Source: Candidatus Wukongarchaeum yapensis
GTDB taxonomy: Archaea > Asgardarchaeota > Wukongarchaeia > Wukongarchaeales > Wukongarchaeaceae
Assembly: GCA_016840425.1 (NCBI GenBank)
Contig: JAEOSI010000008.1
Location: 1-23,414 of the forward strand
DNA: 23,414 bases
Reading direction: 5' to 3'
The translations under genes were made by a program, and so were the position numbers. How positions within the stretch are numbered: position 1 is the stretch's first letter; every line of letters starts with the position of its first letter. Below the pieces are notes generated by a model that made no database searches, was not told the DNA's origin, and saw nothing but the letters and a program-made list of their open reading frames with translations. Below, piece by piece: positions 1 through 23,414 of the stretch.

Positions 1-628
1 CAAACAGTTAAATCTAGATTTTATTGAAATGTTGATAATCGTTTCTGTAGCATTAGTTACAGGAGATGCTGTGTCTAGTGAGTTTGAAAAAAAGACAGAT
101 TTGCTGTTATTCCCAATCCCACAAAGACGCACTTCAATCTTTGCAGGTAAGTATGTTGCAGCATTAATCGCATCATTTTTTAGCGATTTCACTATACTAT
201 CCTGTCAAAGTATTGAAAATAGCGGAGATATACGATGCTTCAGAAATTCCGGCGGAATTAACTAAATCTTACTTAGTAGCGTTACTTTTTGCTGCTAGTG
301 CAGTGAGTCTGGTATATTTCTTTAGTTGTGTTTTCAAAAGATAGATAACATCAACGCTTTTTGGATTCTTCTTTTTGTTGATAATAATACCAATGATAGC
401 CACTGTTTTACAAGTAGTCGATGTTGAACCATGTTATCTTATAACCTATTCTGCAGGTTTGATAACAGTCGTTTTAGGATCCGAAATAACACTTAATGAT
501 CCCGGAGAAGATTACGTTTCTGGAGGTTATCAACCAGATTTATCCTAGGAACCTTGGTTATGACGGCTTACGTGATAATTTTCTTTTTGATCAGTATAGT
601 AATTGCAAATAGGAAAAAAATGGAGTGA
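1..628 (+). pseudogene. ABC-2 type transporter permease, 5'-truncated by window, with three lesions
   Basis: Open from the window start (..SVALVTGDAVSSEFEKKTDLLLFPIPQRRTSIFAGKY.., ABC-2 permease-like). Hydrophobic coding continues after a +1 shift in the T run 176-181 (AISLYYPVKV..), hits in-frame TAG at 342-344 (KR*ITSTLFGFFFLL), and after a -1 shift near 544-545 ends LGTLVMTAYVIIFFLISIVIANRKKME-TGA(626-628). Confidence 0.75.
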
Positions 629-763
629 TTCCTACGGGTAAAACAAAAACTTGGAGTATTCAAAATGAGTAAAATCCTCATACTTTTATTTTTTAAATAA
701 AAATAGACAAAATTGTTTGTTTTTTTCTCCCCTTATGCCTTGTTTTTTCTTGTTTTTTTGTTT

Positions 764-1453
764 TTATGTGAGTTTTTTAATTTTATCTAAAAACCGTTTA
801 CGTATCTCTGGATCTTCTACGATAGCTTTTGCAAAAGCTTCCACAAGTAGCTCTTTATCTATTTGAGCGATCACTCGTTTACGTATCTCTGGATTCTCAA
901 GTATACCCTTAACAAACGCTTCGACCATAAGCTCTTCCTCGATCTGTTCAACACTCAAAGTTAAAGGTGTAACCGTCTCCGCTAAAGGAGACTCATACCC
1001 AGAAGATCCCTCTTTTACAGTCTCTTTCTCTATTTCTGCTAAACGTTCTGAAGGTTTTATGAGGTTCTCTTCTTTAGGCAACAAGTCTGAGGGTTTTACA
1101 AGTCTATCTAACGTCTCTTTTCTCCCTAATCCTCCATCTTTTTGAACGCCCATAGGCACGTTATATCTTGGCTTCGTAAACATCTCATCAAGGAGATCCT
1201 CTTTTTCACCAATTTCAACATGCTTAATCTTATACTTAAGACCTAATCTGGCGTTTAAGTTTGCCGCTGCTTTTCCTGCATCAAAACGTTTTTTGGTCTC
1301 GATATCAGGCCCCTTCCAGCAATATATGACATTGTTTGCATCATTAACAATCAAGACTGCTTCGTCATCTTTTAAGGCGGAAGGGTGTGCTTTTGTCTCT
1401 CTCAACTCTCCGTTAGAGTTTATGGAAAATGCTTTAGTCAATTTCATCGCCAA
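764..1453 (-). CDS. Single gelsolin-like domain protein with low-complexity linker and C-terminal 2x27-aa repeat (Asgard eukaryotic-signature-like)
   Basis: N-terminal ~90 aa fit the gelsolin repeat pattern (AVLIVNDANNVIYCWKG..KKRFDAGKAAANLN..KIKHVEIGE..F). Start is TTG 1453 or ATG 1447. Confidence 0.7.
   Translation of the reverse strand: MAMKLTKAFSINSNGELRETKAHPSALKDDEAVLIVNDANNVIYCWKGPDIETKKRFDAGKAAANLNARLGLKYKIKHVEIGEKEDLLDEMFTKPRYNVPMGVQKDGGLGRKETLDRLVKPSDLLPKEENLIKPSERLAEIEKETVKEGSSGYESPLAETVTPLTLSVEQIEEELMVEAFVKGILENPEIRKRVIAQIDKELLVEAFAKAIVEDPEIRKRFLDKIKKLT
795..894. repeat. Intragenic 81-bp-period direct repeat
   Basis: CGTTTACGTATCTCTGGAT is exact at 795-813 and 876-894. It encodes EELMVEAFVKGILENPEIRKRVIAQID / KELLVEAFAKAIVEDPEIRKRFLDKIK. 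Confidence 0.9.
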
Positions 1454-1656
1454 AAATAACTTACTTATAGTACTTTTTGTTTTTTCTAATCTTAAGTCTT
1501 TTTAAAACCTTAAGATGAGGAATAAAGTTAGGGGGTAACATAATGTTTTTTTTGTCTTCCTTTTAATTTTAGAATAGTTAGCGAAATTAAAACTTTAATA
1601 TGGAAGAATAATTAATTAAAAACAATTATTTCTTTTTTTATGGGTGTGTTGTTGTT

Positions 1657-2403
1657 TTGGCAACAGTTTTTAAAAAACTTGATTTAAAAACGGTAGAACA
1701 CATCGTTTCAGTCCTTGAGAAGCATGGTTTAAAAAGGAGAGAAGAGCTAAGGGAAGACCTTGTACACCGCTTTGATTCTCAAGAGGGTACAGTATCCATC
1801 TTCATAACAAAAAGAAAAGATTACACCTTAGTAATCACGGGCTCAACAGATTTCACCCGTGCAATAACTGATGTCTTTAAAGGTTCAGACAAGTTAAACA
1901 TGACCTCTGAAGAGGTTAAAGCATCCCAAATACATGTAGGTGTCGACGAAGCAGGAAAAACAGATCGCGAACTGTTCGCAATAAGCGCAGTAAGCCTAAA
2001 CCAACATTTAGCCCCGTCAGACTCGAAAAAATTAGCTATCTCCTCCCTTGAAAAATACCGAGCAAAAATCGTGCAAAACTCAAACTTAACCCTAACCATT
2101 ACCCTAAAAAGGCACCTTATAGACAACATAAGAAGCAAAGGATACACCTTTGAAGATATCGTCTTCGACTTCTCAACCCTCCTATCCAAATTCCTAAACC
2201 GCTACGGCATAAACCAGAAAATATTCATAGATGGTGCCTCTCAAGGCCACGAAAATAAAACCTCAACCATAACATACGTGGGCCAAGGAGGCGAACTAAA
2301 AAATAAAAACATCGGGGCAGCATCAATTCTCGCAAGAGAAATCGTTGAAGCAACAAGCCCAAAAAACAAAAAAACAGAACCAAAGAAAAAACTCCCTCCC
2401 TAA
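1657..2403 (+). CDS. rnhC: Ribonuclease HIII-like (type 2 RNase H with N-terminal TBP-like domain), short C-terminus
   Basis: Motifs HVGVDEAGK, DSKKL, IFIDG and GGE..IGAASILAR give a D-E-D-E acidic set. The ~85-aa N-terminal extension (RFDSQEGTVSIF..LVITG) resembles the RNase HIII TBP-like domain. Confidence 0.65.
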   Translation: MATVFKKLDLKTVEHIVSVLEKHGLKRREELREDLVHRFDSQEGTVSIFITKRKDYTLVITGSTDFTRAITDVFKGSDKLNMTSEEVKASQIHVGVDEAGKTDRELFAISAVSLNQHLAPSDSKKLAISSLEKYRAKIVQNSNLTLTITLKRHLIDNIRSKGYTFEDIVFDFSTLLSKFLNRYGINQKIFIDGASQGHENKTSTITYVGQGGELKNKNIGAASILAREIVEATSPKNKKTEPKKKLPP

Positions 2404-2501
2404 AAAAAGTTATTAAGCTTTTAACCTTATACAATATCCTTAACCAAAATCCATTAAGAGATTTAAAATCCTTAAATAATATTTTTTGTTCTTAATTTAC
2501 T

Positions 2502-3896
2502 GTGGGATTATTTATGGAAAACGAGAGGAGTGCTCGTATAAAAGCAGCACGTGTCTCCCTAATAGGCGTAACCCTTCTCCTTATTACTGAAGGCATAGCG
2601 CTGATCATCACAGGAAGCCTCGCGGTCTTTTCCGGTTGGGCCCACTCCCTCATAAACTTAGTAGCCATTATAATCGCATATTTCGGGATATCAGCTGCTT
2701 TAAAGCCTGCTGACGAAGATCATATGTTCGGCCATTTTAAACATGAAAGCCTCGCAACCCTCGTCGAAATAGGCCTATTAATAGCTATCTGCTTCCTAAT
2801 AGTTTATCGCGGTGTTAAGGCTATTATTTATGGAAGCGATCAAGTAGAAGAAGTTCCTTTAGGGATAGGTTTTATGCTGTTCAGCATTTTTGTAGACGTT
2901 GTTGTGGCAATTTATGTTTCAAAAATCGCTTCCAGACTTGAAAGCTCTGCCCTACAAGCATCGGCTATCCACGTATTGACCGATGCCTTAGATCACGTAG
3001 TAATAATAAGCGCCCTAATATTAAACGGCCTTTTCGGAGTTTTGATAGCTGACCCCCTTGCAGCCTTAATAATAACCGCCTTCATCCTCTACACGGGAGT
3101 AACCCTATCAAAAAGCACAATAGCAGAACTTTTAGACGCAGCCCCACCCGGGCTAGCTGAAAAAATCTCGAAAGAGCTGGAGAAAATACCTGAAATCTAC
3201 GATTGTCACGAAGTAAGAGTGAGGAAAGCGGGTCGAAAAACGTTTATAAATCTTCATGTCTCCATAAGCAGAACAACCCCTTTCATCCGCGTTTCTGAAA
3301 TCATAAATCAAGCATACAAAAGAGTACAGGAAATAGTTTCCAACGCAGACGTATTAATCCACTCAGACACAGTAGAGCTTTCAGATGAGTCAATCAGGGA
3401 CAAAATAATCATTTTGGGTGAAAGTTTTTTCGAGGTAAAAGGGGTTCACGATGTCTTTATATGGGAAACAGAAGGAGGCAGAAAAGCTCACATAGAGCTT
3501 CACATAGACTTTGATGATACGATAAAGCTCAAAGAAGCACACGATATTGTTTCAAAAATAGAGGAAAAGATAAGGGAAGAGTTGAGCAAAACCTATCCCG
3601 AAGTGACGATAACTACTCACCCTGAACCTGTAGAAAAGCCAGTAATAGTCAAGCCAAAAGATTTACGATATGTAGAGAACAAAATTGAAGAGGTAGTGAA
3701 AGCCGTACCAGAAGTTAGAGCTATATGTAACATAAAGGCTGCTGAGATAAACTCTAAAATGCACATAGATCTTTGTATAGTCCTGGATAAGGATATGACC
3801 CTTAAAAAAGCCCACGAAATAGCGACAGAAATAGAACAAAAAATTAAAACAAACATTCCAAATGTGGAAAAAGTGCTCGTCCATCCAGAATATTAA
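2502..3896 (+). CDS. Cation diffusion facilitator (FieF-like) with three tandem C-terminal dimerisation domains
   Basis: Motifs KPADEDHMFGHFKHESLA, SSALQASAIHVLTD and DPLAA. Three repeats of the H-(D/E)-V..H(I/L)..D/S..L..AH..I..VxIHxxP pattern follow. Confidence 0.85.
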   Translation: MGLFMENERSARIKAARVSLIGVTLLLITEGIALIITGSLAVFSGWAHSLINLVAIIIAYFGISAALKPADEDHMFGHFKHESLATLVEIGLLIAICFLIVYRGVKAIIYGSDQVEEVPLGIGFMLFSIFVDVVVAIYVSKIASRLESSALQASAIHVLTDALDHVVIISALILNGLFGVLIADPLAALIITAFILYTGVTLSKSTIAELLDAAPPGLAEKISKELEKIPEIYDCHEVRVRKAGRKTFINLHVSISRTTPFIRVSEIINQAYKRVQEIVSNADVLIHSDTVELSDESIRDKIIILGESFFEVKGVHDVFIWETEGGRKAHIELHIDFDDTIKLKEAHDIVSKIEEKIREELSKTYPEVTITTHPEPVEKPVIVKPKDLRYVENKIEEVVKAVPEVRAICNIKAAEINSKMHIDLCIVLDKDMTLKKAHEIATEIEQKIKTNIPNVEKVLVHPEY

Positions 3897-4101
3897 AATT
3901 TTGAACCGTAAATCTTCCACTTTTTAGACTTTTACTTTTTCTATTTTTATGGACTATTTTCAATTTTAAACAAGAAAAAAGCAGAATAAGCCTCTCAAAA
4001 ATCATGGGAAAAATTTTTGCGATCATTTGAGAATAAAGTTTCCGAAAAGACTTTAAAATTGCAAAAGAATTTTTATAAATAAATATAGGTGGGATAAAAA
4101 A

Positions 4102-4719
4102 ACGCGCAAAAATAACGAAACCTCCCAAGAATACAAATTCAAGGCATTAATGGGCGGTGAAGAAGGGATCGGTAAGACCTCCCTCATCCATCGTTGGATT
4201 AACGGAGTCTTCCTCGAGCCCCTAAAAGCAACCATTGGCGTCGCATTGCACATCCATCGCGTGAAAATAGACGGTAAAAAAGTTTCCCTCATCATTTGGG
4301 ACTTGGGAGGTCAACAGCGTTTCCAACAAATGGGAGTCTTCAGAAACTATATAAAAGGCGCTAAGGGCGGCTTTTTAGCTTTCGACCTTACAAACTCCAT
4401 AACCCTTGAAAACCTATCCCGATGGCTAGAACTTTTCAAAAAAGAAATAGATCTAGAAAACCTCCTCCTTCTAGGCACAAAAGCAGACCTCGTAAACGAT
4501 CGAAAAGTAACAAAAGAACACGTGGAAAAGTTTATGGAAACTCACAAAATTGACACTTACATAGAAACTTCAGCTCTAAACGGAAAAAACATCGACCTAG
4601 CCTTTGAAATCCTTATAAAAAAACTCTTAAAACCAAAAAAAGAAACCGCCCACTATAACATCCCGTCAATACCATACAACCAAATAAAAAAGCGAAAAAA
4701 CAACAAAATCTTTTTTTAA
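4102..4719 (+). CDS. Rab-like small GTPase (first ATG 4150; probable true start ACG 4102)
   Basis: G1 GEEGIGKTS, switch I ATIGVAL, G3 WDLGGQQRF, YIKGAKG, G4 GTKAD, G5 ETSAL. The beta1 strand EYKFKAL is encoded in frame upstream of ATG 4150. Confidence 0.85.
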   Translation, partial: TRKNNETSQEYKFKALMGGEEGIGKTSLIHRWINGVFLEPLKATIGVALHIHRVKIDGKKVSLIIWDLGGQQRFQQMGVFRNYIKGAKGGFLAFDLTNSITLENLSRWLELFKKEIDLENLLLLGTKADLVNDRKVTKEHVEKFMETHKIDTYIETSALNGKNIDLAFEILIKKLLKPKKETAHYNIPSIPYNQIKKRKNNKIFF

Positions 4720-5065
4720 AAAACTTTAACTTCTCAACATTAGCACCCCCCCCTCTTTAAAAAACAAAATAACGTAAAAATATATTAAATCCTAATTATC
4801 TGTGAAGCAAAACTAAATATCTTTTTAGTAATGGTTAAGCAAGTTCTTATTTTCTGTATGTATATCTATATACAGGTGATCTAATTGGTCAAAACCATGC
4901 TAGTTTACCCAAAAAAAGAACCAAAAACCATAACTATAACACCTAATATCCGCTTTATAACAATTTAAAAACATCTTCAAAAACAAAATTTCTCTAAGAA
5001 ACTGTTGTAAGTTCATTTATGATTTTTATGAAGGGTTTATATTCTGCTTTTGTGGTAGATTTTGT

Positions 5066-5488
5066 ATGGAGAAAGGGCGGTTTGTGATCCAGGAACATCA
5101 CGCAAGAAAGTTGCATTGGGATTTAAGGCTTGAGATGGATGGGGTTTTAAAGTCTTGGGCTTTACCGAAAACACCCCTTGTGGAAAAGGGAGAGAAGCGT
5201 TTAGCTATCCAAACTGAGGATCATGACTTGAGTTACATAGATTTTGAAGGAGAGATCCCTGAAGGTCTGTATGGGGCAGGCAAAGTAACCGTTTGGGATA
5301 GTGGAAGCTACGAGCTTGAGTCAAGAAAACCGGAAAAACTTGTCTTCATTTTAAAAGGAGAAAAGATGAAAGGACGCTACACCCTCTTAAGATGGAAAAG
5401 AAGAGGAGAAAAAGATTGGTTATTTTTCCGCGCCGCTGACAAACCAAAGAAAAAAGGGAAAAATAAAGAAAACAAAAAAGAAGAATAA
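5066..5488 (+). CDS. Stand-alone DNA ligase D 3'-phosphoesterase (PE) domain protein
   Basis: Motifs FVIQEHHARKLHWDLRLE, LKSWALPK, KRLAIQTEDH..Y..FEGEIPEGLYGAG.V.VWD.G.Y. Confidence 0.9.
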   Translation: MEKGRFVIQEHHARKLHWDLRLEMDGVLKSWALPKTPLVEKGEKRLAIQTEDHDLSYIDFEGEIPEGLYGAGKVTVWDSGSYELESRKPEKLVFILKGEKMKGRYTLLRWKRRGEKDWLFFRAADKPKKKGKNKENKKEE

Positions 5489-5513
5489 AAGAACACTATA
5501 AAACATAAAAGAA

Positions 5514-6860
5514 TTAATCCGGTGGCATTTTAGGCATAAAAGGTATTTGAGCCCCCCGTCTACGACCACGTTTTATCTGCTTAAATATCTTTTTAGACAT
5601 ACGATATTGGGACACAAGGGTTCTTATATCTTTTATACTGGTCCCCGAGCCACGAGCTATACGGTTAATCCGAGATCTGTCCAAAATCTTCGGGTTATCA
5701 AGCTCTTCTTGTGTCATGCTTTGAAGTATAGCCCTAAACTTTTTCATGCTCTCCTCACTCATATCATCAAACCCTGCAGGAAGCTGAGAGCCCAGACCTG
5801 GTATTGAGGAAAGCCAACGAGAAAGACGCCCCATCTTGCTTACCGATTCAAGCTGCATTAAAAGATGACGCAACGTAAACTTTCCAGTCATAAAAGCTTT
5901 AGCCAATTCAGGCTCAGGGGTTATTTCCGCCTCCTTAATCTTTTCAAGGAGACCTTTCATGTCCCCAATATCAAGAAGTCGACCCACAAACCCTGGCGGG
6001 TCAAAAGTCTCCAATTCATCAAGCTTCTCTCCTGTGCCTATATACTTGATCTTAGCCCCCGTAGCCACAACAGAAGAAAGGGCTCCACCACCTTTAGCAG
6101 CCCCGTCAAGCTTCGTAACAATTATGGAACCTATATCAGTAGCCTCATTGAAAGCCTTAGCCTGATTAAAAGCCTGCTGTCCTATCGTACCATCCAAAAC
6201 CAAAATGATTTCATCAGGCTTGATCTTCCCCGTTATCTCCTTCATCTCCTTTAAAAGACCCTTCTCCTCCTTATGACGTCCAGCAGTATCCACTAATATT
6301 ACATCATATCCCTCACCCTTAAACTTCTTAACCCCTCTCTCAGCAACTTTAACAGCGTCCTTCGCATCAGGTTCTCCATAAAAGGAGACCTCAACCCTTT
6401 CCGAAAGCTGTTTAAGCTGATCACTTGCCCCCGGTCTATAGGTATCTGCACAAACAAGGCCTACCTTCAAACCTCTTTTCTTAAGATACCTTGCAAGTTT
6501 TCCCCCCGTAGTAGTCTTTCCAGATCCCTGAATCCCTACAAGCATGTAAACATTAGACCTACCGCTAATGTACCTTAAAGGCTGATAACTCTCCCCCAAA
6601 AAAACAGTCAACTCATCAAAAAGCACCTTAATCACATGCTCACGACGAGTCAAACCTAGAGGAAGCTTCTCCTCAAGCGCCCTCTTCTTCACCCTCTCAC
6701 TCAAAGCTAAAACAAGGTCCACATTAACATCAGCGATCAAAAGCGCCCTCTGAAGATCCTTCACAAACTCCTCAACAGCCTTCTCATCAACAGTAGGACG
6801 CCTAAGCAACTTCCTAAAAGCATTACTAATACCTTGACCCAAGCTACCTAAAAGCGTCAT
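5514..6860 (-). CDS. srp54: Signal recognition particle 54 kDa protein
   Basis: Motifs GIQGSGKTTT, DTYRPGA, DTAGRH, TKLDGAAKGGGALS and M-domain FTLRHL..MGRL. Start placed at ATG 6860 (MTLLGSLG) with GGTG upstream. Confidence 0.95.
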   Translation of the reverse strand: MTLLGSLGQGISNAFRKLLRRPTVDEKAVEEFVKDLQRALLIADVNVDLVLALSERVKKRALEEKLPLGLTRREHVIKVLFDELTVFLGESYQPLRYISGRSNVYMLVGIQGSGKTTTGGKLARYLKKRGLKVGLVCADTYRPGASDQLKQLSERVEVSFYGEPDAKDAVKVAERGVKKFKGEGYDVILVDTAGRHKEEKGLLKEMKEITGKIKPDEIILVLDGTIGQQAFNQAKAFNEATDIGSIIVTKLDGAAKGGGALSSVVATGAKIKYIGTGEKLDELETFDPPGFVGRLLDIGDMKGLLEKIKEAEITPEPELAKAFMTGKFTLRHLLMQLESVSKMGRLSRWLSSIPGLGSQLPAGFDDMSEESMKKFRAILQSMTQEELDNPKILDRSRINRIARGSGTSIKDIRTLVSQYRMSKKIFKQIKRGRRRGAQIPFMPKMPPD

Positions 6861-6979
6861 CCTAAAACAACACCATACAAAAAATAACCCAAAAAACTTC
6901 ACTAAACAAAAAAGGTTGGAGAGCCCGGGAGAAAACAAATTCTCCATCAAATCAGCCCAAGTTTAAAGCCGGATAATAA

Positions 6980-7123
6980 TGGACCCGGCGGGATTCGAAT
7001 TCGCGAACAAGATGCAAAAACACACCCTGTTACCCGCGGCCTCTGGCTAATCCTGCCAAGGATATAAAGAAAAACATCCCTAGTATGCGAAGCCAGCGCT
7101 CTACCAGGCTGAGCTACGGGCCC
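6980..7123 (-). tRNA. tRNA-Ala(CGC) with introns at 37/38 (7085-7049, 37 nt) and 53/54 (7032-7000, 33 nt)
   Basis: Spliced sequence GGGCCCGTAGCTCAGCCTGGTAGAGCGCTGGCTTCGCAAGCCAGAGGCCGCGGGTTCGAATCCCGCCGGGTCCA has a G3:U70 pair and A73. The second intron has a central CGCG/CGCG helix with GG|T and AA|T bulges. Confidence 0.9.
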
Positions 7124-7397
7124 AAAAGATCACACCAACAACAAACCTCAGTTAAACACCAGTAAATCCAAAGCAATACTATAATTTTGATAATTACATT
7201 ATCTATTTTGTTTGCTATTGTAATGATGGATGAAGAGTATTTATAATTTGCCAAAGAAATATTATACTTTGAAACTAATAAAAGTACAGAGAAGATCCTT
7301 TGATAAGGGAAAAATAGGGGAGATTTAAAGGGTTGAAGTCTTCGTATATCTGGGATATATTAGGCGAAATTGCTTCATTTTTTAGGAGACATACAAA

Positions 7398-9269
7398 ATG
7401 CTGAATGTTGAAGATAAGACACAAGATCAACTTATAGATGAATTAGTTGAATTAAGCCAACGAATTGTCGAACTGGAAAAAATAGTAAACCAACATAAGT
7501 GGACGGAGGAGGCGCTGAAGAGGAGTGAGAAGAGATTCAGAGAGTTGACTGAATTATTACCAGAAATAGTTTTTGAAACGGATATAGAAGGGAATTTTAT
7601 ATTTGTTAACCAGGTTGGATTCGATATTTTTGGCTATACTCGTGCAGATTTTGATAAGGGATTGAATGCCCTCCAAATGATCGCTCCCGAAGACCAGGAT
7701 AGAGCTAAGGAGAATATTCGGAGGGTACTAAGCGGAGAAGATTTAGGTATACGTGAGTACATGGCACAGAGGAAAGACGGTAGCAGATTCCCAGTTATTA
7801 TACATAGCTCTTCCATTACTGATGAGGAGGGGAAAACCGTTGGCTTAAGAGGAATTGTTATAGACATCACAGAGCGCAAGAAGACTGAAACGGCACTTAG
7901 GGAATCGGAGAAGAAGTATCGCGACTTGGTAGAAAACATAAATGATGTTATCTATGCTATTGACAAAGATGGTGTAATGACCTACGTCAGCCCTGTCATA
8001 GAATCGATCACTGGATATAGTCCGTCAGAGATCATAGGCTCTCACTCCACAGTTTTTATCCATAAAGAAGACGTGCAACGTATGAGTAAAGCATTTCAAA
8101 AAATCCTTTCTGGACATCTAGAACCGGGTGAATATCGGATTTTAACAAAATCTGGAGAAATTCGTTGGATAAGAACTGACAGCAAGCCGATCTATGTAGA
8201 AAATCAGGTTATAGGGGTAAGAGGAGTTCTAACCGACATTACTGAGAGGAAAAAAGCAGAAGAGGCGCTTAAGGAATCCGAGGATAAGTTCAGAACCCTT
8301 GCAGAACAGTTACCAAACATGATTTTCATCAATAAAAAAGGCAAAATAGTTTATACCAATAAGAAATCCGAAGAGATCATGGGATACACAAAAGATGAAT
8401 TCTATTCACCAAACTTCGACTTTTTAATCTTAGTTGCACCAGAATCTTTAGAAAAAGTAAAACTAGCTCTTAGCAAACACATGAAGGGCGAAGAGGTTGA
8501 ACCATACGATTATACCCTTCTTACCAAAGGCGGAAAAAAAATTGAAGCAATACTAACTACAAAATTGATAAACTATGAAGGCGAAAAAGCCATCCTCGGA
8601 ATAGTAACCGACATTACTGACCGCAAGCGAGCTGAGGAAGCGCTTAAAAAACGGGCAGAAGAGCTGGAAAAGTCAAAAGCTGAACTACAACAGTCATTAG
8701 AAGAACTCTTAAAACGAGTAGAGCTCGAGCATGAGATTTTAATCACACAACCGATCCCCGAAATCGATATAGAAGAGAGAGGATCACTGTTCCTTTACCC
8801 CGTGGATAGAGAAAATGAAGCTTATGCCATCTTCCGCTCAAGAAAGGATGCTAATCGTCCAGCTCTAGCTATTACGCGTACTTTCCCTCCACGCTTCCAA
8901 AGAAAGATTGGTAGAGAAATAGAAATGGTCTGGTTGACCTCCAACCGTGTACCAGAGCTGGTGTGTGTAGACCCATCAGATACTATGACTCTCCTCTTAG
9001 TCATCTCAGAGTTCTTTAAACGTGCACCAGAAGGTGTGATCTTGTTCGAAGGCATCGAGTATATTGTCAGCATTACGGGGTTTGAGAGGTTTTTGCGCAT
9101 CGTTCAACTTTTGAATGATAAAATCGCGATGCTTGACGGAACAATCTATATGATAGTTGACTTGGGAGTACTGAAGGAGAAGGAAGCAAGATACGTCTTG
9201 AGAGAGTCTTTGCAACCCCCCGAAGGTGTAGAGAAAGAAGCAAAGGGTTCTGGAACTGAGCCTCAATAA
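7398..9269 (+). CDS. PAS-PAS-PAS sensor with C-terminal DUF835 (inactive KaiC-like) domain
   Basis: Three PAS/PAC repeats (..DITERKK..EEAL) and an N-terminal coiled coil. C-terminus ALAITR..VWLT..VDP..VILFEGIEYIVSITGFERFL is typical of DUF835. No histidine kinase domain. Confidence 0.8.
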   Translation: MLNVEDKTQDQLIDELVELSQRIVELEKIVNQHKWTEEALKRSEKRFRELTELLPEIVFETDIEGNFIFVNQVGFDIFGYTRADFDKGLNALQMIAPEDQDRAKENIRRVLSGEDLGIREYMAQRKDGSRFPVIIHSSSITDEEGKTVGLRGIVIDITERKKTETALRESEKKYRDLVENINDVIYAIDKDGVMTYVSPVIESITGYSPSEIIGSHSTVFIHKEDVQRMSKAFQKILSGHLEPGEYRILTKSGEIRWIRTDSKPIYVENQVIGVRGVLTDITERKKAEEALKESEDKFRTLAEQLPNMIFINKKGKIVYTNKKSEEIMGYTKDEFYSPNFDFLILVAPESLEKVKLALSKHMKGEEVEPYDYTLLTKGGKKIEAILTTKLINYEGEKAILGIVTDITDRKRAEEALKKRAEELEKSKAELQQSLEELLKRVELEHEILITQPIPEIDIEERGSLFLYPVDRENEAYAIFRSRKDANRPALAITRTFPPRFQRKIGREIEMVWLTSNRVPELVCVDPSDTMTLLLVISEFFKRAPEGVILFEGIEYIVSITGFERFLRIVQLLNDKIAMLDGTIYMIVDLGVLKEKEARYVLRESLQPPEGVEKEAKGSGTEPQ

Positions 9270-9371
9270 CGTCATTCACTTTGCGGTAATCCATGGAAAG
9301 TGAGCAGAGTAATCGTATAAAAGAGGTCCTTGTATCCTTAATAGACATATGATCTTTACTATTATCTTGAG

Positions 9372-9411
9372 GATATAATAGCTATATCATAGAAAGTTTC
9401 ACAAACTTTCT
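9372..9411. promoter_or_regulatory. Two adjacent inverted repeats, candidate operators
   Basis: GATATA-atagc-TATATC (9372-9388) and AGAAAGTTT-cac-AAACTTTCT (9391-9411, perfect 9-bp arms). Confidence 0.4.
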
Positions 9412-9562
9412 GGGTAGTTCTACTCTCTCTTAACTATGTTATTCGAATAACTTTTAAACAATCGAGTTTTTATTTCATAAATCAAAGTAATACAACAAGG
9501 GTTTAATTAACCTCCCAAACTTCCACATTTATTATATTATAGGTTTTTAGGGCGAAGGATGT

Positions 9563-10297
9563 ATGCAGATTATTTCTACTGGTATACGTGAGCTTGATGA
9601 GGTTTTAGGGGGAGGTTTTCCTCGTAATTCTTCTGTTCTTTTGCTTGGAAATATGGGCGCAGATCCTGAAGCTTTAGCTTTTGAAATGTTGTATTCACAT
9701 CTTAAAGAGGGGGGAAAGGGACTACTTTCTGTTTTTGATTATCCTCCTTCAGAGGTTAGAGATAAGATGAGAGAGTTTGGATGGGTAACTAAAAGGTTTG
9801 AGGAGGAAAATAAGTTTATCTTGGCCGATTTTTACACCCATGCTTTTAGTTTAGAGGAGTTCTATAAGCCCGAAAAATATTTCTGTAAAAAACCCACAGA
9901 CTACACATATATCACAAACTATTTTAATACTATTTGGGAAGAATTACTGGAAAAATCGGCAAACGGGGACTATTTGGGAGTTATTTTATCACTTACCACG
10001 GTGGTTCAGTGGTGTGGAGAGAATGAAGCATTAAAACTTGCTTATTTAACGGCTACAAAGTATCGACCGTTAGGATGCACTATCTTTGTATTAAACCCAT
10101 CCGCTGTGAGGAATAGCACTCTGGCTATGCTTGGAAATAGGAGCGAAGTTGTGATAAAGCTTTTCATCGGCGAATCTGAAAGAATTCCAGAAAAGAAAAT
10201 AGTGGTTTTAAAATCCCCCTTACCAAGATGGTTAAATAAACCACTACTTTATACAGTTCTGCCAGAAAGAGGTTTCTTTATCGGAGAATCCATTTGA
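9563..10297 (+). CDS. KaiC/RAD55-like RecA-fold protein with degenerate ATPase motifs
   Basis: Starts ISTGIRELDEVLGGGFPRNSSVLLLG. Walker A reads GNMGADPE, Walker B reads VILSLT (no Asp), and the finger motif reads LKSP instead of KxR. Confidence 0.8.
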   Translation: MQIISTGIRELDEVLGGGFPRNSSVLLLGNMGADPEALAFEMLYSHLKEGGKGLLSVFDYPPSEVRDKMREFGWVTKRFEEENKFILADFYTHAFSLEEFYKPEKYFCKKPTDYTYITNYFNTIWEELLEKSANGDYLGVILSLTTVVQWCGENEALKLAYLTATKYRPLGCTIFVLNPSAVRNSTLAMLGNRSEVVIKLFIGESERIPEKKIVVLKSPLPRWLNKPLLYTVLPERGFFIGESI

Positions 10298-10489
10298 GAC
10301 GTTTTAGTATACCATTTAGTTTATATTAGAATTCTGGAAAAGATAGAGAAAAGAAAGTGTTATGAGACATTTAAAGCGATAACGTTAACTTTTTAATCTT
10401 CACTTATCTATAAAAATGATTGAATTCTTCAAATTTTCTCGGTAAAATAAAGGAATTATGATTTGACAAGAAGTTTTAAAACAACAAGA

Positions 10490-10641
10490 GGGCCCGTAGC
10501 TCAGCCTGGTTAGAGCGCGCGACTGATAACCTTTAACCTCTTCATAAGCTGTAATAAAAGAGGTTAGAAATCGCGACGCACTAATGTTTTAAGATTTTTG
10601 CGCGGTAAAGGTCGAGGGTTCAAATCCCTTCGGGCCCACCA
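10490..10641 (+). tRNA. tRNA-Ile(GAT) with introns at 37/38 (10529-10569, 41 nt) and 43/44 (10576-10608, 33 nt); CCA encoded
   Basis: Spliced sequence GGGCCCGTAGCTCAGCCTGGTTAGAGCGCGCGACTGATAATCGCGAGGTCGAGGGTTCAAATCCCTTCGGGCCCACCA. BHB central helices are CTGA/TTAG and ATCG/CGGT. Confidence 0.92.
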
Positions 10642-10649
10642 TAACATTT

Positions 10650-11045
10650 TTAGTCGACTTCTGAAACCAGGTTTAATACCTTTTTTTCTATTTCATCCCT
10701 GATTTGACGTATTTTTTCAAGCTGTTTGTCTTTTGGATCTTCCAGCTCCCAGCTAATTGATTTTTTGAATAAAGGGGCAGGGCATGATTCTTCGACACTA
10801 CACCCCATCATGATAACGGTGTTAGCCTCTTCAATCATTTTTTTATCTAACAGTTTTGGTTTATTTTCCGAAATATCGATCCCTTTCTCTTTCATGGCTT
10901 CGACGACAAGCAGATTAACTTTGTCTGCGGGTTCTGTGCCTGCGCTAGAAGCTATTAGTTTTCCTTTTCCATAATGGTTAGCAAAAGCTTCTGCCATCTG
11001 ACTTCTACCCGCATTTCCAACACAGATAAACAAAATACGTTTCAT
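10650..11045 (-). CDS. arsC: Thioredoxin-type arsenate reductase (LMW-PTP family)
   Basis: ILFICVGNAGRSQMAEAF (CX5R), plus GCSVEESCP and WELEDP. Confidence 0.9.
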   Translation of the reverse strand: MKRILFICVGNAGRSQMAEAFANHYGKGKLIASSAGTEPADKVNLLVVEAMKEKGIDISENKPKLLDKKMIEEANTVIMMGCSVEESCPAPLFKKSISWELEDPKDKQLEKIRQIRDEIEKKVLNLVSEVD

Positions 11046-11202
11046 TTTTACTTCTCCACTTTAATAGGCACTGTTTCTAGTTATTTTTAAAAATTAAACA
11101 GTCTGAAGACTAACGTTTGCCTTTTCTTTAAAAATCACATGTTTTGACAGATGATTATAAAATAATGATTTTAAGATTCGATGAAAAAAGTATAAAAAAA
11201 TA

Positions 11203-11237
11203 TATATGCATTTTTTATTTCCAATCTAATGCATATA
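11203..11237. promoter_or_regulatory. Perfect 10-bp inverted repeat upstream of the RHH gene
   Basis: TATATGCATT-N15-AATGCATATA; each arm contains palindromic ATGCAT. Confidence 0.4.
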
Positions 11238-11304
11238 ACATATATAATATAAATTCATAAAAAGACAAAGAGCAAAAAAAGCATAATAGGAGAAGTGAAA
11301 AATC

Positions 11305-11526
11305 GTGAGCCAAAAAGAAAGAACATCATCCTCATCAGGAAGAAGGAGAAGAAGAAAGGAAGAAAAACAACACATAACAATCTCTCTACCAGAATCAATA
11401 GCAAACAAGTTCCGTGAAAAAGCCTACGCACTATTTGGTCTAGGAAAAGGCTCCCTAAGCGAGGCAGCAGAAGAAGCCATAACAGACTGGCTAGAAAAAG
11501 TAGAAAAAGAAGAAGCAGGGAGATGA
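11305..11526 (+). CDS. Ribbon-helix-helix (CopG-like) DNA-binding protein
   Basis: Beta strand HITISLP, helix ESIANKFREKAY, then GKGSLSEAAEEAITDWL. GTG start follows AGGAG. Confidence 0.7.
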   Translation: MSQKERTSSSSGRRRRRKEEKQHITISLPESIANKFREKAYALFGLGKGSLSEAAEEAITDWLEKVEKEEAGR

Positions 11527-11654
11527 GGTCTTCTTTTTTACTAAGGATTTATTTATTTTTTTCATGAATTTAGAATTTCACTTTCGCTTTTTTTAGTTTT
11601 TCTTTTTTTATTCGTTTGAAAGCCTAATATATTCACTTTTGCCCCCCTCTCTAT

Positions 11655-11666
11655 AAAGTTTATATA
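11655..11666 (+). promoter_or_regulatory. BRE/TATA-like promoter of the tnpB-like gene
   Basis: AAAGTTTATATA about 45 nt upstream of ATG 11712. Confidence 0.5.
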
Positions 11667-11711
11667 TGGTATATATTATATGAATGATCTATCCTTCATG
11701 GGGTAAAAATT

Positions 11712-13535
11712 ATGCGAAGAACAGTAACAGAAAGCGTGCGTTTAACCTTTCAAGGCAAACTTTTAGAGGTAGCAGAAGAAGACCGTGTTAAGATCGATGA
11801 TCTTATGAGAAGGCTTCAATCTGCGAAAAGAACCGCTTTCAAAAGACTTCTAGAAGTCACAAGTAGTGAAAAGGAGATACGAAAGGAGCTTTCTGAGAAA
11901 TTTATCCTAAACTCAAAGTATGTAGATTCTGCGATAATTGATGCAAAAGCGATAATAGATAGTCAAAGAGAACTATTACCTTACTACATTGAAAACTATG
12001 AGGGAAAGATAAGAAAGAGTAAGAAAAAGCTGCAAAAGTGTCGTTCTGAACTGAAACGCAAAGGCATACAAGCCAGAATAAAAAAGTATGAGGAGAAAAG
12101 GGATCTTTTAAAACAGCACTTAGAGAATGGAGCCACCCCCAGGGTAGTCTTTGGAAGAAGGGGTAACTTTGACCTTCTTATAAAGGGGAAGATACTGGGG
12201 GAAGAATGGAGAGATTTGAGGACAAACCAAGTTTATAACAAGGGTGAAGCTTACCAAAAAGGTAACAGAAACTTGAGAGTAACCTATGAAGAAAAGGAAA
12301 AACAGTTCTACCTATTGATAAATTATCCTAGCAAAGTAAAGGGAAAACGGGGACGAAAAAAGAAGTATAAGCTTTTTGTTCCAGAACCTTTCAAACCATA
12401 CATCCTATCTAACCTAGAGACTGAGAAAATAACGGTCGGAAAACAGAAAAAGACTAGGATTGTTAACAAAAAACCCCACACAGTTAGAGTGATACGCAAT
12501 AAAGGAGAATATTATGTTAACATAACGGTAGAATTGTCTTGTCCGGATGAAACTTTTTCAAATGCTAACAAAAAAGGTTTAATGGGCCTAGATGTTAATG
12601 TTAAGGGCATAGGAGTAGCAATAGTTTTTCCGAACGGTAATCTTAGAGTGCATCGATGGTTTCCATGCCACGAACTTTTTTACACAAGAAGCGAAAAACG
12701 TTCTCACTTGATAGGAAACCTACTGGTTAAGGTTTTCAGGTGGGCTAAAAAGTTCGGCGTGAACACTGTTGTTTCAGAGGGTTTAGATAGGTTCAAAAAG
12801 GATAACGACACCAACGCGAAATACAATCGTGCCACTCACAACTTTTGCAAAGAGAAGATGATTAAAACCATTAAAAGCAGAGCCTTAAAAGAGAACTTTG
12901 TTCACATAGAAGTTTTTCCAGCCTACAGTTCAATAATCGGAGCCATAAAATACCAAAAAATGTACGGTTTAAACACTCATGAAGCTGCCGCCTTCGTAAT
13001 CGGGAGAAGGGGATTAGGATTTAATAACGAAAAGATTCCAAAAGAGCTTTCCAAGAGCTTAAAGCTAAAGGGGCGTCGCCAATGGAAGGATGACGCTGAT
13101 CCTTTGGCGAGCATCTGCCGCCAGTGGGGCGGTCTATGGAAACAAGTTTCGAAAATAAAAAACCTCTTCTTCGAAACAACGAGGGAGATACCTATGAACC
13201 TTCGCTGGTTCTGTAGGCATCTCCTAATTAAATCTGGTGGCGCTAACAGCGCGCTTCAGCTCGCGCTCTCCTACTTAAATAAAAAGGAAGAGATGGAAGT
13301 AGAGGAAACCGGACTGTCTTCGGGGTTCAGATCCTACCTCGCCGACTTAACCCGTTCGGTCCTTGAAAACGCTGAAGAACTACGTGAGAGTCGTAGCACT
13401 AGGCGCAAACAGGCGTTATGCGCCGTCGTTGACTTTATAAATAATGGGGGACTATCCTCCTTCGAAGGTCAACGATATGAAGAAAAACATCCTCAAAGGA
13501 TCGAAACCTCTAAAATAGCCTGTAGAGGCTTCTGA
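11712..13535 (+). CDS. tnpB: TnpB/Cas12f-like RuvC protein (IS200/IS605 OrfB-related), zinc-finger-less, atypical RuvC-III
   Basis: RuvC-I MGLDVN, RuvC-II VVSEGL, VFPAYSSIIG followed by NTHEAAAFVIGRRGLG. Also VVFG and KG..YQKGNRNLRV motifs of this OrfB-related family. No tnpA in the window. Confidence 0.85.
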   Translation: MRRTVTESVRLTFQGKLLEVAEEDRVKIDDLMRRLQSAKRTAFKRLLEVTSSEKEIRKELSEKFILNSKYVDSAIIDAKAIIDSQRELLPYYIENYEGKIRKSKKKLQKCRSELKRKGIQARIKKYEEKRDLLKQHLENGATPRVVFGRRGNFDLLIKGKILGEEWRDLRTNQVYNKGEAYQKGNRNLRVTYEEKEKQFYLLINYPSKVKGKRGRKKKYKLFVPEPFKPYILSNLETEKITVGKQKKTRIVNKKPHTVRVIRNKGEYYVNITVELSCPDETFSNANKKGLMGLDVNVKGIGVAIVFPNGNLRVHRWFPCHELFYTRSEKRSHLIGNLLVKVFRWAKKFGVNTVVSEGLDRFKKDNDTNAKYNRATHNFCKEKMIKTIKSRALKENFVHIEVFPAYSSIIGAIKYQKMYGLNTHEAAAFVIGRRGLGFNNEKIPKELSKSLKLKGRRQWKDDADPLASICRQWGGLWKQVSKIKNLFFETTREIPMNLRWFCRHLLIKSGGANSALQLALSYLNKKEEMEVEETGLSSGFRSYLADLTRSVLENAEELRESRSTRRKQALCAVVDFINNGGLSSFEGQRYEEKHPQRIETSKIACRGF

Positions 13536-13549
13536 GGGCGTTTTGCAGC
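13184..13549 (+). ncRNA. Candidate omegaRNA-like structured RNA overlapping the tnpB 3' end
   Basis: Hairpins at 13184-13224, 13248-13267, 13380-13396, 13402-13424, 13426-13475 (11-bp stem with inner 6-bp stem), 13489-13501 and 13507-13528. The region is visibly GC-richer than the rest of the ORF. Boundaries are approximate. Confidence 0.5.
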
Positions 13550-13701
13550 GCCGGGGTAGCTTAGTTGGTAGAGCGTCTGGCTGTTATCATCTGTTTTGGT
13601 TCGTTTATCTCCGTAAAAGATGGTTGAAACCAGACGGTCGGAGGTTCGAGAATAGCGTAGTTTTTAGGGCTACGTTGGCGGAAATCCTCTCCCCGGCGCC
13701 A
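13550..13701 (+). tRNA. tRNA-Asn(GTT) with introns at 37/38 (13587-13628, 42 nt) and 59/60 (13651-13684, 34 nt); CCA encoded
   Basis: Spliced sequence GCCGGGGTAGCTTAGTTGGTAGAGCGTCTGGCTGTTAACCAGACGGTCGGAGGTTCGAGTCCTCTCCCCGGCGCCA has G73. The T-loop intron central helix is TTCG/CGGA. Confidence 0.9.
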
Positions 13702-13775
13702 CTATCAATATTAATAAAATTATTAAGAGGGAAAATTTTATTTCTGTCTTAGTGTTTGTTGTTTTTTAAGGGTCG

Positions 13776-14255
13776 GTGGATGGTTTGGTGTTTTTTAAAA
13801 AGAAGTGGAGCATCATTTTAGATGGGAAGAAGTTGGGTAAAGAGGCGGATGAAAAGCTTAATTTTGCTGATTTCGGCGAGTTTGGTGTTAAGGTAGGTTT
13901 TGATTTTTTCACTGATCTTTGGGTAGAAATAGAGAAACAGGAGAATTACAAAGAAGTTCAATGTATAAAAGACCTGAAATCGCCTAAAAAAGAAGATTTC
14001 TCTTCGAAAACAATGTTTTTAATTATGGCTATTTATAAAAGGGATAATACCGAGGTGGGAGTGTTTTTTAATTTAGTAGATAGAGAAAATCTTTTAATCT
14101 TAGGCCTCTGGCCAGACAGGTTCTACAATGTTTGTAAAGAACAAGTAACTACTGGAAATAACACGCTTTTATTAGGCATGCTAGACTCTATTATCATAAA
14201 CCCAGAAGAGTGGAAAGAAGTCAAGCTTTATACTACTCTCCCCGCCAATAAATAA
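13776..14255 (+). CDS. Hypothetical protein (159 aa)
   Basis: Non-overlapped ORF with protein-like composition; no family recognised. Confidence 0.6.
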   Translation: MDGLVFFKKKWSIILDGKKLGKEADEKLNFADFGEFGVKVGFDFFTDLWVEIEKQENYKEVQCIKDLKSPKKEDFSSKTMFLIMAIYKRDNTEVGVFFNLVDRENLLILGLWPDRFYNVCKEQVTTGNNTLLLGMLDSIIINPEEWKEVKLYTTLPANK

Positions 14256-14367
14256 AAAACTTAAACCGATTTATCAAAATTATTCCCTGCTGAAAAGTGG
14301 GTTAACTTAAAAAAGTGTTCTAGGGTGTATAGGTCGTTGATCTTTTATTGCCTGATTTTTTTTGTTT

Positions 14368-14673
14368 TTAGAGATTTTTCATGACTTCTTCAACTTTTTC
14401 TTCCATTGTTCGCTTTTTGTCCCTTCTATCATCTATGTTTATACGTGTCACTACTCTTTTTGACCCCGTTTCAAAAACCGCTTCATGAGCTTTAAGCACA
14501 ACCTCGATAACTTTAGATAAGTCATCACCTTCTATTATAGTACATGAAGGCGTAAGCTGATATTTTAACCCCGAAGCTGCTACTTCTTTAACCGCTTTCG
14601 TTACCTCCTTACTAACACTAACATCCCCTGTGCCAAGGGGTATAACGCTAAACTCAACAATAACACGACCCAT
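14368..14673 (-). CDS. MTH1187/UPF0045 family thiamine-binding protein
   Basis: MGRVIVEFSVIPLGTG.SVS..V..LKYQLTP..T.IEG..RVVT.I.ID.R.DK. ATG 14673 follows AAGGAGGT. Confidence 0.85.
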   Translation of the reverse strand: MGRVIVEFSVIPLGTGDVSVSKEVTKAVKEVAASGLKYQLTPSCTIIEGDDLSKVIEVVLKAHEAVFETGSKRVVTRINIDDRRDKKRTMEEKVEEVMKNL

Positions 14674-14705
14674 AATTTCTACCTCCTTTTTGTTAATCCA
14701 CTTAT
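14557..14705. repeat. Direct repeat copy A (partner 15293-15440)
   Basis: 7 mismatches over the first 130 nt by manual alignment; covers the 5' third and RBS of the thiamine-binding gene. Confidence 0.95.
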
Positions 14706-14802
14706 CGGAAAACTTCCCCCCTATTTCAATATTACCCCAAGAAAAACTCATCACAGCTTTAATAAAAATAAGGGGTTGTTGAGGGGGTTATGCTCCCTTT
14801 TT

Positions 14803-15024
14803 TTAACAGGAACTGTGTTCTATTGCTTCTGTGGGACAAGCGTCTACGCATTTACAACATTCTGAGCAATCGTCTATTCGTGGAGCTGTTGTTTTTCCTT
14901 CTACAAGTTCGTATACATCTTCGGGACAAACTTCTACACACTCACCGGCACCTATACATTTGTCGTAATCGACCATTATATCAATGTCTAGCTCGTCTGA
15001 ATTCCATTTCCTTATATCGGCCAT
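14803..15024 (-). CDS. Dicluster ferredoxin (CxxAxxCxxxCP + CxxCxxCxxxCP)
   Basis: CIGAGECVEVCP and CSECCKCVDACP. The first site lacks the second Cys and is probably [3Fe-4S]. Confidence 0.9.
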   Translation of the reverse strand: MADIRKWNSDELDIDIMVDYDKCIGAGECVEVCPEDVYELVEGKTTAPRIDDCSECCKCVDACPTEAIEHSSC

Positions 15025-15154
15025 TTTTTACTCGCCTCTTTTTTCGGTGTTAAGGCTTTTTTCTTATTGCTTATCAAATGGTTCAAATTTTCATGAGAAG
15101 TTTATATACCTTTTTCTATCTAAACCAAAAATTTAACGAAAAAGAAATAAATGT

Positions 15155-15247
15155 TTAAAGATTTAGGGCAACTCCTCTTTCAGAGATTTTTAATCCCTCT
15201 TTTTCAAGGATTATGTGTTTTATTATATTGTTTTCCTTATCTCCCAT
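15155..15247 (-). pseudogene. Diverged copy of the ogt 3' end (30 codons)
   Basis: MGDKENNIIKHIILEKEGLKISERGVALNL* versus Ogt C-terminus GGKENNQMLKRMLLEKEGVKISEKGVVQKNHFLK*. Confidence 0.8.
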
Positions 15248-15280
15248 TACTTTTTTATATTCTAAATTTTTTAAGGAGTG

Positions 15281-15409
15281 TTAAAGAATTGTCTGATATT
15301 TTAACCTCGAAGCTGCTACTTCTTTAACCACTTTCATTACCTCCTTACTAACACTAGCATCCCCTGTGCCAAGGGGTATAACAGTAAACTCAACAATAAC
15401 ACGACCCAT
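15281..15409 (-). pseudogene. Truncated 42-aa duplicate of the thiamine-binding protein N-terminus
   Basis: MGRVIVEFTVIPLGTGDASVSKEVMKVVKEVAASRLKYQTIL*. Confidence 0.85.
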
Positions 15410-15440
15410 AATTCCTACCTCCTTCTGTTCATTCACTTAT
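15293..15440. repeat. Direct repeat copy B (partner 14557-14705)
   Basis: Direct alignment with copy A at an offset of 736 nt. Confidence 0.95.
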
Positions 15441-16117
15441 TTTAAAAAATGATTTTTTTGAACAACTCCTTTTTCAGAGATTTTCACCCCCTCTTTTTCA
15501 AGAAGCATTCGTTTTAACATCTGATTATTCTCCTTTCCCCCAAACCCTCCAAGTTCGCCAGATTTTTTAATCACTCGATGACAGGGAACTACTAAACAGA
15601 GAAGGTTTTCTGCTAAAATATTACCCGTAGCCCTAAAAGCTTTAGGTTTACCAGCCCGCATAGCTATATCAGAATAACTTGACACGAACCCTTTCGGGAT
15701 CTTTGCTGTCTCCTCATAAACGTTTTTGGCAAAACTCGTAACTTCGTAAGGATATTCATACTCTATTATCACATCTTCCCTTTTACCCTCATAGATATCC
15801 ATTAAAGCTTCTGCTATCCTTAATAAGTCCTGATTTTCTACGCTATCACTTATCCTAATTTTCAGATCTTTTTTATCCAACTTTTTGCTCAGTCTCTTTA
15901 CCTGTTTAAGCAAAACTTCCTTGTTTTTTTGGGGCATGAAGGTTAAAACCACCTTCTTCTTCAAAAAATCGTAACCAAAAGCAATCCAATAATCCCGAAC
16001 CTTAAAAAAATTAACAAAAGTTTCTCTCAAATTAATCCCCTTGCAAAAATTTATGGTTTTTAAAAGTTCATAAGTAAAAGGTTGACATACATCTATTTTT
16101 TGTGTGTTTGGAAGCAT
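15437..16117 (-). CDS. ogt: Methylated-DNA--protein-cysteine methyltransferase
   Basis: IPKGFVSSYSDIA..GKPKAFRATGN..NL..VVPCHRVI..GELGGFGG. Confidence 0.9.
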   Translation of the reverse strand: MLPNTQKIDVCQPFTYELLKTINFCKGINLRETFVNFFKVRDYWIAFGYDFLKKKVVLTFMPQKNKEVLLKQVKRLSKKLDKKDLKIRISDSVENQDLLRIAEALMDIYEGKREDVIIEYEYPYEVTSFAKNVYEETAKIPKGFVSSYSDIAMRAGKPKAFRATGNILAENLLCLVVPCHRVIKKSGELGGFGGKENNQMLKRMLLEKEGVKISEKGVVQKNHFLK

Positions 16118-16190
16118 TTTTATTAAAAAATCCTACTATTCTTCTACATTTATACTTGAATTATTTAAGTTTTTAAAGGAGTGTTAAAAA

Positions 16191-18083
16191 TTGGCTGAAG
16201 AAAAGATTAGTGCTCATGAATCGATACGAGAGATGTATGAAAGGGTTCATGGTGAGGGAATGACCAATGTGTTTGATCGTTTTGAAGCTCAAGGGAAGCG
16301 TTGTACTTTTTGTTCTGAGGGCATTCGTTGTGCTTTATGTTCCAATGGACCTTGCAGAATAAAGCCAAGATATCATCCTTTGGCAGATAGGGGTGTTTGT
16401 GGTATAAATGCTGATGGAATGGCCATGCGAAACATGCTCATAAGAAACATATTGGGAGCATCTACTTATGCTTATCATGCTAACGAAGTTTTCAAAACCT
16501 TAAAAGCTACCGGAGAAGGAAAAGCGCCCTTCAAAATAAAAGATGAAAAAAAGCTCAAAAATTTGGCTGAAAACCTGGGATTAGACCCCTCTCTACCTGT
16601 AAACGAATTGGCCGTAAAAGTAGCAGAGATAATGATAGAAGACTTGCATCGAGACCAAACCGTTCCCTCTATTATGGTGGAAATTTTCGCCCCAGAAGAA
16701 AGGAAAGAGACTTGGAAAAAACTCGGAATATTCCCAGGAGGTCTTCTCCACGAGATCATGCGTGCTACCTCAAGCTGTTTAACCAACGTTGACAGTGATT
16801 ATGTCTCATTAGCCTTAAAAGCTCTAAGAATGGGAATATCAACTGCCTACAGCGCCCTACTAGCCTTAGAACTTGCTCAAGATGTACTTTTTGGCACACC
16901 AACACCCCATGAAACAGAGGTCGATTTAGGCGTCCTCGACCCAGAATATGTGAACATACTTCCCAATGGACACGAACCGTTCTTAGGCGCTCTCATGATA
17001 GAGATAGCCCACAAGCCAGAAGTCCAACAAATGGCTAAAGATGTAGGAGCAAAAGGTCTTAGAGTCATCGGTTCTATAGAGACAGGACAAGAACTCCTCC
17101 AAAGATATCCTAAAGATGAGTTCTTTGTAGGTATGACTGGAAACTGGTTAAATGAAGAGATGGTCATGGCTACGGGAGCAGTAGATCTTTTGGCTGCCGA
17201 TATGAACTGTAGCGTGCCTGCTCTATGTATCTACGCTGAAAAATATAACAGTACTGTTATTCCCGTATCTGAGCTTGTAAGCCTTGTAGGGTGTGAAAAG
17301 AGAATAGATTATCATCCAGAGGAAGCTGAAGAACAAGCCATGGAACTTATAAAGATTGCTTGTGAAAACTTCAAAAAAAGAAACGGAAAACCGTCCCACG
17401 TCCCACAAATTAAGAAAAAAGCGATCGTAGGATTCTCGATAGAGTCCATATTAGACGCCCTCGGAGGCTCTTTATCGCCCCTACTTGAGGTGATAAAAGA
17501 GGGGAAAATTAAAGGAATTGTGGCTTTGGTAAGCTGTACAACGCTAAAAAACAGCGGACAAGACGTAACAACCATCGCTGTAGCCAAAGAACTAATAAAG
17601 AGAGACTTCTTGGTTTTGGGGATGGGGTGTGGAATTGGCGCCCTTCAAGTTGGCGGTTTAACAAGCCTTGAAGGTCAAGAACTTGCCGGTGAGGGACTAA
17701 AAGAGGTTTGTAAGGCGTTAAACATACCCCCAGTTTTAAGCTTTGGAACGTGTACCGATACGGGAAGAGCAGCCCACTTAGTGGCCCTGGTTTCAGAAGC
17801 TTTAAATGTCCCAGTATACGATCTTCCAATAGCCGCTACTGCACCAGAATGGATGGAGCAGAAAGCCACAATAGACGCTATTTTTGCTATAGCTTTCGGC
17901 CTTTACACTCACGTATCTCCAACCCTTCCTATTACAGGAGCTCCAAACCTTGTCTCTTTAGTGACAGAAGATGTAGAAGAGTTAACTGGCGGTAAGGTCG
18001 TGTGGGAAGATGACCCAGTAAAAGCAGTAGACGGAATAGAAGCCCACATTCTTGAAAAAAGGAAAAAGCTTTTCGGAGAATAA
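16191..18083 (+). CDS. cooS: CooS/Ni-CODH family protein with non-canonical C-cluster ligands
   Basis: CTFC..G..CALCSNGPC..RGVCG, NGHEP, DMNC, SCTT, MGCG, GTCTDTGR, PEWMEQKA. TTG start follows AAGGAGTG. Confidence 0.85.
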   Translation: MAEEKISAHESIREMYERVHGEGMTNVFDRFEAQGKRCTFCSEGIRCALCSNGPCRIKPRYHPLADRGVCGINADGMAMRNMLIRNILGASTYAYHANEVFKTLKATGEGKAPFKIKDEKKLKNLAENLGLDPSLPVNELAVKVAEIMIEDLHRDQTVPSIMVEIFAPEERKETWKKLGIFPGGLLHEIMRATSSCLTNVDSDYVSLALKALRMGISTAYSALLALELAQDVLFGTPTPHETEVDLGVLDPEYVNILPNGHEPFLGALMIEIAHKPEVQQMAKDVGAKGLRVIGSIETGQELLQRYPKDEFFVGMTGNWLNEEMVMATGAVDLLAADMNCSVPALCIYAEKYNSTVIPVSELVSLVGCEKRIDYHPEEAEEQAMELIKIACENFKKRNGKPSHVPQIKKKAIVGFSIESILDALGGSLSPLLEVIKEGKIKGIVALVSCTTLKNSGQDVTTIAVAKELIKRDFLVLGMGCGIGALQVGGLTSLEGQELAGEGLKEVCKALNIPPVLSFGTCTDTGRAAHLVALVSEALNVPVYDLPIAATAPEWMEQKATIDAIFAIAFGLYTHVSPTLPITGAPNLVSLVTEDVEELTGGKVVWEDDPVKAVDGIEAHILEKRKKLFGE

Positions 18084-18128
18084 ACACAAAAATTTTATTC
18101 AACTTTTTATTTTTTTATATGTGATTTT

Positions 18129-19445
18129 ATGACTTCATTAACTGTTAATTTATCACATCTTTTTGATCTGTTTCCTTTAGAGTTCTTAGGTGATCGGGTT
18201 TTTGTCTCTTATAAGCGATCTGTGAAGGGAGTTTTAGATTTAAAGAAGCTTTATGCTTTCCTATGTAATCGCCTTGAAAGCAGCGATTTAAGCATAGATT
18301 TATGGGAGGAAGAGGGAAACCTAGTTTTCTATTTTGAAGCCTCTTCTAAGGTTGATGAAAGCGAATTGGTAAAACTTTTGGAAGAGTTTGCTTCAAGATC
18401 CTTAGGAGAAACGGCTCAAAACTACTTCACTGGAAGAAAATTAATTTTCTTAGATCGAGGATTTCCATTAATGGGAAGCGATTTTATAGGCATAATAGAT
18501 CGCGGCACAAACCTTATAGAGGTAAAGCCTTGTACAGGCTGTAACCTGAACTGTGTGTTTTGTAGCGTGGACGAAGGACCTTACTCTAAAACAAGGAAAG
18601 TAGATTATATAGCTTATCCTGATCGCCTGATAGAGGTTTTTAAGGAGGTAGCTTCTCATAAGGGTTTCCATCATTTAGAAGCCCACATAGATGCTCAAGG
18701 AGAACCCACAATATACCCTTATCTTTTAGATCTGATAAGAGGTCTTAATGAGATTCCGGGCGTAGAAGTTATCTCGATACAGACCAACGGAACTCTCCTC
18801 GACAAAGATTTCATAAAAAATCTTGAAAAGGCAGGTCTCACAAGGATCAACCTATCAATAAACTCTTTAGATTCAAAAAAAGCGAAAAAAATCTCGGGAA
18901 CAAAAAGTTACGACATAAAGCACGTAGTTGAAATAGCTGAGCTTATTATTAACAATTCAAAAATCGATCTTTTAACCGCTCCAGTTTGGGTTCCTGGAAT
19001 CAACGATGAAGACATAAAAGAGACAGTACTTTTTACAAAAGCTCTCCTCGAAAAGAAAGGAGAAACTCAAAAAATGCCCATATTAGGCATTCAAAACTGT
19101 TTAAGATACAGATTTGGTCGAAACCCTAAAAAAGTAAGGTTTAGGAAGATGGAAAGTTTTTACGAACACCTTGAAAAACTTGAAAGGGAGCTTGAGATTA
19201 AGCCTCTAAAACTCCGAAAAGAAGATTTTGGGGTGCATTCAAGGCGCTCCCCCTTAAAACCTTTCAGAAAAGGGGAAGTCTTAGAAGCCAAAGTAATAGG
19301 GCTAGGCAGGCTTCCAAAAACTGTTTTAGCCCTATCTGGAGAAAGGCTCATACAAGTGATAAATTGTACCTTACCCATCGGTAAAAAATTTTCCGTAAAA
19401 ATAGTACGCACAAAACACAACATATTCACAGCAATACCTGCCTAA
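18129..19445 (+). CDS. Radical SAM protein with C-terminal TRAM-like domain (COG2100-like)
   Basis: IIDRGTNLIEVKPCTGCNLNCVFCSVDEG, IDAQGEP, QTNG; C-terminal beta-rich KIVRTKHNIF. Confidence 0.85.
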   Translation: MTSLTVNLSHLFDLFPLEFLGDRVFVSYKRSVKGVLDLKKLYAFLCNRLESSDLSIDLWEEEGNLVFYFEASSKVDESELVKLLEEFASRSLGETAQNYFTGRKLIFLDRGFPLMGSDFIGIIDRGTNLIEVKPCTGCNLNCVFCSVDEGPYSKTRKVDYIAYPDRLIEVFKEVASHKGFHHLEAHIDAQGEPTIYPYLLDLIRGLNEIPGVEVISIQTNGTLLDKDFIKNLEKAGLTRINLSINSLDSKKAKKISGTKSYDIKHVVEIAELIINNSKIDLLTAPVWVPGINDEDIKETVLFTKALLEKKGETQKMPILGIQNCLRYRFGRNPKKVRFRKMESFYEHLEKLERELEIKPLKLRKEDFGVHSRRSPLKPFRKGEVLEAKVIGLGRLPKTVLALSGERLIQVINCTLPIGKKFSVKIVRTKHNIFTAIPA

Positions 19446-19504
19446 AAAAGGGGGGGGATCTTTCTAAAAAATGAGACTTAAACTTTTTATTTATTTACTG
19501 TTTT

Positions 19505-20170
19505 TCAGCCGAAACGTTCTATTATGGGCACTATTTCTATCAGCTTGTCGACAATGAATTGGGCTCCTGCTTCCTTTAATTCTTCCGCTGTACAAGCTCC
19601 CGTGGTTACTCCTATGCTTAAAGATAGTACCTGTTTTGCTGCGATCATCTCACTTGTTGAATCCCCAATAACAAAGGCATGATATGGTTTCATAAATAAA
19701 CGTTTACAAGCTAACACAATCATTTCGGGGGATGGTTTACCCTTTTTTACTTCATCAAGCCCTGTCAATACTTCAAAATAATCCTTAAGTCCTACTTTAG
19801 CTAAATCTTTTTCAATAGTTTCCCGCTTATCATTCGCTATAACTCCAAGTTTAAGCCCCATCCCATCTAGGTGCTTAAGGGTTTCTTCTGCGTCAGGAAA
19901 AGATTTTAAGTGCTTTTCCGCCAGTCCTCTATACTCTTTTTCATAATCCTCCTCTATTTTTTGCGCTAAATTATCGCTTATATCTTGATTTAAAAGCTTC
20001 ACAAGCTCAACGCCACCATACTTTCCAAATTGACTATGTGATCTTAACTCTTCCTTGCTTATAGGATGTTTGTTCATGGTAAGTGCTTTACTCCAAGCTT
20101 GGGCATGTAAGTTAAGGGAATCAACTAAAACACCGTTTAAGTCAAATAATACGCCTAAAATCCTCATCAA
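19505..20170 (-). CDS. HAD-superfamily hydrolase (class IA, beta-PGM-like)
   Basis: FDLNGVLVDS, KGKPSPE, IGDSTSE. Confidence 0.85.
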   Translation of the reverse strand: MMRILGVLFDLNGVLVDSLNLHAQAWSKALTMNKHPISKEELRSHSQFGKYGGVELVKLLNQDISDNLAQKIEEDYEKEYRGLAEKHLKSFPDAEETLKHLDGMGLKLGVIANDKRETIEKDLAKVGLKDYFEVLTGLDEVKKGKPSPEMIVLACKRLFMKPYHAFVIGDSTSEMIAAKQVLSLSIGVTTGACTAEELKEAGAQFIVDKLIEIVPIIERFG

Positions 20171-20206
20171 AAAACACCTAAAAACATCTTTAATAGAACA
20201 CTTTCC

Positions 20207-20653
20207 TTATGTATAGATTTCGGATCTCTCAGCAAACCTATCCCAATAGTTATCTAAATGAAGACGATAATAGATCATAAGACCAAAGCCTGCGATGAAA
20301 AAGGGCGCCATTAAGATTAAATCTGCGCCTAAAAATGCTATAATCATCCCAAAAAGCGCCACGGTATCCGCAAGAGTTAAACTTATTATCCATGCAGTAA
20401 AAGGGCTCCAATCCTTACGTAGACTCGAAAATAACTGTTCAGGAATCCATTTAGAAAGAAACGCGTTAAAAAAGCCAATAATCCCCACTCCCAACACTAT
20501 CAAATTAAGATCTTCTTCAGCCGTATCAAAAGTTACTTCTCTTGCCACAAAAACAGCAACCAACAAATAAGCACAAGTCCCAAAAAACATCCCAAACCAA
20601 ATCACTTTAGCAGCGCGTCTAGTAGCACCAAAAGGACTCTCATACTGCTCCAT
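20207..20653 (-). CDS. Hypothetical membrane protein (about 4 TM)
   Basis: Four hydrophobic segments; AGGTGG lies 9 nt before the ATG. Confidence 0.7.
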   Translation of the reverse strand: MEQYESPFGATRRAAKVIWFGMFFGTCAYLLVAVFVAREVTFDTAEEDLNLIVLGVGIIGFFNAFLSKWIPEQLFSSLRKDWSPFTAWIISLTLADTVALFGMIIAFLGADLILMAPFFIAGFGLMIYYRLHLDNYWDRFAERSEIYT

Positions 20654-20850
20654 TAAACAAAGCCACCTTACAACACTAAAAAAACATGGATAAAGTCCTT
20701 TAAAAACAAAAATAAACTATTATTTGCTTATCAAAAAGGACAAAAATTTAAGTTTTTGCTCCCCTTAAAACCTTTTCCCGTTAGAACAACGTGAAGTAGT
20801 GGTTTATCTAAGCGTCTGGACATAGGTGATTCAAATTCATCCCGCATTAT

Positions 20851-21100
20851 CCATATAGGTGTGAAGACTCCGTCCGGAAGGGTGGAAATGAGGGTCCACA
20901 GGCCTTAAATATCTCAGTTTTCTATACTCTAACGAAACAGGCTTTTGGGCTACATGCTCAAGAGTAGGCCTGCCTTGTGCCTGTGGCACGTATAAACAAA
21001 TGGAAGTTAACATGTCCAAAACTCCTCCGATGGAAGGTGAACTTTTAGCAATTCAGAGTGTTAGGGGAGAAGCTCCCTGCGATAGCTGGGAGTAGTTCAC
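20851..21100 (+). mobile_element. Non-autonomous IS200/IS605 derivative (PATE/MITE-like) carrying an orphan omegaRNA-like right end
   Basis: Right end GAAG-CTCCC.GC-GATA-GC.GGGAG-TAGT-TCAC (21069-21100). Left end AAGA-C-TCCGTCC-GGAA-GGGTGGA (20864-20886), preceded by TTAT (20847-20850). Internal GCCTGTGG and hairpin CTTTTGGGC/GCTCAAGAG. Confidence 0.7.
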
Positions 21101-22245
21101 AAGGGCAAATACAAAGTTTGCAGTCTATCTTTCGTGGGATATTCTTCCACAGTAGCACATTTCAGCCCCTTTCTCTTTAAGTAAGGCGCGATTTCCTCCA
21201 AGATATACCAAGCAGTTTCTACACGAACTTTTTTAGGATTTACCCTCAACATTTCCACAGGCACTTCAAAACTCCTCCTTAACATTCGCACTATCCTCTC
21301 CAACTGATCCCTTTCCTCCTCCGAATCTCCTCTGCAAGATATAGTCTCTATAACCCCAAAATACAACAACCCTTCCTCCGTGACCTCTTGGTACGGTCTT
21401 GCAACATTTCTAGCCCTCCTTAACAACCTATTTCTCAACTGTACACCGTCTTTTATCCACGTAGGACAATAATGAACTGAAAGTTTTCTAACGTTTTCCC
21501 TACACCACTCCAAGACCTTCAAAGCTGCCTCTTCGCTACCCTCCACAGCAGCGATAGCTCCCTCCCTCAATCTAAATCCTCTTTTCTCTAACTCCTTAAA
21601 ATTGGTCTCTGAAATCTCCATCTCATTTATATTAAAAAAGTGTACCCCTACCTCCTCTAAATACCTCGCAATCTCAATCAACTTCACCTCTCCCTGCGGT
21701 ATTGCTGGAACCTCCACGCCCACTTTCCAATCATACTCCAAAGCCTCCCTCAAACTTCCAAGGGAAACACGGCTCACCGGATGAAATCTTATCTCATCCA
21801 AACCCGCCTCATAAAGGCTCTCTAATCTCTCTATAGTCGCCATTTTACCCGTAGTATAAAGATGTATATGAAACCCCGCTCCAAACTCCCCTTTCAAAAA
21901 TTTTACATAATGAAGGGTTCTCTCAAAAACCATAAACGGCTCCCCTCCAGTAATCCCGGCTCCTTCAGCTCCACTGATTCTTCCCTCTTTTAAGAGTTCC
22001 TCATCCCTCAAAACCCTCCTTTCATTAGCATAAATCACATCCTTACCCTTTCTCCCTTCTGATAAGGGACAATAATAACATTTTGAATCACAAAGCCCTG
22101 TAACCAAAAGGACAAGTTTAGCCCCTTCTAAACAAAGCTCACAACCTCTGGGAAGCTTCCCAATATAGGGAGAACCCCCAACATTTTTTCGCACTCTTCT
22201 CTTTCTCCCTTTTTTCCCTTCGCTATCACTTCCCTTATCTACCAT
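21097..22245 (-). CDS. Radical SAM protein (COG2108-like)
   Basis: LPRGCELCLEGAKLVLLVTGLCDSKCYYCPLS, GITGGEP, HIHLYT, DEIRFHP. Confidence 0.85.
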   Translation of the reverse strand: MVDKGSDSEGKKGRKRRVRKNVGGSPYIGKLPRGCELCLEGAKLVLLVTGLCDSKCYYCPLSEGRKGKDVIYANERRVLRDEELLKEGRISGAEGAGITGGEPFMVFERTLHYVKFLKGEFGAGFHIHLYTTGKMATIERLESLYEAGLDEIRFHPVSRVSLGSLREALEYDWKVGVEVPAIPQGEVKLIEIARYLEEVGVHFFNINEMEISETNFKELEKRGFRLREGAIAAVEGSEEAALKVLEWCRENVRKLSVHYCPTWIKDGVQLRNRLLRRARNVARPYQEVTEEGLLYFGVIETISCRGDSEEERDQLERIVRMLRRSFEVPVEMLRVNPKKVRVETAWYILEEIAPYLKRKGLKCATVEEYPTKDRLQTLYLPL

Positions 22246-22954
22246 ATTTTTTTAGCCTCCTTTTTATCGCAGGATCCCTCGCTAAAACCTCATTAAAAAC
22301 CTCCTCAAAACTTTCAAAAGGCGCTAACTCTCTCTTAAAATACACACCAGTACGCCCTACTTGATCACGCCTCGTAAGGACCCTCACCCTCTCTTTCACA
22401 ATAGACAAACCAACACCAAGCTTCCTAGCTACAACGCTTTCCTTCCCCACAACAGGGGACTCCTTGTGACCCGTCTCCGTAGGTTCTATTAAAATAAGCC
22501 TTTTATCCACTCCCGGAACCCTTTTCTTATCCCTCAACCCTTCAAGCTCTAACGCACCCCCAAACCTATAAAATTCATGTTCAAGCTCCGTCATCTTCAC
22601 TAAAGGAAAAGTCACAGAAACCTCAGGTTCAAGATATATATGGGCTTTTAAAACACTTTTAGGCGTCGCCTGAACCATCATCTTCGAATAAAAAGAACCA
22701 CGCCCCATACGCGTTAAAGCAGTCTCCACCATAAAGCTTGAAACCTCATAAGGAACAACTATATCAATATCACTCGTAGGGGAAACATCCCCCCTTGCTA
22801 AACTTCCATGAACCATGCTCCTTATCTTGTGTTCTGCCAAGCTTTCCATTATACTAATAGCTTTGTCCTGCATACTTTGAAACAAAGACCAATGTCTTTC
22901 ATCATAAACTACCTCAACCACATCAACCACATACTTAGGTTTTTCCGCAGGCAA
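22235..22954 (-). CDS. Pol-beta-superfamily nucleotidyltransferase (COG2413-like)
   Basis: VHGSLARGDVSPTSDIDI; overlaps the radical SAM gene start by 11 nt. Confidence 0.8.
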   Translation of the reverse strand: MPAEKPKYVVDVVEVVYDERHWSLFQSMQDKAISIMESLAEHKIRSMVHGSLARGDVSPTSDIDIVVPYEVSSFMVETALTRMGRGSFYSKMMVQATPKSVLKAHIYLEPEVSVTFPLVKMTELEHEFYRFGGALELEGLRDKKRVPGVDKRLILIEPTETGHKESPVVGKESVVARKLGVGLSIVKERVRVLTRRDQVGRTGVYFKRELAPFESFEEVFNEVLARDPAIKRRLKKYGR

Positions 22955-23211
22955 TATTTTAAGCCCCTTCTACCACGTAACTCCTTTAAAACCCCTCAAA
23001 AAAACAATCAACTTTCCCCATTCTTTCATAAAACTAAAGTTAAAAACACTACTTTTAAACCATTTTGAACATTTTTAACGTTTAAAAATTATGAAATCAA
23101 TTTAGCATACTAAACTCCTTCTAAAATATCATGGTCTTTAAAAGCTGTAAAAAATAAAAGTAGGGGCGAGTAATGAATTTTAGTAGTTTTCCCTTTCTTG
23201 GTTTTTGTTTT

Positions 23212-23414
23212 TTATTCTTCACACTCTTCTTTGATCTCTATGTAGACATCTTTTGGAAGGGCTAGGCCGAAACCTACTTCTACCGCTTTTAAGATCGCTG
23301 TAGGCACGGGGCAGGTAACATGCTTTAAATATTTAGCACAGATATTATATACAATTGAATCAACGAAGGATTTTTTTAACTCTCCTATGTTGCATTCTGA
23401 AAGCTCTTGAGCTA
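23212..23414 (-). CDS. Partial conserved hypothetical protein (DUF6951-like C-terminus)
   Basis: ..CAKYLKHVTCPVPTAILKAVEVGFGLALPKDVYIEIKEECEE*; 5' end is outside the window. Confidence 0.55.
   Translation of the reverse strand, partial: AQELSECNIGELKKSFVDSIVYNICAKYLKHVTCPVPTAILKAVEVGFGLALPKDVYIEIKEECEE

Follow-up and report, generated by a model that had tools for sequence, protein, structure and literature searches.

A TnpB-like gene in front of a tRNA-Asn gene

The window analysed here is a stretch of 23,414 nucleotides from Candidatus Wukongarchaeum yapensis (GenBank assembly GCA_016840425.1, contig JAEOSI010000008.1, forward strand). It contains an open reading frame (ORF) for a protein of 607 amino acids (11712-13535, plus strand, stop codon TGA at 13533-13535), an omegaRNA-like module that overlaps codons 451-607 of this ORF and finishes at the terminus of the element described below, and a complete tRNA-Asn gene. 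A first-pass annotation, made from the sequence letters, had recognised a solo TnpB-like gene that overlaps, at its 3' end, with an omegaRNA-like structure abutting a tRNA, and this layout is borne out, as are the family-typical protein end that it placed near residue 480 (RRGLG at residues 432-436, WGGLW at 473-477) and the 14 nt that it counted between the stop codon and G1 of the tRNA (13550). In what follows, G000 is the genome of the window, G001 is a sister species of the same genus, and C-numbers denote contigs. The main features are:

11581-11682, plus strand: T-rich left (upstream) module, 92-95% identical to other upstream regions
11659-11666, plus strand: TTTATATA box in the left module, about 46 nt upstream of the ATG
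11712-13052, plus strand: protein-constrained, folded part of the ORF (residues 1-447), with WED/REC/RuvC architecture
13053-13535, plus strand: open C-terminal extension (residues 448-607) overlying the RNA module, with low pLDDT and lost codon signal
13062-13549, plus strand: omegaRNA-like module of about 480 nt at the right end of the element, constrained at the nucleic acid level
13355-13544, plus strand: the repeated 'unit', the last 190 nt of the module, with copies found by nhmmer and blast
13550-13701, plus strand: complete, two-intron tRNA-Asn(GTT) gene that encodes its CCA (13699-13701), found by ARAGORN after intron removal
13587-13628, plus strand: 42-nt tRNA-Asn intron at position 37/38
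within 13647-13681, plus strand: T-loop intron of about 32 nt in tRNA-Asn, with borders ambiguous by about 3 nt

By its predicted structure, the ORF product is a TnpB/Cas12-fold protein. AlphaFold pLDDT is 70-95 through residue 447, and the best Foldseek matches in the PDB are Cas12f, Cas12k and Cas12g (probability 1.0, E values of 1e-9 to 1e-7). In sequence searches, a profile search against a local copy of Pfam-A gave nothing significant, PF07282 was not matched in Pfam searches of the ORF product, and a search of PDB sequences returned chance matches only; the precomputed Pfam assignment is PF27229 (SSO2105_N). The score against the guided_TnpB model NF040570 is far under the NCBI cut-off (24.4 versus 100 bits), and that against TIGR01765 is also below its cut-off (38.3 versus 47.25 bits). 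Among 17 homologues, D294 of RuvC-I and E356 of RuvC-II are invariant, as is H423, which replaces the RuvC-III aspartate; this motif reads H423-E-A-A-A-F-V-I-G-R-R-G and not D-x-N-A-A. The zinc ribbon (TNB, C4) is absent, a 14-residue cysteine-free linker lying between P-A-Y-S-S and H423. A histidine for the RuvC-III aspartate together with loss of the C4 zinc finger defines clade RIIIr-4, which is described as a major clade and probably catalytically active (Altae-Tran et al. 2023, PMC10691335). Judged by these two features, both of which it has, the protein fits this clade. The main text of that paper does not contain the word tRNA and gives no RNA structure for the clade, and in our search of the literature no functional work on SSO2105 or RIIIr-4 came up.

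Residues 1-450 show an excess of third-codon-position changes relative to the copies on C189 and C89, and from this pattern they are under purifying selection; full-length genes are under such selection in both genomes (at least two of them in G000; two or three in G001). As the first-pass annotation had stated, there is neither a tnpA gene nor a CRISPR array within the element. One intact Y1 TnpA gene is present elsewhere in the genome (C70:7637-7990).

The remainder of the ORF behaves differently from its folded part. The third-codon-position excess is gone from about 13062 on, all three codon positions are conserved equally in the module region, and pLDDT falls below 50 for residues 448-607; this loss of the coding signature and collapse of model confidence indicate that the tail of the ORF is a nucleic-acid-constrained, omegaRNA-like module. 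GC content rises from about 0.37 to about 0.50 over 13050-13700. Homologues of 40% identity (522 residues) lack most of the C-terminal extension, and a 1-nt indel at about 13483 gives the window's copy a C-terminal frame that differs from that of all other copies. The extension is without a conserved folded domain and is probably translated by read-through. The frame is nevertheless open across some 157 codons of the module, for which we estimate a chance expectation of about 7e-4, so that the tail may matter as protein too.

The tRNA-Asn gene is missed by ARAGORN and Rfam on the raw window because of its two introns. ARAGORN identifies the spliced sequence as tRNA-Asn(GTT), the acceptor stem closes (GCCGGGG/CCCCGGC), and G001 has an orthologous gene.

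A conserved structure joined to the first bases of the tRNA

The module contains four hairpins and a pseudoknot, with the following parts:

13380-13396, plus strand: hairpin H1, CTACG-TGAGAGT-CGTAG, 98.7% paired in 15 copies
13402-13424, plus strand: hairpin H2, GGCGCA / TGCGCC, 95% of cells paired
13425-13476, plus strand: long hairpin H3, GTCGTTGACTTT / AAGGTCAACGAT, 93% paired
13434-13441, plus strand: invariant TTTATAAA in the upper part of H3, a candidate internal TATA box
13507-13528, plus strand: subterminal right-end hairpin H4, CCTCTA / TAGAGG, 87% paired
about 13511-13518, plus strand: TAAAATAG-like loop of H4, a second TATA-like candidate some 30-40 nt upstream of G1
13536-13544, plus strand: element terminus GGGCGTTTT, from the alignment of 15 copies
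13545-13549, plus strand: 5-nt spacer GCAGC, family consensus YSAGCG (15 copies)
13547-13552, plus strand: 3' strand of the pseudoknot, AGCGCC, made of the last three spacer bases and G1-C2-C3 of the tRNA

Across the 15 copies, 94% of the structure is paired, compared with 35-47% in slid controls, and 13 pairs show compensatory double changes, compared with 5.3+-1.6 in shuffles, none of 500 of which reaches 13. The stem covariation called for by the first-pass annotation is thereby found, and a structured nucleic acid within the ORF is confirmed as real, beyond chance; the start of 13184 given to it does not stand, as constraint begins at about 13062. Covariation is blind to the difference between RNA and single-stranded DNA structure, but the structure includes conserved G-U pairs, one of them invariant, which favours RNA over DNA. 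Compensatory double changes affect three of the six pairs of the H2 stem and two pairs of H4, and H3 has an A-U/U-A swap at one pair. TTATAAA is invariant in the 15 copies, and a promoter role for TTTATAAA is a plausible reading of this region. A TGAGAAT-type H1 loop recurs 3' of a Neobacillus homologue (locus L012, GACG-TGAGAAT-CGTC).

Of particular interest is a 6-bp pseudoknot helix in which the 6-mer GGCGTT of the H2 loop (13412-13417) pairs, over a distance of about 135 nt, with 13547-13552. Compensatory double changes occur in five of its six pairs, 97.8% of cells are paired in the 15 copies, and the helix is maintained by eight different complementary sequence pairs. In an alignment-free test, each of the 15 copies yields a helix of 5-7 bp, which has 6 or 7 bp in all but one, and the mean loop-tail score is 5.8 within a copy versus 4.2 across copies. 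The helix ends at nucleotide +2 of the tRNA, or at -1 in two copies. A different pairing across the tRNA boundary, of GGCG with CGCC, had been proposed in the first-pass annotation; no structure prediction recovers it, and it is displaced by the covarying partner at 13412-13417.

Copies of the unit and their tRNA genes

The unit is present in exactly ten copies in G000 (nhmmer) and six in G001 (blast). It lies 5-8 nt upstream of a tRNA gene in nine of the former and five of the latter (in the overall tally 15 of 16, a degenerate copy being left out), the exceptions being the copy on C77, behind which comes a tRNA-like 5' stub, and a fragment of 38 nt at a contig end in G001. A third assembly has the same arrangement. 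All unit-linked tRNAs begin with GC[C/G]G[G/A]GG, as do none of the 22 other tRNAs detected by Rfam, and a genome-wide scan for this pattern found no tRNA start that lacks a unit or a unit remnant. The right flank differs among copies only as the tRNAs differ, its start always being GC[C/G]G[G/A]GGT. In all, at least 11 different tRNA genes harbour the element at their 5' end. At one tRNA (C70:4090) only 11 nt of the unit are left, and this tRNA has its own TATA-like box.

The expectation that homologues would likewise precede tRNAs holds within the genus, in two species, and fails for distant homologues: among those from Asgard archaea, a single one of about 20 has a same-strand tRNA downstream, and the Neobacillus homologue has none. 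We therefore rejected tRNA linkage as a family-wide trait. Three copies in G013 end sharply on the right and are bordered there by unrelated sequence, as ordinary relatives would be.

Ends of the element

Seven copies carry at their left boundary a direct repeat of 10-14 nt that corresponds to nucleotides 1-12/14 of the tRNA. In C189 the repeat is GCGGGGGTGGCCGA (14/14 identical) and at the tRNA-Phe locus of G001 it is GCCGAGGTAGCT (12/12 identical), with 0-2 mismatches in the five others. Each begins at G1 and follows the tRNA-specific bases, which places the element inside the tRNA gene with a complete tRNA behind it. Left junctions always come after about nucleotide 12 of the tRNA (T-[A/G]-[G/A]-[C/G]-[C/T]), and no conserved motif (TAM) is visible ahead of the left tRNA fragments in the sibling copies. 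Siblings have a distal left end and a tRNA repeat on the left, and both are missing from the window's copy. Where the first-pass annotation had seen no IS end, a left module (about 11581-11682), a right end reaching about 13549 and, in the siblings, the direct repeats can now be identified.

A conserved motif and an imperfect hairpin mark the left end. The left module is 92-95% identical to sequences upstream of a different, canonical tnpB (C109, C180, C19, C34 and C208) and shares this level of identity with the left parts of C189 and C77; apparent 'solo left ends' were rejected as copies of the element, being upstream regions of that canonical tnpB. From its archaeal TATA-like box, the module is probably the promoter region of the gene. 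The ends are asymmetric and bear subterminal hairpins, and there are multiple copies with defined boundaries, as in IS200/IS605 elements. These elements normally make no target duplication; here, in contrast to motif-directed insertion of that kind, direct repeats flank seven copies. Casposase-type integration was considered as a source of the 12-14-bp repeat and rejected, Cas1 (PF01867) not being found in the 92%-complete assembly of this genome.

Age and retention

The same tRNA genes are occupied in G000 and G001, and orthologous pairs cluster in the tree of units; judged from these shared loci, the insertions are older than the split of the two species. Beyond the orthologous pairs the tree is star-like and uninformative, and for this reason clustering of units by host tRNA type was rejected. 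Orthologous units are 87-91% identical, as against about 70% for adjacent DNA. In most copies of both species the gene is lost and the unit kept, and the tRNA-proximal 135-190 nt survive preferentially at such loci. The tRNA-Asn locus of G001 is an example, where the gene is lost and the last 135 nt or so are kept; this remnant, which no longer has the pseudoknot loop, starts 17 nt upstream of TTTATAAA. That gene-less units retain their pseudoknots in two species suggests that they have a function which persists after the loss of the protein gene in cis.

The search for an empty site, a check named in the first-pass annotation, yielded none: G001 holds the remnant at its tRNA-Asn locus, contigs of four metagenome runs contain no junction that skips the element, and in G000 the assembly is interrupted, between C92 and C234, at the tRNA-Phe locus. 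Mobility is accordingly deduced from copy number and junctions.

Proposed mechanism and alternatives

We consider it rather probable that a genus-specific mobile element with an IS200/IS605-like build, some 2.1-2.2 kb long, is present here in one of its copies. Such an element would occupy tRNA genes with the start GC[C/G]G[G/A]GG, lying within their 5' part and leaving the displaced tRNA nucleotides 1-10/14 and the native promoter at its left boundary and a complete tRNA gene behind its right end, after a spacer of 5-8 nt. With the native promoter displaced, the tRNA would be transcribed from within or through the element, possibly from the TATA-like boxes at 13434-13441 and about 13511-13518, and scaffold and tRNA would share one precursor. 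In characterised TnpB systems the guide directly follows the last helix of the scaffold, and by analogy the tRNA itself may supply the guide here, with its 5' sequence from about nucleotide 3 on. Pseudoknot and acceptor stem would compete for tRNA nucleotides 1-2, so that a transcript could take one of two fates, becoming a guide-bearing omegaRNA or being cut by RNase P at G1 into a mature tRNA and a scaffold lacking a guide. A single old burst probably carried the element to tRNA genes with a common first 12 nt or so. A guide taken from the adjacent tRNA 5' end would make the occupied locus a self-target unless it is discriminated.

The first-pass annotation had the tnpB gene, omegaRNA and tRNA co-transcribed as well, with RNase P setting the 3' end of a 16-nt guide, GAGGGCGTTTTGCAGC, in the gap between stop codon and tRNA. 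The 14-nt gap and the immediate adjacency of the tRNA are real, a shared transcript with the tRNA is plausible in itself, and a cut by RNase P at G1 is expected in any pre-tRNA. However, GGGCGTTTT is near-invariant in 15 copies before different tRNAs, and the remaining 5-8 nt pair, with compensatory changes, with an internal loop of the same RNA; a stretch so constant and internally paired is conserved scaffold and not guide, and we regard this model as very improbable. Its two fallbacks, that the element targets tRNA 5' flanks and that the guide reads into the tRNA, fit better than the main proposal, as unit copies precede tRNA genes of the same 5' sequence in two species and a third assembly. 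A stronger competitor, which we would still bet against, is that the 135-190-nt unit has been domesticated as host promoter and structured 5' leader of about eleven tRNA genes, the TnpB gene being a decaying passenger and RNA-guided activity absent today. Such a role would account for units kept after gene loss in both species, for the invariance of TTTATAAA and the TATA-like loop at -30 to -40, for the move of the native promoter to the left fragment, for a remnant at the G001 tRNA-Asn gene that persists without the pseudoknot loop and starts just upstream of TTTATAAA, and for the TATA-like box of its own at the C70:4090 tRNA, with its 11 nt of unit. It sits less well with purifying selection on the full-length genes of both species and with a covarying pseudoknot and 480 nt of conserved structure that a promoter does not need; by sequestering tRNA nucleotides 1-2, the pseudoknot would also be expected to hinder recognition by RNase P. 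The leader role is partly compatible with the mobile-element explanation and not exclusive of it.

The hairpins and the loop-tail helix might, alternatively, be single-stranded DNA structures by which a Y1 TnpA acting in trans recognises the right end, in the manner of IS608 and its internal 'guide' tetranucleotide, which base-pairs with the site of cleavage. Excision and insertion might then use the pentanucleotide of tRNA nucleotides 8-12 (T-R-R-C-Y) on both sides; with tRNA nucleotides 1-12 carried at the right end, insertion would rebuild the tRNA and excision restore the native gene. The intact Y1 TnpA gene of the genome, the subterminal hairpins at both ends and the left junctions after about nucleotide 12 agree with this, and known enzymology would explain why the repeat starts at G1 and why hosts are limited to compatible first 12 nt. 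Yet the helix ends at +2 or -1 and not at nucleotide 12, and so does not mark the proposed cleavage site; its partners lie far apart, unlike in IS608, whose arrangement is reportedly compact (Barabas et al. 2008); conserved G-U (G-T) pairs suit RNA better; and 480 nt of conserved structure is far larger than a transposase binding site. On balance this is unlikely. About equally doubtful, taken as a whole, is an extension of the mobile-element explanation to an RNA-guided insertion system specific for tRNA genes, in which the first 12-14 nt or so of the tRNA serve as guide and the ribonucleoprotein finds tRNA genes that share this sequence. The guide-target duplex, from G1 to nucleotide 12-14, would set two staggered cuts and the repeat would be a 'guide-length' target duplication; the pseudoknot would switch between guide-bearing omegaRNA and normal pre-tRNA; and the ten or so gene-less copies would form a multi-guide array of tRNA-fused omegaRNAs, on which two or three intact proteins would act in trans.

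If this extension were right, a zinc-finger-less TnpB with a D-E-H active site would be part of targeted integration or of tRNA gene control, beyond the role of a homing nuclease. On the mobile-element explanation, what is new is a lineage that always sits in one essential gene class and rebuilds the tRNA gene behind itself, with a scaffold joined to the first bases of the tRNA both physically and by base pairing. Such a lineage would link the uncharacterised RIIIr-4 nucleases, the question of how disrupted and intron-rich archaeal tRNA genes arose, and the targeting of tRNA genes by mobile elements, for which the other known examples are integrases and eukaryotic retrotransposons. Scaffold-tRNA fusions cut by RNase P have been built by genome engineers for the expression of guide RNAs, and a natural fusion with a competing pseudoknot would serve as a useful model.

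Comparison with known systems

TnpB elements are viewed as transposon passengers whose guide is any DNA beside the right end. The element resembles the TnpB-omegaRNA systems of IS200/IS605 (for instance ISDra2) in its single RuvC-bearing protein of TnpB/Cas12 fold, in a structured RNA that overlaps the 3' end of the gene and reaches the right end of the transposon, in a scaffold helix or pseudoknot adjoining the flank (which in known systems is the guide), in subterminal hairpins at both ends, and in gene-less derivatives with the ends retained. It differs from them in the RuvC-III histidine and the missing zinc-ribbon/TNB insertion, in its much longer RNA (about 480 nt), in a right flank that is never arbitrary and always the 5' end of a tRNA gene, in the direct repeat of 10-14 nt, and in carrying no tnpA.

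Archaeal and bacterial integrative elements that target tRNA genes, of SSV and pNOB8 type, also enter an essential, conserved gene and keep it functional, which they do by bringing along a substitute for part of the tRNA. They rely on tyrosine or serine integrases, and it is the 3' part that they replace, whereas the present element is without an integrase and rebuilds the 5' part. IStrons keep the host gene functional by splicing themselves out (PMC4227781), and no ribozyme is found in the element described here. The same layout has been described at tRNA-Thr(GGU) of Caldiarchaeum subterraneum, where a tRNA 5' fragment is followed by a multicopy element of about 1.9 kb and a complete, intron-bearing tRNA of the same kind (Sugahara et al. 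2012, PMC3293823). There, the fragment comprises nucleotides 1-27, the element brings a new intron, its 271-residue ORF is of unclear family and has not been shown to be a TnpB, one tRNA species is affected as against about eleven here, and no RNA module is described.

TldRs and other domesticated TnpB derivatives (PMC10705468) likewise combine a TnpB relative, a fixed neighbour and an adjacent guide-like RNA, and by analogy with them the role of the present system could be regulatory rather than selfish. TldRs, however, lack the catalytic residues and are single-copy host genes, whereas D, E and H are invariant here and the neighbours of this multi-copy element with recognisable ends are tRNA genes.

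A TnpB-like protein of the RIIIr-4 type

The feature in front of the tRNA-Asn gene is an RIIIr-4-type TnpB/omegaRNA element with a specialisation for tRNA gene 5' ends. Its open reading frame (11712-13535, + strand) encodes 607 amino acids, and 14 nt lie between the stop codon and GCCGGGGTAGC…, which begins at 13550, the first base (G1) of the tRNA. Neither ARAGORN nor Rfam reports a tRNA at 13550 in the raw sequence; ARAGORN recognises a tRNA-Asn(GTT), whose encoded CCA has its last base at 13701, once two introns are removed, one of 42 nt at the canonical position 37/38 and one of about 32 nt in the T-loop. Gene, gap and tRNA had been described correctly in the first-pass annotation. Each of the three tRNA genes in the window carries two introns, non-canonical sites (variable region or T-loop) included:

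Intron-bearing tRNA genes of the window
6980-7123, - strand, tRNA gene with two introns
10490-10638, + strand, tRNA gene with two introns
13550-13701, + strand, tRNA-Asn(GTT) gene with two introns

Many tRNAs of this genome escape both programs because of their introns, some of which are non-canonical.

The TnpB signals in sequence libraries are weak (TIGR01765, 1e-9; NF040570, 1.6e-5), with neither reaching its curated cut-off, and a local Pfam search of the 607-residue protein gave no match; the precomputed family assignment is PF27229 (SSO2105_N). The nearest homologues (74-78% identity, 591-620 residues) come from Hodarchaeota/Asgard MAGs, and Neobacillus and Methanosarcinales have about 40% identical proteins of 522 residues that are named 'TnpB-related'. 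Across 17 aligned homologues, D294, E356 and H423 are invariant, the RuvC-III motif has the form H-E-x-A-A-F-V-I-G-R-R-G, and a 14-residue linker takes the place of the zinc ribbon. The top structural matches of the AlphaFold model are Cas12f, Cas12k and Cas12g (probability 1.0). RIIIr-4 is a major TnpB clade, regarded as probably active, that is defined by a RuvC-III Asp to His change and the lack of a C4 zinc finger (PMC10691335), and both of these features are present in our protein; tRNA goes unmentioned in that classification (PMC10691335). The family was found in 29 of 301 sampled Asgard genomes, and codon-position comparison indicates that purifying selection persists in the full-length genes.

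The end of the open reading frame is constrained as nucleic acid

Comparison with the paralogous copies on contigs C189 and C89 of the same assembly reveals mostly third-position differences up to residue 450 (5/4/23 per codon position for residues 401-450, for example). From nucleotide 13062 on, the differences are spread evenly (5/3/4, 8/8/7 and 7/6/10), and in the last 190 nt of the module the mean pairwise differences at the three positions are 0.163, 0.170 and 0.171. Confidence of the AlphaFold model drops at the same point, residues 1-447 being confidently predicted and residues 448-607 having a pLDDT below 50. The tail of the reading frame from about 13062 is, therefore, constrained at the level of RNA (or single-stranded DNA). 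The structured RNA that the first-pass annotation placed inside the reading frame is thus real, but it starts about 120 nt farther upstream than claimed. GC content climbs from about 0.37 to about 0.50 over 13050-13700. The frame over the RNA module stays open for about 157 codons, for which we estimate a chance of about 7e-4, and a 1-nt indel near 13483 gives the window copy a C-terminal frame that differs from all other copies.

Copies of the unit precede different tRNA genes

The last 190 nt (13355-13544) of the omegaRNA-like module, hereafter the unit, occur in exactly ten copies in the 2.16 Mb, 277-contig assembly (blastn and an nhmmer profile). Two copies are full-length (C110, C189), two partial (C89, C137) and six gene-less (among them C77, C123, C232, C259 and C268); in C77, left-end sequence is joined directly to right-end sequence. 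In nine of the ten, a conserved GGGCGTTTT and then a 5-8-nt spacer (consensus YSAGCG) lead into a tRNA gene, a different one each time and with an acceptor stem that closes (among them Asn-GTT, Leu-GAG, Cys-GCA and several class II types). Downstream of the C77 unit lies a degenerate tRNA-like 5' piece. All unit-linked tRNAs start with GC[C/G]GGGG, as against none of the 22 other Rfam-detected tRNAs, and a genome-wide pattern scan found no such tRNA start without a unit or unit remnant. One such start, at C70:4090 (- strand), is preceded by no more than the terminal 11 nt of the unit (gtttttgagcg), through either near-complete unit loss or a short tract of gene conversion. The first 24 nt of this tRNA match the C268 tRNA, a TATA-like box of its own (tattaaag) lies about 25 nt upstream, and the only intact Y1 tnpA of the genome is also located on C70, at a distance of 3.5 kb.

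Among 41 related genomes the unit is confined to the genus Wukongarchaeum. Five of six matches in the sister species precede tRNAs, namely the orthologous ones and a tRNA-Phe starting GCCGAGG; the sixth is a 38-nt fragment at a contig end. Among distant homologues, just 1 of about 20 has a same-strand tRNA downstream (the Neobacillus homologue has none), and tRNA linkage is thus a lineage speciality. The single distant case (L035, contig C156 of genome G252; 37% identity) has its tRNA (GGGTTCG…) about 217 nt past the stop codon, and may reflect chance or an independent event, since its three nearest relatives have no downstream tRNA. In the sister species, a GC-rich, apparently structured segment of about 150 nt follows the tRNA-Phe (L011:5040-5200), with no Rfam match at the gathering threshold.

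The element lies within the tRNA gene

A left repeat of the tRNA start was sought at all copies. In C189, GCGGGGGTGGCCGA, identical to tRNA nucleotides 1-14, lies 2,053 nt 5' of the unit and delimits an element of 2,234 bp. The tRNA-Phe copy of the sister species has GCCGAGGTAGCT (12/12), its C121 copy has GCGAGGGTAGCC (1 mismatch), and C3, C77, C268 and C259 have repeats of 9-12 nt with 0-2 mismatches. Every left repeat starts exactly at G1 and follows the bases specific to its own tRNA (A5 of Phe, TGAC, TAAC, TGGCCGA), and the order is therefore native promoter plus tRNA nucleotides 1-12/14, element, complete tRNA. T-rich DNA with a conserved TTGGGGTGGGTTTCCGC…GCGGAAACC motif lies 3' of the repeats. 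A comparable layout has been described once, at the tRNA-Thr locus of Caldiarchaeum, with a different ORF (PMC3293823).

The 12-14-nt repeat may be a true target duplication; Cas1 was not found in the 92%-complete assembly. Alternatively, Y1-type excision and insertion may have proceeded via tRNA nucleotides 8-12 on both sides, in which case the element would carry tRNA nucleotides 1-12; one Y1 TnpA is encoded in the genome. No empty site was found at the tRNA-Asn locus of the sister species or in contigs of four metagenome runs, and the tRNA-Phe locus of the present genome coincides with a gap between contigs C92 and C234.

The window copy has no left repeat. The expected place of the distal left end and tRNA fragment is occupied by 11100-11560, which is very AT-rich at 11100-11300 (GC 0.16-0.30) and continues as an A-rich segment with small ORFs; the orthologous locus of the sister species has about 400 nt of unrelated sequence instead.

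Small ORFs of the A-rich segment
11226-11408, - strand, small ORF
11305-11526, + strand, small ORF

RNA structure and a pseudoknot at the tRNA junction

The structure, evaluated on a 15-copy alignment, comprises four hairpins (H1-H4) and one long-range helix. Paired cells amount to 94.2%, against 35-47% when partners are slid. The stems of the proposed RNA covary: compensatory double changes occur at 13 pairs, compared to 5.3±1.6 in column shuffles, and no shuffle out of 500 came up to 13. G-U pairs are conserved at several places and invariant at one of these. The upstream part (13062-13355; eight copies) is 96% paired and varies little, with double changes in 5 of 81 pairs.

The long-range helix joins the H2 loop (13412-13417, GGCGTT; hairpin 13402-13424) to 13547-13552 (AGCGCC), that is, the last spacer and first tRNA bases. 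An alignment-free test recovered a loop-tail helix in each of the 15 copies, 5-7 bp long overall and 6 or 7 bp long in 14 of them. Eight different complementary sequence pairs build this helix, which in eleven copies extends from position -4 to position +2, counted from G1. Loop and tail of one and the same copy score 5.8 on average, versus 4.2 when they are combined across copies. The helix and the H2 stem make up a pseudoknot at the scaffold/flank junction. Pseudoknot and acceptor stem are mutually exclusive because both use tRNA nucleotides 1-2.

An ordinary member of the clade is present in three copies in a closed Asgard genome (G013, C1 at about 1640900, 1927000 and 2666200; L061-L063). 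These elements (about 1.75 kb, 87-88% identity) have a sharp right end, …GCAGAAAACCAACCCT, followed by unrelated flanks; a possible loop-tail pairing there uses the last six bases of the element and lacks covariation support. They provide a good reference for the RNA and target motif of the clade. In Neobacillus, the structured flank 3' of the 522-residue homologue (L012:4570-4760) contains a hairpin with the TGAGAAT loop of H1, and a hairpin of this kind may be a clade-wide omegaRNA motif. The same flank has a tRNA T-arm-like GGGTTCAATTCCC, and Rfam reports no tRNA in it.

Guide use and RNA fates

The first-pass annotation had proposed GAGGGCGTTTTGCAGC, ended by RNase P, as the guide. This stretch cannot be the guide because it is conserved among copies and internally paired. 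The arrangement fits a TnpB element resident in tRNA genes, with its scaffold fused to the tRNA. The anatomy of the element is well supported; the RNA fates and the use of a guide are what we infer. If the RNA resembles characterised TnpB RNAs, the guide would come after the last scaffold helix and would thus be the 5' sequence of the tRNA itself. With the native promoter displaced, transcription of the tRNA would have to start in the element or pass through it, and 13434-13441 and about 13511-13518 are candidate TATA-like boxes for this. RNase P and pseudoknot formation may compete for one precursor.

History of the element and a possibly exchanged upstream module

In a tree of units, orthologous copies of the two species group together and deeper nodes are unresolved, which points to a single old burst with vertical descent thereafter. 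Identity between orthologous units is 87-91%, versus about 70% in the adjacent downstream DNA. At the tRNA-Asn locus of the sister species, the gene and the bulk of the RNA are gone and the last 135 nt or so are retained, beginning 17 nt 5' of the invariant TTTATAAA; in this comparison 11100-13417 is specific to the present genome.

Just 5' of the ATG lies a T-rich module of about 95 nt (11590-11682) with a TTTATATA box. It is 92-95% identical to the upstream regions of a different, canonical tnpB (N-terminus MKIGYQVISYKFRLYPTKEQ):

Contig positions of the shared module in the assembly
C109:85-175
C180:4835-4926
C19:1012-1115
C34:9135-9229
C208, both ends

The similarity of the modules far exceeds that of the two tnpB genes themselves, which suggests that a promoter or left end may have been exchanged between two families of TnpB elements.

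Follow-up and report, generated by a model that had tools for sequence, protein, structure and literature searches.

Gene-less derivatives of IS200/IS605 transposons, referred to as PATEs, and PATE-like elements carrying an omegaRNA have been described in Haloquadratum walsbyi (PMC3119063), Geobacillus stearothermophilus (PMC10055086), and Halanaerobium hydrogeniformans (PMC7290912). The architecture of a deletion derivative was published for PATEs (PMC3119063, PMC7290912), and elements of a PATE-like form that encode an omegaRNA were also reported (PMC10055086). The Halanaerobium example combines 28 nt of left end with the final 58 nt of tnpB and with the right end (PMC7290912). As for the termini, IS608 of Helicobacter pylori inserts 3′ of TTAN and its right end finishes with TCAN; the four bases located 5′ of each hairpin foot pair with the site in the relationships 1-2, 2-1, and 4-4. 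The TAM and TEM of IS200/IS605 are discussed in PMC10055086. For SisTnpB1 of Sulfolobus islandicus, the TAM is TTTAA, and a target beside TTTAT is also chosen (bioRxiv 10.1101/2023.03.06.531077). Finally, stand-alone omegaRNAs of OMEGA systems act in trans (PMC10691335).

The window, i.e., the whole stretch of 23,414 nt analysed here, is contig C110 of the genome of Candidatus Wukongarchaeum yapensis (hereafter, G000; 2.16 Mb, 277 contigs, 38% G+C). On the plus strand of the window, positions 20851–21100 are occupied by a 250-bp, gene-less, PATE-like derivative of IS200/IS605, which belongs to a repeat family with sharp common ends and is missing from a natural empty allele. This element (the C110 element hereafter) is very probably an internal-deletion derivative of an IS1341-type (tnpB-only) IS200/IS605 element, of the PATE-like or stand-alone omegaRNA kind, which was inserted 3′ of TTAT and thereby replaced a stop codon. 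The element type itself (PATE-like and omegaRNA-bearing) is already known. In common with PATEs, the C110 element is gene-less, lacks inverted terminal repeats and a target duplication, has subterminal hairpins, and appears as a core-deleted tnpB element that retains the tnpB tail and the right end. It differs from them in four respects: the host is an Asgard archaeon; the promoter box is kept directly before the scaffold; the family of the element (the mini family hereafter) has its own hairpin insert of about 30 nt and has lost one parental hairpin; and the C110 copy overlaps and replaces the stop codon of a host gene.

The borders are exact. The left cleavage site, or TAM, in the host DNA is TTAT at 20847–20850 (plus strand): all five full copies in the genome are preceded by TTAT, and in the empty allele TATTAT is joined directly to AAGGG. 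Exactly 250 bp lie between TTAT and AAGGG in the window; nothing is duplicated, and terminal inverted repeats are absent. A left border at the TTTAT of 20803–20807 was ruled out: all copies and the empty allele place the border at 20850/20851. The 3′ terminus at 21100 reads ...GGGAGTAGTTCAC (also written ...GCTGGGAGTAGTTCAC). No protein gene was found in the 250 bp, the only overlapping ORFs being one of 60 aa with a TTG start (minus strand) and one of 40 aa with a GTG start at 21058–21180 (plus strand). The 32-nt terminal repeat was also considered as a CRISPR repeat or a REP, and this was rejected: its copies are single and oriented, stand behind tnpB or left ends, and share the same end base.

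The element consists of two parts, both on the plus strand. The first (20851–20933, about 84 nt) is derived from a left end; its sequence can be aligned to that of the full-length element of contig C265 and to left ends across the genome. It contains the left-end guide AAGA (20864–20867), which begins 13 nt after TTAT and lies directly 5′ of the left-end hairpin CTCCGTCC-GGAA-GGGTGGAA (20868–20887), and a TATA-like box, CTTAAATAT (20904–20912), recognized by alignment to the full-length left end. As DNA, the left-end hairpin of the C110 copy is weak (−2.2 kcal/mol, z +0.9), because two of its pairs are now G·T and one is lost. The copy in the congener (genome G001) retains more pairs, and the hairpin is clear across the family; the right-end profile also matches left ends, the subterminal palindromes being alike. 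The second part (20934–21100, about 166 nt) was assigned by nhmmer, alignments, and folding to the 3′ tail of tnpB, the omegaRNA scaffold, and the right end. The right end proper (21069–21100), of which there are about 40 copies in G000, comprises the guide GAAG (21069–21072), the hairpin CTCCCTGC-GATA-GCTGGGAG directly behind it (21073–21092), the linker TAGT, and the cleavage tetranucleotide TCAC (21097–21100). Its hairpin folds well as DNA in the C110 copy (−7.8 kcal/mol, z −2.8), and UA to CG covariation occurs in the stem.

The origin of the two parts is indicated by the full-length elements. The left ~84 nt share with the C265 left end the sequence TTTAT followed by CC, GGGAAGAC, a hairpin with a GAAA or GGAA loop, GATGA, and the TATA-like box. 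From about 20934 onward, the homology is to the tnpB end of the elements on C265, C228, C216, and C172 and continues through to the right end; correspondingly, in the nhmmer search the full-length elements match the mini-family profile from position 81–85 onward. The tnpB-tail homology opens at the codons just past the RuvC-III motif (..RDLNGAINIGNRLLGYMLKSR..; ..NRLLGYMLKSR..). A promoter-bearing left end is thus fused to an omegaRNA region, and the element is therefore regarded as an internal-deletion derivative. The first-pass annotation had likewise proposed a tnpB tail and an omegaRNA, although the two segments on which it relied proved to be something else. The codons GCC TTA AAT ATC (ALNI; 20902–20913), taken as a remnant of the tnpB tail, align instead with the TATA-like box GAGCTTAAATTAGA of the full-length left end. 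Similarly, GCCTGTGG, taken for its omegaRNA likeness, is part of the hairpin GTGCC-TGT-GGCAC (20977–20989, plus strand), which lies inside the ~30-nt insert specific to the mini family and the diverged variant on C7; this hairpin is absent from the full-length C265, C228, C216, and C172 elements in the alignments, and so from the full-length omegaRNA region.

For the 399-aa protein of the C265 element, PF07282 and the Cas12f1-like TNB domain were recorded, and solved TnpB structures were among its matches. Within the nearest subfamily, its frame is open, as is that of the C172 TnpB (386 aa). In the parent TnpB subfamily, Gly takes the place of the RuvC-II Glu, and a Glu is found in the motif E-x-Y-T-S. 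The possibility that the parent TnpB is nuclease-dead was examined and rejected: every Gly-bearing subfamily has the Glu in E-x-Y/G/N-T-S/T, and this Glu is missing from the Glu-bearing subfamilies. The pattern agrees with the published rearrangement of the TnpB active site (PMC10691335). Altogether, the genome contains 31 TnpB matches and one complete Y1 TnpA, on C70, which belongs to a TTAC/AAAG element and not to the TTAT subfamily. As to the enzymes that might serve the element from elsewhere in the genome, related full-length forms of TnpB exist (C265 and C172); the only complete TnpA is that of the TTAC subfamily.

As had been suggested from the window alone, both ends of the C110 element fit the IS608-type rule, in which nucleotides 1, 2, and 4 of the guide pair with nucleotides 2, 1, and 4 of the site: GAAG (21069–21072) pairs with TCAC at the right end, and AAGA (20864–20867) pairs with TTAT at the left end. 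The fourth positions covary across three subfamilies of the genome. A left-end profile search of the genome found the combination TTAT and AAGA in at least 8 elements and TTAA and AAGT in at least 10 elements, and the tnpA-bearing elements on C70 and C117 combine TTAC with AAAG. Judged by this covariation, the rule appears to hold for the three subfamilies, and the ends are consistent with mobilisation by a Y1 (HUH) TnpA through guide/cleavage pairing. The C110 element thus resembles IS608 in its insertion 3′ of TTAN, its right end finishing with TCAN, and the 1-2, 2-1, and 4-4 pairing of the tetranucleotide that precedes each hairpin foot; the TTAC/AAAG subfamily of the genome even has the identical pair. 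It is unlike IS608 in that its sites are TTAT and TCAC, its hairpin-to-cleavage distances are 17 nt (left) and 4 nt (right), no tnpA lies in or near it, and the support for the rule is here sequence covariation. Compared with SisTnpB1, the C110 element is also an archaeal member of IS200/IS605 with an AT-rich TAM, and sister subfamilies in this genome use TTTAA and TTTAT; SisTnpB1, however, is known as a full tnpB element studied by in vitro assays, whereas the C110 element has the RNA part only and is known from its sequence.

The genome was searched for further copies with TTAT and TCAC ends. BLAST and a profile search gave five full copies in all (C110, C98, C81, C20, and C166), with identities of 74–83%. 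In these copies, the similarity starts right after TTAT (TTTTAT in four of the five), all stop at the same C of GTTCAC, and the DNA beyond both ends is unrelated. Partial relatives are also present, namely a 5′-truncated copy (C81b), the diverged variant on C7, and fragments on C17 and C116. The last ~45 nt are common to about 40 places in the genome, all of which halt at one base. Among the 201 Asgard genomes searched, full 250-bp copies occur in this genus only, and the right-end terminus is present in 21 genomes. The family is mobile: at the non-orthologous sites of the C20, C98, and C166 copies, the congener G001 has empty sites. The cleanest is the C20 site, where TTTTAT is followed by AAAACC in G001 and by the element and then GAAATA in G000. 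The other G000 copies diverge by 17–26%, though three of them are missing from G001, and a single recent burst would not explain this divergence together with the absences.

The right border of the C110 element coincides with the end of a convergent gene. This gene (21097–22245, minus strand; 382 aa), found in the ORF list, encodes a radical SAM protein (Pfam PF04055) with a ..PL* end that is conserved in orthologues. Its 3′ end now reads CCC TTG TGA, in which the G of TTG and the TGA are the last four nucleotides of the element; that is, the stop codon (21097–21099) and the last base of the final Leu codon are inside the element. The TTAT at 20847–20850 has the reverse complement ATAA, which once supplied the wobble base of the Leu codon and the TAA stop of the gene. 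A natural empty allele was found by a protein-guided scan of metagenome contigs, in L106 (SMTZ1_10004898) and L107 (Ga0209427_10005660), whose orthologue is 83% identical. There, the site reads ..ACAGTATTAT joined to AAGGGTAGATACAAAG..; both flanks align, the 250 bp are missing, and there is no target duplication. The radical SAM gene of L106 and L107 terminates in CCC TTA TAA, which is the empty site foreseen in the first-pass annotation; that TCAC supplies Leu-TGA of the gene in the window had also been noted there. Since TCAC is the reverse complement of GTGA, TTA TAA became TTG TGA and the protein remained unchanged. At the same position, ..PL* is also the terminus of almost every orthologue in 18 further Asgard genomes; the predicted neutrality of the insertion for the protein is thus confirmed.

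G001 carries the element at the orthologous site, in a 2.8-kb region that is 89% identical, and the insertion is accordingly older than the divergence of the genus into its two known species. The congener thus shares the element, yet other copies and an empty allele exist. When G000 is compared with G001, identity amounts to 84.7% for the element, 83.5% for the adjacent intergenic DNA, and 77% for the four-fold sites (pooled). As the identity of the element is close to that of the intergenic DNA, there is little sign of constraint, and the C110 copy appears to diverge nearly at the neighbouring-intergenic rate, i.e., in a near-neutral manner. Contigs assembled from 4 runs of 4 studies cross the junctions; they show the occupied allele only and no joint of the empty site, but assembled contigs lose rare variants, so that the non-appearance of the empty allele there does not show its absence.

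The potential of the element as an RNA was also evaluated. The 187-nt RNA starting at 20930 folds with −59.3 kcal/mol (z −2.5). When 16 copies, both mini and full-length, were aligned, 18 consensus pairs in two stems were predicted, and 6 of these pairs have compensatory changes (AU to GC in the first stem and UA to CG in the right-end hairpin). The layout is that of an omegaRNA: the tnpB 3′ end and the right end are covered, and the position of the guide corresponds to the flank after 21100. The flank that would form this guide is AAGGGCAAATACAAAG (21101–21116, plus strand), so assigned from its position beside the right end, and it is antisense to the final codons of the radical SAM gene. 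The mini family has not retained GCUCC-GAAA-GGAGA, the hairpin in the centre of the omegaRNA region of full-length elements, which makes the fit of the scaffold with the nearest TnpB uncertain. No curated model fits the region: Rfam 15 gave no match at the gathering score or at E-values up to 10. As side observations on the window, ARAGORN found no tRNA in it, and Rfam gave two long tRNA matches there. In the empty allele, TTAT is followed by a 14/16 match to the 16-nt guide-equivalent flank; in G000, no other TTAT-adjacent match to these 16 nt was found within 3 mismatches. The AAGGGCAAATACAAAG flank corresponds to the empty site by construction. Production of a guide RNA from the element is plausible.

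These features suggest the following history. A deletion of the core of a parent element would have kept the left end with its hairpin and TATA-like box, and the last ~166 nt of the parent including the right-end hairpin. The product would then have been inserted, as single-stranded DNA, 3′ of a TTAT in the strand that lies opposite to the radical SAM gene. This TTAT is the reverse complement of A plus TAA, i.e., the last base of the Leu codon and the stop, and the TCAC end of the incoming element restored a stop. The retained box may drive an RNA from near 20934, in which the 3′ part (21101–21116) would serve as a guide leading a TnpB encoded at another locus of the genome to the empty site flanked by TTAT. 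Homing and retention are the published role of omegaRNAs.

The direction of this history can be questioned, because the element may have been ancestral to all three lineages and the SMTZ1/Ga0209427 lineage may have lost it by a precise TnpA excision that resealed TTAT to the flank. IS200/IS605 excision is indeed seamless (PMC10055086), and the G000 copies (74–83%) are more diverged from one another than the two genomes are, with three missing from G001, which would fit old copies undergoing occasional excision. Nevertheless, among the three lineages, the one with the empty site stands furthest apart (flanks 85–86% vs 89%), so that a single gain is equally parsimonious, and the phylum-wide orthologues end in ..PL* with no sign of the element. 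We thus consider such a loss improbable. Far less probable still is that the transcript of the element regulates the mRNA of the convergent radical SAM gene by acting as a cis-antisense RNA on its 3′ end. The geometry fits, as the element reads into the final codons of the gene, and a precedent consisting of one case is known in Halobacterium, where a sotRNA antisense to the 3′ UTR of a neighbour shows anti-correlated expression (PMC4615843). The same geometry, however, would arise at any right end beside a convergent gene, no excess conservation is seen, and the relative with the empty allele has an intact gene without the element.

The remaining alternative concerns the activity of the element rather than its origin: it may be a working stand-alone guide-RNA gene that is driven by its own TATA-like box, with a sister TnpB cutting the TTAT-AAGGG empty sites and recombination restoring the copy, by which the element would be actively retained. 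This would be in line with several observations. Within the left end, no block is better conserved among all copies than the promoter box; the scaffold runs complete to the right end, and the nearest subfamily includes full-length TnpBs with open frames. Moreover, the site has been occupied since before the species split, the occupied allele alone was seen in the 4 metagenomes, and trans use of an omegaRNA is published (PMC10691335). The C110 element shares with those stand-alone omegaRNAs a mobilised scaffold without an effector or a transposase and effector-bearing loci in the same genome; for them, the function in trans has been demonstrated, whereas for the C110 element we only infer it. 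The near-neutral divergence and the loss of the central hairpin of the parental scaffold speak against an active gene, and with TnpA nearly absent, the site would be expected to stay occupied for long even if no TnpB were involved. Active retention is thus possible, but we consider it rather unlikely. Under the preferred reading, an internal-deletion derivative that replaced a stop codon, the C110 copy is probably old, fixed, and for the most part inert, and it is doubtful that this copy is still functional.

The stop-codon replacement was found to be a recurring pattern, and this is the modestly new part of the present analysis. TTAN is the reverse complement of N plus TAA, and TCAC is that of G plus TGA in the same phase. 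Therefore, an insertion on a convergent TAA always restores a stop, and the last sense codon is altered, if at all, only in its wobble base. At seven of the 40 right ends in the genome, the element provides the TGA that closes a convergent ATG-ORF of at least 100 aa, as compared with three for the other two frames together. Five of these seven genes are recognisable: those for the radical SAM protein, aIF5B, lipoate-protein ligase, an HD-domain protein, and a B12-binding radical SAM protein. This stop position accounts for 1.0% of all TTAW sites and for 2.5% of those outside long ORFs; the corresponding binomial P values are 2e-7 and 6e-5, which are to be read with a crude ORF map and a post hoc hypothesis in mind. 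In the other Asgard genomes, 4 of 22 right ends supply a convergent stop, and none do so in the other frames.

At the aIF5B gene, G001 has an empty site in which ..TTTTTAA is joined to GTTGCC... This gene terminates in ACT TAA there and in ACG TGA in G000; for both genomes, reading the final four codons by hand gives FWAT*. The B12-binding radical SAM gene (C164) was rejected as a clean case of an empty allele: G001 has unrelated DNA at the site. The HD-domain gene (C59) was not found in G001, a genome that is 87% complete. On paper, IS608 (TTAC/TCAA) would share the stop compatibility. The point that right ends supply stop codons was not found in a non-exhaustive search of the literature. Simple survivorship, in which insertions elsewhere in genes are lost, is enough to explain the recurrence of the stop position. 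It may also be that the stop-compatible ends give this transposon group a harmless and often-used landing niche in gene-dense archaeal genomes, a proposal that we put forward tentatively and to which we give somewhat less than even weight.

The locus described here offers a clean natural experiment, with an occupied and an empty allele, a dated insertion, and an unchanged host protein. For annotation, it means that the stop codons of real genes, including that of an essential translation factor, lie within transposon ends. Insertion of IS200/IS605 elements with TTAN/TCAN ends on convergent stops would help to explain how hundreds of them persist in compact genomes.

In the Candidatus Wukongarchaeum yapensis genome, the convergent radical SAM gene (21097–22245, minus strand) that takes its TGA stop from the right end of the 250-bp mini-element (20851–21100 of the window) is not a single case: in six more convergent ORFs the TGA stop likewise comes from a right end belonging to this transposon group. 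These ORFs encode aIF5B (607 aa; right end at C239:1542, locus L111), a lipoate-protein ligase (right end at C258:1564, L021), an HD-domain protein (C59:7221, L039), a B12-binding radical SAM protein (C164:6718, L110), and two unknown products (C109:1123, L040; C228:10278, L041). The aIF5B site is empty in the congener (G001), and reading by hand revealed that the protein end is identical in both genomes.

In the full-length element of contig C265, which is homologous to the mini-element, the tnpB frame (L042, 425–1624) is not interrupted in the omegaRNA region or in the right end (ending at 1600), and its stop is located in the flank, 24 nt past that end. In the sister copy on C228, the tnpB stop lies 52 nt short of the right end. 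The TnpB subfamilies were also grouped by the RuvC-II Glu: it is replaced by Gly in those on C265, C172, C228, C97, C117, C5, and C235, while it is present in those on C59, C137, C205, and C275. Every Gly-type subfamily carries a Glu within an E-x-Y/G/N-T-S/T motif that is absent from the Glu-bearing ones; this combination fits the published rearranged catalytic site (PMC10691335).

Only two Y1 transposase genes were found in the genome, a complete one (C70:7456–8568) and a fragment (C117:8445–9990). The elements that carry them have TTAC as the TAM (the tetranucleotide 5′ of the insertion) and AAAG as the left-end guide, a pair shared with IS608, and they belong to a subfamily different from that of the mini-element.

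Separately, two Rfam tRNA matches occur in the window, at 6980–7123 (minus strand) and 10490–10638 (plus strand). Each is about 145 nt long, whereas the model has 71 positions, which suggests long introns or inserts in both; ARAGORN reported no tRNA in the window.

Mini-elements of this kind arise by internal deletion. At the lipoate-protein ligase locus (L021, C258), the orthologous site in the congener (C44:6600–9324) is longer by about 1.2 kb, and only a short remnant exists in Ca. W. yapensis. The extra sequence matches the right end of a tnpB element, and the remnant appears to have arisen by internal deletion at this very site. The copies of the 250-bp family differ from one another by 17–26%, exceeding the divergence between the two genomes; despite this, those on C20, C98, and C166 are absent from the congener. 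Such a distribution points either to several old active masters or to seamless excision in the congener.
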